Source: Enterobacteria phage GiZh. From it: a stretch of DNA of 64,000 nucleotides. The DNA is taken from sequence record NC_054903.1. One strand, written 5' to 3'. This document shows positions 1 to 64,000 of the stretch, piece after piece. Both the position numbers and the translations under genes were made by a program. Position 1 is the stretch's first letter. Each line of letters opens with the position of its first letter. The notes beneath the pieces are model-generated. The model saw only the letters and a list, made by a program, of their open reading frames with translations. It was not told the origin of the DNA and did not search any database.

Positions 1-400
1 GATTTAAATTATTCCATACATAATAAATAAAGTATGATAAAGCATCTTCACTCGCAATTATAAATTTATTTCCTTCATTTATTTTCCAGTCATATACTGA
101 ATCGTACGAATAAAAAGATAAAGGATTACCATTATATTGTTCTGCGCTAACATTAATGTATTCGGATTTAGTAAATGCTTCAATTGCTCTAAACGGACTA
201 TTTGGCACAGTTTCAATAATTCCGATCTTTTTAAGTTTTATTTCAACATCTTCTGGAACTGGCATTGAAACGAAATTTTCTACGAGATACATAGGGTTAC
301 AATAACCCTTATCAATCACTACGGCTACAGTAATTGGAACATCTTTAGCAAACGACATGCTATTACTGCTAATATACATTTCAAACAAAATCGCTTCCAT
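1..400 (-). CDS. hypothetical protein, 3' end beyond window edge
   Basis: ATG at 400-398 (minus) with GAGGAAAA RBS; 133 codons open to position 1 ([21 protein letters not shown]...); absent from ORF track because no stop in window. Confidence 0.5.
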
Positions 401-408
401 AATTTTCC

Positions 409-750
409 TCAATCACAAGATGTAGATGAACAACTAGAATCACAAGAACTTCCACATGAATCACCTGCCCATACATGAACAGGAACATTGGTGTCATATG
501 AATCAGAACTAGACTGTGTATTCTGTGCATTAGATGATGTAGTAGGTACTGACCAGCGCCAAGGATTTTTATAATATTCTTGGGCTTCTTCATAAGTCAT
601 AGTAACTGCTTCTACTGTTCCATCTCCCATATAAACATATTCAACTACAGTTAAAGGAAGATAGTCATTTGAAATAGGAACTACACCTTCTCCCGGAGTT
701 GTAGAGAAAAAATCTGTAAAGAAATTTTTAAACCAATTAAAGATAAACAT
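409..750 (-). CDS. hypothetical protein with Ser/Cys-rich C-terminal tail
   Basis: 113-aa ORF, stop abuts next gene start; C-terminus [17 protein letters not shown]. Confidence 0.5.
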
Positions 751-962
751 TACAAAAAGCCTCTTTGAAATTCGACTCTTTGAAATCCACCCCAGTCAGT
801 ATATCGCATTTCAGCATTGAACTCGACTGAACCATCTGCATGCATCATGAATGAATGCGTGACGACATCACAATCCCAGCTTTTCATACCCCATTTATCA
901 GAGATAGCTTTATCAAGAACCTTCTGAAGGTCTTCATTTGGTTTAATCCAACGATTTAACAT
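750..962 (-). CDS. hypothetical protein
   Basis: 70-aa ORF, ATGA-type junction with downstream ORF in same-strand operon. Confidence 0.45.
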   Translation of the reverse strand: MLNRWIKPNEDLQKVLDKAISDKWGMKSWDCDVVTHSFMMHADGSVEFNAEMRYTDWGGFQRVEFQRGFL

Positions 963-1060
963 AGTGTTCTCCTCTATAAGATATTTTTATTATACCACAC
1001 TCATTTTGACATGTAAACCATAAAATGAAAAAAGGAATCCCGAAGGATTCCTTAAATTAT

Positions 1061-1318
1061 TTAACCACCTACACCAGGTGTAGGTGTAACAGTCCAAAGA
1101 CCTTCATTAGCAGTGATCCATTCAGTACGCTGATTTTCTTCATATACTGTAGAATATGCTGCTTTTTCAGAAGGGAATGTCTGATAATGAGCACCAGAAA
1201 TTTTGTGAACATCAGAATAAAGAGGGAAAGCTACAGAAATTTCTTTACCCTGAATTGTACCACCATCAACTGCTTGGTCAAATGTTTTGATATTAACATA
1301 ACCGCGAGTACTAGCCAT
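1061..1318 (-). CDS. soc: small outer capsid protein Soc
   Basis: MASTRGYVNIKTF...ISVAFPLYSDVHKISGAHYQTFPSEKAAYSTVYEENQRTEW matches recalled T4 Soc; ATG verified at 1318-1316. Confidence 0.9.
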   Translation of the reverse strand: MASTRGYVNIKTFDQAVDGGTIQGKEISVAFPLYSDVHKISGAHYQTFPSEKAAYSTVYEENQRTEWITANEGLWTVTPTPGVGG

Positions 1319-1334
1319 GTAATTCTCCTTTTAT

Positions 1335-1544
1335 TTAAATTACATGATTATTTATAATAAATTCTCGCGGAACGTTAAAATACCCGATTTTAGTTAATAT
1401 AACAACATCGCCGTTAATAATTACCGGAGAATAATCTTCTGGAGCATTAAATTTCCAATGGGCTCTAATATTATATCCATCAGAACCAAATGCTCGCGTA
1501 GCTGGTCTCCCAGCTTTTTGCCATGCGTAGAAATCAAATTTCAT
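1335..1544 (-). CDS. hypothetical protein (soc.1 position)
   Basis: 69-aa ORF between soc and gene 56; this interval holds soc.1/soc.2 in T2-type phages (segF in T4). Confidence 0.5.
   Translation of the reverse strand: MKFDFYAWQKAGRPATRAFGSDGYNIRAHWKFNAPEDYSPVIINGDVVILTKIGYFNVPREFIINNHVI
1349..1356 (-). promoter_or_regulatory. T4-type late promoter (TATAAATA on minus strand) upstream of soc
   Basis: plus-strand tatttata about 30 nt upstream of soc ATG; soc is a late gene in T4. Confidence 0.55.
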
Positions 1545-1735
1545 TTTGAATGCTCTATAATTAATTTTAAAGCTTCTTCACTGACAAAAATTTCGTCAGG
1601 ACCTTCTATAACTTCAACCATACGAAGTTGATTAGTTAAGAGCTCACATACGAGCTCCTTGTTATAATCTTTAAATAGCTGGTCAATACGTTTCTTATGG
1701 GCTTTCTTGAGCTGACGCTTATTTAAACGAGCCAT
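1541..1735 (-). CDS. hypothetical protein (soc.2 position)
   Basis: 64-aa ORF, overlapping stop/start junctions with neighbours. Confidence 0.5.
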   Translation of the reverse strand: MARLNKRQLKKAHKKRIDQLFKDYNKELVCELLTNQLRMVEVIEGPDEIFVSEEALKLIIEHSK

Positions 1736-2253
1736 TAATAACCTCGGTCTTGACGAGCGAAGTTTTCAGCATTTTTCAGATAATAAAGTTTAAATATTTC
1801 TTCAGCTGACATTCCAAGAGCAATGAATTTATTCATGAAAAAGTGAAATTGATCAATCAGTTCAAATTTAATTTCAAGCTGATCTTCAGGAGATAAATCT
1901 TGAATTTTCTTGGATTGCATTTCAGAATAACGTTTCTTCCAAGGTTTCCATACAGCAGAAGCTTCTTTTTCGCCATTACTCATACCACCGAGAGAAGTAT
2001 ATAGCTCGCGAGTTTCGTCTGCGATATAATCGTCTTGGTTTCGCAACCAAGCAAGAACTTCTCCCGCAGTTTCAAGTGAATCAGGATGACGATTTGTTTC
2101 TGGTTTATCATTAGCCAAACGAATCTGTAAATGCCGCTGCATGTCAAGCATAACCTGCAGTGGGTCAATATTGTGCATAATATTCTCAGCATATGCACGA
2201 TTTGCTTTATCAACACCTTCGATCAAATGAGCACATTCATTAAAGTAAGCCAT
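1735..2253 (-). CDS. 56: dCTP pyrophosphatase (dCTPase/dUTPase) gp56
   Basis: From internal ATG at 2253-2251 (RBS AAAGGAAA): MAYFNECAHLIEGVD...KNAENFARQDRGY, 172 aa, matches recalled T4 gp56; track N-terminal extension judged artifact. Confidence 0.85.
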   Translation of the reverse strand: MAYFNECAHLIEGVDKANRAYAENIMHNIDPLQVMLDMQRHLQIRLANDKPETNRHPDSLETAGEVLAWLRNQDDYIADETRELYTSLGGMSNGEKEASAVWKPWKKRYSEMQSKKIQDLSPEDQLEIKFELIDQFHFFMNKFIALGMSAEEIFKLYYLKNAENFARQDRGY

Positions 2254-2287
2254 TATTTTTCCTTTCAATTCATGGGTTAGTAGATTA

Positions 2288-2312
2288 ATTATACAATAAA
2301 TATATAAAGCAA
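2288..2312 (-). promoter_or_regulatory. candidate MotA-dependent middle promoter for gene 56
   Basis: minus-strand TTGCTTTA (MotA box) then ~11 nt then TATAAT, about 35 nt upstream of gene 56 ATG. Confidence 0.4.
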
Positions 2313-2324
2313 TAAGGAGGACAT

Positions 2325-2525
2325 ATGGTACAAAAATTAATGGCACTTGTTAATGCCATCAAAGGTAATAAGAAACGTATAGCTTTTACTATTTCTGCTA
2401 TGGTAGGAATTTTACTCTGGAACTTTATTTTATCACCAATTGCAATTGCACATGGTGTTAATATTCCAGTAGTTACTCTTGATACATTTGTAGATTTAGC
2501 ATTTGCTTTAGTTGGGTTAATTTAA
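2325..2525 (+). CDS. hypothetical small hydrophobic protein (opposite strand)
   Basis: ATG 2325 preceded by AAGGAGG at optimal spacing; 66 aa, hydrophobic; only plus-strand ORF with a strong RBS in the early region. Confidence 0.3.
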   Translation: MVQKLMALVNAIKGNKKRIAFTISAMVGILLWNFILSPIAIAHGVNIPVVTLDTFVDLAFALVGLI

Positions 2526-3550
2526 ATCTTAGCATATTTAGATAACCGCATTTTAGCCATCAACCCCTGGGCAATATTATTTTTCATATATTCCATAATT
2601 TGTTCAGGGGTTGCACCTTCCTTTCTAATCATATCATTAACATCTTTTGATTTCCAGGGAGATTTATCCCAAAACATAACCCTTTCTCCTGCATCAACTA
2701 ATTTAGTCATTCGCTTAATAGTGTCAGGATGACGAGGTTCATTATCTAAGACCCACACACGCCTATCTTTAAATGGAACAACTTCTAGGTCTAATTGACC
2801 ACCCGTAATAGCTATACCATTTTCAATAAAAAGTGAATCTATAGGTCCTTCTAAAACATATACATCACCATCTTTAACTCGTTCGACTCCATATATTTTT
2901 GTTGCCTCAGGATAAGCTTTGATGGTGATATATTTTTGAGGAGCATCTTTCTTTAATGCACGTCCTTGAAAAGACTCAGCTTTTCCATTAGCATTATAAA
3001 TTGGAATAACAAGACGAGGCTCAGAAATTTCCTTTTTGTATGTTCCCGGTGCTATGCTATTAACTAATTTAGGCCATTCAGTTGTAAACCAAAGATATTT
3101 CCATTTATCCTTTGGAATACAACGAGCTTTTACATATTTTATAATTGCATGGTCTTCCGCCAGTTTATCTAATCGAACACATGACGGAAGAGATTTAATT
3201 ATTTTCTTCTCAGGTTGTTTAGGAAGTTCTTTAGGTTTTTCTACTGGACGACTTTTACCTTTTTCTTTTCTTATTTCAAAGATATACTCACGATATAAAT
3301 CAGGTTCAAACTCCTTTAAATATATTCCGATTGGTGCATGATAGTTACAGTTATAACAATGAATATTTCCTTCATTATTATCACCATAATACCATCCACG
3401 AGCTTTATTCTGGTCGGTTTTTGAATCTCCACAAACAGGACATCTAAACCGTAATTTAAAAGTTGAACTATTATTTACTTGTGTGAATTTAGGTAAATGA
3501 GCTAATGCACGGTATGCAAACTCATTATCAATCCAAGGTATTGATGACAT
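2522..3550 (-). CDS. 61: DNA primase gp61
   Basis: 342 aa; MSSIPWIDNEFAYRALAHL..., zinc ribbon CPVCG...CYNC, TOPRIM-like VLDNEPRH; ATG verified at 3550-3548. Confidence 0.9.
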   Translation of the reverse strand: MSSIPWIDNEFAYRALAHLPKFTQVNNSSTFKLRFRCPVCGDSKTDQNKARGWYYGDNNEGNIHCYNCNYHAPIGIYLKEFEPDLYREYIFEIRKEKGKSRPVEKPKELPKQPEKKIIKSLPSCVRLDKLAEDHAIIKYVKARCIPKDKWKYLWFTTEWPKLVNSIAPGTYKKEISEPRLVIPIYNANGKAESFQGRALKKDAPQKYITIKAYPEATKIYGVERVKDGDVYVLEGPIDSLFIENGIAITGGQLDLEVVPFKDRRVWVLDNEPRHPDTIKRMTKLVDAGERVMFWDKSPWKSKDVNDMIRKEGATPEQIMEYMKNNIAQGLMAKMRLSKYAKI

Positions 3551-3713
3551 TTTTACTCTTCTTTTTCTTTAGATTCCTCTTTTTTTTAGGAATCTGTTCA
3601 GGACCTTTATTTACTACAGCGCCTGATGTTGTTCCAGTAGAGATATTTTCAGGATTACCACCTGAATCTCCAGCTACCATATCTTCTTTAATAAATTCTT
3701 TATATGTTTTCAT
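3528..3713 (-). CDS. small basic protein with capsid-targeting-like N-terminus
   Basis: ATG 3713-3711 with AGAGGT RBS; N-terminus MKTYKEFIKE; C-terminal KKKRNLKKKKSKN; 23-nt out-of-frame overlap with gene 61 start. Confidence 0.5.
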   Translation of the reverse strand: MKTYKEFIKEDMVAGDSGGNPENISTGTTSGAVVNKGPEQIPKKKRNLKKKKSKNVINTLD

Positions 3714-3714
3714 A

Positions 3715-4071
3715 TTAACCTCTATTCATAAAAGCATTAAAAATTTGGTCATCAATAGATGGAATAGCAACCTTTTCGGCATCATTTAGCAAATCATTAA
3801 TTTCATCAGATAGCATAACACATGTGCCTTTATTTCCTGTAATTGTTACTGCGCAATTACGAACGTTTTCTTTATCAAATTTTAGGTTAATATTTTCGTA
3901 GTGAAAATCCTTTAATGCCGAATATATCTTTAAAATGAAATTGTCTTTTACTACAATAAACCCAACCTCACTATTAAAACGCGGTTCATGGAAACTGTAA
4001 TAAACCTTTTCATCTATAAAATCGTATGAAATTTTTTCCATTTTTAAATATGAAAATTCAGAACTATACAT
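3715..4071 (-). CDS. hypothetical protein (61.1 position)
   Basis: 118 aa; ATG verified; C-terminus SIDDQIFNAFMNRG shared with next gene. Confidence 0.55.
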   Translation of the reverse strand: MYSSEFSYLKMEKISYDFIDEKVYYSFHEPRFNSEVGFIVVKDNFILKIYSALKDFHYENINLKFDKENVRNCAVTITGNKGTCVMLSDEINDLLNDAEKVAIPSIDDQIFNAFMNRG

Positions 4072-4072
4072 A

Positions 4073-4705
4073 TTAACCTTTATTCATAAAAGCATTAAAA
4101 ATTTGATCGTCAATAGAAACTTTTACTTTAGGCTGTTCTTCAAACGGTAATTCATATCCACATATTACAATTTTGTGATCGATACCAAAATACACAGAAG
4201 CAATATTATTAATATTATTTTCAGTGAAATCTAAATCAACATCAATATCTTTTTGACTAACGCTCAAAGGATAATTAATACGAATAATTCGATTATCTTT
4301 AACAAAGATTCCACCGACATACTCTGTGCTGCGTTTAAAGTTTACACGTTTCCTAAATGAAAAATATTCAGGTTCTTTATGCGCTCGACTCATAGGGCTT
4401 AAAGTGTATTCCGAATATGAAATATCAAATCCTACACCTTCAATATGAGCCAAAGTGTCATGATTAAACCAATTATAATCGTATGCCAAATCCATTAAAT
4501 TGTAATATGTGAAAGGCACCGGATTAACATCATATGTTGTACCTTTAAAATCTGCCCAGGCAACGATTTCGTTATCTTTAACAATTACAAAAATTGTGCC
4601 AATAAGATATCCACGGTTATTTTCATCAGGTGTTATATTATAACATTGTGCATCAGGAAATTTACCGTATTTAAACGGTGGATTTTTGTGCATATAATAA
4701 ATCAT
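4073..4705 (-). CDS. hypothetical protein (61.2 position), two internal repeats of a VKDN module
   Basis: 210 aa; ATG verified; GTIFVIVKDNEIV and GGIFVKDNRIIRI modules; C-terminus SIDDQIFNAFMNKG. Confidence 0.55.
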   Translation of the reverse strand: MIYYMHKNPPFKYGKFPDAQCYNITPDENNRGYLIGTIFVIVKDNEIVAWADFKGTTYDVNPVPFTYYNLMDLAYDYNWFNHDTLAHIEGVGFDISYSEYTLSPMSRAHKEPEYFSFRKRVNFKRSTEYVGGIFVKDNRIIRINYPLSVSQKDIDVDLDFTENNINNIASVYFGIDHKIVICGYELPFEEQPKVKVSIDDQIFNAFMNKG

Positions 4706-4706
4706 A

Positions 4707-5000
4707 TTATTCGCCTGTGATTTCGGTTACGATATTTTTGTTATTAAAGTTTTTATCGCAATACAGAACATAATTATACTGCATTACACCACCAGACTTA
4801 AGCTGTTTTTGTACTTCAGCTTTCATTTCAGGACGATCGCGCTCAACGATATTCATAATATCCGCTTCAATTTGAGTTTCAACTTCAGTCTGATCTGCAG
4901 TCATAGACCATTCACACAAATCTTTATCATAGCCTGCCATAGCAGGCTGAGCAGCACAAGAAGCCAAAGTAAAAATTGTAGCAAAAATAAATTTTTTCAT
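4707..5000 (-). CDS. sp: Spackle-like periplasmic protein
   Basis: 97 aa with signal peptide MKKFIFATIFTLASCAAQPAMA; size and position between 61 and dmd as in T4. Confidence 0.75.
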   Translation of the reverse strand: MKKFIFATIFTLASCAAQPAMAGYDKDLCEWSMTADQTEVETQIEADIMNIVERDRPEMKAEVQKQLKSGGVMQYNYVLYCDKNFNNKNIVTEITGE

Positions 5001-5060
5001 GATAATCTCCTCAGTAGTTTATGTTTATATAGTATCTCAATTTCCAACAAAAGTAAACAG

Positions 5061-5318
5061 CTATTTTAAAACTTCTGCGTAATCACATGTTACAAACTGT
5101 TTCTCTAGCTTAACGATTTTACGAAAATGCCTTTTACACTGACGAATCTGCCTCTTCGTAGGACGTACAACAAACTTAATAAATTCCACTCGACCAAATG
5201 GAGGACTTTCTTCTGCTGGAATATCTAACACCAATTCCCATGTATCCGCAATAAGCGCTTTGAATTGCGTATTTTTCCTGACGTTATACGGAGTAGGTTT
5301 AAATAAAACAATATGCAT
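5061..5318 (-). CDS. hypothetical protein (61.4 position)
   Basis: 85-aa ORF, ATG verified, 2-nt gap to dmd. Confidence 0.5.
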   Translation of the reverse strand: MHIVLFKPTPYNVRKNTQFKALIADTWELVLDIPAEESPPFGRVEFIKFVVRPTKRQIRQCKRHFRKIVKLEKQFVTCDYAEVLK

Positions 5319-5319
5319 A

Positions 5320-5502
5320 TTATCCTCGGCAATCTACTTCACATACTTTCTTGTCATCAATGAAAGCTTTAACTAATGCTTTATTAACTTCAGCATATTG
5401 AGTAGTAGCCCATTGAACGTCATCTTTCATCATTGTGATTTCTTTAGTAAACATGCTTTCATTCTTAAACCACCCCATAAAAACTACCTTTACCAATTCC
5501 AT
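5320..5502 (-). CDS. dmd: Dmd antitoxin-type protein (discrimination of mRNA degradation)
   Basis: 60 aa MELVKVVFMGWFKNESMFTKEITMMKDDVQWATTQYAEVNKALVKAFIDDKKVCEVDCRG; size and position match T4 Dmd. Confidence 0.8.
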   Translation of the reverse strand: MELVKVVFMGWFKNESMFTKEITMMKDDVQWATTQYAEVNKALVKAFIDDKKVCEVDCRG

Positions 5503-5531
5503 AACAATCTCCTCATTTAACCAACAAGACT

Positions 5532-5561
5532 ACTATACCATAGTCTTGTCAGCTTGTAAAC
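5532..5561 (-). promoter_or_regulatory. T4-type early promoter upstream of dmd
   Basis: minus strand: AT-rich UP, GTTTACA, 17-nt spacer, TATAGT. Confidence 0.5.
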
Positions 5562-6988
5562 TAAAATTTTAATTCATTTGCCAAAGCATCTAACTGAGCT
5601 CGAGCGGATTCGTTTCTTTGATAGCGATTCTGTTCAGCCTGAATCTGCTGTGAACCTGCTACTTCGTTCACTTCAGTTGGAGTAGAATCTTGTTCAATTT
5701 CTACCCATTTTTGATTTCCTTTTTGAACACCCATCAAAAACTTATTCCACTTATTCTTATCACCATATCGTGATTTGATTTGCTTAATAAGTTGTTGTTC
5801 AGCAGCTGCCAACTCCTCGGTTTCAATGACCGCAAGCATAAAATCGGCTGTCGCTGGAAGACCAGCAGATTCTGCGATATCACTCATGTTAACATCAGAA
5901 GAATCCCAAGCTTGTTTACCAACCTGTGCTGCAGTCCAAAGAACAGTTTCGGTTTCAACAGCAAGAGCACGCAATTCCTCTGCAATAGCTTTAACAGTTG
6001 TGTAACTATTTTCTGAATAAACTCTAATGCGGCAAGATTTACAAATACCTAGATAGTCGACAATAATGATTGTTGGAACAAAATTCTTTTTGAGCTTCAA
6101 TTCATTCAAGAGAGACCTGAATGTGTTAGCATCTGCTCCACCAGTAGGGTACTGTTTAACGATTAAACGACCAAGAGTAGATTTCTCACGCCATTTTTCC
6201 ATTTTTCCTTTATACTCAGCGTAAGAAATATGTCCATCATCAATATCGTCAAGAGAAACATCGAGCATGTTAGCATCAATACGTTTAGCACAGACTTCTT
6301 CTGCCATTTCCATGGAAATGTAAAGAACATTATGTCCGAGCTGTAAATAATCTGCTGCCAATGAACACAATCCTAATGACTTACCAACGTTAACGCCAGC
6401 CATTAAAACGTTCAGCGTTCCAGTTTCAGCTCCGCCTTTCGTAATTTTGTTTAGAATTCTGAGTTTAAATGGAACCTTACGAGCTTTATTCATATAAGAT
6501 AGCCAACGTGCTTCGTAGTCATCCATCCAATCATGACCAACGTAGCTATCAAATGAAATTGATAATGCTTGACGCATGATGTCAGGAATAGCACCAACAT
6601 CCGGCATTTTCTTATTTCGTTTTTCCGGAGGAAGCTCAGCATTAGTTTGAATTTCGATTATTTTAGACGTAGCATTAAACATCGCCCTTTGCTGAACATA
6701 TTTTTCTGTTTCTTTTACTAACCAGCTGTGGTCTTCTGGAGAATCGGCTAGTTTTGAAATAAGTGTTTTTACACCAGAATATTCCGTTTCAGTAAATGAA
6801 CTATTTTCTAATGCAACATTTAACGCATTAATAGATGGAACGCTATGATACTCATTAACATGAGATTTAATTAATTTGAATGTATTTTTAGCTGGACCAC
6901 TTTCAAAATATTCTGAATCCATATATGGCCAAACTTTTGAAAAATAAGCTTGATCAAATATGAGATGAGAAAGAATAATTTCTACCAC
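5561..6988 (-). CDS. 41: replicative DNA helicase gp41 (DnaB-like)
   Basis: 475 aa; Walker A GVNVGKS; MVEIILSHLIFDQAYF...; apparent GTG start. Confidence 0.95.
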   Translation of the reverse strand: MVEIILSHLIFDQAYFSKVWPYMDSEYFESGPAKNTFKLIKSHVNEYHSVPSINALNVALENSSFTETEYSGVKTLISKLADSPEDHSWLVKETEKYVQQRAMFNATSKIIEIQTNAELPPEKRNKKMPDVGAIPDIMRQALSISFDSYVGHDWMDDYEARWLSYMNKARKVPFKLRILNKITKGGAETGTLNVLMAGVNVGKSLGLCSLAADYLQLGHNVLYISMEMAEEVCAKRIDANMLDVSLDDIDDGHISYAEYKGKMEKWREKSTLGRLIVKQYPTGGADANTFRSLLNELKLKKNFVPTIIIVDYLGICKSCRIRVYSENSYTTVKAIAEELRALAVETETVLWTAAQVGKQAWDSSDVNMSDIAESAGLPATADFMLAVIETEELAAAEQQLIKQIKSRYGDKNKWNKFLMGVQKGNQKWVEIEQDSTPTEVNEVAGSQQIQAEQNRYQRNESARAQLDALANELKF

Positions 6989-6997
6989 ACTTACTCC

Positions 6998-7360
6998 TTA
7001 AAAGAATTTAAATTTTTTCTTTGACCTTTTATTAAATGCATCTTGTAGTTGCATTGTAATACATTTTTCTACATGAGGAGCTAACTCAGCTTTTCTTTCT
7101 TGGTCAAGAACAGCAAAGTCCATTACGACTTTTCCATCAACCCAATCTAATTTTGTCACATACACAATGTGTGTAGAACCGTCTTCTAGTTTAATGACAA
7201 TCTCCTGGATAACATTTTCCATGGCAGATTTAATTATCTTAAGAGATTCATTAAAAAGACGTTCTTTTCTTTCTTCTTCCCCCTCCGAAGAGGGGGATTC
7301 ATCGATAATTTCTAGATCTAAATCTAAATCATCTTTATTCATTAAATTCTTCCATATCAC
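6998..7360 (-). CDS. 40: gp40-like head vertex assembly chaperone
   Basis: 120-aa ORF between uvsX and 41 as in T4; acidic N-terminus DLDLDLEIIDESPSSEGEEE. Confidence 0.6.
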   Translation of the reverse strand: MIWKNLMNKDDLDLDLEIIDESPSSEGEEERKERLFNESLKIIKSAMENVIQEIVIKLEDGSTHIVYVTKLDWVDGKVVMDFAVLDQERKAELAPHVEKCITMQLQDAFNKRSKKKFKFF

Positions 7361-8516
7361 TTAACTGCTCGAGGTCAGTTTCTAAATCAGCAGCTGATTT
7401 ACTTTTACTTTCTGGAGATTTAAATTTTTCAACCTTTGAGTTAATCAATTCATCAACTTCAGCTTCAACAATTTCATTACTATCAATAGCACCTAACTGA
7501 TAAGCACGTTTAATAGCATCTCGGAATGGTTGATGCTTAAATAAAGGACCCCAGAATGTGGTGCAGTTGGTATCTTTTGCACGCCAAGATTTTTCTTCGC
7601 GAATCATCTCACCGGTTTCTTCATCAAGAAATTCACGAGCATACCAACCATTTTTAGGTTTTACCACGAATCCTAATTCTAGAGCCATATCTAACAATCC
7701 AGAATAAGGATCGATACCGCCGTCAAATTTAACATCAATAAAGAATTTACTTTTTTCTTTAACGGTACGAGATTTTTCTACATTTAGAACAAATTGATAC
7801 CCCTGAAGATCAGAACCATCTTTAATCTGGCGTTTACCGATAATGAATACAGTATCAGCCGAATACATTACGCCTGTACCACCTGTCATCACGGTTTTAC
7901 TAAACATTTCAATTGTTTCAATTGTATGGTTAACCGCAACACATGGAATATTTTTAATGCTAAAATAAGGAGTAACAATACGGAATAATGACTTCAGTGA
8001 TTTAGCACGAGTCATATCTGCCACAGATTTTTCATTCAAGGCATCTTCCGTTTCTTTCTTAGAAGCCATATTACCGATTGAGTCGATGAATACAATAACC
8101 TTTTCACCACGCTCAATAGCTTCAAGCTGATTCACCATATCAATTTTCAGCTGTTCAACTGACTGGATTGGCGTATGAATTACTCGTTCCGGGTCAACTC
8201 CCATGGATCGCAAATAAGCTGGAGTAATACCAAATTCGCTATCATAGAATAGACAAACCGCGTCAGGATATTTGTTCAAATACGCCGCAACCATAGTCAA
8301 AGACATATTTGATTTAAAGTGTTTAGAAGGACCTGCAAAAATAGTTAAACCAGACTGCATGCCGCCATCAATCGCACCAGAAATAGCAATATTAAGCATT
8401 GGAATTTTTGTACGAATTACATCCTTTTCATTAAAGAATTTAGATGTAGTCAGTTCAGCAGTCATTTTAGAAGTGGAAGCTTTAATCAAACGGGATTTTA
8501 AATCTGCAATAGACAT
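7335..8516 (-). CDS. uvsX: recombinase UvsX (RecA/Rad51 family)
   Basis: 393 aa; ATG verified; Walker A GPSKHFKS; near-identical to recalled T4 UvsX over most of its length. Confidence 0.95.
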   Translation of the reverse strand: MSIADLKSRLIKASTSKMTAELTTSKFFNEKDVIRTKIPMLNIAISGAIDGGMQSGLTIFAGPSKHFKSNMSLTMVAAYLNKYPDAVCLFYDSEFGITPAYLRSMGVDPERVIHTPIQSVEQLKIDMVNQLEAIERGEKVIVFIDSIGNMASKKETEDALNEKSVADMTRAKSLKSLFRIVTPYFSIKNIPCVAVNHTIETIEMFSKTVMTGGTGVMYSADTVFIIGKRQIKDGSDLQGYQFVLNVEKSRTVKEKSKFFIDVKFDGGIDPYSGLLDMALELGFVVKPKNGWYAREFLDEETGEMIREEKSWRAKDTNCTTFWGPLFKHQPFRDAIKRAYQLGAIDSNEIVEAEVDELINSKVEKFKSPESKSKSAADLETDLEQLSDMEEFNE

Positions 8517-8593
8517 TCATTTTTTCCATAGGCATCATTATATTTTCCTCACTGGTTAAAGATAGAGTAATTATAACACAATAAATTTAGGCA

Positions 8594-9436
8594 TTAATCA
8601 ACTGCTATTGGATGAATAGCATTAAACTTATGAAATGCTTCTGATTTTTCTTTACGCGAAACACACATGCGAAGAACCTTTAGTGGTTCATCTTCTTCAC
8701 CCAACGATTTTCGTTTTTCAATATTAGAAGTTTTCCAACGAGCTTGCTCTGGAAACTCTCTATTGATTTGCTCAAGCGCTCTATTATGTTTAGAATTACT
8801 GCGAATTGAACTGCACCCGCCAGGAGCTTGTGCTTTTCCAGATACAACCAGATATTTGAACAAGGCCAAATGCGGATAACCTTGATTAATTAAATTGAGA
8901 AATGCATACATATCTTCGCACAAATCAATTTTTCCATACCCAATTTGTTCTGTCGTAAGTTTTCCAAGGTCATACCATGTATTCGTGAATCCATATGAAT
9001 TTTCACGATAATTACCCCAAGATGAAGTAATTTTAAAAATAGGTAGACGAGCATGGCCATGATAATACCCACAATCCATGGCATCCTCAACATATTGAAT
9101 CAATTCATAGAACTGTTCACGAGTCAATTGATTGACTTTATCCACACAACGACGATCATCTCTTTTTCGCATTGAACTCATACGAATAGTAGTATCATCG
9201 TCAATCATCCAGATTCGTTGACCTGCATACATATCAGTAATTGCTTTACGAGTGCCGGCAATTCCGTTTACATCATCAGGAATAGTTACAATTTTAGCTC
9301 TAGACCCGTAAGCGTCATAATAAGCTTTTTCTTCGTGTTCACGCACTACAATATGGGGTTCATAATCAGTCGGAAACATATCAAGGGCAGAAACTGCCCC
9401 TACACGTTGATAGCTCGGAATTACGAATTGAATCAT
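8594..9436 (-). CDS. putative glycosyltransferase (occupies the T4 segA/beta-gt position)
   Basis: 280 aa from verified ATG 9436-9434 (ATGA overlap with gene 42 stop); DxD-like IDDDTT motif; does not resemble recalled T4 beta-gt. Confidence 0.45.
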   Translation of the reverse strand: MIQFVIPSYQRVGAVSALDMFPTDYEPHIVVREHEEKAYYDAYGSRAKIVTIPDDVNGIAGTRKAITDMYAGQRIWMIDDDTTIRMSSMRKRDDRRCVDKVNQLTREQFYELIQYVEDAMDCGYYHGHARLPIFKITSSWGNYRENSYGFTNTWYDLGKLTTEQIGYGKIDLCEDMYAFLNLINQGYPHLALFKYLVVSGKAQAPGGCSSIRSNSKHNRALEQINREFPEQARWKTSNIEKRKSLGEEDEPLKVLRMCVSRKEKSEAFHKFNAIHPIAVD

Positions 9437-10173
9437 TTCCACTCACCGTTATAATCTTTTTTCACAATATGAGTTTCGCCAGTATTCCACCAATGATCAA
9501 CCAAGTAAAAATGACGAGAATATACATGAAGACTTCCAACATTCCATATAATAGAACCTGCTTTATACTGACGAGTTGAATCGCCTGCATTCAAATCAGA
9601 TACTAATTTATCTAATACGTATTTTTGCCATGCATAATCATTACGGAATCCGAAGACCACGTCATTTGAGCGCATGCTTACTACTGCATTGACTTTCTTA
9701 TCACGAATCAGGTACTGTACTGTATTAGTACACATGAAATCTGACATACCATCTTTATTGTAGTCAAATTGCATGGATGGACGAGTATAAATCATGATAC
9801 CACGTCGAGAATCAGGATTTTGACCAAGTTCAGCTAAACACATATCATACTGGGCATAGTTATCTTCTGACCAAATAGCCCAACCATAATTCGAGTTAAT
9901 TTCGCCTTTAGAAGATGCTACCTGCTGCCAAATCTTTGGTGTTTCACCTGGAATATCTTTAACAAACAAGCTCTTAGATTTATACCATTCAAGTTCACGC
10001 TGAATGTATTCATCATTAAGAGCGCCAAAAATAAACGGTTCATCTGCTACAAATGATGCGCCAATAATTTCAATAGTTTTAACACCAGTTTTATCAACTA
10101 CGAAATCTTTTTCCTTTAATGCAAGCCCCAAATGAAGACGGATTTCTTCAACTGTCATAGAGTCACTAATCAT
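9433..10173 (-). CDS. 42: dCMP hydroxymethylase gp42
   Basis: 246 aa; MISDSMTVEEIRLHLGLALKEKDFVVDKTG...; ATG verified. Confidence 0.9.
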   Translation of the reverse strand: MISDSMTVEEIRLHLGLALKEKDFVVDKTGVKTIEIIGASFVADEPFIFGALNDEYIQRELEWYKSKSLFVKDIPGETPKIWQQVASSKGEINSNYGWAIWSEDNYAQYDMCLAELGQNPDSRRGIMIYTRPSMQFDYNKDGMSDFMCTNTVQYLIRDKKVNAVVSMRSNDVVFGFRNDYAWQKYVLDKLVSDLNAGDSTRQYKAGSIIWNVGSLHVYSRHFYLVDHWWNTGETHIVKKDYNGEWK

Positions 10174-10326
10174 TTAAACCTCAATTGATGCATTCATATT
10201 TAAATTGTAACAGTAATAAACCCCACCCTATGATAAGAGTTGGAATCATAGCAGGAACTGTTACGCTATAGTATATACTTATTATAACCATCAAGATTAA
10301 AAGCAACACTGTTATAATTTTGCTTT

Positions 10327-10578
10327 TCATTCTTTCTCTCTGATGATAATTACCTGATTTGGCTGTGCAGACTTTTTAGTTTCACTAGCAATTGACCAAA
10401 TAAATGTAATAAACCAACCAATAATTGACCAGTTAAACAGTAAAGACGTGAAAAAGATTCCTACTGTCGATTTTGACCCACGCATCAAGGCGATAAACCA
10501 TGGAAGCATGTATATAATAATAGCCAACACACCTGAAACTAAAACCATAAAAATTGAACCTGCTACTAAAGTTTCCAT
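10327..10578 (-). CDS. imm: Imm superinfection immunity membrane protein
   Basis: 83 aa, two hydrophobic helices (METLVAGSIFMVLVSGVLAIIIYMLPWFIALM...); ATG verified. Confidence 0.8.
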   Translation of the reverse strand: METLVAGSIFMVLVSGVLAIIIYMLPWFIALMRGSKSTVGIFFTSLLFNWSIIGWFITFIWSIASETKKSAQPNQVIIIREKE

Positions 10579-10593
10579 GTTTTCCTCACTTAG

Positions 10594-10968
10594 TCAATTT
10601 TTTTTTACACATGAATTATAAGAATTCACTACATACTCCATCGGAGCATTTTTACCAGTACGCCATTGGTAATTATTAGCCCAATTAGCCCAAATTTCGG
10701 CGCAGTAGTTTTCAATTTTTTCTTCGCGTGTAATTACATCAGAATTACGATATGCTTGAGCAGATTCATCTGGACGAATAGCTTCGTCAAAATTCGCCTG
10801 CATTTGTTCTACTGTTTGCTTTGGAGCTTCTTTATAACACTTGACATTAGGATTATAAAATTTGCTTGAACAGTTTACAATTTTTCCTACACCAGACTGA
10901 TTTACTACCGGTCCTTGAGCTACACAACCAGTAAGACCTAATGCAATAACCAAAATAGCGATTTTCAT
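10594..10968 (-). CDS. predicted lipoprotein
   Basis: 124 aa; signal peptide with lipobox MKIAILVIALGLTGC; ATG verified. Confidence 0.6.
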   Translation of the reverse strand: MKIAILVIALGLTGCVAQGPVVNQSGVGKIVNCSSKFYNPNVKCYKEAPKQTVEQMQANFDEAIRPDESAQAYRNSDVITREEKIENYCAEIWANWANNYQWRTGKNAPMEYVVNSYNSCVKKN

Positions 10969-10978
10969 AATAATTTCC

Positions 10979-11215
10979 TCAAATGCAAGTAGTAATTACT
11001 CCAGTAGTGCTTATGCAGGTATTACCCATTTGCACACCTAAAGATCCATTTGTATTCACATGAAGATTATCATCAATTTTAACTGATATTTTACCATTAG
11101 TGTGAATAACGGTGCTAGATTCAATCACAGGTTGAGTATCATTTTCAACACTAACAAATGGAACTGCTGCTAATGCAACTAAACAAACTGCTAAGCATCC
11201 CATAACAATTTTCAT
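10979..11215 (-). CDS. small secreted protein
   Basis: ATG 11215-11213 with GGAG RBS gives MKIVMGCLAVCLVALAAV... signal peptide; track start 11227 is TTG inside the promoter leader. Confidence 0.5.
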   Translation of the reverse strand: MKIVMGCLAVCLVALAAVPFVSVENDTQPVIESSTVIHTNGKISVKIDDNLHVNTNGSLGVQMGNTCISTTGVITTCI

Positions 11216-11252
11216 TTTATTCTCCAAATCTGTATCAGTAGTTGATAGTTGT

Positions 11253-11282
11253 ATAGTACCATGGAAGAACAGTCTTGTAAAC
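11253..11282 (-). promoter_or_regulatory. T4-type early promoter
   Basis: minus strand GTTTACA, 17 nt, TACTAT plus AT-rich UP; part of a 34-nt block identical to 54261-54294. Confidence 0.55.
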
Positions 11283-11369
11283 AGTTTTGTGAAAATTTTT
11301 TAGGGAATTCTAAAGGTCCAGAATCATCTGTTTTTCATAAGTATAGATTTATATTACTTGTATGAAAAA

Positions 11370-11385
11370 GGGACCCGGAGGTCCC
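11370..11385 (-). terminator. intrinsic terminator downstream of gene 43
   Basis: GGGACC-tccg-GGTCCC hairpin followed by U-run on minus strand. Confidence 0.6.
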
Positions 11386-11398
11386 TAGATTTATTCTA

Positions 11399-14095
11399 TC
11401 AGCCAAACAGGAAGTCTAACGAAGCTTTTTCTTCATAGTCCATACCAGCCGATTCACACATGCCTGCAAGCGGTTTAACAAACGATTTTTGGAACAAAGT
11501 TGAGTAGTCAATCCAAGACAATACGTCAGAACGAATTTCTTTTGGAAGTTCTGTGCCCGACGGCCAAGCAATGCACTTGTCACCAAATGGATTTCCTTCA
11601 CGCAATGGAAGAACCATTACTTTATTTCCATCCAAAATTGGAGCTACACCTAAACCGTTAACAGCTCGACGATAAGTTAGCACACCACGAATATGGAACG
11701 GGCATTTAAATCCTGGCCAACCTTTATCATCATATTTCGCTATATCGTTCGCAGTTTTTACTTCAGCGATAACTTTATAGTCAAGTTGACGATATTCTTT
11801 CTCGAAGTTCTTGTAGTATTCTTGAACAGACTCTTCACCTTCCTGAAGAATACGACGAATACTTTCTTCGAGTGCTTCTTGCACTGCTTTTGGTGTTGAA
11901 CTCTGCTGAGTTTCCATACCCATGATTTTTAGATGCGGTTCAGCAAATCGCTTATCTTCCATATCATAAACGTTCAGAGCATAACGCTTTTTCGCTTTCC
12001 AAAATCCGCCAACGCCCTTTGAACCAAGTGGAGGGCAAGAAATAGCTTCACGGTCCATATGCATCAGATGCTCGCGGTTATTCATATAATCACATAACTC
12101 ACGATATGCAACATCAATCATAGGTTCCATCTTTTTCTTACCGAATTGATTCATGAATTCAACTAAATCGTTCTGCTCTTTGAATCGGTCAAGACCAACT
12201 TTTTCAATAACTTTATCTACACAAACATATACCGAATCAGTATCACCTGCTGCGATGAAATCTTCGCCATTAGTTCCACATACTTTATTCAGATACTCAT
12301 TAATTTTACGAGCAATCCACTGAATACCAACTTGACCAAAAATTGTGATAGCAGTAGCATTTCGCAAATCATAGTAACGGAAATGAATGTTACCAAGAGC
12401 ACCATAAAGACTATTAATAAGAATTTTACGGTTCAGCTGATTTGTGTTAGCAAGTGTAGCTGCTTTTTCACATTCTTCAATCAAACTATTGAGAACAGAT
12501 TCAGTATAATTCGATAGTTCATTTAAGAAATCATCACTGAACTTAACATATCGTTCAACTTCAGGTTTAGTTGAACAAGACCCTGCGCCTTTCATAATAA
12601 TCTTTTTAATAGCTTCGGCATTCATTTCTTCAGCGAACATTTTCTTTTTCCAATCTTTACGCTGGAAAAATACTTTAGCGATTTCCTTTGGAATGATACC
12701 TTCTTGATGCTTATCGTACATCCATCCATTCGGAGAACAAGAATATTCATCACTCGGTTTAGGAGCTGTTCCTGCGATATATTCATGAATTGGATGAACT
12801 TTAAACTGCCCACGAATAGTCTCAGGACTAATGTTAACCTGACGAATAATGCTCGGATACAGAGACGTCAAGTCAAAACTCATAATATATCGACGAGCAA
12901 TTGGTTTAGGTTCAAACACAAATGCACCCGGAAAACTCTGTTTAACATGCGAACCTTGTTGAGGAATAACCTTATGTTCACCTTTCAATGAGTTAAAAAT
13001 AATAGCATCCCAGGTTTTAATAGGACTCATTACACCAGAAAAAGGCATTTTAGCGTAATAAGACATACTTAAAACTAGATCGATAAACCCGCGGATTTTA
13101 TCAATTGCTTGAACTGATTCTACGTCAATGATGTTATAACTAATGTATCGTTGATGATTAGTCTCACGAAGTTTATTAATAGGACCGTCGTATGGTAATT
13201 TACCTTTTTTGGTTTCATGCTGAGCAACTGATTCCAAAGAGAATGACGGCAAATTAGTAAATGCGAATTTCTTATACAAATCTAAATAATCAAGAATAGA
13301 TACGCCATCAATAGAATAAATTTCTTTGCTACCGTACATATTTTGGATAAGTTTAGATTTTACTCGACCGATTGGAGAGAAGCGTTTCATACTACGTTCA
13401 CCGAGAACCATTTTAACGCGATTCATGATATACGGAACGTCAAATCCCTCAATATTCCAACCAGTAAAAATAGCAGGTCGTTTCTGTTCCCAAAGATTGA
13501 TATATTCCATGAGCATATCACGCTCGTTATCGAATGGCATATAAATTACTCGGTCAAGAATTTCTTGAGGAACTTCATCACCACCTTCACAGTCAAGCTT
13601 AGCAGCTAACTTTGCATCCCATTTTGATACTGAACCGTACATTGAATTCAAAAGGTCGAAAACATAAAAACGGTCATCAATTGAATCGTAATGAGTGATA
13701 GCATCAATTTCATATTCTGCTTTCATTGGGTCAGGAAATTTATCACCAGTAACCTCAATGTCACAGTTAGCTACACGAACAAATTTTCGGTCATAAACAA
13801 TTTCTGAACCATATGTATCACTGATATAAGCGAGTTTAAAATCGTTCATACCGAGAGCTTCGAGACCGATGTCTTCCATTCGCTTCATCCAGTCTCGAGC
13901 ATCTTTCATTGATGGAAATTTTTGAGGAGCGCAATTTTTACCATAGATGTCTTTGTATTTTGACTCTTCCTTACAATGTCTAAACATAGTTGGAAGATAT
14001 TCTACTTCACGAGTACGTTCCTTTCCGTTTTCATCAATATAACGTTCAACAATGTTATTTCCGACTGTTTCAATAGAGATATAAAATTCTTTCAT
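11399..14095 (-). CDS. 43: DNA polymerase gp43 (family B, with 3'-5' exonuclease)
   Basis: 898 aa; MKEFYISIETVGNNIVERYID...; exo and polymerase motifs (DIE, YGDTDS); ATG verified. Confidence 0.97.
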   Translation of the reverse strand: MKEFYISIETVGNNIVERYIDENGKERTREVEYLPTMFRHCKEESKYKDIYGKNCAPQKFPSMKDARDWMKRMEDIGLEALGMNDFKLAYISDTYGSEIVYDRKFVRVANCDIEVTGDKFPDPMKAEYEIDAITHYDSIDDRFYVFDLLNSMYGSVSKWDAKLAAKLDCEGGDEVPQEILDRVIYMPFDNERDMLMEYINLWEQKRPAIFTGWNIEGFDVPYIMNRVKMVLGERSMKRFSPIGRVKSKLIQNMYGSKEIYSIDGVSILDYLDLYKKFAFTNLPSFSLESVAQHETKKGKLPYDGPINKLRETNHQRYISYNIIDVESVQAIDKIRGFIDLVLSMSYYAKMPFSGVMSPIKTWDAIIFNSLKGEHKVIPQQGSHVKQSFPGAFVFEPKPIARRYIMSFDLTSLYPSIIRQVNISPETIRGQFKVHPIHEYIAGTAPKPSDEYSCSPNGWMYDKHQEGIIPKEIAKVFFQRKDWKKKMFAEEMNAEAIKKIIMKGAGSCSTKPEVERYVKFSDDFLNELSNYTESVLNSLIEECEKAATLANTNQLNRKILINSLYGALGNIHFRYYDLRNATAITIFGQVGIQWIARKINEYLNKVCGTNGEDFIAAGDTDSVYVCVDKVIEKVGLDRFKEQNDLVEFMNQFGKKKMEPMIDVAYRELCDYMNNREHLMHMDREAISCPPLGSKGVGGFWKAKKRYALNVYDMEDKRFAEPHLKIMGMETQQSSTPKAVQEALEESIRRILQEGEESVQEYYKNFEKEYRQLDYKVIAEVKTANDIAKYDDKGWPGFKCPFHIRGVLTYRRAVNGLGVAPILDGNKVMVLPLREGNPFGDKCIAWPSGTELPKEIRSDVLSWIDYSTLFQKSFVKPLAGMCESAGMDYEEKASLDFLFG

Positions 14096-14155
14096 AGATA
14101 TTCCTTAGTTTATAGCCCGAGTTATTAGGCTCTTGATATATTATACTCCAAATAA

Positions 14156-14169
14156 GGGGCCGAAGCCCC
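14156..14169 (-). terminator. UUCG-tetraloop hairpin / terminator upstream of gene 43
   Basis: minus strand GGGGC-UUCG-GCCCC followed by U-rich tract. Confidence 0.55.
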
Positions 14170-14173
14170 TTGC

Positions 14174-14437
14174 TTAAATTAGTACTATTTGTCGGTGAAA
14201 AATTGTCATTCCATCTGCATTAATTGACTTAACGACTGCAGTAAAGTGTTTTTGTTCTGGGTGAATTAATTTTTGAAATTCTACCTGAAATTTTAGTTGA
14301 AGGTTTTCTGGTAAATCGAAAAGTGTTTCTGTTGCAGAAAGATTATATTTTTCTTTAAGAGACGCCATGTATTCTTGTGGAGTTATAGCAGTCATATTAA
14401 TTACCAATCGTATATTTAGGAACGAGTTTCCATTCAT
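14174..14437 (-). CDS. hypothetical protein between regA and 43
   Basis: 87-aa ORF; alternative ATGs at 14395 and 14368; start uncertain; overlaps regA 3' end. Confidence 0.4.
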   Translation of the reverse strand: MNGNSFLNIRLVINMTAITPQEYMASLKEKYNLSATETLFDLPENLQLKFQVEFQKLIHPEQKHFTAVVKSINADGMTIFHRQIVLI

Positions 14438-14765
14438 GTTTTTGTTTAAAAGAAATAACTCGGAAGTTATTAGTTAAATCTTTCATAAAAGTTCTTTGAC
14501 CAGGAACGATTTCAATCAGCCCCCAATCTTCTAACAACCATGCAATCGAATCACGACGAACTTCATCTTCTTCTGTCATTTCAACTTGACGACCATCCAT
14601 ACGAAGCATTTCTTTAAAATGAACGATATAGTATAGTCCTTTTTTCTGAAGAATATGACAGGACTGATACAGAACTTTATCTTTATTATTAGCAATTCCC
14701 ATACGAGTCAAAGTTTCTTTTACTTTCAGAAAATCTTCAGGTTTTTTAAGAGTAATTTCAATCAT
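14397..14765 (-). CDS. regA: translational repressor RegA
   Basis: 122 aa, size and position as T4 RegA; ATG verified. Confidence 0.85.
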   Translation of the reverse strand: MIEITLKKPEDFLKVKETLTRMGIANNKDKVLYQSCHILQKKGLYYIVHFKEMLRMDGRQVEMTEEDEVRRDSIAWLLEDWGLIEIVPGQRTFMKDLTNNFRVISFKQKHEWKLVPKYTIGN

Positions 14766-14766
14766 T

Positions 14767-15330
14767 TTACCATTCCAATGCTAGTTTTTTGAGTTGTTTC
14801 TGTTCTTTTACGTTCTTAGTCACTTCTTTCAAAAAATCATCCGTGACTAAACCTTTTAGTTCTTTTAATACTAAAGGAAGTTTTCCATTTTTAGTAAGAA
14901 TTGATTTATAGTTAATTGCATCATTTGTATTAACTTGATACCGCTTAGCAATTAACTTAATAATCAATACTTCGGTGGAATCTTCAACTAGTTTTGCCCA
15001 TTTACCATATCTTTTACCACGAGGAACTGCAGCCATTAGATAATTAAAATGAGCTTCATCACTTAAGCCTGATCCAATTAAATTCATAGCATATACAGCT
15101 GGCATGCACTCTGGAAATTGTGATAATGCATTTTCAACCATGAATTTTGAATAATCTTTTTGAGCAATAGAGCATTTAGTTTTATTATTAATAGCTCCAA
15201 TTATTTCAAAAAACTCATTTTCAGCTTTTTCTTTAAAAGAATCAGCAGCGGATTGGACAGCTGTCCAATCTTTTGAATACCAAGCAACTTGATGCTCGTT
15301 TAATTGAATATCATCTTCAAATAAGCTCAT
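14767..15330 (-). CDS. 62: clamp loader small subunit gp62
   Basis: 187 aa; [22 protein letters not shown]...; between regA and 44. Confidence 0.9.
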
Positions 15331-15331
15331 A

Positions 15332-16291
15332 TCACTTCCACTGCATTTCGCATGCTAATTGAATGAAAAGATATGCTAAATGTAATTCCGTATTAGCCGC
15401 AATTCCATGATACTGGTTATTTTCACCAACAATTTCATACATACGAATAATACTTTGCGGAGTTACGCGTGTATAGATTTCTTCGGCAAGTTTACCAACG
15501 AACCACGAATAATCAGCCGCATATTTTGGTGCTAAAGCTCTGAGTTGTTTAACATCTTTATTTTTGAGAGACTCAAGAACATCATCAATAGCACCACGAT
15601 CGTTAGTAACCAGTGATAAAATACCAGCATCCAAAACACCTTTAGACGAATAACTATCGAGCTCGCCAATAGTTTTACGAAAATCAGGAAAATTCTTTTT
15701 AACCAAAGCTGCTACAACTTTCATATCAGCTATAGCAATTCCTTCATGCTTACAGATTTCAGTCAATCGACGAATCATCTGCTTCATCATTTCAATTTTA
15801 TCTTCATCGGTTGGTTGACCGAACGTAATAACTCGGCAGCGTGACTGAAGTGGTTTAATAATACCATCAATATTGTTAGCAGTAATAATAATACTACAGT
15901 TTGAACTATAAGCTTCCATAAAGGAACGAAGATGTCGCTGAGACTCTGCTAACCCTGAACGGTCAAATTCATCAATAACGATTACTTTTTGACGACCATC
16001 AAATGAAGCTGCACTAGCAAAATTAGTTAAAGGACCACGAACGAAATCAATTTTACAATCTGACCCATTCACAAACATCATATCAGCATTTACATCATGA
16101 CACAATGCTTTTGCTACAGTTGTTTTACCTGTTCCTGGAGAAGGAGAATGAAGAATAATATGTGGAATCTTACCTTTACTTGTAATAGATTTAAAGGTTT
16201 CTTTATCAAAGGCGGGAAGAATACATTCATCGATAGTAGATGGACGATATTTCTGTTCAAGAATGTGTTCTTTTTCATTTACAGTAATCAT
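15332..16291 (-). CDS. 44: clamp loader ATPase gp44 (AAA+)
   Basis: From ATG 16291-16289 (RBS GAGGAAA): [18 protein letters not shown]..., Walker [11 protein letters not shown]; track start 16306 is TTG. Confidence 0.95.
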
Positions 16292-16325
16292 AATTTCCTC
16301 ATTCAAGTTTTAGTGTAAATTATAA

Positions 16326-16339
16326 AGGGCCGAAGCCCT
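16326..16339 (-). terminator. UUCG-tetraloop hairpin between genes 45 and 44
   Basis: minus strand AGGGC-UUCG-GCCCT; could attenuate or structure the 45-44 transcript. Confidence 0.5.
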
Positions 16340-16342
16340 CTA

Positions 16343-17029
16343 TTAAAAATCGTGGGTAGAATCAGCTTCAAGAGCTACTACATAATTCGCATGTTCACCT
16401 TCAAATTTAGCAGCACCTTGTTTACCTTTTGCCCAGAGCAGAAGTTTATAATTTCCTGGTTGCATTTTCATATTTGCCATATTGATAATGAAATTAAATG
16501 TATTTTCACCATCATAATCACCAAGAGTCAAAGAATATTTAACACGAGTCAAAGCAGAATCTTCTACTTTATTAAAACCGTTAATTACGATTTTACCTTC
16601 TTTTACCGTGATAGCAATTGTATCAATTTGCAGACCACGAGATACACGCAACAGTTGTTGAAGGTCTTCAGCTTTAATTTCAGTAACAACAGATGCTACC
16701 GGGAATGGAATTGGTTTATTAGGAGCAACTACTGTACTCGGATCGGCTGCTGGCCAAAAAATTGTTGAACGAGCATCAGCAATTTTAATATTTCCATCTT
16801 CTGACTGGGAAATTTCTGCATCATCATTAACTAGAGACAGAATACCAAGAAAACCGTTCAAATCGTAAATCGCTACATCAAAATCAATAGTGTCAGAAAT
16901 ATTTGCTTCTGCATAAGTTGTACCATTAACTGCGCGAGTCATAATAAATTGACCTGATTTAAGCATAATGCCAGAGTTAATAGTAGCGAAATTTTTCAAA
17001 ATATTCAGTGTGTCTTTAGATAATTTCAT
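16343..17029 (-). CDS. 45: sliding clamp gp45
   Basis: 228 aa; MKLSKDTLNILKNFATINSGIMLKSGQFIMTRAVNGTTYAEANISD...; ATG verified. Confidence 0.95.
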   Translation of the reverse strand: MKLSKDTLNILKNFATINSGIMLKSGQFIMTRAVNGTTYAEANISDTIDFDVAIYDLNGFLGILSLVNDDAEISQSEDGNIKIADARSTIFWPAADPSTVVAPNKPIPFPVASVVTEIKAEDLQQLLRVSRGLQIDTIAITVKEGKIVINGFNKVEDSALTRVKYSLTLGDYDGENTFNFIINMANMKMQPGNYKLLLWAKGKQGAAKFEGEHANYVVALEADSTHDF

Positions 17030-17913
17030 TTCAATTTCCTATTTACATAATAGTTAGACCAGGACCGTACAGCACCCTGATAAGATTCGTCGTTAAACCC
17101 ATTAGCTACTGCAATTTTACGAAATTTATTATAACTTGGTTTTCCGTAAGCATGCCATAAAGATTTTAATTCATCTTCATGTTCAATCCAAGTTCCTCTA
17201 GCTTTAGATTTTCTAAATTTTGATTTGAATTCCGGTAAATTATTTCTAACAGTTGCTTGAATTGAAGCTCTCTGTCTTCTTTCAGCATTATTCCATAATT
17301 CTTTTTGAGATTTAGAAATTTTTGATCTTACACTTTCTGAATTCATTATATCACTAAACTTTTTAGCATAACTACAATCAAGATATTTCAATTTCATCTT
17401 ATTTGAGAGTTTAAGCTTTTTCTCATCGGTCCAGTGATTCTTCATTGAATTAGATATTTTGTATTTTACTTCAGAACTATGTTTGTAACCTTTACGAATA
17501 CCGACATACTCAGGCGTAATTTCAGATTGCGAAAGCTTTACAATTTTTCCAGTTAAAACATTTTTATATGTTCCATATCCTTTAGCACCAATTAAAGTAT
17601 TTTCATCTGCGTATGCTTTATTAAAATATTTTATATTACTCTTTGCTTTAACTTTTAATTGAAAAAATCTCTCCAATTTTCTTGGATCTAATATAGTTTC
17701 AGCTAAAATTTTGACGGTATATTTAGTGGTTTTAATAAGTTCAAAATATTCATCGCTATAACTCGATGACACGCTTCCAGTATAAATCTTTCCAGCTGAA
17801 TCAATTATATTTGTTCCATCGAAAATTGCGTTAATTTTTGAACCTATATAATAACACGGAAAAATATTTTTAGCTTCCCGCTCTGGAAAGCTAATAAGAT
17901 ATACTAAATTCAT
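17026..17913 (-). mobile_element. freestanding GIY-YIG-like homing endonuclease gene (between rpbA and 45)
   Basis: 295 aa; N-terminal VYLISFP-(10)-YYIGSK (GIY-(X10)-YIG pattern); Lys-rich C-terminal half with NUMOD-like repeats; no gene sits here in recalled T4 order. Confidence 0.55.
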
Positions 17914-18299
17914 TTATTAAACTCGGCCACAATTGTTTCCGCAACAATTTGTGCAGCAACAATCAGACGTTCATCTGCATTACCGCAATAATCATCTTCA
18001 AGGCGTTCACCACATGAAGTCATAATAAATTTAGCACCGGCGTTTAGGGATTCTGTAGTATGTTTGCGCATTAGTTCAATCCATTTATTACTTACTTCAC
18101 GATCGATAGCTTCATAATACGCATGACGAGCAGGTGCAGATTTAATTTTGTTCTGAATAACTTCCATTGCGTTATCAGAAAGAGACAAAACCCATGCGCG
18201 ACGAATTTTATTTTGGTTTTGTGGATTTGATTCAGAACGCACGTGTTTTGGCTGAATATCTTTTACATCAACAGTATAATTCACAGTAATTTTAGTCAT
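17910..18299 (-). CDS. rpbA: RNA polymerase-binding protein RpbA
   Basis: 129 aa, position between 46 and 45 as in T4; ATG verified. Confidence 0.75.
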
Positions 18300-18308
18300 A
18301 ATACACCT

Positions 18309-18497
18309 TTAGTCATAATAATCAGTAACAGTCCAAGCTTCATTTCTATTGGACATTATTTTTGTATATTCTGCTTTAAATGCATTCCTAAGCATAGATT
18401 CAGTAACTATATGCTCTTCATTAGAAAAATTATTTCTCAGAATATATCGTTTTATTTCAGGAAAAGTTAATAAATGCTGTCCAGTTGAATATTCCAT
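18309..18497 (-). CDS. hypothetical protein (45.2 position)
   Basis: 62-aa ORF between gene 46 and rpbA. Confidence 0.5.
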   Translation of the reverse strand: MEYSTGQHLLTFPEIKRYILRNNFSNEEHIVTESMLRNAFKAEYTKIMSNRNEAWTVTDYYD

Positions 18498-18552
18498 GTT
18501 TTTCCTCCATAGAGATTATACTCTAATAAATTAAAGCATAATCTCTTATAAA

Positions 18553-20235
18553 TTAAACCATTACAGTAAATCGACCAACTTTCTTCATTTGAAGATGCTG
18601 ACCATATTCTTGCGGGTCATGGTCTTTATGCGAAATTATAAAAACATTAGTGTTTTTCATTGAATTTATAATATTAGCTACACCTTTAATACCTTCGGCA
18701 TCAAATGACCCATCAAACACTTCATCGAGTATTAACGTACTAATACTAACACCAGATACAATAGAAGCAATATCACGCCAAGTAAATAAAAGAGCAATAT
18801 CAATTCGTGCTTTTTCACCTTCACTAAATGAAGCATAACTAAAATCTTCACGACCACGGGATTTAATTGTCTCATTAAATTCTTCATCTAATGTAAACAC
18901 ATAATCCGCTTCCATTATTTTAAGATAATGGTTAATCTGCTTATTAAATAATGGAATGTACTTTTTAATAATAGCACCTTTAATACCAGAATCTTTGAGC
19001 ATATCAGTCAAAATTCCTCGGTGGTATTTTTCCATTACTAAATTAGTTTTTGTCTTAACAATTTTATCAAGTTCTTCTTGAAGCAGTGCTATTTCATCAG
19101 CATGGTCAATAAACTCAGAAGATGCTTTTTCTATAGCTGCTTTAACTTTTTTAGCTTTATCTACCGTCGTGATTAGAGATTGCTTTTTATTGCGAATATC
19201 ATTTGCCAACGACTGCTGGGTTTTAATATTATCTCGGTATTCATCAACAAGAACTTTTAAATTATCACGGTGCGTTGAAAGCTGTTCAAACGAATGCGTA
19301 CATTCAGAAACTTTATCTTTAATTTTAGAAACAACTTTATCGCCGGAACTTAATTGTGACAAACAGGTTGGACATAATCCACCTTCGTGATACATATTAA
19401 TGACTTTATTATACGAGTCAATTTTTGATTTAATTAAAACTGCTTCTTGACCGATTTTATTAAATGCATCAGTCGGGTCTTCATCTAAAACAATATTAAC
19501 TAATCTTTCGTTAGCTTCTTCTATTTCCGATTTTAACGTTCTAGCTTCTTTTGCCAAATCATCATACATATTTTGCAGACGAGTAAGGTTGTCACCAGAC
19601 AATTTTTTCTGGCGTTCAACATTATCATTATATATTTTAATTTGTTGGATAATACTATCTTTTTTAACATCAAGCACTTGGTTTTGTGAATTTAATTCAC
19701 GTATTAGTGCTTTATTAAGCTTATCCATTTCAGCTAATGTTCCTACCTCAAGCAGGTCTTCCACAAGCTTTCTTCGTGCAGGGGTCGACAAACCCATGAA
19801 AGGGGTATACCCTGCTGTACCAAGGACAACAATCTGCTTGAAACTGGCATATGACATTCCGATAAGCTGTTCAAATTCTGCTTGGAAATCTTTACTGCTG
19901 GCAGATTCATTAAGACGTGTACCGTTAACGGTGATTTCGAAAACGTTCGGTTTTTGTCCTCTTTTGATATAGTACTTTTTCTCATCATATTCCATCCACA
20001 ATTCAACTAAAAGTTCTTTCTTATTTGTGCTGTTTATTAATTGACCTTTCTTTACATCACGAAATGGCTTGCCAAAAAGCCCAAATGTGATGGCTTCTAA
20101 CATAGTAGACTTACCACCGCCATTTCGTCCAGTAATAAGAGTTTTTTGAACCTTATCTAATTGAATGTCAATAGGATTTCCACCTACTGACATTATATTT
20201 TGATACCTAACTCGGTTTAGTTTAAAATTCTTCAC
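18553..20235 (-). CDS. 46: recombination endonuclease subunit gp46 (Rad50/SbcC-like ATPase)
   Basis: 560 aa; Walker A GRNGGGKST, coiled-coil middle with CPTC zinc hook, signature and Walker B near C-terminus; apparent GTG start. Confidence 0.95.
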   Translation of the reverse strand: MKNFKLNRVRYQNIMSVGGNPIDIQLDKVQKTLITGRNGGGKSTMLEAITFGLFGKPFRDVKKGQLINSTNKKELLVELWMEYDEKKYYIKRGQKPNVFEITVNGTRLNESASSKDFQAEFEQLIGMSYASFKQIVVLGTAGYTPFMGLSTPARRKLVEDLLEVGTLAEMDKLNKALIRELNSQNQVLDVKKDSIIQQIKIYNDNVERQKKLSGDNLTRLQNMYDDLAKEARTLKSEIEEANERLVNIVLDEDPTDAFNKIGQEAVLIKSKIDSYNKVINMYHEGGLCPTCLSQLSSGDKVVSKIKDKVSECTHSFEQLSTHRDNLKVLVDEYRDNIKTQQSLANDIRNKKQSLITTVDKAKKVKAAIEKASSEFIDHADEIALLQEELDKIVKTKTNLVMEKYHRGILTDMLKDSGIKGAIIKKYIPLFNKQINHYLKIMEADYVFTLDEEFNETIKSRGREDFSYASFSEGEKARIDIALLFTWRDIASIVSGVSISTLILDEVFDGSFDAEGIKGVANIINSMKNTNVFIISHKDHDPQEYGQHLQMKKVGRFTVMV

Positions 20236-20495
20236 AAAAGATTCCTTTTAATGTATCTTTTAGACCATTCTATCATATCATCATAATCTAAAAAGTATTC
20301 ATCAAATTCAGCCATGCAAACAACACCTTGTGCTGTTTTTGATGTAATATAAATTATTCCAACATATCTAGAATCTTCTTCGGTATAATCAATATTTGCT
20401 ATGAATTCATCATTAATGTCAAATGTCGAAAACTTCACAGTATGCATCCTTAATACAAGATACAGCCATATCTCGTAATGATTTAGGTGTGTCAT
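20232..20495 (-). CDS. hypothetical protein (46.1/46.2 position)
   Basis: 87-aa ORF; alternative ATG at 20447; overlaps upstream ORF. Confidence 0.45.
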   Translation of the reverse strand: MTHLNHYEIWLYLVLRMHTVKFSTFDINDEFIANIDYTEEDSRYVGIIYITSKTAQGVVCMAEFDEYFLDYDDMIEWSKRYIKRNLL

Positions 20496-20682
20496 TATCT
20501 AAAATGTTGAAGTTAAAAGATACAGCCCAGTCAGTGCAGACTGTAACCTTTTTAATACAATTATCTTCAACCTCTAGCGGTTCAAACCAATATTCAATAA
20601 TTTCTTTATGTCCAATATCATCTTTTACTTCGCATTCAAAATGCTGACTCATCATAACATTTTTAAATTCATCAAAAGTCAT
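20419..20682 (-). CDS. hypothetical protein (46.1/46.2 position)
   Basis: 87-aa ORF, ATG verified, ATGA-type overlap with gene 47 stop. Confidence 0.5.
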   Translation of the reverse strand: MTFDEFKNVMMSQHFECEVKDDIGHKEIIEYWFEPLEVEDNCIKKVTVCTDWAVSFNFNILDNDTPKSLRDMAVSCIKDAYCEVFDI

Positions 20683-21698
20683 TGTGTTGCCTCTACATAT
20701 AGCTGATTTGCATATTGAATAAGTGCTTCGCGATCAGAATCAGTGATGTCTGGAATTGCATTAATGTATTCTTCCATCAATGTCTGAAGAGATTGAACTT
20801 CAACTTCTTCACTGTCATCTGACTCAACAGAGTTATCAATCTTTGACACAACTCGTAATGAATGCACAACTTTTTCTAGTTCAGATTCGAACTTCGTTAG
20901 ATTTTTGTCTACTTCAGTTACTATAACACGTACTGATAGATTTGTAAAATCTTTATAGTCAATTTTTCCTTTAAATGGATAATGAATTCTACGATGCCAT
21001 GTAGTATTGTTTGGAATAAATTCCATTCGTTCTGTTTCTGTATCAAACATCCAGAACCCGCGAGGGTCATTCTCGTCACCTGCAGTTAGTGTCCATGGTG
21101 TCCCAATATATCTGACGTTAGCAGCCTCAGAAATAGTATGGAAGTGACCAGACCACACTTCCTTATAAGTCTTAAGGAAATCAGGTTCAAGACCGTGAGA
21201 TTTCATTCCTTTATAAAAATAAAATCCGTTCAGTTCCCAGTGACCAACACAAAAAGAAGCAGAAGAAGTTTTTATGTGCTCGAGAATTTCACCAGTATTT
21301 TCTTCACACATCCAAGGAATTAAATCAATTAAACATCCGTCAAAATCTACTGTAGTAGGCTTATCATATACTTTAACATTAGGATATTTAGCCAAAAGCT
21401 CAGTAGAGGCATTTGGATGCATTACATTTTTGTAGTGGAGATCGTGATTTCCTACAATAGTATGTAATGTGATTCCAGCATCATCAAGCATTTGAACTAT
21501 TTCACGAGCAAACTCCATAGTTTTATGCGTGATTGCTTTTCGCACATCAAAAATATCACCGTATTGAATCCAGGTAGTAATTCCATTTTTCTTAGAATAT
21601 TCTATCGCTTGTTTAATTCCATCAATTTGAATACCGCGAATCCACTCATCATCAGCTTTAACGCCTAAATGCCAATCACCCAAGTTTAGTATTTTCAT
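20679..21698 (-). CDS. 47: recombination endonuclease subunit gp47 (Mre11/SbcD-like)
   Basis: 339 aa; phosphoesterase motifs GDWHLG, GDIFD, GNHD; ATG verified. Confidence 0.95.
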   Translation of the reverse strand: MKILNLGDWHLGVKADDEWIRGIQIDGIKQAIEYSKKNGITTWIQYGDIFDVRKAITHKTMEFAREIVQMLDDAGITLHTIVGNHDLHYKNVMHPNASTELLAKYPNVKVYDKPTTVDFDGCLIDLIPWMCEENTGEILEHIKTSSASFCVGHWELNGFYFYKGMKSHGLEPDFLKTYKEVWSGHFHTISEAANVRYIGTPWTLTAGDENDPRGFWMFDTETERMEFIPNNTTWHRRIHYPFKGKIDYKDFTNLSVRVIVTEVDKNLTKFESELEKVVHSLRVVSKIDNSVESDDSEEVEVQSLQTLMEEYINAIPDITDSDREALIQYANQLYVEATQ

Positions 21699-22299
21699 GG
21701 TGTCTTTTCCATCCTAATTTAGCTGCTTTTGAAACCAGTTCTTTAATTTTTCCTTTTGTCCATTCAGGACCAGGAGGTTCATGACATAACATTTGCTTAA
21801 CTCCGTTATTATACCATTTTTTACCTTTATTATGTGATGAAGCTTTAAATTTATTTGACCTTCCTTTTACATAACCTTCTGGAATATAAGGTAAAAATGC
21901 AGATTTTCCTGTTAATGGATCATGTGAATGTATATTTCCTTTACAATTATGAGAACCATATAATGGATGATTTTTTCCTTTAATATCTCTTCCAAATGAA
22001 CCTTTTGGAGCAGCATATGACATATTAAAGAATAATGGATTTTTAACTGCATCATGCAATCGTTGATAATATAACTCGCATTTAATAGCTTCTTCACGCG
22101 TATCAAATTCAGCTAAAATGCATGAATCAAATAAGTGAGGATTATCTGAAAGCTCTTTATTATAAATTTTCTTATACTTTTTAGATAAAACTGAACCATG
22201 ATATCCAGCTAAATGCCTATCTAAAGACGTAGATCCAATATAAAAAGGAGGAAGTTTATCTCCACTATATATTGTTAAATAAGTTATATATTTTTTCAT
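21676..22299 (-). mobile_element. freestanding GIY-YIG-like homing endonuclease gene (between 47 and a-gt)
   Basis: 207 aa; YLTIYSGDKLPPFYIGSTS, then R/H (DRHLAGYHG), E (REEAIKCE), N (KNPLFFN); basic Gly/Lys-rich C-terminus; ATG verified. Confidence 0.55.
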
Positions 22300-22460
22300 A
22301 TATCAAGAACCGTCATTGAAATGCAAAATAAAATTATTGAAATAAATCCATCTGGCGTGCTAAAGAACCCAATCCAACATGCTCTAGCAAATAGATAAAA
22401 TGCAAGAAAAAGTATCACATATCCAAGAAATATCATTATATCAAACTCCGTATAAAGCTA

Positions 22461-22477
22461 AAGGGCCGAAGCCCTTT
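22461..22477 (-). terminator. UUCG-tetraloop terminator at the end of a-gt
   Basis: minus strand AAAGGGC-UUCG-GCCCUUU followed by U/A-rich tract. Confidence 0.55.
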
Positions 22478-23678
22478 ATTTTGTAATAATGTCAAACTGT
22501 TCTTTAAAGCAGAAGCTTGAATCTTGGTGCTGATACAAAAATTCATATGCTTTTTCTCGCTCACGGTCATAAAGAGCTCGGTCAGATGACAGTTCTTTAA
22601 TACGTTCAAATGTTGATTCCATATCATTTTCATCAAACCAAATGATACCGCTATCATGCGAGGTCAAAGGAGTATTATCAACACGGAATTTTAAATTTTC
22701 GCCAGTAGATTTCCAAAATACCGGAATTGTTCCACATGCACCAAGCTCGAGATGAGTATATTCTAAAGAGCGCTGTAGATATTTTTTATCCAACTTACTC
22801 AACTGATAACCAAAACCGGATTTACTCATACGTTCAAGCATTTCGCTATTTACATAACGGTCAAGAATTTGCGTTGGCAAATTAGGAGCAATTTTAATTT
22901 GGTCTACTTGATGAAGACGATAATACTCGTATGGAATTCCTTTTTCTTTAATAGGAATGAACGCTGGAGAACGTTCCAGACCTTCCATAATAGTACTTAG
23001 TCCTGCAGGTTTAAGATGTTTTTCATGAAAATCAAACATCTGATAAAAACCTTTCCATGTAGTCGTACGACCAATCCAACGGTTGATATTCATGTTAATT
23101 TCAGAAACATCTTTCCAGTAGGTTGATCGAACCTTCGCAATATCCATAGGAGGCTGAAAGTTATATACTGTCGGTGCTTCTTCAATATCATCAAACAGAG
23201 AAACAGTTTCTGGATACCACTCTTTCATCAGAACTTTATTAAAATCACCATTATCAGAATGGCTAAAAATAACATCAGCTCGACGAACAGTTTCTTCTAA
23301 TCCCAAATTTCGACGCAAAGAAAGAGAAGAATGGTCATGCTGATAAACTACAACACGAACAGAAGGTTTAATGTTATCAATAATTTTTTTATAGTTATTA
23401 ATAGTGTCTTCTTCAACCGAAGTAGCAGGAACTGAATTGATAATTAGAATATCACAATCATTTACCAGCTTAAGTGTTTTATCGTATTCTTTTGCCAATA
23501 AAACCGGAATTGAAAATGATTTATAATCATGCGCGCAATTACGAGTAAATGATTTATCTTTAGCATAAACCAAAGTTACTTCATGACCATTTTTAATAAA
23601 CCAATCACGTTGCTCGAGTGAGAATTTTGTTACACCACAACCTTCAAGACCTCGAGCCATAAAAATACATACTTTCAT
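22476..23678 (-). CDS. agt: DNA alpha-glucosyltransferase
   Basis: 400 aa; MKVCIFMARGLEGCGVTKFSLEQRDWFIKNGHEVTLVYAKDKSF... matches recalled T4 a-gt; ATG verified. Confidence 0.9.
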   Translation of the reverse strand: MKVCIFMARGLEGCGVTKFSLEQRDWFIKNGHEVTLVYAKDKSFTRNCAHDYKSFSIPVLLAKEYDKTLKLVNDCDILIINSVPATSVEEDTINNYKKIIDNIKPSVRVVVYQHDHSSLSLRRNLGLEETVRRADVIFSHSDNGDFNKVLMKEWYPETVSLFDDIEEAPTVYNFQPPMDIAKVRSTYWKDVSEINMNINRWIGRTTTWKGFYQMFDFHEKHLKPAGLSTIMEGLERSPAFIPIKEKGIPYEYYRLHQVDQIKIAPNLPTQILDRYVNSEMLERMSKSGFGYQLSKLDKKYLQRSLEYTHLELGACGTIPVFWKSTGENLKFRVDNTPLTSHDSGIIWFDENDMESTFERIKELSSDRALYDREREKAYEFLYQHQDSSFCFKEQFDIITK

Positions 23679-23702
23679 TTAATATCCTCATTGTTTTGGT
23701 TT

Positions 23703-23727
23703 ATTTTACCAAAAATTTATAAAGCAA
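23703..23727 (-). promoter_or_regulatory. candidate MotA-dependent middle promoter for a-gt
   Basis: minus strand TTGCTTTA box, ~11 nt, TAAAAT, about 25 nt upstream of a-gt ATG. Confidence 0.4.
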
Positions 23728-23729
23728 TA

Positions 23730-23747
23730 TAGGAGCCGAAGCTCCTA
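23730..23747 (-). terminator. UUCG-tetraloop hairpin
   Basis: minus strand UAGGAGC-UUCG-GCUCCUA. Confidence 0.45.
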
Positions 23748-23921
23748 TCCGCATAATACACCGTATAGAGGCTCATTAGAGCTTCTAAATTTTATACGCT
23801 TATATGTTATAGTTCCTTCTGCTTTAGCTTTATCATGAGACTCTTTAAAGCGTCTCATCATTTCCTCTTTAGAGGAACGAATTTTATTATAATCTATTTC
23901 AGAAGTCTGGGTGTTCATCTT

Positions 23922-24128
23922 TCATAGTTGCCACCATTTTTTGACTTGATAGGAATCAACCCACACTTTCATATTAGGGTCTGCTCTTACAATAGGAGGA
24001 TTAACTTCTTTAATTGAACTATCATGGTATTCTTTTTCAGAAATTTTCACACAAAGATGACCATTCAAAGATTCAGTAAATCCTGCATTAATTTTAAGAC
24101 GCTTGAATTTTACGTGTGTAAGCATCAA
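23922..24128 (-). CDS. hypothetical protein
   Basis: 68-aa ORF in same-strand operon between 55 and a-gt. Confidence 0.4.
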   Translation of the reverse strand: MMLTHVKFKRLKINAGFTESLNGHLCVKISEKEYHDSSIKEVNPPIVRADPNMKVWVDSYQVKKWWQL

Positions 24129-24411
24129 TCATATCCTCAATTTGCGATCTAGTAGTCTTCCAAAGAATACTGATGAGTTCATCGTTATATGGCTGTTTTA
24201 GAATATCCCGACTTTTCTTGATAGCATATTCGTATTGAGCAAAATTATTATTTTCAGCTGCGATCTGAGCGTGCTTATAAAGACGATTCAGTTCACGTTT
24301 GTTTTTAGACAATAACTTATTTGCTTTTCTTTCTGCTTCAAGACGGTTCTTTTCTTCAATAGAAGAAATAAGCTTTTCCACTTCATCATTAATTTCGGGT
24401 TTATCAGTCAT
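24094..24411 (-). CDS. hypothetical protein
   Basis: 105-aa ORF, charged/helical; overlaps neighbours. Confidence 0.45.
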   Translation of the reverse strand: MTDKPEINDEVEKLISSIEEKNRLEAERKANKLLSKNKRELNRLYKHAQIAAENNNFAQYEYAIKKSRDILKQPYNDELISILWKTTRSQIEDMIDAYTRKIQAS

Positions 24412-24412
24412 A

Positions 24413-24631
24413 TTATTTCTCTAATATAAAATAAAAATCATCATCTGTTAAATGATACCTGTAATTTAATTCTACACCATTAGATTTAAAAGCGGTATCA
24501 TACGGATTTTCTGGATCAATATCAATGTCAAGAGCTAAAACTTCCCTGAGATACATTTTAAGCAAATAGGGAATAGCTTCAACTTCAGGTATTTCTTCCA
24601 AGAATCCGGAGAGGTTAATCGTTAGCCTCAT
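24413..24631 (-). CDS. hypothetical protein
   Basis: 72-aa ORF immediately downstream of gene 55. Confidence 0.45.
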
Positions 24632-25172
24632 ATAAAAAATCCAAACTAGGAGAATCGTCTACAACACTTTTCTTTTCAGCCCCCGGTGTTCTATAGGTTG
24701 ATTCTTCGTAATGCGTCATTTTATCGTAGATGTCTTGAATAAAAGTTTCATCTACTAACGCAACCATATCGTCGTCACGACTGTCATAGACATTGTGAAC
24801 GAAGTAACTATATTTCTTTGCAACTTCCTTACGTTCTTTTTTAATACGCTGGACGAATGCATTAAAACAAGCTTGAGTTATATACGCATGTGGGTTTTTA
24901 TATTTCGTTTCATCAAAATTATGAAGCCCCTTAATAGAAGCTTCTATACCATCTGCAATCATTTCTTGTTTCCAAGACTGGGTGTATCCTGAAAAGTTGA
25001 AACGTTTAGATAAGCCTTCTGCAATAAGCATAATGGCTAATCCGATAGTATCATTCTGACGAACTACTTTATTTGGGTCTTTATTATTTGCTAATTCTGT
25101 TTTCCAATCAATAATAGCTTGTAAAAGCTCTTTATTGTTTACGTAATTATATTTAGGCTTAGTTTCTGACAT
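24615..25172 (-). CDS. 55: late-transcription sigma factor gp55
   Basis: From ATG 25172-25170: [54 protein letters not shown]..., 185 aa. Confidence 0.9.
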
Positions 25173-25250
25173 TTTCACCTCTTAGCTCAATTCATAGATC
25201 TATTATATCATAATATTTGAAGATCTATCTTAAAGCATAGAGGATATCAG

Positions 25251-25520
25251 TTATCTAAGTAAACAGTATGCTTGGAATACTTTCTCCATCATCTTTTTAA
25301 ATTCATGAATATCTATATAATGACTAGTTAGATCAGCATGATATAAAAAGTCTAAAAACTTTTCATGTGTACTAACATATTCACTTTCATTTAATTCAGA
25401 AACATGGCTTTCCCAATATCCAACACCAGTCTTATTTGGGAAAAATGAAATTTTCATGTATTGGTCAACATAGAAAATGCCATAATTTTCAATAGTAATA
25501 GAAATATTAATAAATTTCAT
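25251..25520 (-). CDS. hypothetical protein
   Basis: 89-aa ORF upstream of 55 in same operon direction. Confidence 0.45.
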   Translation of the reverse strand: MKFINISITIENYGIFYVDQYMKISFFPNKTGVGYWESHVSELNESEYVSTHEKFLDFLYHADLTSHYIDIHEFKKMMEKVFQAYCLLR

Positions 25521-25732
25521 ACATTCATCAACTTAGCCGCTCCAAGAGCTGCATCTAGTGAATCAAATTGGTCAACATATTCAATCAATTCGCCGTAATT
25601 GGCATATAACCACCATTGGCTAAATTCATACTCAAGGATGAATCCATTTCCTTCAATTTGAGTTAAACCATTGCCGTTTGTATTTACTTCATATCCGGCA
25701 AGACGCAAATCGTTAATAAGAGCTTCGTTCAT
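25517..25732 (-). CDS. hypothetical protein
   Basis: 71-aa ORF, ATGA-type overlap. Confidence 0.45.
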   Translation of the reverse strand: MNEALINDLRLAGYEVNTNGNGLTQIEGNGFILEYEFSQWWLYANYGELIEYVDQFDSLDAALGAAKLMNV

Positions 25733-25734
25733 AA

Positions 25735-26061
25735 TTATACCTTAGTAATTTTCAGGTCTGCAAATTTTTTCTTGCGTTGATTTTTCATGCGACGAATAGT
25801 TTTATCGGAAATTTCATGCTTTTGATAAGCTTTAGATTCTACACCAAAAGCTTTAACATCAAATTCTGACAAGATATATTGAACCAACAATTCACGGACA
25901 GTATTGCGTCCAATCTTCTGATCATTCTGTTTCATCATTTGATGAAGCTCTTTTTCCCATTTATCCAAAATTTGAGGAGTTACAATATCGCCTTTTTCTA
26001 GCAAAGAAACTACTTTATCATATGCGTAAGAATTGATGGCGTTTTTAATTTGAATAGTCAT
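25735..26061 (-). CDS. hypothetical protein
   Basis: 108-aa ORF, basic C-terminus. Confidence 0.45.
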   Translation of the reverse strand: MTIQIKNAINSYAYDKVVSLLEKGDIVTPQILDKWEKELHQMMKQNDQKIGRNTVRELLVQYILSEFDVKAFGVESKAYQKHEISDKTIRRMKNQRKKKFADLKITKV

Positions 26062-26099
26062 ACATTATCCTCAATTGCATTAAAATTTTATTATCCAAA

Positions 26100-26115
26100 A
26101 AGGGCCGAAGCCCTT
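26100..26115 (-). terminator. UUCG-tetraloop hairpin / terminator
   Basis: minus strand AAGGGC-UUCG-GCCCUU directly after stop of 26114-26314 ORF. Confidence 0.5.
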
Positions 26116-26314
26116 AGCTAAACTTTTTGGCACCCTTCCAGCCTTCGTACATCATTGCGGCTGATATTAATATTGCTCCTGAGCAACTTGAATATTTGTG
26201 ATTCCAAAACCAGTTTAGAAAAACTTCATCATCAATACCTTGGGCTATCATATTTTCAAAGAACTGACGACGAGATTCGGCAATTCGTTGTGATAATTTA
26301 GATTCAGGATTCAT
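26114..26314 (-). CDS. hypothetical protein
   Basis: 66-aa ORF. Confidence 0.45.
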   Translation of the reverse strand: MNPESKLSQRIAESRRQFFENMIAQGIDDEVFLNWFWNHKYSSCSGAILISAAMMYEGWKGAKKFS

Positions 26315-26530
26315 TTAAATTTTCCAGTTACCATTTTCATCAATAAATTTAATCCAGTCATTTACTGACCACTTAGTTGTATCGCCTTTTGGAGTAACAT
26401 TTAAAGTATATAGCCCTTGCTTAAAAAGCATTCGTTTGATATTCATATTTTCCTCAGCTGTAACGATAACACTCGTTTGATTTACGTTTAGCAACTCGTT
26501 GAGAAGTATTATAATCAAAATCATCGTCAA
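26315..26530 (-). CDS. hypothetical protein
   Basis: 71-aa ORF; start probably the internal ATG near 26446 because of overlap. Confidence 0.35.
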   Translation of the reverse strand: MTMILIIILLNELLNVNQTSVIVTAEENMNIKRMLFKQGLYTLNVTPKGDTTKWSVNDWIKFIDENGNWKI

Positions 26531-26792
26531 TGTAAACTGATTTTTTCAACTTTCTTACTTCACCACGTAATTGGCGATTTAGCTCATCTTTAACTTCTGA
26601 ATCAATACCTTTCATTCTACGCCATTTATCTGAGCGAAAAATGTTTTCAACCATATCTTTATGACTTACCCCATCAGGAGCTTTACGCTTTCCGAAATAG
26701 TCATAATCACGAACTTTCAAGTCTTTACGACGATACGTTTTACCCATGGAGTTTAATTTCCTTAGCAACTGAACTAAATACAGCACGATCAC
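26454..26792 (-). CDS. hypothetical protein
   Basis: 112-aa ORF, basic. Confidence 0.45.
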   Translation of the reverse strand: MIVLYLVQLLRKLNSMGKTYRRKDLKVRDYDYFGKRKAPDGVSHKDMVENIFRSDKWRRMKGIDSEVKDELNRQLRGEVRKLKKSVYIDDDFDYNTSQRVAKRKSNECYRYS

Positions 26793-26922
26793 AAATCATG
26801 TGTTTATGTAACTTGAGTATAATATAGCAAACTTCAAAACTATTTACATGAGTAACACGAACAGCATTACCATTAATGAGATAATACTGTCCCTTTTTAA
26901 TTTCTTTATCAACCACAACCAT
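26740..26922 (-). CDS. hypothetical protein
   Basis: 60-aa ORF just downstream of an early promoter. Confidence 0.4.
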   Translation of the reverse strand: MVVVDKEIKKGQYYLINGNAVRVTHVNSFEVCYIILKLHKHMICDRAVFSSVAKEIKLHG

Positions 26923-26946
26923 ATCAATTCCTCAAAGGTAATTCAT

Positions 26947-26977
26947 GTGTTAATAATACCACAGTTTGAGCTCGTTG
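26947..26977 (-). promoter_or_regulatory. T4-type early promoter
   Basis: minus strand UP, GTTTACA, 17 nt, TATTAT. Confidence 0.5.
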
Positions 26978-27063
26978 TAAACAACTTTGTGAAAATTATT
27001 TTAGGGAATGATAAGAAGGGAACGATAGCTTAGAATGGTAATATACAGAATGTAAGAAAGAAA

Positions 27064-27076
27064 GGCCCAGAGGGCC
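27064..27076 (-). terminator. intrinsic terminator downstream of nrdH
   Basis: GGCCC-ucu-GGGCC hairpin then UUUCUUUCUU on minus strand. Confidence 0.55.
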
Positions 27077-27080
27077 CGTC

Positions 27081-27389
27081 TTAGTCTTCTATGATATCTC
27101 TATCATATCCAAGTGAAATGAGAGTTTCTTTGAAGTGTTTAATGTTCTTTTGTCTAGAATCATTAATGAAAATGACTGGATAACGAATGTTAAGAGATGT
27201 GAATCCAGCGCGTTTAGCAAGAGATACAATCAGCGGACGATCATACTCAATCTTACCATTATTTGTAAGAACTTTATAGAAAGTAAAAGGAGCATTGAGC
27301 TCCTTTAGAAGTTTTGTAACTGATTGACATCCAGGACAACGACCTACTTCATCTGGAATTCCATAAACTTCAATCTTATTTTGTTTCAC
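27081..27389 (-). CDS. nrdH: glutaredoxin-like protein NrdH
   Basis: 102 aa; redox motif CPGCQS; adjacent to nrdG/nrdD; apparent GTG start. Confidence 0.75.
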   Translation of the reverse strand: MKQNKIEVYGIPDEVGRCPGCQSVTKLLKELNAPFTFYKVLTNNGKIEYDRPLIVSLAKRAGFTSLNIRYPVIFINDSRQKNIKHFKETLISLGYDRDIIED

Positions 27390-27391
27390 AA

Positions 27392-27604
27392 CTATTCCTT
27401 ACTAAGAGCAGCATTCAGCTTGTTAGTAATTTTATCCAGACGCTTATTGAACTCACTAGAAGATAAGCCCTTTTCTGGAGAAATTAAACTAATAACGAAA
27501 AATACAACAATAAAAGGAATAAGGAAAATAGCTCCAACTGCCATGAACAAAAAGAATGTTACAGTTGTAAGAAAATCAGCTAAACCTTTACGAAATTTAT
27601 ACAT
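27392..27604 (-). CDS. small membrane protein
   Basis: 70 aa, two predicted TM helices. Confidence 0.45.
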   Translation of the reverse strand: MYKFRKGLADFLTTVTFFLFMAVGAIFLIPFIVVFFVISLISPEKGLSSSEFNKRLDKITNKLNAALSKE

Positions 27605-27719
27605 ATTTTACCCTTAATTGATTAACCAAGCATTGATAAGCACTAAACTATACTGTGAATAAAATTCTGGACCAAAATGAAAAATCATATCATTTATAGT
27701 ATCCATAATATAATTCAAT

Positions 27720-28190
27720 TTAATCATGTTTCCACACCCCATCGGTATTTGACCAAAGTCGCTGATTATCTGATCCTCGCCACAGCTTTTTGGTCGGAAG
27801 ATTTTTCTCATACTTCCCATCAATAATAACATCAACATATTTAAGCATTTCTAGTTGTTTAATATCTTCAAACTTATATCCTGTCCACAACCAAATGCTT
27901 TTACTGGGATAAAGATTTTTTACTGTTTGAACGATGCAATGAATAACATCTCGGTTATCAGGATAGAGAGGGTCTCCTCCAGTTATAGTTAATCCTTCTA
28001 TATAATCATTATTCAAACATTCAATTAATTGCTCTAGTGTTTCACCAGTGAATGGAATACCATTTCTAGCATTCCATGTTGATTTATTATAACACCCTTC
28101 ACATTTATGCAAACAACCTGTAACGAAAAGAACGACCCTGCAACCAGGGCCATTCACAAAATCACAGGGATAAAATCTATCGTAATTCAT
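27720..28190 (-). CDS. nrdG: anaerobic ribonucleotide reductase activating protein NrdG (radical SAM)
   Basis: 156 aa; N-terminal Cys cluster CDFVNGPGCRVVLFVTGCLHKCEGCYN; overlaps nrdD stop. Confidence 0.9.
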   Translation of the reverse strand: MNYDRFYPCDFVNGPGCRVVLFVTGCLHKCEGCYNKSTWNARNGIPFTGETLEQLIECLNNDYIEGLTITGGDPLYPDNRDVIHCIVQTVKNLYPSKSIWLWTGYKFEDIKQLEMLKYVDVIIDGKYEKNLPTKKLWRGSDNQRLWSNTDGVWKHD

Positions 28191-30004
28191 TGGTGTTTAA
28201 CCCTATGCATGATTTCTTTATTTTTACCGAGATTAAATCCGCGCTCGTTCGGATTTCCCAAATAACCACATGTTCTTCTTATGGTATTCATCTTTTTAGG
28301 ATCAGTTTCTCCACAAATAGAACAAACAAATCCGTTTTCAGTAGGAGTCATTTCATGGGTACTTCCACATGTAAAACATTTATCTACTGGCATATTAACA
28401 CCAAAATAATCTAAATGTTGTGCAGCATAATCCCATACGGCCTCAAGACCTTTTAAGTTATTTTTCATATCAGGAAGTTCAACATAAGAAATGTGACCAC
28501 CTGTCGCAATGAAATGATATGGCGCTTCACGAGAAATCTTTTCAAACGGAGTAATATTTTCTTCTACTGAAACATGGAAACTGTTAGTGTACCAGCCTTT
28601 ATCAGTAACATCTTTTACACTTCCATATTTTTCTGTATCAAGTTTACAGAAGCGATAACAAAGGTTTTCAGCAGGAGTCGAATATAAACTAAAAGCAAAT
28701 CCAGTTCTTTCAGTCCACTGTTTAAGATGAGCATTCATTTTAGTTAAAATTTCTCGTCCAATATCACGACCGACAAGAATATTCAATTCGTGAATACCAA
28801 TGTATCCTAAAGACACTGAACTTCTACCGTTTTTAAATAACTCAATTATGTCGTCATCAGGTTTAAGACGAACCCCGAATGCACCTTCTTGGTAAAGAAT
28901 AGGAGCAACAGTAGCTTTAACTCCTTTTAAGGAACTAATTCTACACATCAAAGCTTCAAAACACAGATCCATTCGTTCATTGAATAATTCAACAAATTTC
29001 TGTTCATTGAACTGTGTTCCAATATAAGAATCTAACGCGATGCGAGGAAGATTCAGTGTTACAACACCAAGATTATTACGTCCATCAAGAATTTCATTAC
29101 CAGTCGAATCTTTCCATACGCTCAAGAAACTACGGCAGCCCATTGGAGAAACCGGAACTGAAGAACCAGTAATAGCTTTATTATTCTTAGCTGAAATAAT
29201 ATCAGGATACATTCTTTTGCTTGCACATTCTAGAGCAAGCTGTTTAATATCATAGTTCGGATCGTCTTTATAAAGATTAACACCTTCTTCAACGAACATA
29301 ACAAGCTTAGGGAAAATAGGAGTTATCCCATCACGACCGAGACCTTTAATACGATTTTTCAGAATTGCTTTCTGAATCATTCGTTCAGTCCAGTCAGTTC
29401 CTGTACCAAATGTAATTGTTACAAAAGGTGTTTGTCCGTTTGAACTAAAGAGAGTATTTACTTCATATTCATAAGCTTGGAATGCATCGTATACGTCTTT
29501 TTCTGTTTTAGATTGAGCATAATTCAACGCATCAGCGATTTGCCATTTTTCTGCATCCTCAATATGTTTTGCATAGGTGCGTTTAACATAAGGAGAAAGT
29601 ACTTTATCTACATTCGCAAAAGTCGTTCCGCCATATTGATGGGAAGCAACTTGCGCAGTAATTTGTGCCATAATTGCAGTAGCAACGCCAATTGATTTAG
29701 GAGTTTCAATCTGTGCATTACCAAGCTTAAATCCGTTCTCAAGCATTCCTTTTAAATCTACTAAACAGCAATTAGTAAATGGAAGAGCAGGGGAATAATC
29801 AATATCATGGAAATGAATAATTCCGCTTTCATGCGCTTTCATAATAAAAGACGGGACCATATTTTTGGCAATGTGTTTAGACACAATACCAGCCATAAGG
29901 TCCCGTTGAGTTGGAAAAACACGAGAATCTTTATTAGCATTCTCGTTTAAAAGGTCTTTATTAGTTTTATGAATCAATCCTTCAATTTCTTTTTCAATTG
30001 TCAT
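28187..30004 (-). CDS. nrdD: anaerobic ribonucleoside-triphosphate reductase NrdD (glycyl radical enzyme)
   Basis: 605 aa uninterrupted; C-terminal glycyl radical motif RTCGYLGNP and Zn-ribbon CFTCGSTHE...CSICG. Confidence 0.95.
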   Translation of the reverse strand: MTIEKEIEGLIHKTNKDLLNENANKDSRVFPTQRDLMAGIVSKHIAKNMVPSFIMKAHESGIIHFHDIDYSPALPFTNCCLVDLKGMLENGFKLGNAQIETPKSIGVATAIMAQITAQVASHQYGGTTFANVDKVLSPYVKRTYAKHIEDAEKWQIADALNYAQSKTEKDVYDAFQAYEYEVNTLFSSNGQTPFVTITFGTGTDWTERMIQKAILKNRIKGLGRDGITPIFPKLVMFVEEGVNLYKDDPNYDIKQLALECASKRMYPDIISAKNNKAITGSSVPVSPMGCRSFLSVWKDSTGNEILDGRNNLGVVTLNLPRIALDSYIGTQFNEQKFVELFNERMDLCFEALMCRISSLKGVKATVAPILYQEGAFGVRLKPDDDIIELFKNGRSSVSLGYIGIHELNILVGRDIGREILTKMNAHLKQWTERTGFAFSLYSTPAENLCYRFCKLDTEKYGSVKDVTDKGWYTNSFHVSVEENITPFEKISREAPYHFIATGGHISYVELPDMKNNLKGLEAVWDYAAQHLDYFGVNMPVDKCFTCGSTHEMTPTENGFVCSICGETDPKKMNTIRRTCGYLGNPNERGFNLGKNKEIMHRVKHQ

Positions 30005-30474
30005 TTTAAACTCTTTCTAAGCTGCTTCTTAAATGAAGCTATTAATTGTGTTTTAGTGTCAGATTCATTATATTCAAATCCTCTTTGAAGCATCTCAGCC
30101 ATCATTTCCTCTTTTCCTAAACGAGAAAATTCCTTTGATTTATCTCCAACGAAGTTAGGGTGAATATTATTTTGGGTGTAATCGGATTTTAAATAAGTAA
30201 GTAAATTTTCTAGCCATTCAAGATAATCAACGCCTTGTCCCTTTAAGCCAGAACGATTAAATTTATGCTTCATTTGACCTTCCGCAGCATTGCAGAGATT
30301 ACAGAGCAATCCACGTACCTTTCCTGCTTTTGGTCCATTTAATTCATGGTCATGGTCAAGGTGATTAGCTTGAACATCAGGATTTAGTTCTCGTTGGCAA
30401 ATTAAGCATTTACCGTTTTGTGCATTATAAAATTTTTGTTTTTCTTCTTTATATAATTTGCCAGTCAATAACAT
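30001..30474 (-). CDS. 49: endonuclease VII (Holliday junction resolvase) gp49
   Basis: 157 aa; MLLTGKLYKEEKQKFYNAQNGKCLICQ...HLDHDHELNG matches recalled T4 gp49. Confidence 0.95.
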   Translation of the reverse strand: MLLTGKLYKEEKQKFYNAQNGKCLICQRELNPDVQANHLDHDHELNGPKAGKVRGLLCNLCNAAEGQMKHKFNRSGLKGQGVDYLEWLENLLTYLKSDYTQNNIHPNFVGDKSKEFSRLGKEEMMAEMLQRGFEYNESDTKTQLIASFKKQLRKSLK

Positions 30475-30523
30475 AATAAAACCCTTACCTTAAATAGATA
30501 AGGGTATTTATTATTTTCAAGTA

Positions 30524-30988
30524 TTAAAACGCTCGGTCAGAAAAAGAAATTTGAGTTTCAAGCCATTCAATATATTCTGCCGCGGCTTGCATTAAATTTC
30601 CTTCATAATCATCAATATCTTTTTTCAACGCCGATTTAGATAATGCATATGAAATTCGTTCACCCTGAAATCCAGCTTTAGGTTTATGAAGAACTTGATC
30701 AATTCGTTCTACAACTTCTTCAATTTCGCCATTTTCTGCGGATTCAGTATTCCACAAGCACCAATACGTAATTGGCTTATCATAGATGTTAATAATCTTT
30801 CCATCAGAAAGTTCAATTTCAATAATTCCAGTATCAGGTTCTATATCATCTTCGCATTCTTTTGCAAGTTCACGAACTTTAAAGACAGTACCTGCACTAA
30901 GTTCCGGCCAGTAATTACACAGCCCTTTATCAGCACGATTAATTCTAAACCACTTATCTACTGCAATCATGTCCCATCTCCATATCAA
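30524..30988 (-). CDS. hypothetical protein (possible pin position)
   Basis: 154-aa ORF immediately downstream of gene 49; synteny only. Confidence 0.45.
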   Translation of the reverse strand: MIWRWDMIAVDKWFRINRADKGLCNYWPELSAGTVFKVRELAKECEDDIEPDTGIIEIELSDGKIINIYDKPITYWCLWNTESAENGEIEEVVERIDQVLHKPKAGFQGERISYALSKSALKKDIDDYEGNLMQAAAEYIEWLETQISFSDRAF

Positions 30989-31093
30989 TTAAGTCATTTA
31001 TTGTTGGTTCATTATATACTGTTTCTTCATCAGTGTAAACCGGTTCTTCCGGCTCTGGCTCTACAGTTTCCCATCTAGCCGCCCACCAAGGTT

Positions 31094-31414
31094 TTATAGC
31101 GTAATCCATTCTCGTACTGTCTGAGTTACTACACGTTCATGGGGCTCGACTAGTTCAACAGTCGGAACTGCATAATACCAGTCAGAATGATAAGAACCTG
31201 ACCGAGATTCATTTACAGCCACATGTACATTATGTTTTGGACTAAAGTAAACACACTGACGATATTGACATTTACCATCTTGCACCCAGTCTTCTATTTC
31301 GACAGGTTTAAGATAATCGGAAAAATCGAAATCATAGTTTTCCGAAAATGCATCATGGTCTTCAATGATTTCGCTCAGAACTGCATCAACATCTAATTTA
31401 TTTTCAATAGTCAT
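31094..31414 (-). CDS. hypothetical protein
   Basis: 106-aa acidic ORF. Confidence 0.45.
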   Translation of the reverse strand: MTIENKLDVDAVLSEIIEDHDAFSENYDFDFSDYLKPVEIEDWVQDGKCQYRQCVYFSPKHNVHVAVNESRSGSYHSDWYYAVPTVELVEPHERVVTQTVREWITL

Positions 31415-31597
31415 TTTTCACCAATTAATTTCGCAATTTATTAAGTTCTTCATCATCAATCCAGGATTCTAGTCCTGATGGCAGGGCACATTCAATTTCC
31501 CAAAGAAGTTCTTCAATTTTCTGAAGACGTTCTAGTTCTTCGGCTGGAATAGCAACCATTGACGGAGCTCGTGATACATTAATATCGTAAATCATAT

Positions 31598-31813
31598 TTA
31601 CCCCAATTTAACCATACAATCGCCGTATTTCCACTTAGAAATAGACTTTTCACCATTAGAATAATAAACTTCGAGTTTAGCACGATTATTTTTAATTTGA
31701 ATAACCTTTGCTGTCATCAAAGTTCCATACCCATAATAAACTGCAACTTCATCACCTACATATACCGCGCTTCCACGATAATCATGGATATAATCAGTTC
31801 CTTCGAGCATCAT
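31598..31813 (-). CDS. hypothetical protein
   Basis: 71-aa ORF, ATGA overlap with nrdC stop. Confidence 0.45.
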   Translation of the reverse strand: MMLEGTDYIHDYRGSAVYVGDEVAVYYGYGTLMTAKVIQIKNNRAKLEVYYSNGEKSISKWKYGDCMVKLG

Positions 31814-32073
31814 TTAAAGTATTCTCGCAGTTGGTCAAATCCACCAATATGACTTCCATCAGGAGCAAATACCTGAGGCATTGTCAAGCCGATTTGAGTA
31901 TCACGACCTAGTTTAGTCAGAAGCTCAGCGATTTTCTCATCATCAAAAACACCTTTTTCCGGCATAATGTTGATAAATTCAAACGGCTGTTTCTTCACAG
32001 TCAAAAGACGTTTTGCATTATCGCAATACACGCATTTATGAATGTTGCTATCATAACCATATACTTTAAACAT
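31810..32073 (-). CDS. nrdC: thioredoxin/glutaredoxin NrdC
   Basis: 87 aa MFKVYGYDSNIHKCVYCDNAKRLL... with CVYC redox motif. Confidence 0.9.
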   Translation of the reverse strand: MFKVYGYDSNIHKCVYCDNAKRLLTVKKQPFEFINIMPEKGVFDDEKIAELLTKLGRDTQIGLTMPQVFAPDGSHIGGFDQLREYFK

Positions 32074-32074
32074 A

Positions 32075-32317
32075 TTATTCCTTAATTCCTAGTACTTGTT
32101 TAAAAGTCTCGTCGTAATCAAGACTTTGGCCCGTTTGTTCTTTATGTTTGTATATAATATCACTTACTTCTGATAGCATATTTTTATATGAACGAGTTAA
32201 AGCAGATTTAAGCACGCTGTATCTATCAGGAAATTTACCATGTTCATTATAATAAGCTATTGCTAATTCACGGACTGCCTTTTCAGCAGTCTCCATATAT
32301 TCTTTACGCTTGGTCAT
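32075..32317 (-). CDS. hypothetical protein
   Basis: ATG verified at 32317-32315 ([18 protein letters not shown]...); track extension overlaps upstream gene. Confidence 0.45.
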
Positions 32318-32621
32318 TTTCTTCTCGGTCAAATCGGTGTTTACAATGGCGACATTTATAACGAAGATTATTAGTCTGCCAATGGACCAATTGCACCTGT
32401 TCAGTTCCACATTCAGGGCAATTAGGAACGTTTTTAGAAGCCCTTTCGCGACGTTCAACCATAGCCATAATAGCATCCCATGCTGGAGGTTTAAAGTCTA
32501 AATCATCACAACCATGAATCTTTCCACGCATTTCCAGATCGTCTTCTTCACCAGCCATAATAATTTTAATTAGACTGGAATTACTTGAAGCTGCAATATC
32601 TTCTAATAGACGCTTTTTCAT
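32304..32621 (-). CDS. zinc-ribbon protein
   Basis: 105 aa; CPECG...CRHCKH four-Cys motif. Confidence 0.5.
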
Positions 32622-33547
32622 TTCAATACCTCAATAGCATTACGTAAACCATTTGCTTTTGCATTAAGAGCTTTTAACAATTTGGTGTGTTCGGCAATCT
32701 GGGCTTCAACTTCAATCAAACGGGCATTGAGATATTCACGTTCTTCACTCAGATTATCAACCTTTTCTACTTTAGGTTCTTTTACAACTGTCTTATATGT
32801 ATTAGGGTTCTTCAGTTTAATTAGAATGCGTGAACTGTATAACATTGAACCATTATCTTCGGTTTCGTCATACATTTCCACTACGTCCATAATTTTTAAC
32901 ATCATGCGGAGTTTATAAGACAACGAACGAATAGTTTTGTTGTGCTTATTAATTTCTTTAGCTGTCATGGTGCCAAGATTACGTGAGTAATAATAAGGAA
33001 CCTGGATATTAATTAATACTGATGAACCACCTGGCTTGTGTGTTACTTCATCAGCAATAACCCAGTCCTTAACATGAACTGTATTTGTACGGTCATCGCC
33101 CGCGGTAAATAGTTTGCGAGCATGCTTAAAAAGCATATTCACTTGGTCATTGAATTGACAAGCAAATTTATCAGCAAATTTAGTTTCAGGAATGGTAGAT
33201 AACCAATCAGCCAAATGAGTCTTTTTAACATCGTTAACAATAGTAAATTCAACCAAATCGGTTATAGATGTCTCAGATTTAATAAAGCTCGGCTTCATAA
33301 AGTTTTTAATGTTATCGTGAGCTACAGTAGAAGATAACATACGAGAACGTTTAAACCATTCAAGCAAATTACCTAACGAATGAGAATAAGCGTTTTGAGT
33401 ATCTTTACAGATATGATTTTCCTGGCCAACATATTGAAGGAAATCACGAAGAATATTATTGATTACTGCTCTGTGTCCGATCTGATAATTACGATGTTTA
33501 GTAATAAGACTGTCAAAATAATCAATGTAATGTTTACGAGTTTTCAT
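32618..33547 (-). CDS. hypothetical protein with C-terminal coiled coil
   Basis: 309 aa; N-terminus MKTRKHY; C-terminal heptad-like helix [37 protein letters not shown]. Confidence 0.55.
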   Translation of the reverse strand: MKTRKHYIDYFDSLITKHRNYQIGHRAVINNILRDFLQYVGQENHICKDTQNAYSHSLGNLLEWFKRSRMLSSTVAHDNIKNFMKPSFIKSETSITDLVEFTIVNDVKKTHLADWLSTIPETKFADKFACQFNDQVNMLFKHARKLFTAGDDRTNTVHVKDWVIADEVTHKPGGSSVLINIQVPYYYSRNLGTMTAKEINKHNKTIRSLSYKLRMMLKIMDVVEMYDETEDNGSMLYSSRILIKLKNPNTYKTVVKEPKVEKVDNLSEEREYLNARLIEVEAQIAEHTKLLKALNAKANGLRNAIEVLK

Positions 33548-33599
33548 GTTCTTCTCACTTGGTTAATGATTTATGCTCCGAGCCATCCTTGGCTTTAAA

Positions 33600-34601
33600 T
33601 TACTTAATTAACTGTAAAGCTTGTTCAAGACGATCCAAGCGATTGACAGATTCTTCCCAAATCTTTTTAGCCTGCTCATATTCTTTCTGCGCTTTATTAG
33701 AAATTTCTAGAACTTCTTTATAAGCTTTTTCTAATGCAATAACTTCTGGACGAATTTCTGCCGGTTCAGGCGAATCATCAAGATTATCCATTAGTTCCTC
33801 AAGGGTAGTTTCTTCTTTAGGAGTATTCACAATTTCCTCACATTTTTGTTGATAAATTTCTTTATCAGTAGGTGAATAAGCACATTTCACTTCACGAAGA
33901 CTAATTACAATTTTATATCCTTCCCATCCGCATATATTCTTAAAAGGATATGTATGAATATTTTCTACTGTTTCCATACAAAGTAATGCAGTCTCTAACT
34001 GACGAGTTATAGTGCTAGCAATTGAGAAAAATTTATTAATATTCTTTTGGTTAGCGTTTGGTGTAAAAAATCCATAATTCACAAAAATAGCTACTTTATT
34101 TTCATCAAGCTCATATTCTTTTACGATAATCATATCAGAAGCCAAAGGATGAATTTGACGATAATCGCCATAACATAATTTAGAAGCTGATTTTAGAATT
34201 TGTCCTTTGAAAAGTCTGAAATTACTAATCCAACGACGAGTAAAAATATTCTCAGGGTCTTCTTTATTATTAAGATGATAAGAATTAACATCACCGAACC
34301 AATTATATCCTACTACATCTTTGGTTCGTTTAATTTCTTTCCCAAAATTACCAAGAATATCCCGATTAACCAAATATGAAAGAAGACGAGACTCTTTAAA
34401 AGTTTTCTTGATAACATCTTTATCTACACGGCTAGAAATTTTACGAATTTCATGAATAAATTTAGTAGAAGAAACAATACTTGCATCAACACTATTGAGC
34501 CATTGATTGATAATAGAAAGAACGATATTTTGACCAAACATCGGTATAGCTTTATCATCAATAACGCTATTGAATGATTTGATATATTCGTTACGAGTCA
34601 T
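33600..34601 (-). CDS. hypothetical protein with C-terminal coiled coil
   Basis: ATG 34601-34599 with GAGGAGA RBS (MTRNEYIKSF...); track N-terminal extension covers the early promoter; C-terminal amphipathic helix. Confidence 0.55.
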   Translation of the reverse strand: MTRNEYIKSFNSVIDDKAIPMFGQNIVLSIINQWLNSVDASIVSSTKFIHEIRKISSRVDKDVIKKTFKESRLLSYLVNRDILGNFGKEIKRTKDVVGYNWFGDVNSYHLNNKEDPENIFTRRWISNFRLFKGQILKSASKLCYGDYRQIHPLASDMIIVKEYELDENKVAIFVNYGFFTPNANQKNINKFFSIASTITRQLETALLCMETVENIHTYPFKNICGWEGYKIVISLREVKCAYSPTDKEIYQQKCEEIVNTPKEETTLEELMDNLDDSPEPAEIRPEVIALEKAYKEVLEISNKAQKEYEQAKKIWEESVNRLDRLEQALQLIK

Positions 34602-34629
34602 ATTAATCTCCTCAGTAGAAAGTAAGAAC

Positions 34630-34659
34630 ATTATACCACATCCTTGTGGCAAAGTAAAC
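34630..34659 (-). promoter_or_regulatory. T4-type early promoter
   Basis: minus strand GTTTACT, 17 nt, TATAAT. Confidence 0.5.
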
Positions 34660-35663
34660 TAGTTCAGTGCATTTAGTGCATTGTTCAGTTTAGAACGTTG
34701 CTTCGTGAGATTTTTGACTTTTTCTTGTGCTTTTTCTAGCATCTTTTCAGCTTCTAACACTTCATTGGTCGCTTTAACGAGTTCATCATCTACTGCCTTG
34801 ATGGACTTCTCAATCGCATCCGCGTGCCATTTTTCAACAGGTTTAAGACTCGGATTTTCAACAGGAAGAAAATTCACTTTATTAAATTTCCATGCATCTT
34901 TATTACCTGAACTATACATCCAAAATTTAGGATCGTTTGATGAGTAATTAGTTTGGGGTTCAGGTTTTTTCTCTTGTGTAACTTCGTCCTTTCTCAAAAA
35001 ATCATATTTAAATGAAACGATCATATCAAGTTCATATGTTGTCGTATCTAATTTAAATCGTTCGAAATGCTGCGAAATCTTAGATTGAACAGCAGCAACA
35101 ACATCCATATACTTAAATGCTTCTGTCAGCTGTGATTTAAGACATTCACAAATTGAAAGAGAATTTTTTGTATTAGGTTTAAAGCTAATTCGTGCAGTTC
35201 TATTATTTTCTTTAGATGGTCTTACTTCCATTTGAAGAGTATAACCATCAAATTTCAGATTCTTTAAGTTAATATCAGAACCTTTTAATCGACTAGCAGT
35301 AGACAAAATTTGCTTTAATTGTTTACGGAATAGAGCAATAAATCTCCATTCAAGACGATAATGATTTGGATTGAAAAATCCAGATGATAAATCGACCTTA
35401 CTCTGACCGACGCCTTGAACAAATAGAGGATTTTTATAATCAATAGTTTTACAGAAATCGGTGAGCTGCTCACGAGCAGTCATTTGTGTAATATATCCCG
35501 CTTTACTAAAATGACGTAACCATTCACTGCTATTCATATATTTAAAGTGAATATCACGATTAACTTTATCAGGGTCTAAATTATTTTGGCACAAAAATGT
35601 CATAACATTACGGGTATAGCTGGCATTACGAACCATATCTTCAATTTGAGAACGAGTTTTCAT
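34659..35663 (-). CDS. hypothetical protein with C-terminal coiled coil
   Basis: 334 aa; N-terminus MKTRSQI; C-terminus KMLEKAQEKVKNLTKQRSKLNNALNALN. Confidence 0.55.
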   Translation of the reverse strand: MKTRSQIEDMVRNASYTRNVMTFLCQNNLDPDKVNRDIHFKYMNSSEWLRHFSKAGYITQMTAREQLTDFCKTIDYKNPLFVQGVGQSKVDLSSGFFNPNHYRLEWRFIALFRKQLKQILSTASRLKGSDINLKNLKFDGYTLQMEVRPSKENNRTARISFKPNTKNSLSICECLKSQLTEAFKYMDVVAAVQSKISQHFERFKLDTTTYELDMIVSFKYDFLRKDEVTQEKKPEPQTNYSSNDPKFWMYSSGNKDAWKFNKVNFLPVENPSLKPVEKWHADAIEKSIKAVDDELVKATNEVLEAEKMLEKAQEKVKNLTKQRSKLNNALNALN

Positions 35664-35671
35664 AGTGTTCC

Positions 35672-36580
35672 TTAAGATTTAAGTAAATCAACAATTTTAA
35701 TTAATTTTTCACGCTCAGATTTAGCTTTACTACTCAATCCAGATAGTCTGAAAATTTCATCGTCATACTGTTGAATAGAAATATTCAGCTCTTCAATTTG
35801 CTTATTAAAATAATCAATTTGTTCAGAATGTTTTTCGTTACTACGAACTGGTACAGGTTTTGTAGGCAATTTAGTTGAACTGGATTCATCCGGGCGATAA
35901 ATTAAAATACAACTTGAACCAATTGGACATTTTGCACCAGATGAATATTCTAACGTTCCAGCTTCTTTTAAAACTTCAAAAGCTAAACAGAGATGATGCC
36001 CCATATTAACATAATCTGTAGAGCGAGCTCTGACGTAATAATCATCGCCGCGAATACTAAATTTAAAGCATTTAAGGTCTTCTGTATTATTGGTCTTAAA
36101 AATCATTTGTTTATCTAGACCTTTAGCTAATCGAGCGCCTAATGCTAATAATCGTCGTTGATTTTCCCACAAATCTGCGATCATTTGGTCAAATGATAAT
36201 TTCGGCATTAGTCGACCATAAAGGTCATATCCTTTATTATAATTACGAAGAATTTCACTCGCGTTAATACGAGACAATGCTCCAATTTTATTAAGGGCTT
36301 TCATAATGCGATTAGATAAACCCATTCCAGACCCGTTTGTTCGCTGTAAATGTTTTTCTAATCCAAATCCAATATCAACTTTAAACTTATCTAAAATTTC
36401 TGCATGAACATCTCTGTCAATAACATTCAAATCCAAAGTTGGGTTAAATCTATGAAAAAATTTATCTGGCTCTCCACGACGAAGTATAGTCCATTCATTC
36501 AATTTTTTATTAACTAAAGATTTAATTACTGCATTGACATTATTAATTACTACTGACATATTTTCCTCACTCAATTTCAA
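35672..36580 (-). CDS. hypothetical protein with C-terminal coiled coil
   Basis: 302 aa; C-terminus QIEELNISIQQYDDEIFRLSGLSSKAKSEREKLIKIVDLLKS. Confidence 0.55.
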   Translation of the reverse strand: MKLSEENMSVVINNVNAVIKSLVNKKLNEWTILRRGEPDKFFHRFNPTLDLNVIDRDVHAEILDKFKVDIGFGLEKHLQRTNGSGMGLSNRIMKALNKIGALSRINASEILRNYNKGYDLYGRLMPKLSFDQMIADLWENQRRLLALGARLAKGLDKQMIFKTNNTEDLKCFKFSIRGDDYYVRARSTDYVNMGHHLCLAFEVLKEAGTLEYSSGAKCPIGSSCILIYRPDESSSTKLPTKPVPVRSNEKHSEQIDYFNKQIEELNISIQQYDDEIFRLSGLSSKAKSEREKLIKIVDLLKS

Positions 36581-36974
36581 TTTTACTAAATATACAGAAT
36601 ATGATGGAAAAGACTATATAAGCACCACACACAGATTGAACTAATACCATTCCAAAGAACCAAACAATATTATCAAACAATGTCTGTTTTACGTCGAAAG
36701 GACGTAAACTTACAGTAATATTATCACCTTTTTCTATTGAAGAATACATCTCCGGTGAAATATATTCGCTAAATCTATAACCGTCTTTAAGTTCATATAC
36801 GGCAATAAACGATAAACTAGACCCCTTTCCTTGAGTTCCTGTAAGGGTATTAACTACAGTAACATCATAATCTTTATAATGCATATAATCATTAATAGCA
36901 TAATAACCATATGCAATTACTATACATAAACAACATATCAATAAATTCAATCTTTTAATTATCAACTGTTTCAT
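36567..36974 (-). CDS. membrane protein
   Basis: 135 aa with N- and C-terminal hydrophobic helices. Confidence 0.5.
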   Translation of the reverse strand: MKQLIIKRLNLLICCLCIVIAYGYYAINDYMHYKDYDVTVVNTLTGTQGKGSSLSFIAVYELKDGYRFSEYISPEMYSSIEKGDNITVSLRPFDVKQTLFDNIVWFFGMVLVQSVCGAYIVFSIIFCIFSKIEIE

Positions 36975-37029
36975 AATAATCTCAGTTAAAAGGGCTTAGA
37001 ACCATTATACCATCCTTGGTATAAAGCGG

Positions 37030-37557
37030 TTATGCGAGTACCGTCTTTAACCGTTCTTCAAACTTCCGAAGAGTATTCTGGCGTTCAGCTCTTTGCTTTT
37101 TGTAAGTTTCAATACGCTCTGAAATGAGAGTGTATCGTTCATTTACTGATTCTTTCATAAAATCAGGAATTTCACGAGAAGCTTTAATCTCGTCAAATTT
37201 ATCAATAACTGCTTGCTCTTCAGCAATTAAGTTATCATACATCAAAATATCTTTCTTGATGAACTCAATATCTTCTTGAGTTACACGAGATAATTTAGAT
37301 GCTTTATCCTTTTTGTACTGTTCGTTAGTATCACGAGACCAGTGTAATGTACGATTTTTATTCGTATTCTTGTAAATTTCTACAATACCAATCTCATCGA
37401 TAATAATGATCCAATTCCAACGGGATTTGTAAATTTGTCCTCCATCAACCGTGATTTCACCTCCAATTGAGATGTCATTAAAGAACTTGCTTTGTGCTTC
37501 AGATTTAAATTTACCATCGTTGTAATTTACCAAGTTAAAAATATCTTTAGCATTCAT
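37030..37557 (-). CDS. hypothetical protein with C-terminal coiled coil
   Basis: 175-aa ORF just downstream of an early promoter; helical charged C-terminal half. Confidence 0.5.
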   Translation of the reverse strand: MNAKDIFNLVNYNDGKFKSEAQSKFFNDISIGGEITVDGGQIYKSRWNWIIIIDEIGIVEIYKNTNKNRTLHWSRDTNEQYKKDKASKLSRVTQEDIEFIKKDILMYDNLIAEEQAVIDKFDEIKASREIPDFMKESVNERYTLISERIETYKKQRAERQNTLRKFEERLKTVLA

Positions 37558-37584
37558 TTTTGTTCCTCCGTAGTTGATAGTTGT

Positions 37585-37615
37585 ATAGTACCACAGAGGA
37601 ACGGTCTTGTAAACA
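37585..37615 (-). promoter_or_regulatory. T4-type early promoter
   Basis: minus strand GTTTACA, 17 nt, TACTAT; contains the conserved agttgatagttgtatagtacca block. Confidence 0.55.
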
Positions 37616-37616
37616 A

Positions 37617-37931
37617 CTAAAAGAAACTTCTTTCACAATTTTTTCCACTGAACCATGCGCTCACTGCTTTCTTAGTCTCAGGAGCGGTGTTATCCATAAA
37701 CCATTCAAATGCAGCCTTTTTATGATTCTGGAGGGCTTCTCGGGCTTTAATCTGCTCACGGTCTATTAACACTAACATATGAGCCTTTCTTGTCACCAAG
37801 GGCTTCTTATGATTTTTTGAATATTCCCAATCATTTGTCCAACGCATTGTCGTTGCGAACTGAAATACTGCTTCTTTAATTTTAGTTTCGTAAATTTCAC
37901 GAGCCTTTGAGTATAACATCACTACCTCCAT
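37617..37931 (-). CDS. hypothetical protein
   Basis: 104-aa ORF. Confidence 0.45.
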   Translation of the reverse strand: MEVVMLYSKAREIYETKIKEAVFQFATTMRWTNDWEYSKNHKKPLVTRKAHMLVLIDREQIKAREALQNHKKAAFEWFMDNTAPETKKAVSAWFSGKNCERSFF

Positions 37932-38020
37932 TTACCAGTTTAATTCTAGTCATCTTTTTGATGGCAGTCCATATAATCTATTTCTGAACTGCCTTTTTGT
38001 CTTAGAAGTCCTCTTATGAA

Positions 38021-39001
38021 TTATTTCAGAAGAGTAACCTCAGCAATTTCTTCCCAACCATTTTTGTCGGTCATAATAAAGTCAGCAAGATAAAGAGCAG
38101 TACGCAGTGAAACATTGCGTAAACGATTAACATTGACTTTCATCCATGATAATGCTTTATAAGTTTCTTCATCAGAAAGACCACGCTTTTGCATCATGTC
38201 GGTTGAAAGAATAACATCTTCAACCCTGACCATAATTTCTTCATTAGTGTGAACACCCAAATCTAAATAAACTGAGCGGGACACTAATGCTTGTAAGTGT
38301 GGAGCAAGTTTAGTACCACGGTCTAATTCGCGGTCAATGTCAACGTTTGTGATAAAAACAATCGTTCCTTTAAATTCAAACTCACGGTCAATGCCTTTTT
38401 CTTCTAAGTAAGAAGACGCAGTGCTCCAGCAGACTTTACGGGTCTCTCCAGTGTCCAGAGCAGCTTTTAGAAGATTAAGAATGTCCATATCAGAGAAAAC
38501 ATCCACATCATCAATCAAAAGGACAGAATTCTCTTCACGATTATTCCAAAGCTGCTCATAAAGACCAATACCAGAGATTTTACCATTAATGCTTTTATAT
38601 TCAATGTATCCAATATCATTTGCTTTATTTAAAGCTTTATCTAAAGAATACGTTTTACCAATACCTGCTGCGCCGGAGATAATTAATGAACGAATATTTC
38701 CATTAATAATACCATTCGTCATCATTCCCATAACATTAAATCTTTTATTAATGCGGGTTTTCATATCTTCATATGATTCTTTAACTTCTTCAACTTTTAC
38801 ACCATCATATGAAATATCTGATTTGTAAACCCAAACACCGCGACGTTTACCGTCAATTTCAACAAAAACTTTACCATCTCCTTGTGCATCTACCGGAGCA
38901 TTATCTGGGAACCATTCGCCTAAGAGCTCAAAAGTTCCAGAGATTTCTTTACCGAAGTAGATACCCTTATTGATAGTTACAGTTTTCATTTTATTCTCCA
39001 A
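38021..39001 (-). CDS. P-loop NTPase (AAA-like)
   Basis: 326 aa; Walker A GAAGIGKT, Walker B VLLIDDVD. Confidence 0.6.
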   Translation of the reverse strand: MENKMKTVTINKGIYFGKEISGTFELLGEWFPDNAPVDAQGDGKVFVEIDGKRRGVWVYKSDISYDGVKVEEVKESYEDMKTRINKRFNVMGMMTNGIINGNIRSLIISGAAGIGKTYSLDKALNKANDIGYIEYKSINGKISGIGLYEQLWNNREENSVLLIDDVDVFSDMDILNLLKAALDTGETRKVCWSTASSYLEEKGIDREFEFKGTIVFITNVDIDRELDRGTKLAPHLQALVSRSVYLDLGVHTNEEIMVRVEDVILSTDMMQKRGLSDEETYKALSWMKVNVNRLRNVSLRTALYLADFIMTDKNGWEEIAEVTLLK

Positions 39002-39023
39002 ATCCGTATCAGTTGATAGTTGT

Positions 39024-39054
39024 ATAGTACCATAAAGCTTTATGCTTGTAAACC
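39024..39054 (-). promoter_or_regulatory. T4-type early promoter
   Basis: minus strand GTTTACA, 17 nt, TACTAT, AT-rich UP; conserved block copy. Confidence 0.55.
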
Positions 39055-39086
39055 GTTTTGTGAAAAATTTTTGAAATAAAAAAAAA

Positions 39087-39104
39087 GGGAGCCCGAAGGC
39101 TCCC
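39087..39104 (-). terminator. intrinsic terminator
   Basis: minus strand GGGAGCC-UUCG-GGCUCCC followed by nine U. Confidence 0.7.
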
Positions 39105-39106
39105 TA

Positions 39107-40120
39107 TCATTTATAATAACTTCGGTGGTTTTCAAGATAGACCTTCTCAAGGAAGTCATCCCAGAAACTCATGTCTACTGTTTTAGGCATACCGTTCTTA
39201 GAAGCTTCAGTAGATGCTGCTTCTACTTGATCGACCACATCTTCCAAAAACTCTTGAACTGTTTTAAATGGATGTTTACCCAACTTCACGTCGAGAATAA
39301 ATGGAGCATCTTGAAGTGGATAGACTAAGTCACCAGTTTTGTAAATTTCCAATAGTTGGAGTCCACCACGACAAGCATGACTCAAAGCTTTCCAGTCAAT
39401 ACCTTCATTGGCTTCGGCCTTACGAGCACGTTCACCATATTCAGCATCTAATTTGTTCAGTGACTGCTTAAGCTCAATAAGAGAAAGCGTTGTCTGATAT
39501 TTACGACCCAACACAGTGTAGAACGTTTGTGGGCCTGTTTTCTCATGATTATGGAACACCCATTCACAGAATTCGTTTTCTGGAAGACGATGCTTAATAT
39601 CTTCAACTTTAGTGCGACGCTGCTTAATAGAACCATCTTCTTGGTAATCAATCCACTGCTCAGGGATTTGATTAACTACTTTCAATACATCACGTAATGC
39701 AGCCAAACGAGAACCTTTGACACCGTATTTAGAAGCTTGCTTGCGGACATATCCTAAATATGATTTCATGTTAGTCGTATAAAAACGAGAACGGTTGTCT
39801 TGAATAAACTTCCACACATCAGGCAAATCAGATTTAACCACTAGTTCAGGTGGAGTGTGAAGCATATCTAATGCTACGGTTTCACCATCTGCTGCTAATT
39901 TAAAGAAATATTTAAGACTGTATAGTTCATGGTCAATATCATCTTTAGTGTTTTTAGATGATGTGTTGTTAGTGTTTTTACTCATATGCTCTTTAACATT
40001 TCCGATAAGAATATCGCGAGCAGGAGGAACAAAGATTTCTTTAAAATCTACATCAGATTCTGGAGTAGAAGTTCCATAAAGATGACTACCAAAATAGCTT
40101 TTCATTACTGTTTTCATCAT
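39107..40120 (-). CDS. hypothetical protein
   Basis: 337-aa ORF; stop directly followed by strong terminator. Confidence 0.55.
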   Translation of the reverse strand: MMKTVMKSYFGSHLYGTSTPESDVDFKEIFVPPARDILIGNVKEHMSKNTNNTSSKNTKDDIDHELYSLKYFFKLAADGETVALDMLHTPPELVVKSDLPDVWKFIQDNRSRFYTTNMKSYLGYVRKQASKYGVKGSRLAALRDVLKVVNQIPEQWIDYQEDGSIKQRRTKVEDIKHRLPENEFCEWVFHNHEKTGPQTFYTVLGRKYQTTLSLIELKQSLNKLDAEYGERARKAEANEGIDWKALSHACRGGLQLLEIYKTGDLVYPLQDAPFILDVKLGKHPFKTVQEFLEDVVDQVEAASTEASKNGMPKTVDMSFWDDFLEKVYLENHRSYYK

Positions 40121-40578
40121 TCAGCCTTATATTCAATAACAGGACATACTTTAGCTTTACGCGCTTTTAAAAATTCGACGATAACCGATTTCTTGGGTTG
40201 AATAGGAGGTAAACCTTTATACGCCCTATCAATATTTTCTACGTGTAAAGCATAATCCTTTTTCCATTTATAATCTTTATATTTTTCACGCAAATGTGCA
40301 GGAATAACAAATGAACCGATAATAAGTAAAACAACCAAAAGCGCAAGTATAAATGCCGATGGAAGAAGAGTCCATAAACTACCGAAAATAAGCCAACGTT
40401 GTAGGCTTTCTGCACAAATAATTGTTAGCCCTACGAGTATAGCACATCCAAAAATAGAAACGAAAAATGTAGGAATGGCAATAGACCAAAAATATGCGCA
40501 TAGTGTCTTAGGTCGTTGCCATTCATCGTTAAACAATTTGAATAATTTATAATGCCAAGAGTTTTCATTAATAATCAT
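40117..40578 (-). CDS. membrane protein
   Basis: 153 aa, two or three predicted TM helices. Confidence 0.5.
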   Translation of the reverse strand: MIINENSWHYKLFKLFNDEWQRPKTLCAYFWSIAIPTFFVSIFGCAILVGLTIICAESLQRWLIFGSLWTLLPSAFILALLVVLLIIGSFVIPAHLREKYKDYKWKKDYALHVENIDRAYKGLPPIQPKKSVIVEFLKARKAKVCPVIEYKAE

Positions 40579-40580
40579 AA

Positions 40581-41102
40581 TTATCCTTTCATTGAAGGTG
40601 TAACAGTTGTTAAATACTTAATCATAGCCTCAGCTTCTGATTTTGATAGTGAAATTTCTTCACCGTTTTGGCGAATAGAAACAAAATCTGGATGACGATC
40701 ACCACCAGCTTTTAAAACACACATATAAGTATCAGCTTCGCCTTCAATATTTGAAATGATTGAAGCAGTTCCACACGAATGTGGTTTTTGATAAATCAAT
40801 ACAGCTTTTCTTCCACCATTTGACTGTTCATAGGCTTTTAATACATCAAACAAATCAGTTCTTTTATCAATAGCTAAAATGTTATTTTCATCTTCAATGT
40901 TAAATCCTTCGGATACTTCATAAAGCGTTACCCATAAATCACCAATGTCAATAACAGCATTTACTTTTCCACGGCTTTCAAGAGTATGACAAATTTTCTT
41001 GATTTCGTCATAACTCATTTTAATAATATCATCTCCTTGAATAAGAAAGATGTCATTTTTAAATTCAACACGAATTAAACCACTTTCACTTGAAATAAAC
41101 AT
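40581..41102 (-). CDS. hypothetical protein (paralog of 41109-41480)
   Basis: 173 aa; C-terminus KSEAEAMIKYLTTVTPSMKG parallels the neighbour's KDEAIALKTYLDSVIPTMISK. Confidence 0.5.
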   Translation of the reverse strand: MFISSESGLIRVEFKNDIFLIQGDDIIKMSYDEIKKICHTLESRGKVNAVIDIGDLWVTLYEVSEGFNIEDENNILAIDKRTDLFDVLKAYEQSNGGRKAVLIYQKPHSCGTASIISNIEGEADTYMCVLKAGGDRHPDFVSIRQNGEEISLSKSEAEAMIKYLTTVTPSMKG

Positions 41103-41108
41103 ATTTCC

Positions 41109-41480
41109 TCACTTTGAAATCATAGTTGGAATGACAGAATCAAGATAAGTCTTTAGTGCAATAGCTTCGTCTTTGGTAAATGTGACAATATGTGCTCGAG
41201 AATCATCATTTTGGCGAACAAGTACGACATCGCCATCTTCATAAGAAGTCTTGACATCCAAAGTCGTAGTATAGTTTGCAGCTACTGGATTAATAATGTT
41301 AGCACCGCGATCTTTAGCCCATTGAAGTTTAGCCTTTTCGGGTGTTTCGGCTGTTTCAGATTCTAAGAATTCTTTCACCTTGGCAACGAATGTTGCCCAA
41401 TTGTTGATAGAAAGACACATAAATTCAGTTTCAAATATTACCGCCGTAAAGGCCACGATAAAAACGAACTTGGAGGTCAC
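41109..41480 (-). CDS. hypothetical protein (paralog of 40581-41102)
   Basis: 123 aa; shared C-terminal motif with neighbour. Confidence 0.5.
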   Translation of the reverse strand: MTSKFVFIVAFTAVIFETEFMCLSINNWATFVAKVKEFLESETAETPEKAKLQWAKDRGANIINPVAANYTTTLDVKTSYEDGDVVLVRQNDDSRAHIVTFTKDEAIALKTYLDSVIPTMISK

Positions 41481-41664
41481 CTGTAATATTAGTTACACCG
41501 GTAACTCCTGAGGGAGCATAAGATAAAATCGCAGCCAGTTCCATAGGAAGAATAGTAATACTATCGTCTTCCTGCGTCAGAACGTATACATTACCGCGTT
41601 TTTCGATAACTAGGTCACCGAACAAATCAGTTGTTTCAATTACAGCTTTCATATTATTTACCAA
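41431..41664 (-). CDS. hypothetical protein
   Basis: 77-aa ORF overlapping neighbours; start uncertain. Confidence 0.4.
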   Translation of the reverse strand: MVNNMKAVIETTDLFGDLVIEKRGNVYVLTQEDDSITILPMELAAILSYAPSGVTGVTNITGDLQVRFYRGLYGGNI

Positions 41665-41839
41665 TTAAAGTTTCAATATAAGAATCAAGATTTACTTTAG
41701 CTTCTTCCATAAGAGTTTTGTATTTAATCTTGTTAGCATGTCCGGAGAAAGCTGATTCATCAATAATTGTTGATGTATGAACAGCTTTACTATACGTCTC
41801 AATTAATTCTCTTAATTTAAAAGCCTGCTCACTTGTCAT
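41654..41839 (-). CDS. hypothetical protein
   Basis: 61-aa ORF, first gene downstream of early promoter at 41972-42002. Confidence 0.45.
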   Translation of the reverse strand: MTSEQAFKLRELIETYSKAVHTSTIIDESAFSGHANKIKYKTLMEEAKVNLDSYIETLIGK

Positions 41840-41971
41840 TACATACTCCTCTGAATCATATCAATAATGTTGTTTACCAAATTATAAGTAAACATTGGGT
41901 AATTATATTGAATCATCACATACACAACAAACAAAACTTTCATTCTCTTCTCCTTGGCAGTTGACAAGATT

Positions 41972-42002
41972 ACTATACCATAACCTTGCCAACTTGTAAA
42001 CC
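41972..42002 (-). promoter_or_regulatory. T4-type early promoter
   Basis: minus strand GTTTACA, 17 nt, TATAGT. Confidence 0.5.
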
Positions 42003-42003
42003 A

Positions 42004-42177
42004 TTAAATGACGTTTTCAATAAAATTCTGAAGCTTTGTGTGAGCATCAACCATGATTTTCATTTCTTCTTTGGCGAAAGCTGTACCTCTTTCCCGAGCA
42101 GAATACTCATAGTCAGAAACTGCATTAGCATATTCTTCAATTAGCTTCATTAAAAACATCTGCTTTTCAGTTTTCAT
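42004..42177 (-). CDS. small hypothetical protein (57 aa, below ORF-track cutoff)
   Basis: ATG 42177-42175, MKTEKQMFLMKLIEEYANAVSDYEYSARERG..., stop at 42004; ATGA-type junction with upstream ORF. Confidence 0.4.
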   Translation of the reverse strand: MKTEKQMFLMKLIEEYANAVSDYEYSARERGTAFAKEEMKIMVDAHTKLQNFIENVI

Positions 42178-42361
42178 TATTCCACCTAATCATTTCAAGA
42201 TATTGAACTAATTTAGCTTTAGATTTGTCCAAATCCTTTTTAGCTGCTTCTATACCGTCGTATGAATATCCTTCACAATGCTCAACTGCTAATTGGTATG
42301 AATCTATTTCAATATCATGCGCTAATTTAATGATTTTTTCAAACTGTTCGCGTGTTAGCAT
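42167..42361 (-). CDS. hypothetical protein
   Basis: 64-aa ORF. Confidence 0.45.
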   Translation of the reverse strand: MLTREQFEKIIKLAHDIEIDSYQLAVEHCEGYSYDGIEAAKKDLDKSKAKLVQYLEMIRWNNEN

Positions 42362-42363
42362 AA

Positions 42364-42603
42364 TTAAACTCTCGTATTATGATCGATAATTTCATCAAGA
42401 AACATATCTAACGCTTCTAAAGCATTATCAACTTTAGCTTCAAGTTCATCAATACCTTTATTTGCAATGCCTGACGAAAACCAAGCAAAGTCACTAAGTT
42501 CCTCGTCTGCTTTACGAATTAAAGCTACCAATTCTTTAATCTTATCCGCTTGCTCTATACTAATCATTATTCCACCACATATGACAGAGAGAATATTGCA
42601 CAC
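42364..42603 (-). CDS. hypothetical protein
   Basis: 79-aa acidic helical ORF. Confidence 0.45.
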
Positions 42604-42800
42604 GCCATGTGAGTTGCAACTTCATCACACATATTATAACGTTTCTTAAGAAATTCTACAAGTTCTTCACTAGTAACTTCATCCATGTCGACGAAAAAAT
42701 CACCATTAATGATGACGTAGATATTTCCTTCTTGATTGAGTGCTTCAATTTTCATGATGTTCTCCTCTTTATCCGATAGTTGTATAGTATCACAGCTCAA
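42567..42800 (-). CDS. hypothetical protein
   Basis: 77-aa ORF downstream of early promoter. Confidence 0.4.
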
Positions 42801-42814
42801 ACGGAAAGTAAACC
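42784..42814 (-). promoter_or_regulatory. T4-type early promoter
   Basis: minus strand GTTTACT, 17 nt, TACTAT. Confidence 0.5.
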
Positions 42815-42829
42815 GGTAAAATGAAAAAA

Positions 42830-42845
42830 GTCTCCCGAAGGAGAC
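42830..42845 (-). terminator. intrinsic terminator
   Basis: minus strand GUCUCC-UUCG-GGAGAC followed by UUUUUU. Confidence 0.65.
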
Positions 42846-42850
42846 TAATG

Positions 42851-43237
42851 TTATTCGAGGGAAAGAAGATACTTACTCTGGTAAAACATTCCAGTAATAT
42901 CATCTATCGTGCTTTGGATGGCTGGAGGCATTTCTTTATAAATGCTGTTAGATTGGTCTAGTATGTGATCAATCATTTTAATTGTGTCGGTAGGAAGTTT
43001 ACTGGCATCTGGAATTGAAGGCGTGTATTTTCTACCAGAATACCCCAAATATTGCTCACCAAATTTATCAATCAAATCTGGCAACTCGGAGAAAATAAAA
43101 TCGTATGCTTTGTGTCTAGCATAACTTTTAGTTTCAAAATGTGCAGAATGAAAATAAGCTTGTGCAGCCATTAATAAACCTAAGTATTCATCTGCCTTTG
43201 AAGGTTTTCCACTTTGTGAAAAGTCGCTGAATTTCAT
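42851..43237 (-). CDS. hypothetical protein
   Basis: 128-aa ORF, stop just upstream of terminator. Confidence 0.5.
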
Positions 43238-43527
43238 TCAGTCTCCAATTTAATGTTCATAATTCTAGCGTATGATTGTGCCATCTCCGCGCCTCGTTCT
43301 ATACATTCAAAATCAGAAGAGCACGGGTCATTTTTATAGGTCGTTCTCATAAAACTATAGAATTGTTCAGACGATTCTACGCTTTTATTTTCAAAAAGTG
43401 TATAAACGTGCCTAATACCAGATTCCATAAATTTATCAAAATGAGGATCGACATTCGCTTCAATCGATGGAGATAAAACAAATGACAATCCTAGCATGGC
43501 AAAAAGTGCCGTTGCTTTTAAGGCCAT
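43234..43527 (-). CDS. secreted protein
   Basis: 97 aa with signal peptide MALKATALFAMLGLSFVLSPSIEA. Confidence 0.5.
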   Translation of the reverse strand: MALKATALFAMLGLSFVLSPSIEANVDPHFDKFMESGIRHVYTLFENKSVESSEQFYSFMRTTYKNDPCSSDFECIERGAEMAQSYARIMNIKLETE

Positions 43528-43539
43528 AAAGGCCTCCTA

Positions 43540-43752
43540 TCATTTTTGTCCTGTATTTACTTTATGCCGATGCACGGCCTTAACTTTATCAAGGTATTTT
43601 TCAAAATTTCGCAATCTAGTATAGTCTGCCGGAGATTGGTTGAGTGATACTTCTCGACGCAAAGCTGAAATGATATTTCCAACTTCCCTACGAATTTCAT
43701 CTAATTGAAGAACAGTAAGATTGCGAAGTTGCTTTTCAGTTAATTGTAGCAT
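43540..43752 (-). CDS. hypothetical protein
   Basis: 70-aa basic ORF. Confidence 0.45.
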
Positions 43753-43794
43753 ATATACCCCTTTAGTTAGATAAACCTATTTATAACTTTTGCA

Positions 43795-44376
43795 CTAACC
43801 GAGCTTTTTAGTTAATTCATTCCAATGTTTTCTGCACAAAGAAACATAAATTTCATCACCAATACAGATTTGATTACCTTCTTTAACTGGTGTTCCATCT
43901 TCCATTAATCGAGCTGTCATAATCGCTTTTTTGCCGCAATGACAAACTGCCTTTAGTTCAATAAGTTTATCTGCAATCGCTAAAAGTTCTTTAGAACCTT
44001 CAAACAATTTTCCAGCGAAATCAGTCCTTAATCCATAAGCCATAACAGGAACATTATATGTATCAACAATTCGGCTCAATTGATGCACCTGTTCAGTTTT
44101 TAAAAACTGAGCTTCATCTACAAATACGCAATGAATATCTTTTTGTGCTTCAGCCCATTTATAGAACTCGAAAATATCCATATCATCTGTAATAATATTC
44201 GCTTCCTGTTTAATTCCAATGCGAGAAACAACTTCACAGACAGAATCGCGAGTATCAATAGCAGGCTTAAGAACTAATACACTCATTCCACGTTCTTTAT
44301 AATTATGTGCAGCAGTCAAAAGAGAAGCAGATTTTCCAGCATTCATTGCTGCATAAGTAAAAATTAAACTCGCCAT
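43795..44376 (-). CDS. tk: thymidine kinase
   Basis: 193 aa; Walker A AAMNAGKS; C-terminal Zn motif CHCGKK...C; ATG verified. Confidence 0.9.
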   Translation of the reverse strand: MASLIFTYAAMNAGKSASLLTAAHNYKERGMSVLVLKPAIDTRDSVCEVVSRIGIKQEANIITDDMDIFEFYKWAEAQKDIHCVFVDEAQFLKTEQVHQLSRIVDTYNVPVMAYGLRTDFAGKLFEGSKELLAIADKLIELKAVCHCGKKAIMTARLMEDGTPVKEGNQICIGDEIYVSLCRKHWNELTKKLG

Positions 44377-44385
44377 ATCACCTTC

Positions 44386-44571
44386 TTAAAGCGTATTCAC
44401 ATAAGCTATTAATTCATTTTCTTTCTTATCAAACCGATCAGCAAATTCTTCCTGCTGTTCTGGAGATAGCGGGCCGTATTCATCATAAAAGGTGTTTGCT
44501 TCTATATGCTCATCTAGAAGTTCATGGATAAGCTCAAACAATTTATCTTTTTGTTCTTTGCTTAGACTCAC
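44386..44571 (-). CDS. hypothetical protein
   Basis: 61-aa acidic ORF upstream of tk. Confidence 0.45.
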   Translation of the reverse strand: MSLSKEQKDKLFELIHELLDEHIEANTFYDEYGPLSPEQQEEFADRFDKKENELIAYVNTL

Positions 44572-44740
44572 AGTATGTCAATCCCCAAAAGTTTTAAAAT
44601 GACTCGTTTCTGATTCATAACCGCTACGATTGAATGACCGTTGGGGTCTTTTTGACCTGATCCAATTATAAATCCTTTTTGCGCAGAAAGTTCAATCAAA
44701 ACATCAAGTTCACGTAATAATTGATATTTTAAATCATCAT

Positions 44741-44968
44741 TCATTTTGGTTTACCTTCTTTAACGAAATCAGGATAAGGATAAAATCCTGAATAAAATCC
44801 TTCACCTTTATGATTGATGCATCCTTTATTAGAACAATAGCACCAATAATCGAAATCACAAGCCATTTCATCGTTGCATAAAGCAAAAACAACCGGCCAC
44901 TTACACTTTTCACAGTGGGCATTTTTAAGAATACTAGTTTGGCTCATAACCATGTAACCTTTAAGCAA
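44741..44968 (-). CDS. Cys-rich small protein (putative zinc-binding)
   Basis: 75 aa with CEKC...C..C and C..C.C...C..H patterns; competing overlapping frame 44737-44922 not preferred. Confidence 0.4.
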   Translation of the reverse strand: MLKGYMVMSQTSILKNAHCEKCKWPVVFALCNDEMACDFDYWCYCSNKGCINHKGEGFYSGFYPYPDFVKEGKPK

Positions 44969-45156
44969 TATTCTTCTACATGTTGTTTACGACCTTTCTT
45001 ATCAATAAAGGTATATTCAACGAATGTTCCAATGTAGTCTTTATCTACATCATGTGGACTATTAATTGGACATTTAGTACGGCAAATGCGTTCCCATTGA
45101 CGAATAATTACTGCTTTGTTTTTAGGATCAAACGGATGCGGGTAATGTACTTTCAT
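44944..45156 (-). CDS. hypothetical protein
   Basis: 70-aa ORF. Confidence 0.4.
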   Translation of the reverse strand: MKVHYPHPFDPKNKAVIIRQWERICRTKCPINSPHDVDKDYIGTFVEYTFIDKKGRKQHVEEYCLKVTWL

Positions 45157-45607
45157 AATCCACCACTATTAAATCAATATCAGGAGTAAACATGTCGATT
45201 AATTTAGAAACCTTATCCCAATCGCCGCCAGCAATACCACAACCTATGCGTGGAATGTAAATTACCGGTTTAAACAAAAGGGTTTCTGCCTGTAGATTTA
45301 ATTCTATCATGCAGTTTACTAAAGCACCATAATCAAGATTAGGACCTGGTTCGTATTGCGTATACAAGTTATAACATATGCCAAAACCATTAGGTTTATG
45401 TTTAAAAACAATAGACATATCGCCTAATTTATCACGAGAACCGTACTCAGTAGTGGTTTTATCTATTTCTAAAATTTTGGGATAGGCTCTTGCTAATTGA
45501 CCCGCTACACCTGAACCCATAGTATGAAAACAATTGCACCCGTGCGCAATAATATTACCTTGAAGAAATAGGGCGACAATATCGCCCTTGATATATTTTG
45601 CAATCAT
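45128..45607 (-). CDS. macro domain protein (ADP-ribose binding/processing)
   Basis: 159 aa; Gly-rich motifs NCFHTMGSGVAGQL and IGCGIAGGDW typical of macro domains. Confidence 0.6.
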   Translation of the reverse strand: MIAKYIKGDIVALFLQGNIIAHGCNCFHTMGSGVAGQLARAYPKILEIDKTTTEYGSRDKLGDMSIVFKHKPNGFGICYNLYTQYEPGPNLDYGALVNCMIELNLQAETLLFKPVIYIPRIGCGIAGGDWDKVSKLIDMFTPDIDLIVVDYESTLPASV

Positions 45608-45945
45608 CTAGTACTCAATCCTCGATTATAAGAATCTACCAAACGGTCAACCATTGAATGACAAGCGGCTTTATCTTTCTCCTCCGCAACTGAACATTCT
45701 AAGGTATTCCACTTTTTAGCATATCGTTTTAATAATGTATCGTTTTTGTATCTACTTGATTTATCTCTTTCTCCGTCTTTATATGCATATATTAATTTCT
45801 GCGCAAATTCAGCTTGGCATGCTTTATTTTTCCCGCAATAATCCGCTGCAGTACGGTTTACATACTCTCTAATTTCAGTATATGATGTATCTGCTAACGC
45901 AGAAAATGAAATTAATCCTATACATAAAACCAAAATTTTAGTCAT
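45604..45945 (-). CDS. secreted Cys-containing protein
   Basis: 113 aa; signal peptide MTKILVLCIGLISFSALA. Confidence 0.5.
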   Translation of the reverse strand: MTKILVLCIGLISFSALADTSYTEIREYVNRTAADYCGKNKACQAEFAQKLIYAYKDGERDKSSRYKNDTLLKRYAKKWNTLECSVAEEKDKAACHSMVDRLVDSYNRGLSTR

Positions 45946-46483
45946 TTACTATTTCCAAAAGTTTATTATTTTTAAGGTAATTAGCCTTTTCTAGGACTTC
46001 AGAAGCATATTTAGAACCTGCTTTAACATTCCATCCCGAATTATAAGAGGATATTGCTTTTCTTATATCGCCCTTATGTATATTTAACCAATAAGAAAGT
46101 TCAATGTACGCCCAGGAAGCTGAATTGGATCGTTTATTCAACATTCTTTTTATTTCAGCATCGGTCATATTATAACCAAGTTCCTTAACTCTTGCTCGCA
46201 TAGTAGGCAAATAATTTTGGAACATTCCATAAGCGTGATGCTTTGGTTTAGATTTTAAATTAACTCCGCCAGAGCTTTCTTGCCATAAAATAGCAGCCAT
46301 TATATGACCTAATCCGCTCTTGTGGATATTTTTGTGTGTTTTATATTTTCCATCCTTAGAAAACTGTTCCCCGAATTGATACGCGTAACGCATGTTATCG
46401 AGTTGGACATTACTGAAAGTATGCTCGGAGCTATGTGCCATCATTGAAATGGCCAATAGACCAGCGAGTAGTGCTTTTCTCAT
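45938..46483 (-). CDS. putative secreted lytic transglycosylase (SLT-like)
   Basis: 181 aa; signal peptide MRKALLAGLLAISMMAHS; catalytic-type ILWQESSGG and downstream YGMFQ. Confidence 0.5.
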   Translation of the reverse strand: MRKALLAGLLAISMMAHSSEHTFSNVQLDNMRYAYQFGEQFSKDGKYKTHKNIHKSGLGHIMAAILWQESSGGVNLKSKPKHHAYGMFQNYLPTMRARVKELGYNMTDAEIKRMLNKRSNSASWAYIELSYWLNIHKGDIRKAISSYNSGWNVKAGSKYASEVLEKANYLKNNKLLEIVND

Positions 46484-46490
46484 GCTTACC

Positions 46491-46952
46491 TCATTGAGTT
46501 TTAATTACTGCTTTAGAAGCCTTTCCTGGTAAACGACGACTGTTGATAATTGCCATCCTGCATTGAAGTGACGGGTTTTTGAACTTCTCATTAGGCTTAC
46601 AAACCGTAAATCCAAGCCAAAGATTTCCATCTGTGATTTCTAAACGTCCAGGACGATATTCAACCCCATCAATAAAATCCTCGTCAATGTCAGGACGCGG
46701 AGGCATACTCAGGAATTCATTAACTTCTAAAACATGGTCTTTTATTTTATGGAATAATTCAAAAACATATGTCTCATCAATCTCCCGTTGAATTGCACGA
46801 TCAAGAAGATGCTGAGAATATTTTAGATGAAACGATGAGACCCCTGCTGCTTTTGATGCCTCACGAATCTCATTGTTAATTTGACGAAACTCCGACTCAA
46901 AATGACGACGAAGCTTATTTCGACGGATAAAAACTTCTGTGTTGATAGTCAT
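46491..46952 (-). CDS. regB: endoribonuclease RegB
   Basis: 153 aa, size and position as T4 regB; early promoter immediately upstream; ATG verified. Confidence 0.7.
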   Translation of the reverse strand: MTINTEVFIRRNKLRRHFESEFRQINNEIREASKAAGVSSFHLKYSQHLLDRAIQREIDETYVFELFHKIKDHVLEVNEFLSMPPRPDIDEDFIDGVEYRPGRLEITDGNLWLGFTVCKPNEKFKNPSLQCRMAIINSRRLPGKASKAVIKTQ

Positions 46953-46979
46953 GTTATTCTCCTCTTAACTGATAGAAAA

Positions 46980-47010
46980 ATTATACCACAGTCAAGAGGA
47001 AAAGTAAACA
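46980..47010 (-). promoter_or_regulatory. T4-type early promoter upstream of regB
   Basis: minus strand GTTTACT, 17 nt, TATAAT. Confidence 0.55.
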
Positions 47011-47011
47011 G

Positions 47012-47332
47012 TTATTCTTTAAATCTAATCAATTTATTCATAGACTTTGAAACTTCTGCACGAACCTCACGTAAGTTTTTAAGCTGTTCAAGACGCTGCT
47101 CATAGTAAGCAATTTCATCTTCTTCGAGACAGTCCTGTGAATCTTCTTTAAGATAACGTGCATAGTCCTGAAAAGCTTTACGGACTACTTCCTGAAAGTC
47201 ATCAAGACTTTGAATTTTCTTAGGAGCGGCAGATACACGACGAGGTGCAGTATAATACTCATAACCAAACCCTGCACTTAATTGAGCCATTAGTATTTTT
47301 CCTCTGGTTGGAACACTGCACGACAAGCCCAC
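47012..47332 (-). CDS. hypothetical protein (vs.3 position)
   Basis: 106-aa ORF. Confidence 0.45.
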
Positions 47333-47592
47333 ATACTGGCTTCTTTGAGTTTCGTTTTAGCAATAGTTAACTGATCGAGGCTTTCAGCGTAATTCTTCGC
47401 GAGTTCATCATCTTCACAGCTATCAAATGCTTCCCAAAATTCATCGTATAAAGCATCAAAGATAAGTCCTAAACGAACTTCAGCGTCTTTAATAGCATTT
47501 ACTTTACCGATTTTTTCGTCGGTATGCGGCTTATAACCTTTAATATCTTCAATCATATTTGACTTCCTCACCAGTGCATAAATCATATTCAA
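47290..47592 (-). CDS. hypothetical protein (vs.4 position; possible Acb2-type cyclic-nucleotide sponge)
   Basis: 100-aa ORF; call by synteny with T4 vs.4 only. Confidence 0.35.
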
Positions 47593-47770
47593 CTAAACGA
47601 ATAGGTTCATGAATGCCATATCCTTGAACAGAAATTTCTGTCGTAGGATAAATTCCATCAATATCACCCATATTCCAGGCTTCATTAAATTGCTGTTCGC
47701 CTGAATTACTAAACCACTCGGCGAAAGCATTTAGCACATCTTTAGAACCTTCAATAATTATCTTTGCCAT
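47549..47770 (-). CDS. hypothetical protein
   Basis: 73-aa ORF. Confidence 0.45.
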   Translation of the reverse strand: MAKIIIEGSKDVLNAFAEWFSNSGEQQFNEAWNMGDIDGIYPTTEISVQGYGIHEPIRLVEYDLCTGEEVKYD

Positions 47771-48132
47771 TACAAACTCTCGGTGAAGGTACGAGCGATA
47801 ACGTCGCGCTGCTGTTCCGGAGTCAGAGAATTAAAGCGAACTGCATAACCTGATACACGGATGGTCAGCTGCGGATATTTTTCCGGATGCTTAACTGCAT
47901 CTTCCAGAGTTTCACGACGCAGAACGTTAACGTTCAGGTGTTGACCACCTTCAATTTTAACTGTAGGCTGTGGTTCAATTTCAATTTCACGGGCATGCAA
48001 ACCGTAGAAAATTTCTGGGTCTACAAAAGAGTCCTCTTTAAAGGTTTTAGAGACAATAATTCGTGCTTGAATACCATCTTCAAAATAAATAGTACCTTTA
48101 TGTGTGCCTTCAAGAATTTGATATGCTTTCAT
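47770..48132 (-). CDS. autonomous glycyl radical cofactor (GrcA/YfiD-like)
   Basis: 120 aa; C-terminal glycyl radical motif [25 protein letters not shown]. Confidence 0.75.
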
Positions 48133-48138
48133 ATAACC

Positions 48139-48519
48139 TCAATTAGAAAATAAATTTATCCAAGATTGTTCTTTAATTAAAAATGGCTCAGAATCATATG
48201 CCATTAAACTTTGGGTAATTAGTCCTTTAAAAGGCCCATCAATAAATTCCATGGTAAAATATGGAATTTTATTCATTAATCTTGCATTAGGAGCAGTGCA
48301 CAAAACTCTGCATCCTTTGAATACGCCTTTTTGTAATTTGTATTGCTTGGGATAAAATTCGCTTAAAATGTTATTATTTGCCAAAATTTCAAAATGATTT
48401 ACCAATTTATTTTTAATAGTTTTTGGCGAAAAATAGAGATATTCGAAAAGCTGTGTGTCTGTCATCATTGCATTCCGATTACGAAAAACTGTGGACGAGT
48501 AATACCACCAATGCAACAT
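48139..48519 (-). CDS. hypothetical protein
   Basis: 126-aa ORF; overlaps upstream ORF by 55 nt. Confidence 0.4.
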   Translation of the reverse strand: MLHWWYYSSTVFRNRNAMMTDTQLFEYLYFSPKTIKNKLVNHFEILANNNILSEFYPKQYKLQKGVFKGCRVLCTAPNARLMNKIPYFTMEFIDGPFKGLITQSLMAYDSEPFLIKEQSWINLFSN

Positions 48520-49052
48520 TTACTATTACAGCAGTAGTGTACAGTGTCAATATGGACGCTATAAATCTTATCCATATCAGGAGATTTGACAGGCTCATCA
48601 ATTATATACAAAATTCGCGAAAGCGATAAACCTCTGAACTTGCTTCCTTTATTACCGATAAAACTACGGACAGAATCGGTAAATAAACGGAATCGAATAT
48701 CATCGCTAGAATAACGAGAAAATTCTTTTTTAATGTGGCCTGCAGAAATTTTAGCGTAAGCTGAAGTATTAGAAAGAACAATAACTGTTCCACCATCATA
48801 CAGCCAATTAGCGGCAAAGTTAGTTACTGCAGTTGATTTACCGGATTGACGTCCACCATCTATACGAAGTGTGCAGTACTGTTTAAGTAATTCTTCAAAT
48901 GGTGGGATATAATCGTTTTTACAAATTTCTTCTACTCTAGCATCAGAATGGTGTGTAAAAGCATTCATCAGGGATAGATAAGGACCAGTTAAAAATGTTC
49001 TCATTTTATTCTCTCTAAATTTGGGCCATTCCGTGGCGCATGAATTGTCCAT
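48465..49052 (-). CDS. P-loop NTPase
   Basis: 195 aa; Walker A GGRQSGKST, Walker B-like LYIIDEP; start may be internal Met. Confidence 0.5.
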   Translation of the reverse strand: MDNSCATEWPKFRENKMRTFLTGPYLSLMNAFTHHSDARVEEICKNDYIPPFEELLKQYCTLRIDGGRQSGKSTAVTNFAANWLYDGGTVIVLSNTSAYAKISAGHIKKEFSRYSSDDIRFRLFTDSVRSFIGNKGSKFRGLSLSRILYIIDEPVKSPDMDKIYSVHIDTVHYCCNSKCCIGGITRPQFFVIGMQ

Positions 49053-49145
49053 TTCTGTATTTACCCATTACCGCACTCAGGCTCGACCTTATCACAGGTT
49101 GGCGGGAATCCCTCACAGAATCATGAGGTCCAGCTTGTTCCCATA

Positions 49146-49619
49146 TTATTTGAACGATTTAACGTACTGAATAGAACCTTTACTATTCACAAAGGCAATT
49201 TTACCATTTTTATTATACATGGTAGCAGTACGTTGATAACCATAAGTTTGTTTACCAGATTGATAACCAACTAATGCGAAATTATCTTCGCCCATTTTAT
49301 TCTGTTTAGCGCGAATGCGTTCATGACCATGTGCCATAAGAACCTTAGCATCACCAGTTGCAATGGATCGACGAGTTTTTTCATCTTCAACTGTATTAAC
49401 AAAGTCGTCAAATGAATCAAATTTAGCATGAGATTTATTATACAATTTTCCATCTACTGCATAATTATATCCCTGTACATCCATCTCAACTTCTGTACCA
49501 TCATCCAATACAGCAGTGATTTTTTGACCTTTTTTAAATTTCAAAAGATCAGTAAAAGATTCAGCAATAATTTGAGAATTAATAGCTGCTTCAGTGATAA
49601 ATTCTTGATATGTTTTCAT
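49146..49619 (-). CDS. internal protein candidate (capsid-targeting-like N-terminus)
   Basis: 157 aa; N-terminus MKTYQEFITEA matches the recalled CTS of T4 internal proteins. Confidence 0.6.
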   Translation of the reverse strand: MKTYQEFITEAAINSQIIAESFTDLLKFKKGQKITAVLDDGTEVEMDVQGYNYAVDGKLYNKSHAKFDSFDDFVNTVEDEKTRRSIATGDAKVLMAHGHERIRAKQNKMGEDNFALVGYQSGKQTYGYQRTATMYNKNGKIAFVNSKGSIQYVKSFK

Positions 49620-49628
49620 ATGTTTCCT

Positions 49629-50045
49629 TTAAATGTAAATATTTTTACCGTAATACTTATACCAATGTGGTTTCATTAAAATTTTTTCATCAAGTCGTTG
49701 TTGACTCAATTTAATAGCTGATTTGCATGGATTATAATCATTTTTCCATTCTACTGGAATATCGCTGATGTCAGGAACTTCAGTATCTTTTATACTGAAC
49801 CCGCGTTTTAAGCATTCCGTTATAATGTCTAATTGACTCTTTCGCAAAAATTCTAACTTATCGTAAAAGAACGTAACATGACCAGAACCTAAAATAAACT
49901 CGGAAGATATTTTAAAATCTTTAACGCGCTTACCGTTTGCCACATGCTTACGAACTATACCAAAAACACGCGGCAATTCACGGTATTCTGCGATTAAATG
50001 TTGATCAGCAAGTTCAGATACTAAAGTCAAATTAATACGAGTCAT
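49629..50045 (-). CDS. denV: endonuclease V (pyrimidine dimer glycosylase) DenV
   Basis: 138 aa; [29 protein letters not shown]... matches recalled T4 endo V. Confidence 0.95.
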
Positions 50046-50070
50046 TTTATCCCTCCAATTAACTGTGAAT

Positions 50071-50101
50071 ATACTATCACAATTCTAGGAGAAAGTAAAC
50101 A
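50071..50101 (-). promoter_or_regulatory. T4-type early promoter upstream of denV
   Basis: minus strand GTTTACT, 17 nt, TAGTAT. Confidence 0.5.
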
Positions 50102-50104
50102 ACT

Positions 50105-50635
<531 letters not shown>

Positions 50636-51091
50636 TTAAAAGAGGCTGTTCATTATTCGGTAAAGTGAAGGACCCATCACATATTGCCACTGAGTACGAG
50701 GAATAAGAGCAAAAGCATCCATCTCTGGAATCATAACACCATCTTTATTTTCAAAATAAGACTCGCAATGGCAATTTCTAAACATCTCATGCTCTACTGG
50801 AATCGTATAATAAAACAGCTGTAAGTCTTTATTACTAGAATATTTAAATACACCTAGGTCTTCTAGAAGGTCTGGATTATAATTGCTAAAACCGGTCTCT
50901 TCTAAGCATTCTCTTCGTGCTGCATCTAGTGCGCTCAAATCAGAATTTTCTACACGGCCTTTTGGAATATCCCAACGATGTGCCATCATTCCAGGCTTAC
51001 GAGAACCAGTAACCCGTCCCATGAATAAATCTTTATCTTCTGTCATAAAGATAATACCAGCTGATAATGTTTTCATTTTAATTTCCTGCAT
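50636..51091 (-). CDS. nudE: Nudix hydrolase NudE
   Basis: 151 aa; Nudix box GRVENSDLSALDAARRECLEETG. Confidence 0.85.
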   Translation of the reverse strand: MQEIKMKTLSAGIIFMTEDKDLFMGRVTGSRKPGMMAHRWDIPKGRVENSDLSALDAARRECLEETGFSNYNPDLLEDLGVFKYSSNKDLQLFYYTIPVEHEMFRNCHCESYFENKDGVMIPEMDAFALIPRTQWQYVMGPSLYRIMNSLF

Positions 51092-51561
51092 TCGGTGATA
51101 AAATTATTTAAATTTTGAGTGTATTTCTTTTCATCAAAAATCTTTTGCTGCCTACGTAAACGCCATGGCATTTCAATGAACACGCACCATATTCCTGATA
51201 GTACTGCTGCTGTAAAAATATTAACAAGTATAATTAAAAGAATCCAATCTTCCGTTCTGCCTACTGGACTTTCTCCAAAGAAGCAAAATACAAATGATGT
51301 CACAGGAAAACTAATAATATACCACAGAATAACCTTCTTATCTGTGAACCAATCAGCGTTCGTTAACTTAGCACGACCATTTTGAATACACACGAATTTA
51401 TCATCTGTTACAGTAGATGGCTTAACTGCTTGATATCCCATTCTAAACTCCCTAATTAATCGTTTCTTTGTATCTTCAGAACAGCCGCTCCAGTCAACTC
51501 TATCGACTGAAATGCCATCGTCCCCATCATCTAAATCATACCAGCGAGTTTTTAAAATCAT
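51073..51561 (-). CDS. membrane protein
   Basis: 162 aa, several hydrophobic helices. Confidence 0.5.
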   Translation of the reverse strand: MILKTRWYDLDDGDDGISVDRVDWSGCSEDTKKRLIREFRMGYQAVKPSTVTDDKFVCIQNGRAKLTNADWFTDKKVILWYIISFPVTSFVFCFFGESPVGRTEDWILLIILVNIFTAAVLSGIWCVFIEMPWRLRRQQKIFDEKKYTQNLNNFITECRKLK

Positions 51562-51932
51562 TTGATTTTCCTACAATCATTCACGAATTCTTTCATTGAT
51601 TCATTTTCAATATAAGACATGTAGTTATTATATTCTTTTAATTGTATTTTGTAATCCTTTTTTCTTTGCCAATTTATTTTAAAATTATCATAATGAAAAT
51701 ATAAAATAATACCAAAGAATGAAAATAATGAAATCGCTATAGTATAATGAAGTTCACTCCAAACTTCTATTATATCTACTATACCGCTGACATTACTGCG
51801 GATGTTTAAAATAATACAGTCAATCATTAATCCAATAAGACTACCAGCAAGAGCTGCAGCCAACGCCACAGCAAAAATTAAAAATGACTCAGAAAAAGAA
51901 TATTTGTCTTTATTTAGTTTTGGCTTTTGCAT
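51558..51932 (-). CDS. membrane protein
   Basis: 124 aa, hydrophobic helices. Confidence 0.5.
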   Translation of the reverse strand: MQKPKLNKDKYSFSESFLIFAVALAAALAGSLIGLMIDCIILNIRSNVSGIVDIIEVWSELHYTIAISLFSFFGIILYFHYDNFKINWQRKKDYKIQLKEYNNYMSYIENESMKEFVNDCRKIK

Positions 51933-52306
51933 CGTGATTCCTTAACAAATTTCATAATTTCGTTAAATTCATGCATATCTAATTTAAGCTGGTGTTCCTT
52001 TTTAATCTTTTTACACTGAGCTTTCCATTCACGTACACGTTTACGATAATGCCTTCCTTGATACCAATATCCTACCCAATTTACAGGTACCAATAAAAAT
52101 GGAACTACTAATGGAAGAATTAGTGTTGCTCCAAATATTGCACCAGATTCAATATCAGTCATAACGTCTATAACTATTCCAGCAATCAACAGAATCACAA
52201 ATGATACGGCTACCACAGGACCTATTAACACATCAGTAGAAATTATCTGACGCTTTAATTCATACTTTAAGGGTTTACTTGGAAGATACATTGATGGCTT
52301 TGACAT
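51914..52306 (-). CDS. membrane protein
   Basis: 130 aa, two TM helices. Confidence 0.5.
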   Translation of the reverse strand: MSKPSMYLPSKPLKYELKRQIISTDVLIGPVVAVSFVILLIAGIVIDVMTDIESGAIFGATLILPLVVPFLLVPVNWVGYWYQGRHYRKRVREWKAQCKKIKKEHQLKLDMHEFNEIMKFVKESRCKSQN

Positions 52307-52880
52307 ATTCTCTGCATTCCTTCACAAATTTTTCTAATAATAAATCGCTTTCAAAATTGGGATTTTCTACGAATTTATCAAAAAGATTATCGACAATAGT
52401 TAAGATATTCTTTTTACTAAGAATACGTTTATTTTCATGCTTCGTTTCAGAATCAACTATAAGAGTAAAGAAATATTTCTTGCCCTGAAATTTTACAGTA
52501 GTATCAATATAGAATAAATTTGACTTTTGTAAATTACGTTTAAACCATGCATCACTTAAACTATAAACGCCAAGATAATCATAATCGTCGTTTAAATAAC
52601 AGACCGTCCATTCAGGAGAAACAAAATCAGTAAATTCAACGTCAAAATCGCATGTTAATAAATGAATTGATTCAATACTGTTAATAAGTATTCCAGGACG
52701 TATTAAAGACTTTTTACCTTTATAAAATCCAGAAAGACTTTCATCAGTTTCATATGAAGAACCCCAATAATAATTACGTCCTTCTGCCATACGTTTAAGA
52801 GCATTTAATAATTGGTCTGGAACATCAACCTGTCTTTGGAACTCTTCAAACATTGAATTGAAATCACTTTGCATTTTCAT
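52275..52880 (-). CDS. hypothetical protein
   Basis: 201-aa ORF. Confidence 0.5.
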   Translation of the reverse strand: MKMQSDFNSMFEEFQRQVDVPDQLLNALKRMAEGRNYYWGSSYETDESLSGFYKGKKSLIRPGILINSIESIHLLTCDFDVEFTDFVSPEWTVCYLNDDYDYLGVYSLSDAWFKRNLQKSNLFYIDTTVKFQGKKYFFTLIVDSETKHENKRILSKKNILTIVDNLFDKFVENPNFESDLLLEKFVKECREYVKAINVSSK

Positions 52881-52900
52881 TCCTACTTACTCCAAGTAAT

Positions 52901-52916
52901 AGGGGCCGAAGCCCCT
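52901..52916 (-). terminator. UUCG-tetraloop terminator
   Basis: minus strand AGGGGC-UUCG-GCCCCU then U-rich. Confidence 0.55.
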
Positions 52917-52921
52917 TATCA

Positions 52922-53515
52922 TTATTTCAGAGAATTAATGTATTCCTGAACATCGGCAGAGGTAGTTTCAACCCCAGAAATATTGCCATTAAAGGTTTCA
53001 ACTCGAGCAAGAGTATCTTCAATATCAACCTTAGTCAGTGCTGCAATTTCAACTACATCATCAGCAGTACTAATTCCGAGGGCATTCGCGGCGCGAGTTT
53101 CACGGATATATTCCAATTTAACTGCAAGTTCTTGGCGAGCATCATCTAACTCAACTACTTTCTTGGCAATTTCAATTCGCATTTCAGCATAACCATCAGC
53201 TTTAGTAGTCAACTGCTCAGCTGTTCGACGATATAGTAAACCGAGTTTAGCATGCATTGTTACATCTTGACCTTCAGAAAGAAGCTTGCGAATTTCACGC
53301 TCTTTTGATTCGGCCTGCTTATTCTTTTCGACAATAAGTTCACGAATACGCTTTTCTTCATTAATAGATTTAACAGAAGCAGTTTTTAGATCTTTAATCT
53401 TATCAAGTAGTTTTGCTGCCGCAGCAGTATACTGTTCTTCAACAGATAGATTTTTAGCCATAGCAGAACCAAGTTTAGTGCGAATAAACTCAACAATTTT
53501 CTTCAGCATGTTCAT
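52922..53515 (-). CDS. coiled-coil protein (PspA/IM30-like architecture)
   Basis: 197 aa, long heptad-rich helices; first gene after early promoter at 53560-53590. Confidence 0.45.
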
Positions 53516-53559
53516 AGCATTTCCTTTAGTTAATTAAGGGTTTTATAATCCGTGGGAGT

Positions 53560-53590
53560 ATTATACTCTACTCCCAAGAGTTTGTAAACT
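53560..53590 (-). promoter_or_regulatory. T4-type early promoter
   Basis: minus strand GTTTACA, 17 nt, TATAAT. Confidence 0.5.
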
Positions 53591-53919
53591 TATTCTTCGT
53601 CCAATTCATCAATAAATTTATCGATACTACTATTAATAGACTCATCGATGATTAACAAAGCATCATCTATAATATTAATATTTTCTAAAGCATCAATATA
53701 AGCTTGATTGACTATAGACCATGCCCTTTGAAAATATGGGGCTTCATCATCAGGACTGAACCAACGTACACCTTCAAAGATACGTTTAGCATAATCCAAC
53801 ACCCATTGTACAGGCATGTTTTGAGAGCGTTCATTAAACTCTTCAAAGTCCTTAGATTCAAAAAGCTCTTCAGGATAATAATTTCTATTACAAAAAGCTT
53901 TACTAAAGTTACGTTTCAT
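53590..53919 (-). CDS. hypothetical protein
   Basis: 109-aa acidic ORF. Confidence 0.45.
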   Translation of the reverse strand: MKRNFSKAFCNRNYYPEELFESKDFEEFNERSQNMPVQWVLDYAKRIFEGVRWFSPDDEAPYFQRAWSIVNQAYIDALENINIIDDALLIIDESINSSIDKFIDELDEE

Positions 53920-53975
53920 AATGTTCTCCTCAAAGTTATAGGCTCATAATATCTCAATCATGAGCCTGTGTAAAC

Positions 53976-54239
53976 TTATTTCATATTATTGAAATATTCT
54001 TCAGCAATTTCATCATTATCATGATAAACTTTAGAAGACAGTTTAACATAACTTTCAGCAGTGAACATGTTAATCACAACCTTTACAGTATACCACTGAC
54101 CATCTTCATTACCCATTACTGCGTAAGTTTCAAACAACGGATGATCAGGACCGATAACTTTAATATCATTCACTGTACGACCGAAATCTTCTGAAACACA
54201 TTTCATAAAGAAGTTGAACAGCTCACCGTAATTATCCAT
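53976..54239 (-). CDS. hypothetical protein
   Basis: ATG 54239-54237 with GGAGAA RBS (MDNYGELFNFF...); track start 54302 lies upstream of the promoter -10. Confidence 0.5.
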   Translation of the reverse strand: MDNYGELFNFFMKCVSEDFGRTVNDIKVIGPDHPLFETYAVMGNEDGQWYTVKVVINMFTAESYVKLSSKVYHDNDEIAEEYFNNMK

Positions 54240-54282
54240 TTCATTCTCCAAGTTATTTTCTGTATCAGTAGTTGATAGTTGT

Positions 54283-54313
54283 ATAGTACCATGGAAGGAC
54301 AAGGATGTAAACC
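54283..54313 (-). promoter_or_regulatory. T4-type early promoter
   Basis: minus strand GTTTACA, 17 nt, TACTAT; 34-nt block 54261-54294 identical to 11231-11264. Confidence 0.55.
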
Positions 54314-54445
54314 GTTTTGTGAAAAAATTTTTAAAAAGTTTTGGGGAATTCTAGGGCAGGGAGGGGAAATCAAAGGATAGGATAATATATTATAAAGGGT
54401 AGAAACTAAATGATGTCTAGAGAGGCCTGGAAAGGCCTAGATACC

Positions 54446-54475
54446 AAAAAGCCCCAACCTTTCGGCTAGGGCTAA
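54446..54475 (-). terminator. intrinsic terminator downstream of internal-protein gene
   Basis: GC-rich hairpin with GAAA loop and UUUUU on minus strand; near-duplicate of 55001-55027. Confidence 0.6.
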
Positions 54476-54480
54476 GAATG

Positions 54481-54954
54481 TTATTTGATTTGTTTAGCAG
54501 ACCAAATGCGGTCTTTAATAATTTTTTGGATGTCTTCAACATATTCAAGAGAGTGAACATGTGGGTTATCTTTGAAACTATAAGCACGAGCTAGCTTTTG
54601 GCCTTCAGTTTTAATTACTAAAAGCTCTTTAAGGATAGCTTCATATTTGGAGATAATTCCTTTAACAATATTTTTCTCTTGTGCGACTTTAGGATCTGCT
54701 TTAGGAGCAGGTTTACCTGAAGCCTTTGCAAAAGCAGCTCCAGTAGCAACTAAACTTTTCCAGGCCATACTAACTGCATTTCCCGTAAATCCTTCCGCTT
54801 TCATATCGCGAGCAAATTGGAATCGTGACTCATCGGAAGCATCTTTATAGGAATATTTACCCGCGGCAATGGCAGCTTTTGCAACAGCTTGAATTTCAGT
54901 GCTAGATGCTTCATTTAACACCGCTTCATTTAAAAATTGAGCATATGATTTCAT
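54481..54954 (-). CDS. internal protein candidate (capsid-targeting-like N-terminus)
   Basis: 157 aa; N-terminus MKSYAQFLNEA; Ala/Lys-rich; own late promoter and terminators on both sides. Confidence 0.55.
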   Translation of the reverse strand: MKSYAQFLNEAVLNEASSTEIQAVAKAAIAAGKYSYKDASDESRFQFARDMKAEGFTGNAVSMAWKSLVATGAAFAKASGKPAPKADPKVAQEKNIVKGIISKYEAILKELLVIKTEGQKLARAYSFKDNPHVHSLEYVEDIQKIIKDRIWSAKQIK

Positions 54955-54990
54955 CTTATTTCCTGTTTTAATTTGTAGATTTAATATACT

Positions 54991-54998
54991 TATTTATA
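54991..54998 (-). promoter_or_regulatory. late promoter (TATAAATA)
   Basis: plus tatttata about 40 nt upstream of ATG at 54954. Confidence 0.5.
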
Positions 54999-55000
54999 CT

Positions 55001-55027
55001 AAAAAGCCCCAACCTTTCGGTCGGGGC
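55001..55027 (-). terminator. intrinsic terminator at the end of the tRNA/stable-RNA transcript
   Basis: GCCCCGACC-gaaa-GGUUGGGGC plus UUUUU on minus strand. Confidence 0.65.
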
Positions 55028-55030
55028 TAA

Positions 55031-55344
55031 GCCTTGCGGCAACCTTGTCGGGGTTCCACCTGCTAAGGCAAGTGTTTGTACGAAACGCCGGGATTCGAAC
55101 CCGGTTATTAAGTAGTTGACGCTACTCAATATTTTTAAAAGGCCATATCTCGACCATATCCGAACGTTCCGTCAAAAACGCTACTCGGCTTACGGCAAAG
55201 ATATTTCCTCGAATCGATAATTCGGTGCGCCGTTTCTGCTGTGATGTAAGGGGGCATTAACCGATCGTAAAGATTTGTTAATGCCAGTCCTTACCCAGGG
55301 AACATCAGTCCGACGACTTACCGGTAGCGACCCGGTTTCTTGTT
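55031..55344 (-). ncRNA. candidate small stable RNA region (T4 rnaC/rnaD-like) with tRNA-like 3' domain
   Basis: no credible ORF on either strand; minus-strand T-arm-like CCGGGTTCGAATCCCGG at 55088-55103 followed by acceptor-like strand; a complete cloverleaf could not be closed. Confidence 0.35.
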
Positions 55345-55420
55345 TGGTCGAGGCAGTAGGGATCGAACCTACGACCTAGGACTTAGAAGGTCCTTGCTCT
55401 TCCTTCTGAGCTATGCCTCG
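55345..55420 (-). tRNA. tRNA-Arg (anticodon UCU)
   Basis: cloverleaf folded by hand: acceptor CGAGGCA/TGCCTCG, anticodon loop CTTCTAA, T-arm GGTTCGATCC, 3' ACCA. Confidence 0.85.
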
Positions 55421-55424
55421 GATT

Positions 55425-55499
55425 TGGCGGACGTGATAGGATTCGAACCTATAACCAATCGCTTAACAGGCGATCGCTCTGCCATTGAGCTACACATCC
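55425..55499 (-). tRNA. tRNA-Asn (anticodon GUU)
   Basis: acceptor GGATGTG/CACGTCC, anticodon loop CTGTTAA, T-arm GGTTCGAATCC, 3' GCCA. Confidence 0.85.
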
Positions 55500-55503
55500 A
55501 AAT

Positions 55504-55590
55504 TGGTGGGGAGTGATGGAGTCGAACCACCCGAGTCGCAATGACAATGGATTTACAGTCCACACCGCTACCTCTACGGGATAACTCCCC
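55504..55590 (-). tRNA. tRNA-Tyr (anticodon GUA)
   Basis: acceptor GGGGAGT/ACTCCCC, anticodon loop CTGTAAA, long variable arm, T-arm GGTTCGACTCC, 3' ACCA. Confidence 0.85.
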
Positions 55591-55602
55591 TAATTCATAA
55601 TT

Positions 55603-55677
55603 TGGTGGCCCTGGGTGGAATTGAACCACCATCTGGCGATTATGAGTCGCTTGCTTGAACCTTCCAGCTACAGGGCC
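55603..55677 (-). tRNA. tRNA with anticodon CAU (Ile2 lysidine-type or Met)
   Basis: acceptor GGCCCTG/CAGGGCC, anticodon loop CTCATAA, T-arm GGTTCAATTCC, 3' ACCA. Confidence 0.8.
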
Positions 55678-55678
55678 T

Positions 55679-55754
55679 TGGTGCTGATTGACGGAATCGA
55701 ACCGCCGACCTTCTCATTACAAGTGAGTTGCTCTACCTACTGAGCTAAATCAGC
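55679..55754 (-). tRNA. tRNA-Thr (anticodon UGU)
   Basis: acceptor GCTGATT/AATCAGC, anticodon loop CTTGTAA, T-arm GGTTCGATTCC, 3' ACCA. Confidence 0.85.
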
Positions 55755-55759
55755 AAAAC

Positions 55760-55849
55760 TGGCGGAGGCGATAGGATTTGAACCTATGAGTCGCCGGAGC
55801 GACTGCCGGTTTTCAAGACCGGTGCATTAAACCACTCTGCCACGCCTCC
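55760..55849 (-). tRNA. tRNA-Ser (anticodon UGA)
   Basis: acceptor GGAGGCG/CGCCTCC, anticodon loop CTTGAAA, long variable arm, T-arm GGTTCAAATCC, 3' GCCA. Confidence 0.85.
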
Positions 55850-55851
55850 AG

Positions 55852-55925
55852 TCTCCATACAAGGATTTGAACCTTGGACCTCCTGATCCCAAATCAGGCG
55901 CTCTACCAAACTGAGCTACACGGAG
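55852..55925 (-). tRNA. tRNA-Pro (anticodon UGG)
   Basis: anticodon loop TTTGGGA, T-arm GGTTCAAATCC; CCA not encoded. Confidence 0.8.
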
Positions 55926-55935
55926 TAAATTAAAT

Positions 55936-56009
<74 letters not shown>

Positions 56010-56013
56010 AAAT

Positions 56014-56101
56014 TTGGTGCGAGAAGTGGGACTCGAACCCACAAGGAAATCATTCCGCAGCATTTTAAGTGCTGTACCTTTACCAATTTGACCATTCTCG
56101 C
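56014..56101 (-). tRNA. tRNA-Leu (anticodon UAA)
   Basis: acceptor GCGAGAA/TTCTCGC, anticodon loop CTTAAAA, long variable arm, T-arm GGTTCGAGTCC, 3' ACCA. Confidence 0.85.
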
Positions 56102-56102
56102 G

Positions 56103-56175
56103 CTGGGAATAAAGGACTCGAACCTTTGCATCCTGGAATCAAAATCCAGTGCCTTACCAACTTGGCTAATTCCCA
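56103..56175 (-). tRNA. tRNA-Gln (anticodon UUG)
   Basis: acceptor TGGGAAT/ATTCCCA, anticodon loop TTTTGAT, T-arm GGTTCGAGTCC; CCA not encoded. Confidence 0.85.
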
Positions 56176-56272
56176 ATTATTAACAAAGGCTCTTAAGCAA
56201 GAACCCTTGATGATAGAGGGTATTAATCAGTGCGATATGAGTTAATAATAACAAATAATTCTTAAAGCATAT

Positions 56273-56566
56273 TTACCATTTATGATAATACATATTTACG
56301 ATGCATTCAAGACCCAAAGGATTCTTGAAAATATCATATTCAAGAGGACCTTTTTCTGTTTCAATAAAGAAATCAAAATTTACTGTATTAAATTTACGGT
56401 CTTCCTTTACTAATTTAACTTGTGAAGATGAACGGTCAATGTAAACCTTTTCAACTTCAAAATATGTTAAAATGCCATAATCATCAATCAAGGCTTTAGC
56501 CGCGTCTTGATCATATTTATATCCATTTTCAATGGACGATACTTTCGCATAAAGAATCATTATCAA
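56273..56566 (-). CDS. hypothetical protein
   Basis: 97-aa ORF just upstream of the tRNA cluster. Confidence 0.45.
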   Translation of the reverse strand: MIMILYAKVSSIENGYKYDQDAAKALIDDYGILTYFEVEKVYIDRSSSQVKLVKEDRKFNTVNFDFFIETEKGPLEYDIFKNPLGLECIVNMYYHKW

Positions 56567-56943
56567 CCTTCATCAACAATAGTATGCGTATTGGCATTTA
56601 CAATTTGCCACCAATCAAAGCGATTGGAACCATAATCTGGTTTGTTTTCATTTTCTTTGATAATGTCACGGAGTTCATCTTCAGTGGCGGCTTTCGCGAT
56701 TAAATCAGCATATCCACCACGAGGATAATAATTATCACCTGCAAAAAGTAAAAAGTTTGGTTTAATGTTATTGAACTCTTCAAGAGTAATAACCTTTCCT
56801 GACGGTTGAACAATCTCTACATATTTATATCCCAATTTTTGAGCAGCATCTACTGCTTCAAGCAAAGTATCATGAGCCCATCCAATTTGACAACCTGGCT
56901 TTTCAGATGGATTAGCCTGATAATCCGCATACACTTTGTACAT
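56563..56943 (-). CDS. hypothetical protein
   Basis: ATG verified at 56943-56941 (MYKVYADYQANPSEKPG...); track extension overlaps upstream ORF. Confidence 0.5.
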   Translation of the reverse strand: MYKVYADYQANPSEKPGCQIGWAHDTLLEAVDAAQKLGYKYVEIVQPSGKVITLEEFNNIKPNFLLFAGDNYYPRGGYADLIAKAATEDELRDIIKENENKPDYGSNRFDWWQIVNANTHTIVDEG

Positions 56944-56944
56944 T

Positions 56945-57130
56945 CTATTCACCTTTAGAAATTTTATCCATAACGATAGCAATTAAACCAATTAAAAATG
57001 CTACTACAAGTGAAAACACATTTTCTGCTGTAGTCAATAATCCGCATATAAATCCAACAAACATTGAAAAACTAAAAGCAGAAGCAGAAATTGCAATAGC
57101 AACATTTCGAATTAATTCACAACGTTTCAT
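56945..57130 (-). CDS. small membrane protein
   Basis: 61 aa; ATG 57130-57128 with GAGGAGAA RBS; two hydrophobic segments; directly after early promoter. Confidence 0.5.
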   Translation of the reverse strand: MKRCELIRNVAIAISASAFSFSMFVGFICGLLTTAENVFSLVVAFLIGLIAIVMDKISKGE

Positions 57131-57158
57131 TTTATTCTCCTCGGTAGTTGATAGGGTA

Positions 57159-57189
57159 ATAGTATCACTACCCTATCTAAAAGTAAACT
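57159..57189 (-). promoter_or_regulatory. T4-type early promoter
   Basis: minus strand GTTTACT, 17 nt, TACTAT. Confidence 0.5.
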
Positions 57190-57422
57190 TATTTTTTACG
57201 AAAAATTGATTTATTTTCTGCTGCCCATTTTTCAATAACTGCAGCAGGACCAGTAACAACAATTTTATCACCGTAATCTTCTGCGGCGAGTTGACCGAAA
57301 TTATCTAATGCATCACGAAGAACTCCATGAGGCATTTCACCCATTTTATCTTTCTTGCCGGTGTAAATAAACTCAACTTTTACATCAGAAGATTCAGCGA
57401 TAAACTCTTTGAAAGTTTTCAT
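57189..57422 (-). CDS. internal protein I-like (capsid-targeting N-terminus)
   Basis: ATG 57422-57420 gives MKTFKEFIAESSDVKVEF... (77 aa); track start 57488 is TTG inside the promoter -35; position upstream of 57B/57A as T4 ipI. Confidence 0.6.
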   Translation of the reverse strand: MKTFKEFIAESSDVKVEFIYTGKKDKMGEMPHGVLRDALDNFGQLAAEDYGDKIVVTGPAAVIEKWAAENKSIFRKK

Positions 57423-57456
57423 TTTGATTTCCATTTGGTTTTGTTTTGATAGAGTA

Positions 57457-57487
57457 ATAGTATCACTACTAAAACCCTGTGTAAACA
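57457..57487 (-). promoter_or_regulatory. T4-type early promoter
   Basis: minus strand GTTTACA, about 18 nt, TACTAT. Confidence 0.5.
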
Positions 57488-57498
57488 ACTTTGTGAAA

Positions 57499-57756
57499 TT
57501 ATTTTAAATCTTCTAATCGTTTCTTCATCTTAGAACCATTTTTAGCAATTTCTCCTGCATCTGAGCATAATGCTAAAAGCGCTTTAACTTTAGTTTGGTC
57601 TCCTTTAAAAGATGAAGGATCGACTGCAGCAGCAAGTTCTTTAATACGAGAGAAAAGACGCTCAGCTTCAGCTAAAGCCATTCCAAGCTTTACTTCCATA
57701 CCGTGGGAAGATTCGGTGATAGTAGTTTTTGTAGCAAACTCTTTGAAAGTTTTCAT
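57499..57756 (-). CDS. internal protein candidate (capsid-targeting-like N-terminus)
   Basis: 85 aa; N-terminus MKTFKEFATKT; ATG verified; own early promoter. Confidence 0.55.
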   Translation of the reverse strand: MKTFKEFATKTTITESSHGMEVKLGMALAEAERLFSRIKELAAAVDPSSFKGDQTKVKALLALCSDAGEIAKNGSKMKKRLEDLK

Positions 57757-57786
57757 TTTATTTTCCTAATTAATTTTGATGAGATA

Positions 57787-57817
57787 ATAGTATCACTACC
57801 TCATCAACGTGTAAACA
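57787..57817 (-). promoter_or_regulatory. T4-type early promoter
   Basis: minus strand GTTTACA, 17 nt, TACTAT. Confidence 0.5.
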
Positions 57818-57828
57818 ACTTTGTGAAA

Positions 57829-58525
<697 letters not shown>

Positions 58526-58526
<1 letters not shown>

Positions 58527-59239
58527 TATAGTACCTTTAGTGTATTTTTAATTTTAGAAAAAAGTTCTTCAAGAGAACCATCGTTTGTAATTACTAAATC
58601 GCCATCACGAATTGGCAATCCAGCTTCTGTAATATGAGTATCATTGGATTTTTGACCAGGACGAACTACATGAATTACTGTAGCACCCATCTCCCTAGCC
58701 GCATCCATTTCATGATCTTGACGAGTATCAGGAACGATATAATAATCATAACCTGAGTTAAATTTATCAAGATAATCTAAAGCAAATAATTTTACCCAAT
58801 ACATGCGGTCGAAGTTATTAACAATCAAATCCGTACCTAGGGCTTGCATCAGACGACGGACTGACCATTGATCTTCAATATTATTTATAACGTCAGCAAT
58901 CTTATTAAATGCTACGAAATTAACTGCGTCATCAAAAACAAACACACCTTTAATTGGGCTTTTACTATTAAGATAGCAAAATGCTTGTTCCATAATCGTA
59001 ATTACTTCTAATTTAGTCAGATTTAAATTAGTCTCACGATCATAGTCAATTCCTTCAAACTCTTTACGAGTTAAGCAAGGATAGTCAGTGTTTTCTGCAA
59101 ATACGCCCCATGCATAAGCTAATGCATCTTTAATAGGACCAGCAAGTTGATATTTAACTGCAGAATAATTATTCATGATAAAATCTGCAGTAGTATCTTT
59201 TCCACTACGCTTTACACCGCTTAAAAAGATTAGTTTCAT
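58526..59239 (-). CDS. 1: deoxynucleoside monophosphate kinase gp1
   Basis: ATG 59239-59237 with GAGGAGAAACAC RBS: MKLIFLSGVKRSGKDTTADFI... (P-loop); track N-terminal extension rejected. Confidence 0.9.
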
Positions 59240-59288
59240 GTGTTTCTCCTCAAATTTAATTAAGATTATAACACACAAAACTGAAGCA

Positions 59289-59819
59289 TTAAACTTCTGC
59301 TATAATTTTACCATCTTTTTCTACTTGAAAATAGGTGTAAGGAATCGTTGCAGTACATACTAAAGCCGGGTCTGAATCTTCTGTGTAGCTAAATTCTACT
59401 TCAGACAGGTCAGAAACCCAAGGCTTATAAAAATTTATTGACATCACGATTTCAGTTTTGCTATTATCTAAGATGTAAAGCGTAATGTATTCAGGACCTG
59501 TTTTTTGAGCAGTATTTTCACCTGTAAGATAGTTGCTAGTTCCTAGCATCCATTCATACATTCCTATCCACGACTTAAGTTCTTCATCAACTATAAATCT
59601 CACAATGAGTGGATCATACTCGAATGTAACACCTGGACGTTGTGCTCGGCCCAGTCCAAACGGCCCAGTCACGGTATCAGTAACAGGTATTCTAATTCCT
59701 GGAATAGGAACTGACTGAGCATTTAAAGTAAAAGCAGATGTAGTATTACTATGTGGTATTGATACTACAAAGTTAGTTGTATTTGCTTGGTTAAAAATTT
59801 GTTGCAGAGCTTGCGACAT
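59289..59819 (-). CDS. 3: tail completion / sheath stabilizer gp3
   Basis: ATG verified at 59819-59817 (MSQALQQIFNQANTTNF..., 176 aa). Confidence 0.8.
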   Translation of the reverse strand: MSQALQQIFNQANTTNFVVSIPHSNTTSAFTLNAQSVPIPGIRIPVTDTVTGPFGLGRAQRPGVTFEYDPLIVRFIVDEELKSWIGMYEWMLGTSNYLTGENTAQKTGPEYITLYILDNSKTEIVMSINFYKPWVSDLSEVEFSYTEDSDPALVCTATIPYTYFQVEKDGKIIAEV

Positions 59820-59925
59820 ATATTCCTCATAATGCTTTATAACTGTTGGTGGTATAATGGGTCTAAGTCCCTTCCATTCAATTCCATTTAGAACAAACAA
59901 CAGAAAAGAATGGAAGATAATAGAA

Positions 59926-60750
59926 TTAGATATTTGACCAGACTTTGTTTGCAGAGAAACGTTTTCCTTTTGAAACGAACTGCTGAAGTGGCATCAACAC
60001 AACGTTCGCCCAATCTTTCGGGGCGATTTCAACAAGGCTACCCATAATATTACCAGGTATATATGCCTTAATCATTTGGTCTGCACCCCTAAATCCTTTC
60101 ACTTGACTCCAATCAATTTTTAATTTCGTTTTATTAGTAATAGTAGGTGTATTTGAATATTGCTTTAAAAGCTCTTCTAGAAATTGCTGACGAGCTTTAG
60201 GTGGAATATAGTGCAAGTTTAATCCGTACATTAAATTATGCTTACCTAAACCAAGGTAAATTATCAAAGGAAATTTATCCCAGTAAGGAAGAGTTTCCTT
60301 GTGTTTAGCATCATAAGCAAAAGCATATATTCGTCCCGGCTGCGGGCGAACAACTTTATGTCCTTTTACTTGCTTAATAGTTTCAGCAAACCACTTTCTG
60401 GTTTTATTATTAATTGCTGCGCCTTCATTACGAATTTTATCACGCAATGTTTGCCTGAATGAATTTATCATAAGCAGTTGTCTTTCTTGCTTATTGAGTT
60501 TATTCATTGGTTTTGATTCAAGCTTTTGAATCTTTTCAGCCGTTTTAATTCCTGAAGCATATTTTGACATTGCCGAAGTAAACGTAGAGTATTTGATTCC
60601 TCTTTCTTCAGCAAATTGTTTTCCTGTCATTCCTTTTGCTTTGGCCTTTTTATATTCAAGACCTATTTGAATCCATTTCTTTTCGTTTAATGATTGCTTA
60701 ACCTTTGGAACTTGGGGAGTGCTTTCATTAATTATTTGAAAAATAGCCAT
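59926..60750 (-). CDS. 2: DNA end protector protein gp2
   Basis: 274 aa basic protein; size and position as T4 gp2; ATG verified. Confidence 0.8.
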
Positions 60751-61202
60751 TATGCCCCCTTAAAGCCAAGAGCTCGTAATCCATCTTCTGTTAGAATTCT
60801 AAATTTTATTCCACGCTTTTCAGCTAAAGACTGTGCTGCTTTCCATTTGTCAGTATTAACAGAATATGTATAAATTTCATTCATAAATCTTTTCTTCGCT
60901 GCGGTTGTTAGATGTGCTGGTTTAACTGGTGGTTGTGTTTCTTTTTTAGGTTTTATTTCAATAAAAAATTCTTGTCCAGAAGAATCTTTCATCCAAATAT
61001 CCATGAAGTATCTACGTTTTTTCCCTTCTGCATTACAAAAATAAGGAATTACTGCTGTTTCACTACCCCATGCAATAATTTCTGGATTTTTATCTAACCA
61101 TTCAAAAAAGAATTTTTCCCAATTTGATCTATACGTAATTTTTTTAGGGTCACCTCTATACTTTGATATATTTTTAGGAACCCATTTTCCAGAATATGCC
61201 AT
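60750..61202 (-). CDS. 4: head completion protein gp4
   Basis: 150 aa; size and position as T4 gp4; ATG verified. Confidence 0.8.
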
Positions 61203-61213
61203 TGGATTCTCCT

Positions 61214-61221
61214 TATAAATA
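61214..61221 (+). promoter_or_regulatory. late promoter (TATAAATA) for gene 53
   Basis: tataaata about 30 nt upstream of gene 53 ATG. Confidence 0.6.
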
Positions 61222-61230
61222 GATAATATA

Positions 61231-61238
61231 TTTATAAA
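61231..61238 (-). promoter_or_regulatory. divergent late promoter (TATAAATA on minus strand) for gene 4
   Basis: plus tatttata about 30 nt upstream of gene 4 ATG. Confidence 0.55.
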
Positions 61239-61249
61239 CAGGAGGGCCC

Positions 61250-61840
61250 ATGCTCTTTACATTTTTTGATCCGATTGAATATGCGGCCAAAACGGTGAAT
61301 AAAAACGCGCCGACTATTCCTATGACAGATATTTTTAGAAACTATAAAGACTATTTTAAACGCGCTCTTGCGGGATACCGCTTACGTACTTATTATATTA
61401 AAGGTTCACCACGCCCGGAAGAATTAGCAAATGCTATATATGGAAATCCACAGCTGTATTGGGTTTTATTGATGTGTAATGATAATTATGATCCGTATTA
61501 TGGATGGATTACTTCGCAAGAAGCTGCTTATCAAGCATCTATACAAAAATACAAAAACGTAGGTGGAGACCAAATAGTATATCATGTGAATGAAAACGGT
61601 GAAAAATTTTATAATTTAGTATCATATGATGATAATCCATATGTTTGGTATGATAAAGGCGATAAAGCTAAAAAATATCCTCAATATGAAGGAGCGCTTG
61701 CTGCGGTCGATACGTATGAAGCTGCTGTTCTTGAAAATGAAAAACTTCGTCAAATAAAAATAATAGCAAAATCAGACATCAATTCATTTATGAACGACCT
61801 TATACGTATAATGGAGAAATCTTATGGAAATGATAAGTAA
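61250..61840 (+). CDS. 53: baseplate wedge protein gp53
   Basis: 196 aa; ATG 61250 with AGGAGGG RBS; MLFTFFDPIEYAAKTVNKNAPTIPMTDIF... Confidence 0.9.
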   Translation: MLFTFFDPIEYAAKTVNKNAPTIPMTDIFRNYKDYFKRALAGYRLRTYYIKGSPRPEELANAIYGNPQLYWVLLMCNDNYDPYYGWITSQEAAYQASIQKYKNVGGDQIVYHVNENGEKFYNLVSYDDNPYVWYDKGDKAKKYPQYEGALAAVDTYEAAVLENEKLRQIKIIAKSDINSFMNDLIRIMEKSYGNDK

Positions 61841-63551
61841 TAACCTCAATTGGTTTGTTGGTGTTGTTGAAGATAGAATGGACCCATTAAAATTAGGTCG
61901 TGTTCGTGTTCGTGTTGTTGGTCTGCATCCACCTCAAAGAGCACAAGGTGATGTAATGGGTATTCCAACTGAAAAATTACCATGGATGTCAGTTATTCAA
62001 CCTATAACTTCTGCAGCAATGTCAGGAATTGGAGGCTCCGTTACTGGTCCGGTAGAAGGAACTAGAGTTTATGGTCATTTTTTAGACAAATGGAAAACTA
62101 ACGGAATTGTCCTTGGCACGTATGGTGGAATAGTTCGCGAAAAACCGAATAGACTTGAAGGATTTTCTGACCCAACTGGGCAGTATCCTAGACGTTTAGG
62201 AAATGATACGAACGTATTAAACCAAGGCGGAGAAGTAGGATATGATTCGTCTTCTAATATTATCCAAGATAGCAATCTAGATACTGCGATAAATCCCGAT
62301 GATAGACCGCTATCAGAAATTCCAACTGATGATAATCCAAATATGTCAATGGCTGAAATGCTTCGCCGTGATGAAGGATTAAGACTAAAAGTTTATTGGG
62401 ATACTGAAGGATATCCGACAATTGGTATTGGTCATCTTATCATGAAGCAGCCAGTTCGTGATATGACTCAAATTAATAAAGTTTTATCAAAACAAGTTGG
62501 TCGTGAAATTACCGGAAATCCAGGTTCTATTACAATGGAAGAAGCGGTAGCTTTATTTGAACGTGATTTGGCTGATATGCAACGTGACATTAAATCACAT
62601 TCTAAAGTTGGCCCAGTTTGGCAAGCAGTTAATCGTTCTCGTCAAATGGCATTAGAAAATATGGCATTTCAGATGGGTGTTGGCGGTGTAGCTAAATTTA
62701 ACACAATGTTAACTGCTATGTTAGCCGGAGATTGGGAAAAGGCATATAAAGCTGGTCGTGATTCATTGTGGTATCAACAAACAAAAGGCCGTGCATCCCG
62801 TGTTACCATGATTATTCTTACGGGAAATTTAGAATCATATGGCGTTGAAGTGAAAACCCCAGCTAGGTCTCTATCAGCAATGGCTGCTACTGTAGCTAAA
62901 TCTTCTGACCCTGCTGACCCTCCTATTCCAAATGACTCGAGAATTTTATTCAAAGAACCAGTTTCTTCATATAAAGGTGAATATCCTTATGTGCATACAA
63001 TGGAAACTGAAAGTGGACATATTCAGGAATTTGATGATACCCCTGGGCAAGAACGATATAGATTAGTTCATCCAACTGGGACTTATGAAGAAGTATCACC
63101 GTCAGGGAGAAGAACAAGAAAAACTGTTGATAATTTGTATGATATAACCAACGCTGATGGTAATTTTTTGGTAGCTGGCGATAAAAAGACTAACGTCGGT
63201 GGGTCAGAAATTTATTACAACATGGATAATCGTCTCCACCAAATAGATGGAAGCAATACAATATTTGTGCGTGGCGATGAAACTAAGACGGTTGAAGGTA
63301 ATGGAACTATCCTAGTTAAAGGTAATGTTACTATTGTAGTTGAAGGTAATGCTGACATTACAGTTAAAGGAGATGCTACCACTTTAGTTGAAGGAAATCA
63401 GACTAATACAGTAAATGGAAATCTTTCTTGGAAAGTTGCTGGGACAGTTGATTGGGACGTTGGTGGTGATTGGACAGAAAAAATGGCATCTATGAGTTCT
63501 ATTTCATCTGGTCAATACACAATTGATGGATCGAGGATTGACATTGGCTAA
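61824..63551 (+). CDS. 5: baseplate hub / tail lysozyme gp5
   Basis: 575 aa; MEMISNNLNWFVGVVEDRMDPLKLGRVRVRVVGLHPP, central lysozyme domain, C-terminal beta-helix VEGN repeats. Confidence 0.97.
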   Translation: MEMISNNLNWFVGVVEDRMDPLKLGRVRVRVVGLHPPQRAQGDVMGIPTEKLPWMSVIQPITSAAMSGIGGSVTGPVEGTRVYGHFLDKWKTNGIVLGTYGGIVREKPNRLEGFSDPTGQYPRRLGNDTNVLNQGGEVGYDSSSNIIQDSNLDTAINPDDRPLSEIPTDDNPNMSMAEMLRRDEGLRLKVYWDTEGYPTIGIGHLIMKQPVRDMTQINKVLSKQVGREITGNPGSITMEEAVALFERDLADMQRDIKSHSKVGPVWQAVNRSRQMALENMAFQMGVGGVAKFNTMLTAMLAGDWEKAYKAGRDSLWYQQTKGRASRVTMIILTGNLESYGVEVKTPARSLSAMAATVAKSSDPADPPIPNDSRILFKEPVSSYKGEYPYVHTMETESGHIQEFDDTPGQERYRLVHPTGTYEEVSPSGRRTRKTVDNLYDITNADGNFLVAGDKKTNVGGSEIYYNMDNRLHQIDGSNTIFVRGDETKTVEGNGTILVKGNVTIVVEGNADITVKGDATTLVEGNQTNTVNGNLSWKVAGTVDWDVGGDWTEKMASMSSISSGQYTIDGSRIDIG

Positions 63552-63561
63552 TATACTTCCA

Positions 63562-64000
63562 ATGAGCGCTGATTTAGGAGAATCCATGGAAGGTTCTTCT
63601 ATCGACGTCACCTTTACCGCTCAATTAGAAACAGGTGAAACGTTAGTATCTATAAATATAACTAGTTACGAAGAAACTCCTGGGGTTTTAGTAGAAGAAA
63701 ATCGCTTATACGGAACGTATGAATCTGTATTTGGTTTTGGAAATGACGCGTTGAAATATCGTTTAGGTGATGAATTTAAAACTGCTGCTTCATGGGAAGA
63801 ACTTCCTACTGATTCTGACACTCAGTTGTATTTGTGGAAAGCTCCTCAAAATCTCCAGAAGACATTCACTTACGAAGTAACATTAATATATGACTACCAA
63901 GAACAAAGTGAATCTGGAGGTTCTGGCAGTAATTCTAGGTCATCTTCTGATACTACTGAACCGACGGATCCTCCTGCTCCAGTAAGAAAAACTCTAGTTA
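63562..64000 (+). CDS. hypothetical protein (5.1 position), 3' end beyond window edge
   Basis: ATG 63562 (MSADLGESMEGSSIDVTFTAQLETG...) open to end of window; Ser/Gly/Pro-rich segment near 63900. Confidence 0.5.
   Translation, partial: MSADLGESMEGSSIDVTFTAQLETGETLVSINITSYEETPGVLVEENRLYGTYESVFGFGNDALKYRLGDEFKTAASWEELPTDSDTQLYLWKAPQNLQKTFTYEVTLIYDYQEQSESGGSGSNSRSSSDTTEPTDPPAPVRKTLV

Follow-up and report, generated by a model that had tools for sequence, protein, structure and literature searches.

The stretch of DNA analysed here, referred to below as the GiZh window, comprises 64,000 nt of Enterobacteria phage GiZh (NC_054903.1; one strand, 5' to 3'). Positions 49146..49619 of its minus strand hold the coding sequence of ip4 (ipIV), a gene identified from the ORF list, from Pfam and PHROG matches and from identity to named Ip4 proteins; its product is the 157-aa precursor of an internal head protein and begins MKTYQEFITEAAINS. 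The gene directly upstream, which shares a transcription unit with ip4, is denV (49629..50045, minus); it encodes endonuclease V, a pyrimidine-dimer glycosylase (Pfam Pyr_excise; annotated as endonuclease V in relatives): the ip4 ATG follows 9 nt past the denV stop codon and has an AAGGA ribosome-binding site ahead of it. denV is preceded in turn by the lysozyme gene e (50105..50599, minus; Pfam Phage_lysozyme and the annotation of relatives), the conserved gene that anchors the variable ip/denV region on the left, and e by nudE (50636..51091, minus; NUDIX). The interval between e and denV is a 59-nt spacer that bears an early-type promoter and nothing else. The right-hand conserved anchor is a vs.8-like gene (48465..49004, minus), which encodes 179 aa counted from MRTF and was assigned through alignment to T4 vs.8 and the annotation of relatives; its open frame reaches back to 49052. 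The protein of that longer frame (48465-49052, minus) carries the P-loop GGRQSGKST, has weak, sub-threshold matches to AAA ATPases (Pfam AAA_14, PADLOC PtuA) and is wrongly labelled 'endoribonuclease RegB' in several relatives.

The order of transcription in the window is nudE, e, denV, ip4, vs.8, and since every gene at the locus lies on the minus strand, ip4 is downstream of denV; the first-pass annotation had placed it upstream, which is true of plus-strand coordinates only. The same annotation was right about the neighbours: the ORF at 49146-49619 is a 157-aa gene with a capsid-targeting sequence (CTS), starts MKTYQEFITE/A (a slash marks the putative cleavage point here and below) and lies beside denV; e adjoins denV with the spacer alone between them; and T4, for which the reference record gives the order e, ipIII, ipII, denV, vs.8, does have ipII and ipIII between denV and e.

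Identity and distribution of Ip4

Ip4 matches Pfam DUF7412 (PF24183) with an E-value of 5.7e-96 and 319.4 bits, against a gathering cut-off of 27, its residues 1-157 aligning to profile positions 1-158, and it matches phrog_3155, 'internal virion protein', at E 6e-102. The GiZh protein is 100% identical to T2 ipIV (labelled 'internal virion protein'), RB32 Ip4 and PP01 IpIV ('internal head protein'), and 99% identical to the Ip4 of K3. By tblastn, Ip4 was found in 469 of 50,697 phage records: at an identity of at least 99% in 289 of them, including T2, RB32, PP01, RB9, RB33 and RB68, and at 60-80% in 160, from T4-like phages of Klebsiella, Salmonella and Raoultella. Among 5.8 billion proteins the family comprises 14 clusters at an identity of at least 61%; when 1.84 billion representative proteins were searched with a profile, only four Ip4 clusters came out below E 1e-10, and the distant members found in this way lie on short metagenome contigs lacking useful context, one of them without a phage match.

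Full-length family matches, together with an identical protein across hundreds of phage genomes, establish that ip4 is not a chance ORF. It is ip4/ipIV, a long-named and already known member of the cassette genes for T-even internal proteins. The Ip numbering reportedly stems from Repoila et al. 1994. As a discovery the finding matters little: the gene is already Ip4 in UniProt (Q38388, the K3 protein), and annotations of it exist for T2, RB14, RB32 and hundreds of other phages.

The 2.8-kb block vs.8-ip4-denV-e-nudE is covered to at least 80% in 410 phage records, at identities of up to 97.6%, and a 601-nt segment that takes in ip4 and both its junctions is covered to at least 80% in 309 records, that of phage TH09 being 100% identical; for comparison, IPIII occurs in 261 records and IPII in 198. 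Several arrangements are found: e-denV-ip4 in teqskov, RB32 and the GiZh window; e-ipIV in T2, where denV is absent; e-denV-ipX-ip4 in phages of the teqsoen, slur and JK38 type, in which ipX encodes 105 aa (phrog_3966); e-Ip4-ipII in Klebsiella Jiaodavirus 311F; and, in Salmonella STML-198, an e-like gene followed by an Ip4-like gene and another ip. ip4 is an accessory gene: it is absent from T4 and present in the 469 records given above, and cassette content varies among phages that are 96-97% identical. Comparison of gene order with T4 and its relatives bore out that the GiZh and T4 layouts truly differ, but the earlier view of this difference as notable did not hold up, ip4/ipIV being a named gene of T2, K3, RB14 and RB32 and its layout being shared by more than 300 records. 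The e-denV-ip4 layout, although correctly described, is ordinary; it is the commonest of the genus, and the T4 layout is rarer.

In DNA modification T4 is a minority type, since a T4-type beta-gt at an identity of at least 90% is found in only 28 phage records; the beta-alpha-glucosyltransferase (GiZh 8594-9436) is found at an identity of at least 95% in about 470. We therefore regard T4 as an atypical reference for both the ip locus and DNA glucosylation, and 'differs from T4' should not be taken to mean 'unusual'. GiZh itself has alpha-gt and the T2/T6-type beta-alpha-gt (8594-9436 and 22476-23678, minus), not the T4 beta-gt, and no segA lies between uvsX and the glucosyltransferase gene in the window. 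The idea that Ip4 travels with the T2/T6-type beta-alpha-gt was set aside as uninformative, beta-alpha-gt being simply the majority state; in Salmonella phages beta-gt, beta-alpha-gt and Ip4 are found together.

Cassette junctions and internal-protein repertoire

ip4 sits in the polymorphic e/denV ip locus, two genes from e, and it is modular: a leader and CTS-coding block shared with other ip genes is followed by an unrelated body. The block (49588..49647, minus), delimited by comparison with T4, comprises the ribosome-binding site AAAGGAAACAT, the ATG and the CTS; over its 60 nt it is 95% identical to the leader and signal-coding block of T4 ipII, and the 27 nt ahead of the ip4 ATG (AAAAATATTTACATTTAAAGGAAACAT) are identical to the T4 ipII leader. 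Of the whole ip4 region, no more than two short pieces have T4 counterparts: this block and an element that runs from 49145 downwards. The 5' part of the block overlaps the final codons and the stop codon of denV, so that denV ends GKNIYI-stop in GiZh vs. GKAIYA-stop in T4: the 3' end of denV (49629-49647, minus) is a recombination scar within the gene of a repair enzyme.

Leader and CTS-coding sequence form a direct repeat in T4, between ipIII and ipII (74 nt, 84%), and in teqsoen, between ipX and ip4 (61 nt, 82%). The teqsoen order is denV-ipX-ip4, and the GiZh window has the same arrangement minus ipX; it keeps the leader of the upstream copy and the codons of the downstream copy from TTTATCACTGAA on, which places the crossover within 23 shared bases, ATGAAAACATATCAAGAATTTAT. 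T2 ipIV carries the promoter and leader found before ipIII in T4, and its 5' breakpoint also lies in the signal-coding block. Aligned with T4, ip4 is thus a precisely bounded insertion or deletion, and the aligned junctions directly show the shared 5' block to be the site at which ip cassettes are exchanged, gained and lost. Junctions mapped in this way give a concrete picture of how such phages swap their repertoire of injected anti-defence proteins. The extra 105-aa CTS gene (phrog_3966) lies between denV and ip4 in about one in four close relatives; it corresponds to teqsoen 2731-3048. Relative to such phages the GiZh window is precisely a deletion, whose breakpoints fall within the repeated block that encodes the signal.

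On the right, the variable region is bounded by a conserved, non-coding element of 141 nt (49005..49145, minus; hairpin at 49111-49128), with a G+C content of 47% vs. 35% for the window as a whole. The element starts GGGAACAA and directly follows the denV stop codon in T4 and the ip4 stop codon in the GiZh window, teqskov, teqsoen and T2. It is annotated in T4 as the N-terminus of vs.8; an 8-nt indel shifts its frame in the GiZh window, so one reading frame does not explain its conservation. The element matched no Rfam family, its folding z of 0.49 indicated no unusual stability, and the consensus fold of five near-identical sequences contained no compensatory changes; these analyses thus gave no sign of a structured RNA. 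An Rfam scan of 48300-50200 gave a lone sub-threshold snoRNA match, inside the ip4 coding sequence, which we dismissed as chance.

The GiZh window spans both classical ip loci and holds Ip4, Ip5 and a 77-aa Ip; no IPI, IPII, IPIII or ipX body was found in it. The proposal that the repertoire differs from that of T4 is thereby confirmed, none of T4's three internal proteins being present, and by analogy with characterised Ips the different repertoire can reasonably be expected to mean different anti-defence specificities for Ip4, Ip5 and the 77-aa Ip. At the ipI locus, between 57B (57829-58284) and a trna.4-like gene (56945-57130), two CTS genes replace ipI: ip5 (57499..57756, minus), which encodes 85 aa with the CTS MKTFKEFATKTTITE/S and is 100% identical in product to RB15 Ip5 and to T6, and, as the second gene, that of the 77-aa Ip (57189..57422, minus), which begins MKTFKEFIAE/S and matches phrog_8111 'internal virion protein' at E 3.3e-51. 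Ahead of each of them stand a promoter-like direct repeat of 71 nt and a leader/CTS repeat of 31 nt. An McrBC inhibitor is encoded at the ipI locus of a BASEL phage that also has two genes there (bioRxiv 10.1101/2025.11.20.689424).

Elsewhere in the window, a 61-aa ORF (3528-3713, minus) lies directly upstream of the primase gene 61, whose start it overlaps by 23 nt. Annotated 61.1 in one relative, it begins MKTYKEFIKE/D, which resembles a CTS with its protease site, and ends in a strongly basic stretch, KKKRNLKKKKSK. With homologues in about 1400 T4-like phage records, among them those of T4 and of phages infecting Aeromonas and Vibrio, the ORF is far better conserved than the ip cassettes; its product might be a universal small packaged peptide. 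The tRNA cluster (55345-56175, minus) has 10 genes, among them tRNA-Asn and tRNA-Tyr, both missing in T4, and contains no segB homing-endonuclease gene; a tRNA-Met (anticodon CAT) called by ARAGORN occupies the position of the tRNA annotated as tRNA-Ile in T4.

Probable expression, processing and function

A motif scan located an early-type T4 promoter, GTTTAC-18 nt-TAGTAT, between e and denV (50071..50100, minus); the same early-type promoter sequence stands ahead of ipIII in T4 and of ipIV in T2, and in GiZh it probably drives early denV-ip4 transcription. Upstream of e (50613..50633, minus) the scan further located two exact copies of the T4 late-promoter motif, TATAAATA. No other exact copy lies nearby, so late e-denV-ip4 transcripts, which in turn likely supply prohead packaging, probably originate here. 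Between e and ip4 no minus-strand terminator-like site was found, and a scan for sigma-70 promoters and terminators performed no better than on shuffled sequence. Lacking a promoter of its own, ip4 probably comes last in two transcripts, e-denV-ip4 and denV-ip4.

The CTS of Ip4, residues 1-10 (MKTYQEFITE; 49590..49619, minus), was recognised by its near-identity to the propeptides of T4 IpII and IpIII: together with the alanine that follows, it agrees with IPII and IPIII at 10 of 11 residues, and the first 10 residues of T4 IpII and IpIII are annotated as 'signal peptide AA -10 to -1' (record X04567). Ip4 falls under the CTS definition MKT[YF][QK]EF..[IL]xE, ending in a gp21 protease site, and M1, K2, F7 and E10 are invariant in the alignment of 14 family members; a cut by the gp21 prohead protease is predicted after Glu10 (I-T-E/A). 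Residues 11-20 (49560..49589, minus) form a low-confidence linker with a second [I/L/M]-x-E motif at its end, I18-A19-E20/S21; all 14 members have Glu at position 20 and I, L or M at position 18. The Pfam domain of T4 IPI begins at residue 20, after ...ITE/A, and a second protease site after E20 of Ip4, comparable to that of the 19-residue T4 IPI propeptide, is possible.

In the AlphaFold2 model Ip4 forms a mixed alpha/beta domain (mean pLDDT 78.8, pTM 0.73), and residues 10-20, with pLDDT below 50, are the sole long low-confidence stretch. Mature Ip4 is predicted to comprise 137-147 aa, with a mass of about 15.5-16.5 kDa, a pI of 9.1-9.3 and a net charge of about +4 to +5. A Foldseek search of BFVD gave a single match, 'Ip4 [Enterobacteria phage K3]', at 99% identity; a sequence-profile search of the PDB with Ip4 gave nothing below E 0.5, and searches of NCBIfam and PADLOC gave no meaningful match.

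The course of events that we propose takes its expression, packaging and cleavage steps from established T4 biology, and its promoter and cleavage-site assignments from motifs alone. The Ip4 precursor would be produced by read-through from the late promoters of e and from the early promoter before denV; the CTS would steer it to the core of the prohead; the gp21 protease would cut after Glu10, removing residues 1-10, and possibly after the invariant Glu20, removing residues 1-20; the mature protein, mildly basic (pI about 9.2), would be packed with the DNA and injected with it; and in the host Ip4 would most likely bind and block one specific nuclease that attacks glucosylated hydroxymethylcytosine (hmC) DNA. 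We put at roughly 0.8 the probability that ip4 as a whole is best explained in these terms, i.e. as a known T-even cassette gene whose product is packaged, processed and injected, and likely blocks a nuclease.

The proposed activity has precedents among other internal proteins: Ip1 blocks the GmrSD of CT596, Ip2 blocks GmrSD-ECOR21 and Ip3 blocks GmrSD-ECOR17, each with strict specificity (PMC12373910; PMC9391042); and Bas37_0260, which bears a CTS and is encoded by a BASEL Tequatrovirus at its ipI locus, blocks McrBC (bioRxiv 10.1101/2025.11.20.689424). The rule invoked by the first-pass annotation, that different Ips have different anti-defence targets, is backed by the finding that Ip1-3 each block one GmrSD variant (PMC12373910) and by the action of a fourth CTS protein, Bas37_0260, on McrBC. 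GiZh makes glucosylated hmC DNA, its window encoding dCMP hydroxymethylase, alpha-gt and beta-alpha-gt, and is therefore a substrate for type IV restriction enzymes. A published screen of ip4-10 against GmrSD variants gave no reproducible inhibition (PMC12373910, Suppl. Fig. 9); T2, which has an identical Ip4, is restricted by GmrSD-ECOR17 and GmrSD-ECOR21, and these two enzymes are therefore not Ip4 targets. Our literature search found no experiment on the packaging, cleavage or target of Ip4. By analogy with the characterised Ips, it is quite likely that Ip4 is an injected anti-defence protein, and there is about an even chance that its target is a type IV restriction enzyme.

It is conceivable, though rather unlikely, that Ip4 is an injected inhibitor of a target outside type IV restriction, such as an immediate-early defence or the exclusion system of a competing phage. 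A target of this kind would agree with the negative GmrSD screen, with a fold that has no solved relatives and with a family that extends to T4-like phages of Klebsiella, Salmonella and Serratia at 60-80% identity; however, Ip1-3 and Bas37_0260 set a precedent for modification-dependent nucleases as targets, and Ip4 still has many candidate targets among the GmrSD, McrBC and other type IV families. Less probable still is a role, after packaging and injection, as a generic basic DNA-associated head protein that serves condensation, charge neutralisation or ejection. Like IPII and IPIII, mature Ip4 is a mildly basic protein, with a pI of 9.1-9.3 and a charge of about +4 to +5; it was negative in the published GmrSD screen (PMC12373910); and it is near-invariant in Tequatrovirus (289 records at an identity of at least 99%), whereas a protein engaged in an arms race is expected to diversify. 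Against such a structural role, each of the four CTS proteins whose function is known specifically inhibits type IV restriction; the presence or absence of the ip4 cassette among close relatives, T4 lacking it, is typical of accessory host-range genes and not of a structural need; and Ip4, unlike a simple basic peptide, is predicted to fold into an alpha/beta domain that bears long invariant motifs of surface type.

In a further, tentative reading, injected Ip4 may inhibit a host defence that the characterised Ips do not address, be it a type IV family beyond those screened or an immediate-early system outside type IV, with a fold that has no solved relatives and with processing at both E10 and E20, a combination that we hold to be somewhat doubtful. 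No other internal protein is as common among sequenced relatives as Ip4, and Ip1-3 and one further CTS protein have recently been shown to be specific type IV inhibitors. Since Ip4 is the most widespread Ip in sequenced T4-like phages of Escherichia, Klebsiella and Salmonella, its target would, if this reading is true, be a common barrier for therapeutic phages.

Relation to other internal and injected proteins

That ip4 is a diverged orthologue of T4 ipIII or ipII, relocated across denV, is extremely improbable: the first 11-13 residues are common to Ip4 and IPII/IPIII, and a weak pairwise BLAST match to IPII (E 7e-7) starts with the CTS, but with the propeptides removed no pair of bodies among Ip4, IPI, IPII, IPIII, Ip5, the 77-aa Ip and the extra Ip of teqsoen was significant (best, Ip4 vs. 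IPII, E 0.029, 25% identity), Ip4 has Pfam and PHROG families of its own that IPII and IPIII do not match, and Klebsiella phage 311F has Ip4 and IpII as two distinct neighbouring genes. The variant in which Ip4 is the IPIII orthologue and the T4 order had been misstated is excluded by the alignments and the T4 record; Ip4 and IPIII align at residues 1-13 alone and show no match once the propeptides are removed, and the protein alignment with IPII and IPIII confirmed that the likeness stops at the targeting signal. The difference from T4 is one of cassette recombination at repeated leader/CTS and promoter blocks, and not of ipII or ipIII divergence.

Ip4/IpIV of K3, T2, RB14, RB32, PP01 and wV7 is the same protein as that of GiZh, at 99-100% identity, of equal length and with the same CTS, and it likewise sits in the variable region from e to vs.8. 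Genomes of the RB32 and teqskov types have an e-denV-ip4-vs.8 order identical to that of the GiZh window; T2 lacks denV, which puts its ip4 directly after e, and there is otherwise no difference of substance. T4 IPII and IPIII resemble Ip4 in their signal (MKTYQEFIAE/A), in leader and ribosome-binding site, in neighbourhood, in a basic mature protein and in dispensability, and both are by now established as injected GmrSD inhibitors (PMC12373910); their mature sequences, however, are unrelated to that of Ip4, and T4 ipII and ipIII lie on the other side of denV, each with an early-type promoter, whereas GiZh ip4 abuts denV and is promoterless. T4 IPI (PF11634), which inhibits the GmrSD of E. 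coli CT596, is a non-essential protein that is packaged and injected; it shares with Ip4 a CTS-type propeptide, which ends I-T-E/A, and a polymorphic ip cassette locus. It differs from Ip4 in the position of this locus, between 57B and the tRNA genes, in the 19-residue length of its propeptide and in its mature protein, which has 76 aa and an unrelated sequence.

Two further systems extend the comparison. The Dar head proteins of phage P1 are likewise packed in the capsid and injected with the DNA, which they protect against restriction (PMC12810830); they belong to an unrelated phage, differ from Ip4 in sequence and in packaging mechanism, and counter type I restriction. Bas37_0260 is found at the ipI locus, and Ip4 at the e/denV locus; this protein demonstrates that CTS cassette proteins beyond Ip1-3 act on type IV restriction, and that the target of such a protein need not be GmrSD.

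Follow-up and report, generated by a model that had tools for sequence, protein, structure and literature searches.

The block repeated at four sites in Enterobacteria phage GiZh is very probably the core of paralogous T4-type early promoters

The window analyzed here is a stretch of 64,000 nucleotides from Enterobacteria phage GiZh (NC_054903.1). In it, the gene e.8 begins on the minus strand with an ATG at 54239-54237, and a 39-nt sequence at 54259-54297 lies upstream of it. This sequence is one copy of an exact repeat and would form the region from about -21 to +18 of the e.8 early promoter, with a TGG at 54291-54289 and the -10 hexamer TACTAT at 54288-54283. The region upstream (54306-54335) contains the -35 element, (G)TTTACA at 54312/54311-54306, and an A/T-rich UP-like tract (AAAAATTTTTTCACAAAACG) that is also found in copies of the T4 early promoters (Pe). 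Still farther upstream is a stem-loop (54450-54473) with a T run that resembles an intrinsic terminator, giving the PeSL-type arrangement of a terminator followed by an early promoter. The orthologous T4 promoter is likewise located upstream of e.8. A 3-kb stretch around this site is 96-99% identical to many genomes of Tequatrovirus, the T4-like coliphages, and the window is evidently Tequatrovirus DNA.

A preliminary description of this DNA had reported an identical 34-nt block at 11231-11264 and 54261-54294. We found exact copies of the 34-mer (TGTATCAGTAGTTGATAGTTGTATAGTACCATGG) at exactly these two places, with 0 expected in shuffled sequences. The true length of the exact repeat is 39 nt rather than 34 (11229-11267 and 54259-54297), and the likeness between the two full copies extends upstream on the minus strand to take in the -35 element and the A/T-rich tract (identity at 76 of 115 positions). 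A 22-nt core occurs exactly four times, at 11240-11261 (copy A), 37572-37593 (copy B), 39011-39032 (copy C) and 54270-54291 (copy D), again with 0 expected in shuffles. The preliminary description had given copy C at its correct position and copy B one base off, at 37571-37592. The whole-window motif search that it had proposed as a check reproduced the repeat and also recovered two weaker relatives of a 24-nt form of the core that had been missed, each with 5 mismatches. One of these, TGATACTATACAACTATCGGATAA at 42769-42792 on the minus strand, is a putative early promoter on the rI.-1 side that has the region from -10 to +3 in common with the four copies and differs beyond it. The other, TGATACTATTACCCTATCAACTAC at 57144-57167 on the minus strand, belongs to a sister subfamily and would be the trna.4 early promoter. 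A 91-nt query across copy D matched 1532 places in 514 phage records, or about three per genome, including four places in T4. A full-text literature search with the sequence of the block itself returned unrelated matches only.

The functional orientation of the block, which had not been stated previously, is the minus strand. In that orientation every copy consists of an A/T-rich tract, GTTTACA-N17-TGG-TACTAT-ACAACT-A(+1)-TCAAC..., a GGAG Shine-Dalgarno (SD) sequence and an ATG, and a consensus scanner scored each of the four in this way, TTTACA-17-TACTAT with an upstream TG. The elements that define the Pe class were present at all four copies: GTTTAC at -36 to -31 (here GTTTACA), a 17-bp spacer, a TGn extended -10, a -10 hexamer of the form TAnnnT, and an A+T-rich UP-like tract at approximately -40 to -60. 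The tract has the form AAAAA(T)nCACAAAAC in copies A, C and D, and is weaker in copy B (GAAAGAAGTTTCTTTTAG). Each copy lies upstream of an early gene that has an SD and an ATG and points toward it, and each is orthologous to a recognized T4 Pe. We conclude that the repeated block very probably represents the core, with the extended -10, the start site and the first bases of the transcript, of four paralogous T4-type early promoters that depend on sigma70 and read on the minus strand. A promoter on the plus strand was considered and rejected, as the candidate hexamers there (TTGATA and TATAGT) are spaced just 4 nt apart and all signals are on the minus strand.

The genes downstream of the four promoters were named by comparison with the T4 annotation. 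Copy A (core, 11229-11267) has its -10 at 11258-11253 and its -35 element, TTTACA, at 11281-11276; the upstream region (11276-11386) also includes the A/T-rich tract and, after gene 43, a terminator-like stem-loop at 11386-11369. The genes that follow copy A are an open reading frame of 78 aa and then imm.1. Copy B (37572-37593) precedes nrdC.8 and has its -10 at 37590-37585 and its -35 at 37613-37608. This copy has no terminator upstream, where its -35 element directly adjoins the end of nrdC.9, and its leader is only 21 nt, with an SD (GGAGG) at 37569. Copy C (39011-39032) precedes nrdC.10, with the -10 at 39029-39024 and the -35 at 39052-39047. A terminator-like stem-loop (AGGGAGCCTTCGGGCTCCCT, 39086-39105) with a T run is located directly upstream of the promoter, after nrdC.11, and the leader lacks the TAC found in copies A and D. 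Copy D precedes e.8.

By sequence comparison, the four copies are orthologs of the T4 promoters located before imm.1 (Pe26.4), nrdC.8, nrdC.10 and e.8. The T4 genome (NC_000866) contains an identical 24-nt core (TGGTACTATACAACTATCAACTAC) upstream of imm.1, nrdC.8, e.8 and motA and on the denB side. The T4 nrdC.10 promoter has this core with 2 mismatches, the frd.3 promoter has a form that diverges after ...CTATC, and a variant with 3 mismatches is found upstream of motB. Seven T4 promoters are identical in the core from -15 to +3, and six of these are identical to +6. In the record of phage fPS-90, the label 'predicted early promoter' is given to the nrdC.8 site and to the two promoters that precede nrdC.10. 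The proposal of the preliminary description that the four sites are early promoters is thus supported both by the anatomy of the Pe class and by orthology with T4.

Published transcription starts in T4 allowed the start sites in the window to be placed. The start of the Pe26.4 transcription unit, the T4 ortholog of copy A, is at 27,044, and the starts at Pe148.6, Pe40.4 and Pe35.3 are at 150,727, 41,225 and 35,662, respectively (Patterson-West 2018). In a scan of T4, the published start was the seventh nucleotide after the -10 hexamer for all four of these coordinates, and Pe133295 of the T4 record obeys the same rule. With orthology and this spacing rule, the +1 would be the A at 11246, 37578, 39017 and 54276 (minus strand) in copies A to D. 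Using the numbering of Nolan 2006, in which GTTTAC is at -36 to -31 and the -10 hexamer at -12 to -7, the 34-mer extends from -18 to +16 and the 22-mer from -15 to +7. As had been suggested, the block therefore runs from the -10 into the transcribed leader, with +1 at the seventh nucleotide after TACTAT; placed by orthology, the start falls within the block, which is not wholly upstream of +1. None of six predicted start coordinates is present in the supplementary text of a T4 NAD-cap/dRNA-seq preprint. Given the orthology with T4, host RNA polymerase holoenzyme would transcribe the open reading frame of the imm region together with imm.1, nrdC.8, nrdC.10 and e.8 immediately after infection. 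Both the early timing and the start sites in GiZh are predictions from orthology and spacing.

We compared the start regions of the subfamily with those of other early promoters to determine how far conservation past the -10 belongs to the class as a whole. Among 25 T4 Pe outside the subfamily, the most frequent bases included C at -3 (13/25), T at -1 (17/25), A at +1 (17/25), T at +2 (16/25), C at +3 (13/25), A at +4 (15/25) and A at +5 (15/25). Of 20 early promoters scanned in RB69, A(+1)-T-C is present in 15 and A-TCAA at +1 to +5 in 11. Orthologs of e.8 with 79-86% protein identity have kept TG.TACTATA.A.CTATCAA, and their spacers and leaders cannot be aligned. Past about +5, small indels are found among orthologs. 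Judged from these comparisons, the constrained part beyond the -10 is just the region from about -3 to +5 (c-C-T-A-T-C-A-A), a class-wide consensus of T4 early promoters. In agreement with this, T4 early promoters have been characterized as 'uber' promoters of the UP/-35/TGn/-10 type that have further regions of consensus (Hinton 2010). The CTATCAA start region probably has a role in the choice of start site and in initial transcription. By eye, the first transcribed bases show little sign of a sigma70-dependent pause element: the sole -10-like hexamer is AACTAT at -4 to +2, and no hexamer with both A2 and T6 is present in +1 to +16.

The identity past the -10 would then have two causes. One is selection on C-T-A(+1)-T-C-A-A as a class-wide promoter consensus. 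The other would apply to the end of the spacer, the discriminator and +6 to +16, which probably owe their likeness to shared ancestry and to recurrent homologous exchange between promoter-leader cassettes of the same genome, either as concerted evolution or as modular shuffling of the PeSL type. The features specific to the subfamily are the -10 variant TACTAT, the discriminator ACAACT and the sequence from +6 to +16.

Comparison with one outgroup genome, RB69 (76 kb, positions 1-76000 of NC_004928), bears on the second cause. The dominant cores in T4 are TACTAT-ACAACT-A-TCAAC (seven promoters, one with ...A-TCGG) and TACTAT-TACCCT-A-TCAA; those in RB69 differ. The RB69 paralogs are TATAGT-AGTCCT-A-TCAA (five promoters, one with ...A-TTAA) and TATTAT-AGACCT-A-TC.. 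(three promoters, two with TCAA). The RB69 promoters orthologous to those of nrdC.8 and nrdC.10 read TATTAT-AGACCT-A-TC.., the imm.1 promoter reads TACTAT-CTTTCT-A-TCAA, and the T4 block is retained, nearly identical, at the e.8 promoter only. Paralogs are therefore alike within a genome and orthologs are unlike between genomes, a pattern that suggests, from this one outgroup, that promoter cassettes evolve in concert or are exchanged.

Mosaic junctions were found at several promoters. In T4, the frd.3 and nrdC.10 promoters have approximately 70 nt upstream in common and diverge inside the block, and the promoter-leaders of ndd.4 and nrdC.8 are alike from -36 to the ATG. The discriminator of the ndd.4 promoter is TACCCT in T4 and ACAACT in an IMG/VR locus (L024). 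In phage fPS-90 and a second IMG/VR locus (L019), the nrdC.10-type terminator and promoter are intact to ...TATCAA; the leader beyond that point is a different one and leads into two small genes. Past this insertion, nrdC.10 is driven from a second early promoter (TACCCTATCAA type). The two-gene cassette with its own promoter (positions 1-615 of the Yersinia phage fPS-90 locus and near 1602 in L019) lies between direct repeats, TATCAAAACAAA, located within the start regions of the two promoters. The denB-side promoter is followed by different genes in four IMG/VR loci (L012, L021, L022 and L026). In the window, the extra open reading frame between the Pe26.4 ortholog and imm.1 has ATGAAAAT at both junctions. 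This frame (10979-11215, minus strand) encodes 78 aa with a signal-peptide-like N-terminus (MKIVMGCLAVCLVALAAVPF...) and is absent from T4, in which the promoter directly precedes imm.1; it also follows a Pe26.4-type promoter in several T4-like contigs of IMG/VR (L014, L015, L017 and L023).

The T4/PST version of the PeSL element has been described as TTTACW-N17-TAYWAT with a stem-loop and an SD/ATG, and in RB49/phi1 crossovers have been shown to occur in the interval from the -10 to the ATG (Arbiol 2010, Comeau 2014). The junction pattern seen here, with swaps right after ...TATCAA, matches this published model. The cassettes in the window resemble PeSL cassettes in combining a terminator stem-loop with an early promoter and an SD/ATG, in recurring within plastic regions, and in their link to gene insertion or replacement between close relatives. 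The upstream stem-loop terminator is present at copies A, C and D, and copy B differs from PeSL cassettes in having none. Indels and replacements between close relatives, with junctions inside the element, were found for fPS-90, L019, the extra frame after Pe26.4 and the denB side. Mini-circles as well as crossovers have been demonstrated for RB49/phi1 rather than for GiZh. The configurations of fPS-90 and the window are not simple reciprocal products of one crossover. For the same reason that cassette exchange is invoked, namely common descent with repeated homologous exchange, the copies could act as short homology patches for the gain, loss and replacement of gene cassettes. The preliminary suggestion that the block could seed recombination between distant loci fits both the comparative evidence (fPS-90, L019 and RB69) and the PeSL model. 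Copies B and C are in direct orientation, 1,439 bp apart. No B x C deletion junction was found among 614 matching phage records, in which the best matches cover just 60% of the query; exchange at these two copies is therefore either not frequent or not tolerated.

History clearly contributes to the identity, as indicated by the sharp, pair-specific boundaries of identity and by the different dominant cores in T4 and RB69. These same observations could be taken to mean that the identity is a mere by-product of recent duplication and that the repeated DNA has no further function. We give this practically no credence. Every copy has a full -35, TGn and -10 at the correct distance from a downstream SD and ATG, named T4 early promoters are found at the orthologous sites, and the e.8 core is kept across genera while its flanks diverge.

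The cores that are identical in seven T4 promoters from -15 to +3, and in six to +6, might also be read as an operator. The block contains direct repeats around +1 (ACTAT-N3-ACTAT-N2-ACTAC) at which a phage or host DNA-binding protein could switch off or modulate a subset of promoters, and early shut-off persists without ModA or AsiA by a strategy that is unknown (Hinton 2010). We see only a very slight chance that this is so. There is no evidence of any binding factor, and the invariant positions coincide with the elements contacted by RNA polymerase and with the class-wide start consensus. The RB69 promoters at orthologous sites have different discriminators, which argues against a conserved operator, and the presence of mosaic breakpoints within the block is easier to reconcile with exchange than with a unit under selection. 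More broadly, ACAACT-A-TCAACTAC... might be a recognition site, in DNA or in nascent RNA, for a candidate factor that coordinately modulates a subset of T4 early promoters. Early shut-off and Alt-dependent stimulation of only some Pe are candidate roles for such a factor. The chance of this is slight, and nothing in the present evidence supports either the operator or the nascent-RNA site.

If the block is the core of an early promoter, as we favor, its transcribed part would belong to the leader of each mRNA. The leaders are 21-37 nt, unstructured, and end in the GGAG SD and ATG. Prediction of RNA structure, which had been proposed as a check, gave nothing beyond shuffled sequences: minimum free energy folding of the four leaders (+1 to +70) was no better than that of shuffles, with z from +0.3 to +1.9. 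An Rfam search returned no family match to the leaders, only ten tRNAs at 55348-56175. The sole local motif is a 4-bp hairpin at the 5' end (AUCA-ACUAC-UGAU) that copies A and D can form.

This hairpin is one reason to consider that +1 to +16 (AUCAACUACUGAUACA) is a functional element of the leader RNA, either an mRNA-stabilizing 5' hairpin or a protein or sRNA site that co-regulates the genes. Also in keeping with such an element, ATCAACTACTGATAC is common to T4 motA, the denB side, imm.1, e.8 and motB, and additional sequence 5' of GGAG stimulates cleavage by RegB/S1 but is not specifically required (Durand 2006, PMC1702504). However, the predicted stability of the hairpin is just -0.6 kcal/mol, and copies B and C lack it. 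The segment varies among orthologs by uncompensated indels and substitutions that disrupt the stem (AACTACTGATAC, AACTGATAC, AACTAATAC and AACCACTGATAC), and the segment is wholly lost from the e.8 orthologs of diverged phages. Taken with the shuffle-level folding and the lack of an Rfam match, these observations make a leader element unlikely, and we rejected leader RNA structure as the basis of the conservation; no structured cis-regulatory leader RNA (riboswitch, attenuator or 5' stabilizer hairpin) was found. The preliminary description had also proposed a separate shared regulatory site, since conservation seemed to exceed the needs of a promoter. With constraint ending at about +5, unstructured leaders and no Rfam match, this was not borne out, and nothing points to a further regulatory site within the block.

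The recognizable post-transcriptional motif that the leaders share appears to be a RegB/S1 site at the SD, downstream of and outside the block. The RegB/S1 consensus is GGAGRAYARAA, with GGAGAAUAAAA as the optimum in T4 (Durand 2006, PMC1702504). This 11-mer is found exactly in the leaders of copies A and C and with 10 of 11 positions in that of copy D; the counterpart in copy B, GGAGGAACAAA, does not conform. Copy A has GGAGAATAAAA at 11225-11215, overlapping the ATG at 11215-11213 (SD region, 11213-11225). In copy C the same sequence is at 38999-38989 and overlaps the nrdC.10 ATG at 38989-38987 (SD region, 38987-38999). The site in copy D is GGAGAATGAAA at 54249-54239 (SD region, 54237-54249); it overlaps the e.8 ATG, and its T4 counterpart is the exact consensus. 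The exact optimum, GGAGAATAAAA, is the SD of three early genes in the window, the third being at 57140-57130 (minus strand). In these respects three of the four leaders carry at the SD, exactly or nearly, the same motif as RegB/S1 targets in T4 early leaders. In T4, the leader of e.8 is closely paralogous to that of motB, which is a proven good RegB substrate (Durand 2006, PMC1702504). Judging from the motif, RegB/S1 would shut off the early mRNAs of copies A, C and D post-transcriptionally.

Inverted repeats were observed around the -10 of many T4-type Pe. They bracket the hexamer, with one arm in the spacer and the other at approximately -8 to +5. In T4, perfect stems of at least 7 bp bracket the -10 in 8 of 30 promoters, compared to 0.72 expected by permutation (maximum of 4 in 1000). 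Bracketing repeats in the window (minus strand) include 57176-57169/57158-57151 at the trna.4 Pe and 53967-53960/53947-53940 at the e.7 Pe. Other promoters of this kind on the minus strand have their -35 at 5561, 42001, 53589 and 57816, and the regB Pe is at 47009; in the regB promoter the 3' arm includes the SD. The ACAACTATCAAC subfamily is mostly without a bracketing inverted repeat. In the PeSL papers, the stem-loops are placed upstream of the -35. The T4 record (NC_000866) notes that a 14-nt part of Pe133295 (133300-133313) is the 'inverted complement of previously reported sequence'. This segment makes up the greater part of the loop (TTGTGATATTATAG, including the -10) enclosed by the arms of a 7-bp inverted repeat (GGTAGAG/CTCTACC); either the earlier sequence was in error or the loop can truly invert.

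The tRNA region upstream of copy D was also inspected. Ten contiguous tRNA genes are located at 55348-56175 (minus strand), with no gap that would fit a gene the size of segB; the T4 counterpart has eight tRNAs interrupted by the segB homing endonuclease gene. The interval of approximately 875 bp from the terminator at 54473 to the first tRNA, which in T4 contains rnaC and rnaD, gave no Rfam match.

The four promoters have the same -35, 17-bp spacer, TGn, -10 (TAnnnT), UP-like tract, +1 A and minus-strand orientation as the T4 Pe of Pe26.4, nrdC.8, nrdC.10, e.8, motA, the denB side and frd.3. The T4 core is identical to the copies in the window, the sites are orthologous, and nothing essential differs; the window differs from T4 in the extra 78-aa frame between the Pe26.4 ortholog and imm.1 and in single-base changes in the leaders. 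T7 A1, lambda PL and T5 N25 are likewise near-consensus, multi-element promoters that are used by E. coli sigma70 holoenzyme and outcompete host promoters. T4-type Pe differ from these in having GTTTAC instead of TTGACA at the -35, in their T4-specific start-region consensus, and in the link to ADP-ribosylation of the alpha subunit by Alt/ModA.

The repeat is real and far beyond chance, yet it is ordinary, belonging to a thoroughly described and already known class (T4 Pe and PeSL-type cassettes), and it reveals no new regulatory element. Two features may be worth a systematic look across the hundreds of Tequatrovirus genomes: the homogenization of cores within a genome as opposed to their divergence between T4 and RB69, and the frequent inverted repeats that bracket the -10. 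For GiZh, the value of the repeat is mainly in annotation, as four early transcription units can be located from it, each with a probable start site. For the T4-like phages, it marks short patches of homology at which genomes may gain, lose and swap accessory genes.

What the first reader, a model, noticed from the sequence alone, without database searches (positions are those of the whole stretch)
54446..55030. Internal-protein cassette bracketed by two near-identical terminators
The 157-aa CTS-bearing gene (MKSYAQFLNEA) carries its own late promoter and is flanked on both sides by almost the same 30-nt terminator hairpin (aaaaagccccaacctttcgg...gggctaa at 54446-54475 and 55001-55030). This self-contained promoter-gene-terminator unit next to the tRNA cluster looks like an exchangeable cassette, consistent with the known hypervariability of IP loci among T-even phages.
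Basis: seen in the sequence. Interest (0 to 1): 0.55.

Follow-up and report, generated by a model that had tools for sequence, protein, structure and literature searches.

The report
Hairpin-flanked internal-protein-like gene cassette
In this T4-like phage, a late gene for a probable capsid-packaged, injected protein sits between two copies of one terminator hairpin; related phages gain, lose or stack such genes exactly at those hairpins, at a site that is empty in T4, T2 and T6.

Summary
Two 36-nt copies (54441-54476 and 54996-55031, 89% identical) each fold on the minus strand into a 10-bp GC-rich stem, a GAAA loop and a U-tract. They flank a TATAAATA late promoter and a 157-aa ORF.

The window is a Tequatrovirus. 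The upstream hairpin is the conserved terminator behind the tRNA/rnaD/rnaC unit. The downstream hairpin is a second copy that occurs only when the 157-aa gene is present.

Relatives show four states between e.8 and rnaC, with every junction inside a hairpin and its T-tract:
- empty, one hairpin: T4, T2, T6, RB9, PST
- 157-aa gene, two hairpins: about 275 records
- a diverged 187-aa paralog alone: about 37 records
- both genes, three hairpins: about 128 records

Other genera put other cargo behind the same hairpin plus late promoter.

The protein has a T4 IPII/IPIII-type capsid-targeting leader (MKSYAQFLNE|A) and a basic Lys/Ala-rich composition. It has no known fold or domain and is annotated "hypothetical" in every record examined.

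The best reading is a recombination-bounded late cassette encoding an unrecognised internal protein, at a third IP-like locus. This resembles the known PeSL-type modular shuffling but is not a PeSL. Packaging and function are inferred, not shown.

The parts
55224..55343 (-). rnaD (species 2 RNA) homolog. With rnaC it forms the last part of the tRNA transcription unit.
   Evidence: blastn to the annotated T4 rnaD, 88% over 118 nt, aligned to 55224-55340; the end is extended to 55343 to abut tRNA-Arg.
55079..55217 (-). rnaC (species 1 RNA) homolog.
   Evidence: 99.3% identical over 139 nt to the annotated T4 rnaC. No Rfam family exists for it.
54996..55031 (-). Repeat copy B. Stem-loop at 55005-55028 plus U-tract at 55001-55004. 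This is the intrinsic terminator of the tRNA/rnaD/rnaC unit and the upstream boundary of the cassette.
   Evidence: -24.9 kcal/mol. Present at this position in every relative examined, including empty-site T4, and in 723 phage records.
54991..54998 (-). T4-type late promoter TATAAATA, 2 nt after the U-tract of copy B.
   Evidence: The same junction GGGGCTTTTTAGTATAAATA occurs in Jiaodavirus. A near-identical hairpin + TATAAATA occurs twice in Dhakavirus and once in Mosigvirus LF82-5.
54959..54964 (-). Shine-Dalgarno-like AGGAAA, 4-5 nt before the ATG.
   Evidence: Read from the sequence.
54481..54954 (-). 157-aa ORF of family phrog_2280. Residues 1-10 (or 1-15) form a capsid-targeting-type leader, MKSYAQFLNE|AVLNE|A. 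A small helical N-domain, a Lys/Pro/Ala linker and a helical C-domain follow.
   Evidence: Found in 510 phage records; every row of the 60-row spread sample (and every other record examined) annotates it 'hypothetical protein' or carries no annotation.
54441..54476 (-). Repeat copy A. Stem-loop at 54450-54473 plus U-tract at 54446-54449. This is the terminator of the 157-aa gene and the downstream boundary of the cassette.
   Evidence: -18.5 kcal/mol. Present only in genomes that carry the 157-aa gene.
54243..54440 (-). Constant left flank 'L' (GGTATCTAGGCC... in RNA sense) with the early-promoter-like site of e.8 (54283-54311). It is the same in all four states of the locus.
53976..54242 (-). 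e.8 homolog, the downstream neighbour outside the cassette.
   Evidence: phrog_2678; T4 annotation.

Best explanation
The interval is a modular late-gene cassette sitting on the terminator of the tRNA/rnaD/rnaC unit.

Shown by sequence and comparison: hairpin B ends the tRNA/stable-RNA transcripts. Two nucleotides after its U-tract, a TATAAATA late promoter starts a short mRNA for the 157-aa protein. Hairpin A, a paralogous copy of B, ends that mRNA before the e.8 early promoter.

Because A and B are direct repeats, homologous recombination between them removes gene plus one hairpin and leaves L-hairpin-R, the T4/T2/T6 state. The reverse reaction, or an unequal crossover between phages carrying different alleles, inserts or stacks cassettes. 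For example, crossing the 187-aa and 157-aa states at the hairpin yields both the two-gene and the empty state. The population-level result is N genes with N+1 hairpins.

Inferred, not shown: the product is an internal protein. Its leader would target it to the prohead core. The gp21 prohead protease would cut after Glu10 or Glu15 (L-x-E motif). The basic mature protein would be packed with the DNA and injected. There it most likely neutralises a host defence, as T4 Ip1, Ip2 and Ip3 do for distinct GmrSD type IV restriction enzymes.
For: Anatomy.

Hairpin constraint: among 12 distinct variants 95.4% of cells pair, 6 of 9 pairs vary, and there is one compensatory C-G to G-C change.

Polymorphism exactly at the hairpins:
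- T4 is empty.
- The 157-aa gene alone, the 187-aa gene alone and both genes occur in different relatives.
- Flank words are constant: L = TAGATACC, R = AAGCCT.

Census in 50,697 phage records:
- The 157-aa gene is in 510 records and the 187-aa gene in 165.
- The two-gene junction is in 128 and the L-hairpin-157 junction in 275.
- The hairpin is found at 1,181 places in 723 records, mostly 1-2 per record. The roughly 458 extra copies match the number of 157-aa genes.

Empty sites lie on different flank haplotypes. One is a Mosigvirus carrying the Mosigvirus-specific hairpin variant. Others have nearest neighbours that carry the gene.

Other cargo sits behind the same hairpin + late promoter: a DUF7338 membrane ORF and a 205-aa allele in Dhakavirus, with the composite duplicated, and a 208-aa allele in LF82-5.

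Internal-protein likeness:
- The leader matches T4 IPII/IPIII (MKTYQEFIAE|A). The protein has pI 9.46, 13% Lys and 17% Ala, against 9.3-9.5, 13-15% and 14-16% for IPII/IPIII.
- The leader is conserved across the whole family while the mature part diverges.

Precedents:
- Repeated terminator/promoter cassettes mediate indels and mini-circles in T4-type phages (PMC2839356, PMC4122927).
- T4 deletions end at GGGC/GCCC motifs (Mosig 1998, cited in PMC2839356).
- Ip1-3 inhibit distinct GmrSD enzymes (PMC12373910).
Against: No virion proteomics, transcript mapping or genetics was available, so packaging, cleavage, late expression and termination are all predictions.

One leader-like N-terminus also occurs on a 61-aa ORF in an early region (3528-3713). 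The motif alone therefore does not prove packaging.

The TATAAATA count in the window is at chance level.

Current shuffling of the four states could proceed through ordinary crossovers in the conserved flanks (e.8, rnaC) rather than in the 36-nt repeats. L and R trees are discordant, which shows frequent recombination but does not place the crossovers.

The two copies within a genome are not significantly more alike than copies between genomes (permutation p = 0.10, n = 11).

In Jiaodavirus and LF82-5 the homolog has an unrelated downstream terminator.

No fold, domain or defence-related similarity was found.
Confidence: 0.7

Rival explanations
1. The two hairpins are simply two working terminators that share ancestry from one old duplication. 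The present presence/absence pattern is spread only by ordinary homologous recombination in the conserved neighbours (e.8, rnaC) during mixed infections. The hairpins are landmarks, not crossover sites.
For: T-even genomes are highly mosaic. L- and R-flank trees disagree with each other. There is no significant concerted evolution of the two copies. Homologs in Jiaodavirus and LF82-5 do without a duplicated hairpin.
Against: Each of the four states had to be created at least once, and every junction lies within GGGCTTTTT of a hairpin. Empty sites occur on Tequatrovirus and Mosigvirus backgrounds, each with its own hairpin variant. Hairpin variants turn up at position A, middle or B in different genomes. 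Dhakavirus independently shows the composite duplicated around different cargo.
Confidence: 0.2
2. The 157-aa protein is a late cytoplasmic or otherwise non-packaged protein. Its N-terminus resembles the capsid-targeting leader only through shared ancestry or chance, so the unit is not an internal-protein cassette.
For: It is annotated as an internal protein in none of the records examined. It lies outside the two described IP loci (PMC2839356). A leader-like start also occurs on an early-region ORF. No structural similarity to any known IP was found.
Against: The leader F-x-E-F-L-x-E is kept across the whole, otherwise fast-diverging, family. It is followed by the L-x-E|A cleavage context. 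Composition matches IPII/IPIII. The gene is driven by a late promoter and insulated from early transcription. Known IPs share nothing but the leader (PMC12373910).
Confidence: 0.2
3. The repeat is the footprint of a mobile element or homing event: a target-site duplication, or co-conversion driven by one of the homing endonucleases of the tRNA region.
For: Homing endonuclease genes (segB-like) and a 116-aa ORF once annotated 'endonuclease' sit within 1-2 kb in many relatives.
Against: The cassette encodes no nuclease or transposase. The 'duplicated target' is a complete functional terminator whose substitutions preserve pairing. The window and many relatives carrying the gene lack the nearby endonuclease ORFs.
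Confidence: 0.04
4. Chance or convergent similarity of two unrelated terminators.
For: Terminators share a generic architecture.
Against: The copies are 32/36 identical, including the loop and the unpaired flanks. Shuffles give 0.00 expected matches. The copy number tracks the gene across hundreds of genomes.
Confidence: 0.01

Closest known systems
PeSLs (promoter-early stem-loops) of T4-type phages (Arbiol et al. 2010, PMC2839356; Comeau et al. 2014, PMC4122927)
   Same: A short repeated regulatory element containing a terminator hairpin brackets small non-essential genes. Indels between close relatives begin and end in the repeats. The terminators insulate the module, so insertion or deletion does not disturb neighbours. 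Recombination between tandem copies is the proposed mechanism.
   Different: The repeated unit here carries no sigma-70-like early promoter. The promoter attached to copy B is the late TATAAATA, and copy A has none. In Tequatrovirus the repeat is confined to one locus at 1-2 copies per genome, not dispersed through the hyperplastic regions. The Arbiol 2010 text contains no occurrence of 'late promoter'.
The two hypervariable internal-protein loci of T-even phages (ipI locus; ipII/ipIII locus; Repoila et al. 1994, as summarised in PMC2839356 and PMC12373910)
   Same: Small basic proteins share only the N-terminal capsid-targeting leader, vary between close relatives, and are flanked by repeated promoter/stem-loop elements. 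This window carries such elements at its own ipI locus (57146-57844).
   Different: The position differs: it lies between e.8 and rnaC. PMC2839356 states that IP genes are absent elsewhere in T-even genomes. The boundary element also differs: a strong GC-rich terminator with a late promoter, against weak AT-rich stem-loops on early promoters. The encoded family (phrog_2280) is not annotated as an IP.
T4 IPII / IPIII
   Same: The leader is MKTYQEFIAE|A in IPII/IPIII and MKSYAQFLNE|A here. Size (100-193 aa), pI of about 9.4 and Lys/Ala richness are similar.
   Different: There is no detectable sequence or fold similarity beyond the leader. Virion presence and target are unknown.
Integron gene cassettes
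   Same: Promoter-proximal stacking of single-gene modules separated by a repeated recombination element. Circles are a possible intermediate.
   Different: There is no integrase and no attC/attI. Each cassette has its own promoter and terminator. Recombination would be general homologous or microhomology recombination by the phage machinery. This is an analogy only.

Membership tests
T4-type internal proteins (IPs) | N-terminal capsid-targeting sequence of about 10 residues (MKT[YF]xEFxxE type) | tested here: met
   MKSYAQFLNEA against T4 IPII/IPIII MKTYQEFIAEA. It is 8/11 identical to the leader of the 187-aa paralog. The leader is conserved in all family members.
T4-type internal proteins (IPs) | Prohead-protease (gp21) cleavage context L/I-x-E| at the end of the leader | tested here: met
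   L8-N9-E10|A11 and again L13-N14-E15|A16. E15 is invariant in alignment A1. The consensus is taken from established T4 knowledge. Cleavage itself was not tested.
T4-type internal proteins (IPs) | Small, basic, Lys-rich protein | tested here: met
   157 aa, pI 9.46, Lys 13.4%, Ala 16.6%. IPII is 9.33 / 15% / 16% and IPIII is 9.54 / 13.5% / 14%.
T4-type internal proteins (IPs) | Expressed late, with the head proteins | tested here: inconclusive
   A perfect TATAAATA lies 36 nt upstream, directly behind a terminator, and is conserved in other genera. No transcript data exist, and the motif count in the window is at chance level.
T4-type internal proteins (IPs) | Physically present in the mature head and injected with the DNA | not testable with these tools
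   This needs virion mass spectrometry or injection assays. No proteomic report was found.
T4-type internal proteins (IPs) | Encoded in one of the two described IP loci | tested here: not met
   The gene lies between e.8 and rnaC. The described loci are 57B-trna.4 and e-denV (PMC2839356).
PeSL regulatory cassettes | Stem-loop that can terminate transcription | tested here: met
   (prediction and covariation only).
PeSL regulatory cassettes | Sigma-70-like early promoter with an AT-rich upstream region inside the repeated unit | tested here: not met
   The repeat is 36 nt of hairpin plus T-tract. Copy B is followed by the late TATAAATA, and copy A by GGTATCTAGG. The nearest early-type promoter is about 135 nt further on.
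PeSL regulatory cassettes | Many copies dispersed through hyperplastic regions | tested here: not met
   There are two copies in the 64-kb window. The 60 sampled records hold 1-2 places each (one holds 3), and 723 records hold 1,181 places in all; every copy examined lies at this locus.
PeSL regulatory cassettes | Indels or replacements between close relatives bounded by the repeats | tested here: met
   Four states with all junctions in the hairpin.
PeSL regulatory cassettes | Formation of excised mini-circles | not testable with these tools
   This requires inverse PCR on infected cells.
Rho-independent terminator | GC-rich stem, short loop, 3' U-tract on the transcribed strand | tested here: met
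   10-bp stems with 6-7 G-C pairs, a GAAA loop and a 4-5 U tract. Both are annotated as putative terminators in G4507 and PhAPEC2.

The most novel reading that the evidence does not exclude
T-even phages have a third, so far unrecognised internal-protein locus directly behind rnaC. It is empty in the laboratory phages T4, T2 and T6 but filled in most sequenced Tequatroviruses.

Its genes (family phrog_2280, alleles of 157, 187 and 205 aa) would encode packaged, injected anti-defence proteins. They would be shuffled, deleted and stacked by recombination at a duplicated terminator + late-promoter element. That element would be a late-gene counterpart of PeSLs, working like an integrase-free cassette array.
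Probability: 0.45. Interest if true: 0.65.

Novelty: new variant of a known kind. Interest (0 to 1): 0.5.

Why it matters
Internal proteins are the only phage proteins already present in the cell when the DNA arrives. In 2025 all three T4 IPs were shown to be specific inhibitors of different GmrSD type IV restriction enzymes (PMC12373910).

A leader-bearing family present in about 500 sequenced phages, yet missing from T4, T2 and T6 and annotated only as 'hypothetical', is a ready set of candidate injected inhibitors. These could be tested against orphan defence systems.

The locus also offers a clean natural series: 0, 1, 1' and 2 genes with exact junctions. This series could be used to test how T4-type phages shuffle accessory genes. 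Repoila et al. (1994) left that question without a mechanism, and the PeSL work addressed it only for early genes.

For phage engineering, the hairpin-bounded slot is a naturally insulated, late-expressed insertion site.

Tried and rejected
Function searches on the 157-aa protein all came back empty:
- Pfam, NCBIfam and PADLOC gave no hit.
- PHROGs gave only phrog_2280, 'unknown function'.
- A profile search of PDB sequences gave nothing below E = 2.
- The AlphaFold2 model is all-alpha with mean pLDDT 76.7.
- Foldseek against PDB found no match at E <= 0.001. Foldseek against BFVD found only the protein's own family.

A profile search of 1.84 billion representative proteins found only 13 clusters. 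Those whose source was checked come from T4-like phages.

Concerted evolution of the two hairpin copies was tested and was not significant (p = 0.10).

Rfam has no model for rnaC/rnaD or for the hairpins.

Literature searches for ORF names, family ids or virion proteomics of this protein found nothing. Supplements of PMC4122927 are not held, and those of PMC12373910 contain no matching leader. Repoila 1994 (PMC395341) is not held, so its content is cited only through later papers.

Phage LF82-5 was reported with 3 hairpin 'places', so I looked for a dispersed copy. The first 50 kb hold none and the rest was not fetched.

The IMG/VR scan with e.8 gave only 10 loci. The census therefore rests on junction-specific BLAST counts rather than on a full per-genome parse.

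Full report
**What is in the sequence**

All genes in this part of the window run on the minus strand. In transcript order they are:
- ten tRNA genes (56175-55345)
- homologs of the T4 stable RNAs rnaD (55224-55343) and rnaC (55079-55217, 99.3% identical to T4)
- hairpin B (stem-loop 55005-55028, U-tract 55001-55004)
- a perfect late-promoter octamer TATAAATA, two nucleotides later (54998-54991)
- a Shine-Dalgarno-like AGGAAA
- a 157-codon ORF (54954-54481)
- hairpin A, seven nucleotides after the stop codon (54473-54450, U-tract 54449-54446)
- a constant spacer with an early-type promoter (54311-54283)
- the e.8 homolog (54242-53976)

The two hairpins belong to a 36-nt direct repeat (54441-54476 and 54996-55031) that is 89% identical, with a spacing of 555 nt. 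No other copy exists in the 64 kb, and shuffles give 0.00 expected matches. Both are called terminator-like, with 10 pairs, a 4-nt loop and a T-run. They fold at -18.5 and -24.9 kcal/mol. The three differences are transitions in the 5' arm that keep pairing through wobble or A-U pairs.

**Where the window comes from**

The interval is 99.9% identical to Escherichia phage JLBYU24 and 95-98% identical to hundreds of Tequatrovirus genomes. Gene 57B/Acb1 and e, nudE and e.2-e.8 homologs flank the region as in T4.

**The comparative test**

In T4, e.8 and rnaC are separated by a 284-bp gene-free gap. That gap contains one hairpin with the same left flank (..TAGATACC) and right flank (AAGCCT/AACCGT..) as the outer flanks of this window. 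I extracted the interval from 21 loci and found four states:
- L-P-R, empty: T4, T2, RB9, PST, Sf24, KIT06 and Mosigvirus phi25-307
- L-P-[157-aa gene + late promoter]-P-R: this window, ESH35, G4507 and two IMG/VR contigs
- L-Q-[187-aa gene]-P-R: RB14 and RB69
- L-Q-[187]-P-[157]-P-R: Phaginator, ECO78, SCS4, three IMG/VR contigs and Mosigvirus PhAPEC2

P is the hairpin of this finding. Q is a different hairpin (GCCCTATCATTTAGATAGGG) that shares only GGGCTTTTT with P. Every junction lies inside a hairpin plus its T-tract, so N genes always come with N+1 hairpins.

Junction-specific searches of 50,697 phage records give the following counts:
- 510 records with the 157-aa gene
- 165 records with the 187-aa gene
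- 128 records with the two-gene junction
- 275 records with L joined directly to the 157-aa cassette

These counts imply about 37 records with the 187-aa gene alone and about 60 empty sites. The hairpin itself occurs at 1,181 places in 723 records, mostly one or two per record and, wherever I looked, always at this locus. The surplus of about 458 copies matches the number of 157-aa genes. T2, T6, RB3 and RB6 show the single-copy pattern with the L flank. All three classical T-even phages therefore lack the cassette, which may be why the locus has gone unnoticed.

**Direction and recurrence**

Homologs of the gene sit directly behind the tRNA/rnaC terminator in other genera as well:
- Mosigvirus PhAPEC2 has both genes in the same order, and both P copies carry the Mosigvirus-specific arm variant.
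- Mosigvirus LF82-5 has a 208-aa allele.
- Dhakavirus MN04 has a 205-aa allele.
- Jiaodavirus phiKp_22 has a 177-aa allele, preceded by the identical junction GGGGCTTTTTAGTATAAATA.

A gene of this family behind that terminator is therefore probably ancestral, and the empty state derived.

The empty sites are not one lineage. In UPGMA clustering of the flanks, phi25-307 groups with gene-bearing Mosigviruses and keeps their hairpin variant. The nearest neighbours of Sf24 and KIT06 carry the gene. T4, T2 and RB9 cluster on the left flank but not on the right. This pattern fits repeated hairpin-to-hairpin deletion, or frequent recombination, or both.

In Dhakavirus the whole composite (GGCCCTTCCGAAAGGTTGGGCC + T5-6 + GTATAAATA) is duplicated. 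The copies bracket an unrelated cargo, a DUF7338 membrane-type ORF, which is followed by the 205-aa gene. Gaprivervirus has the same DUF7338 ORF behind the hairpin. The slot thus accepts different late-promoter-driven cargo.

**The hairpin is under structural constraint**

Twelve distinct variants keep 95.4% of cells paired. Six of nine pairs vary, nearly all by wobble-compatible transitions. One pair is switched C-G to G-C in Dhakavirus. Slid controls pair in only 26-60% of cells. A test for concerted evolution of the two copies within genomes was not significant (p = 0.10, n = 11).

**The protein**

Its leader, MKSYAQFLNE|A, mirrors the T4 IPII/IPIII capsid-targeting sequence MKTYQEFIAE|A. 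The L-x-E|A context used by the prohead protease occurs at residues 8-10 and again at 13-15. Composition (pI 9.46, 13% Lys, 17% Ala) matches IPII/IPIII.

The 187-aa neighbour starts MKTYAEFLTE|A. The Dhakavirus 205-aa protein links the two forms: 28% identity to the 157-aa protein (E = 7e-8) and 26% to the 188-aa protein (E = 7e-5). All three fall in phrog_2280, 'unknown function'. The two genes of the stacked state are therefore diverged paralogs.

The family shares one architecture: a leader, a small helical domain with an invariant AGKYSY...AWKS motif, a Lys/Pro/Ala linker and a variable helical C-domain.

The family is tiny, with 13 clusters among 1.84 billion representatives, and members with a known source come from T4-like phages. 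It has no Pfam, NCBIfam, PADLOC, PDB-sequence or fold match. In every record examined it is annotated 'hypothetical protein' or left unannotated.

**Mechanism proposed**

Shown by sequence and comparison:
- B terminates the tRNA/stable-RNA unit.
- The late promoter abutting B drives the ORF.
- A terminates the ORF's transcript and insulates e.8.
- A and B are direct repeats that coincide with the indel boundaries.

Inferred:
- Recombination between the repeats deletes the cassette.
- An unequal crossover between a 157-type and a 187-type phage at the shared P hairpin would yield the stacked and the empty states in one step.
- Circles carrying one gene and one hairpin could reintegrate, as was shown for PeSL mini-circles.
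- The product is packaged through its leader, trimmed by gp21, injected, and acts against a host defence, as T4 Ip1-3 do against distinct GmrSD enzymes (PMC12373910).

**Comparison with what is known**

PeSLs are repeated stem-loop + early-promoter cassettes that bound indels and form mini-circles in T4-type phages (PMC2839356, PMC4122927). This element works like a PeSL but fails two defining features: it has no early promoter in the repeat, and it is not dispersed.

[quoted passage not shown] PMC12373910 likewise speaks of two loci. This window also carries those loci in typical form:
- two leader-bearing ORFs bracketed by 71-nt early-promoter/stem-loop repeats at 57146-57844
- a DUF7412 internal-virion-protein gene after denV

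The e.8-rnaC site would be a third IP-type locus with a different kind of boundary element. Deletion endpoints at GGGC/GCCC motifs in T4 (Mosig 1998, cited in PMC2839356) fit the GGGCTTTTT junctions seen here.

**Verdict**

- The upstream hairpin is the conserved rnaC terminator rather than cassette-specific.
- The duplication is specific to some lineages.
- The locus is not one of the described IP loci.
- Internal-protein status is inferred.

The finding is a new variant of a known kind of system. It has a concrete, testable lead: an unannotated family of probable injected proteins. Packaging, cleavage, promoter and terminator activity, and the recombination events themselves remain unverified.

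Noticed in passing
window 57146-57844 (minus strand): Three copies of a 71-nt repeat (61-83% identical) each hold an early-type promoter (GTTTACA-N17-TACTAT) whose -10 lies within a stem-loop. They bracket two leader-bearing ORFs: 57499-57756 (IpV-like, phrog_3499) and 57189-57425 (IpVI-like, phrog_8111). These are the PeSL-like elements of the classical ipI locus.
   Followed up: partly
window 49146-49619 (minus strand): A 157-aa leader-bearing protein (MKTYQEFITEA; DUF7412, phrog_3155 'internal virion protein') lies after denV. T4's ipIII and ipII between e and denV are absent, so the IP set of this phage differs from T4 at all loci.
   Followed up: partly
protein P0014 (metagenomic, 94 aa); corresponds to window ~56563-56800 fused to 54481-54570: This protein joins the trna.3-like N-terminus to the last ~30 residues of the 157-aa protein. 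It implies a natural deletion that removed the whole tRNA/rnaD/rnaC region and most of the cassette.
   Followed up: no
L001 2941-3291; also RB69ORF150c (L016 2007-2351) and T2_136 (L025): Many relatives carry a 116-aa ORF (phrog_3355, once annotated 'endonuclease') inserted between rnaD and tRNA-Arg. It is absent from this window and from T4.
   Followed up: partly
window 3528-3713 (minus strand): A 61-aa ORF just upstream of the primase gene (gp61 homolog, 2522-3550) starts MKTYKEFIKED, a capsid-targeting-like leader. It sits in an early-gene region (phrog_1823, unknown function).
   Followed up: partly
L029 (Dhakavirus MN04) 1845-2560; L028 (Gaprivervirus RZ) 1892-2500: The hairpin + T-tract + GTATAAATA composite is duplicated around a 184-aa DUF7338 membrane-type ORF (MKLLKYLSWILL...). 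This cargo is unrelated to the internal-protein-like family.
   Followed up: partly
window 55345-56175: The tRNA cluster has ten genes, adding Asn, Tyr and Met(CAT) relative to T4's eight. It lacks the segB homing-endonuclease gene that interrupts the cluster in T4 and several relatives.
   Followed up: no
window 57829-58284 (minus strand): The gene 57B homolog is a clear Acb1 anti-CBASS protein (PF23474, E = 2.6e-60). It lies directly upstream of the ipI-type locus.
   Followed up: no
PV660449.1 (Mosigvirus LF82-5): The hairpin query hit 3 places in this genome. Only one lies behind rnaC and none is in the first 50 kb. The other two were not located, so dispersal of the element in some Mosigviruses is not excluded.
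   Followed up: partly

Follow-up and report, generated by a model that had tools for sequence, protein, structure and literature searches.

What is encoded between the last tRNA gene of Enterobacteria phage GiZh and the terminator of its tRNA operon? The window analysed (the whole stretch of 64,000 nt, NC_054903.1) is that of a T4-like phage (Tequatrovirus), with ten tRNAs encoded at 56175-55345 of the minus strand (Gln, Leu, Gly, Pro, Ser, Thr, Met(CAU), Tyr, Asn and Arg; ARAGORN and Rfam). A first-pass annotation had found no credible ORF in the region that follows, 55344-55031, and had suggested that it may encode either the species 1 and 2 stable RNAs of T4-type phages or a degenerate tRNA. 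Sequence comparison indicates that the region very probably consists of the orthologues of T4 rnaD (species 2) and rnaC (species 1), non-coding RNAs co-transcribed with the ten tRNAs. As T4 rnaC and rnaD, the feature is already known, and the species 1 and 2 stable RNAs of T4-type phages, which are cut from the end of the tRNA transcript, have been familiar since the 1970s.

The end of the tRNA operon

The upstream boundary of the region is tRNA-Arg, and the order along the minus strand is tRNA-Arg, rnaD, a spacer of 5-6 nt, rnaC, a trailer of 48 nt and the terminator:

55345-55420, minus strand: tRNA-Arg(UCU), last tRNA of the array, CCA encoded (ARAGORN; Rfam tRNA model, 68.1 bits)
about 55343-55223, minus strand: very probable rnaD (species 2 RNA) orthologue, about 120 nt, aligned to the annotated T4 and RB3 rnaD
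55217-55079, minus strand: very probable rnaC (species 1 RNA) orthologue, 139 nt by the T4 annotation
55031-55078, minus strand: 3' trailer, 48 nt, with a 7-bp hairpin, CACUUGC-CUUA-GCAGGUG, at 55074-55057 (folding)
55000-55030, minus strand: intrinsic terminator of the tRNA/rnaD/rnaC unit (hairpin 55028-55005), with a 10-bp stem, a GAAA loop and a U5 run

Because tRNA-Arg ends at 55345 and a terminator on the same strand lies at 55028-55005, the region falls inside the tRNA transcription unit, as had been proposed. In T4 the primary transcript spans the tRNAs and the species I and II RNAs, with termination after the species I gene (PMC2330249). Trailer and terminator fold together with a z-score of -4.47, the trailer hairpin is almost unchanged in an alignment of T4, RB3 and Kha5h, and the trailer is retained directly 3' of rnaD in Dhakavirus CLBP2, a phage without rnaC.

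The window aligns end to end with T4 and RB3 without rearrangement. The T4 annotation (NC_000866) places rnaD at 71053-71171, directly after tRNA-Arg, and then rnaC at 70908-71046; RB3 also annotates both non-coding RNAs, and the gene order of tRNA-Arg, rnaD, rnaC and terminator is that of T4. It was from these two annotations that the ends of rnaC and rnaD in GiZh were transferred, and as they differ by 1 nt at the 3' end of rnaD, this end is either 55224 (T4) or 55223 (RB3); the 5' end of rnaD lies 2 nt past the CCA of tRNA-Arg. The GiZh rnaC is homologous to the annotated T4 rnaC over its full length, at 99.3% identity across 139/139 nt with one substitution only, and has the equal position (rnaD before it, trailer and terminator after it) and the equal strand relative to the tRNAs. 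Across the family rnaD is far more variable than rnaC, and the GiZh copy is 88.1% identical to the rnaD of NC_000866 and 91.7% identical to that of RB3. It shares with T4 rnaD (119 nt) a core of 45 nt at the 5' side and 22 nt at the 3' side, as well as the start 2 nt past the CCA of tRNA-Arg, but its distal hairpin departs from that of T4 in several substitutions and indels, and these are compensated. The end-to-end alignment in equal order therefore upholds the suggestion of T4-type species 1 and 2 RNAs. In T4 itself, RNAC and RNAD accumulate as discrete late RNAs by Northern blot and RNA-seq (PMC9697503).

A query of 361 nt spanning the region is 100% identical to Escherichia phage JLBYU24 and is covered to at least 80% in 678 phage records, nearly all of them Tequatrovirus and close relatives. 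For rnaC, 679 of the 746 matching records are at least 95% identical, and the RNA is recognisable in at least eight genera. Few of the phage records listed as matches annotate rnaC or rnaD, and in many T4-like genomes, such as JLBYU24 (L003 1722-1883), CDS features for a 'hypothetical protein' overlie rnaC, rnaD and the terminator. That the region encodes small proteins, as these annotations in JLBYU24 and many GenBank records would have it, is exceedingly improbable. Minus-strand ORFs do exist, and CDS features overlap the match in many records, but the only two are of 40 aa (55257-55135, ATG start) and 53 aa (55129-54968, TTG start). The first has an internal stop codon in T4 and a frameshift in one relative (L010); the second, which is the annotated hypothetical protein of JLBYU24, reads on through the terminator and is interrupted by a frameshift or stop in at least nine relatives, including L014, L023 and Dhakavirus-type sequences. 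Substitutions are moreover paired as expected of RNA helices. Since both short ORFs are broken in relatives, the region is non-coding, in agreement with the first-pass annotation.

Several other features of the locus should be noted. The tRNA-Tyr at 55509-55588 (minus strand) reaches 30.2 bits with the Rfam tRNA model, against a threshold of 29, while the other nine tRNAs score 57-74 bits. The array is composed of ten contiguous tRNAs in GiZh, including Pro, Tyr and Asn, whereas T4 has eight tRNAs with segB inserted between tRNA-Ile and tRNA-Arg. JLBYU24, though identical over the region, has a segD-like endonuclease CDS between tRNA-Gly and tRNA-Ser, with no tRNA-Pro annotated there. Homing-endonuclease traffic reshapes the tRNA-array locus. 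Downstream, the operon terminator (55028-55005) has a near-exact second copy at 54473-54450 on the minus strand, and between both copies lie a T4 late-promoter motif, TATAAATA, at 54998-54991 (minus strand) and a minus-strand ORF of 157 aa (54954-54481), which matches phrog_2280 (function unknown) and has no Pfam match; T4 has no gene at this site. The segment 54450-55030 looks like a cassette inserted between duplicated terminators.

A tRNA-shaped rnaC with a long arm and a kissing loop

Covariation shows rnaC to be a tRNA-shaped RNA of four arms, in which a 70-nt arm fills the position of the D-arm and a kissing loop locks the molecule into a compact form. In the numbering used here, RNA position n corresponds to window coordinate 55218 - n:

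55210-55216, minus strand: 5' strand of the acceptor-like stem, CGAUUCG (RNA 2-8), pairing with 55081-55087 (RNA 131-137)
55140-55209, minus strand: long arm (RNA 9-78), an irregular 70-nt hairpin of about 25 bp at the place of the D-arm
55170-55175, minus strand: apical loop of the long arm, UUGACG (RNA 43-48), the exact complement of 55116-55121; kissing partner
55108-55129, minus strand: hairpin 2 (RNA 89-110), 8-bp stem and 6-nt loop CGUCAA (55121-55116), at the place of the anticodon arm; kissing partner
55088-55104, minus strand: T-arm, CCGGG/UUCGAAU/CCCGG (RNA 114-130), continuous with the acceptor 3' strand (sequence)
55076-55087, minus strand: acceptor 3' strand CGUUUCG (55087-81) and U-ACA-A, a CCA-like tail (sequence comparison)

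Homologues of rnaC were gathered from annotated phages, IMG/VR and metagenomes. Over 18 distinct full-length sequences the model has 95% pairing, with 17 compensatory pairs and none of 500 shuffles as good, compared with 36-46% paired in slid controls; the folding z-score of rnaC is -4.56. In the covariation tests of both rnaC and rnaD, 0/500 shuffles did as well on four of five measures, and the count of further pair types was reached by 17, 63 and 131 of 500.

The acceptor-like stem is paired at 74-75% overall. The A4-U135 pair of Tequatrovirus is G-C elsewhere (9:9 in the set of 18 sequences, 8:15 in a set of 23), and the two central U.U mismatches of most clades are U-A and C-G in the Yersinia TG1 clade. 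Helices 2 and 3 of the long arm are 97-100% paired with five compensatory pairs. The core of this arm is constant across genera within the pattern-collected set, in which the constancy of RNA 30-62 exists by construction, because this 33-nt run (one R position excepted) was the pattern by which IMG/VR homologues were collected. Pattern-free searches found a long arm that differs in the TG1 clade and four further genera that carry unrelated sequence outside the tip of the arm.

Hairpin 2 has compensatory changes at 8/8 of its stem pairs. The helix formed between its loop and the apical loop of the long arm is 100% paired in 23 distinct sequences, including the clades with a replaced long arm, and its compensatory changes are UUGAUG/CAUCAA (TG1 clade) and UUGGCG/CGCCAA (Klebsiella Marfa-like phages); as each is limited to one clade, these represent two events, not many. 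The T-stem is likewise 100% paired, with two compensatory pairs. The T-loop is non-canonical (UGCAUGC) in one clade (L008/L018/L019), so that recognition of rnaC by the canonical tRNA enzymes is not universal. At the 3' end, all 23 sequences share U138, C140, A141 and A142 and differ at position 139; the U-NCA-A tail after the acceptor strand has ACA in T4-type sequences, UCA in TG1 and, among the Marfa-like phages, a genuine CCA.

The long arm is replaced, with the apical kissing hairpin alone retained, in Gelderlandvirus CF-SP2, Moonvirus NM4.3, Edwardsiella phage PEi20 and the Klebsiella Marfa-like phages (L029 at about 1125-1272, L030 at about 1102-1252, L036 at about 5139-5291, and L042-L044, L046 and L055). 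These replaced-arm sequences have peptide-like conservation (..FDDAP..) in one reading frame, and NM4.3 has a CDS annotated there.

How much of a tRNA is present in this RNA? The perfect T-arm-like element (CCGGG-UUCGAAU-CCCGG, 55104-55088, minus strand) and the acceptor-like strand that had been recognised on first inspection are both real, the latter being CGUUUCG at 55087-81, which pairs with CGAUUCG at 55216-10. It had also been reported that a full cloverleaf could not be closed, and neither ARAGORN nor the Rfam tRNA model calls a tRNA in the region; there is no ordinary cloverleaf because the partner strand of the acceptor lies 122 nt upstream. In common with a canonical tRNA (RF00005), rnaC stacks an acceptor-like stem of 7 bp coaxially on a T-stem of 5 bp (each of them with compensatory changes), has a 7-nt T-loop (UUCGAAU) and four arms in tRNA order, and at its 3' end carries NCA after one unpaired nucleotide. 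It departs from one in its length of 139 nt, in the 70-nt hairpin that stands instead of the D-arm, in the two U.U mismatches of the acceptor stem, and in an 'anticodon' arm of 8 bp with a 6-nt loop that is paired intramolecularly and is not a 7-nt anticodon loop; rnaC does not score as a cloverleaf above the 29-bit threshold of RF00005. An acceptor/T-arm minihelix joined to a long helix, as in rnaC, is also the design of the tRNA-like domain of tmRNA and of the tRNA-like module of bacterial Y RNA (YrlA). Compared with these domains, rnaC is without a tag reading frame, a conserved G3-U70 or, in most clades, an encoded CCA.

At the gathering score, Rfam 15 identifies the ten tRNAs only in the whole window, and it has no family for rnaC or rnaD; at E<=10 over the region it returns noise only, with a tRNA-Sec-like alignment as the best scorer and no match of RF00005 in 55031-55344. 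ARAGORN called no tmRNA there, and for tmRNA Rfam gives only fragments of 7-10 bits over T-arms. A covariance model (R1), for which the nine source sequences were rnaC homologues from genera other than Tequatrovirus, has its sole match in the 64-kb window at 55220-55074 on the minus strand (163.6 bits, E=2.5e-38). The first-pass annotation had named the lack of a covariance-model hit, alongside that of a stable transcript, as what would refute its suggestion; a scan with Rfam 15 indeed has no match in the region, but the purpose-built model does, and as worded the covariance-model condition is invalid because Rfam 15 is without models for both RNAs.

The suggestion of a degenerate tRNA stands in part, in that rnaC keeps a cloverleaf-like order of arms and an acceptor/T-arm minihelix, but it fails every tRNA detector. 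The stronger form of the idea, in which the region would consist of tRNA pseudogenes in decay, left over from former tRNA genes and under no selection, is exceedingly improbable. It would account for the perfect T-arm and acceptor-like strand, for a weak alignment of 55080-55172 to tRNA-Sec (RF01852; 17 bits, E=1.3, gathering threshold 47 bits), and for a homologue in Enterobacter phage PG7 that ARAGORN and GenBank call 'tRNA-Met'. Against this, rnaC has 17 compensatory pairs and the breadth and level of conservation described above (at least 95% identity in 679/746 records, at least eight genera), and tRNA features are wholly absent from rnaD. The tRNA-Sec-like pairing of RNA 46-54 with 130-138 was rejected; it has no compensatory change, falls below shuffles, and is lost in the clades with a replaced arm (type-2). 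The PG7 'tRNA-Met' (L005 1554-1648) is composed of the 3' 95 nt of the rnaC homologue, and is a false tRNA call because the supposed anticodon arm is not conserved.

The bent hairpin of rnaD and the spread of both RNAs

For rnaD, covariation shows a small 5' hairpin followed by a long bent hairpin whose core (CGUCG/CGGCG, CCCUG) is invariant and whose tip varies freely:

55320-55336, minus strand: P1 hairpin, ACCGG/CCGGU, 5 bp, 7-nt loop GUCGCUA
55225-55317, minus strand: long bent hairpin (RNAalifold and pair counts)
55317-11 / 55232-25, minus strand: P2, GUCGUCG/CGGCG-AC, invariant; closes the long bent hairpin
55304-01 / 55240-37, minus strand: P3, UGUU/AGCA, a short covarying helix
about 55297-55242, minus strand: distal stem-loop, hypervariable

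In addition to P1, P2, P3 and the distal stem-loop, rnaD has a CCC bulge. The consensus of 20 distinct sequences has 94% pairing and 11 compensatory pairs, a result matched by 0/500 shuffles, and the folding z-score is -3.44. In P1, an A-U pair is G-C in RB3-type sequences and a C-G pair is U-A in W70; in P3, a U-A pair is A-U in seven sequences, and the whole helix is rebuilt as UUUAAU/AUUAAA in the short versions of the Karamvirus type. These short versions keep the architecture of conserved core helices and a variable distal hairpin. Among the rnaD sequences as a whole, the tip occurs in at least four unrelated versions with compensated stems.

Several other readings of rnaD were discarded. 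A 'terminator-like' match on the plus strand at 55320-55336 is the P1 hairpin read on the wrong strand. The minimum free energy register of P3 (C36-G108 etc.) was set aside in favour of the RNAalifold register, which explains both the U40/A107 covariation and the Karamvirus-type rebuild. A hammerhead core (CUGAUG...GAAAC) was rejected by eye: its topology is wrong, with the sequence 5' of CUGAUG pairing with that 3' of GAAA, A9 has no counterpart, and Rfam gives no match. A K-turn or sarcin-ricin reading of the internal loop is off consensus, and Karamvirus-type versions do not conserve the loop.

rnaC and rnaD are modules that occur independently of each other. In Karamvirus, Moonvirus and Gelderlandvirus, rnaC lies between tRNA-Trp and tRNA-Gly with no adjacent rnaD, and an rnaD-like RNA occurs elsewhere in the Karamvirus tRNA array; in Tegunavirus rnaC is found just upstream of tRNA-Trp, and in Dhakavirus CLBP2 rnaD is present and rnaC absent. 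A tRNA is directly followed by a shorter rnaD-like RNA with the shared core in Karamvirus (PG7, KaAlpha), in Citrobacter phage Ursula and in a Jiaodavirus, as well as, outside the Straboviridae, in the Vequintavirinae phages W70 and A73. The W70 copy (L031 1497-1592) is a 96-nt RNA with a T4-type core directly after tRNA-Met, and it is found in A73 too. The occurrence of an rnaD-like RNA in a phage of a different family (W70) implies horizontal transfer of the module. With regard to a host origin, neither RNA was matched in 5,426 E. coli genomes, and no pattern match to either was found in GTDB species genomes. One pattern match (L037) was a chance match in coding DNA and was discarded.

Maturation and possible roles

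Structure and knowledge of T4 together suggest a polycistronic precursor that would be cut by the tRNA-processing machinery of the host. The 12-bp acceptor/T-arm minihelix of rnaC with its U-NCA has the shape of a substrate for RNase P, for 3' trimming enzymes and for the CCA-adding enzyme, roles that are proposed because of this shape and of the T4 literature. Under such a scheme rnaC would probably leave the precursor as a tRNA does, the cut 5' of rnaC would also fix the 3' side of rnaD, and the 5' end of rnaD would be produced by 3' maturation of tRNA-Arg. Classical T4 work of the 1970s-80s on RNase P processing and related steps agrees with a tRNA-like excision of rnaC.

An alternative account would treat the region as the purely cis-acting 3' end of a tRNA operon, in which structured spacers guide or protect the processing of the upstream tRNAs and the terminator and the excised pieces are by-products without a role in trans. 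The location at the end of the operon, beside the terminator and a conserved trailer hairpin, is compatible with this account, as are the embedding of both RNAs in tRNA arrays of T4-like phages, where they are bounded by tRNA processing sites, and the reviews that give no known function for the species 1 and 2 RNAs (PMC3014915). It is nevertheless very unlikely. In several genera rnaC separates two tRNAs in the middle of the array, where no additional spacer is required; the unpaired loops are conserved or covary mutually and not with the flanking tRNAs; discrete RNA species accumulate in T4 (PMC9697503); and during adaptation of a T4-like phage to E. coli ECOR34 a convergent SNP in rnaD was selected repeatedly on this one host (PMC12685909).

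Our best guess, held with low confidence, is that rnaC and rnaD may act in trans as stable structured RNAs, and a trans role is favoured over that of a by-product because of the conservation of rnaC, the conserved or covarying loops, the modular spread and the convergent SNP in rnaD. Neither RNA seems to be a translation adaptor or an mRNA, again as a best guess of low confidence. For rnaC, the most parsimonious guess, equally tentative, is a tRNA mimic that would occupy a tRNA-binding factor of host or phage. A more specific version, in which rnaC is a dedicated, mobile tRNA mimic that titrates or misdirects a host tRNA-binding factor and rnaD is a second determinant of host range, is unlikely as a whole. 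Candidate targets of such a mimic would be, for instance, a defence nuclease directed at tRNAs or an enzyme that processes or modifies them, and most enterobacterial T4-like phages would carry the rnaC module in their tRNA arrays; a part for rnaD in host range is considered because of its fast-evolving tip and the reported host-specific adaptive SNP.

The result is in itself an ordinary one, the rediscovery of two genes already annotated in the reference genome of T4, and neither the structural detail, the modular distribution nor the absence from Rfam changes the classification as T4 rnaC and rnaD. In most GenBank records of T4-like phages, both RNAs are unannotated or are covered by spurious 'hypothetical protein' or false 'tRNA-Met' features. 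The covariation-supported models of rnaC, with its kissing loop and NCA/CCA tail, and of the rnaD core supply concrete mutations with which these abundant late RNAs can be tested, and should rnaC prove to be a dedicated tRNA mimic with rnaD as a determinant of host range, this would be the first function for RNAs that have been without one for 50 years.
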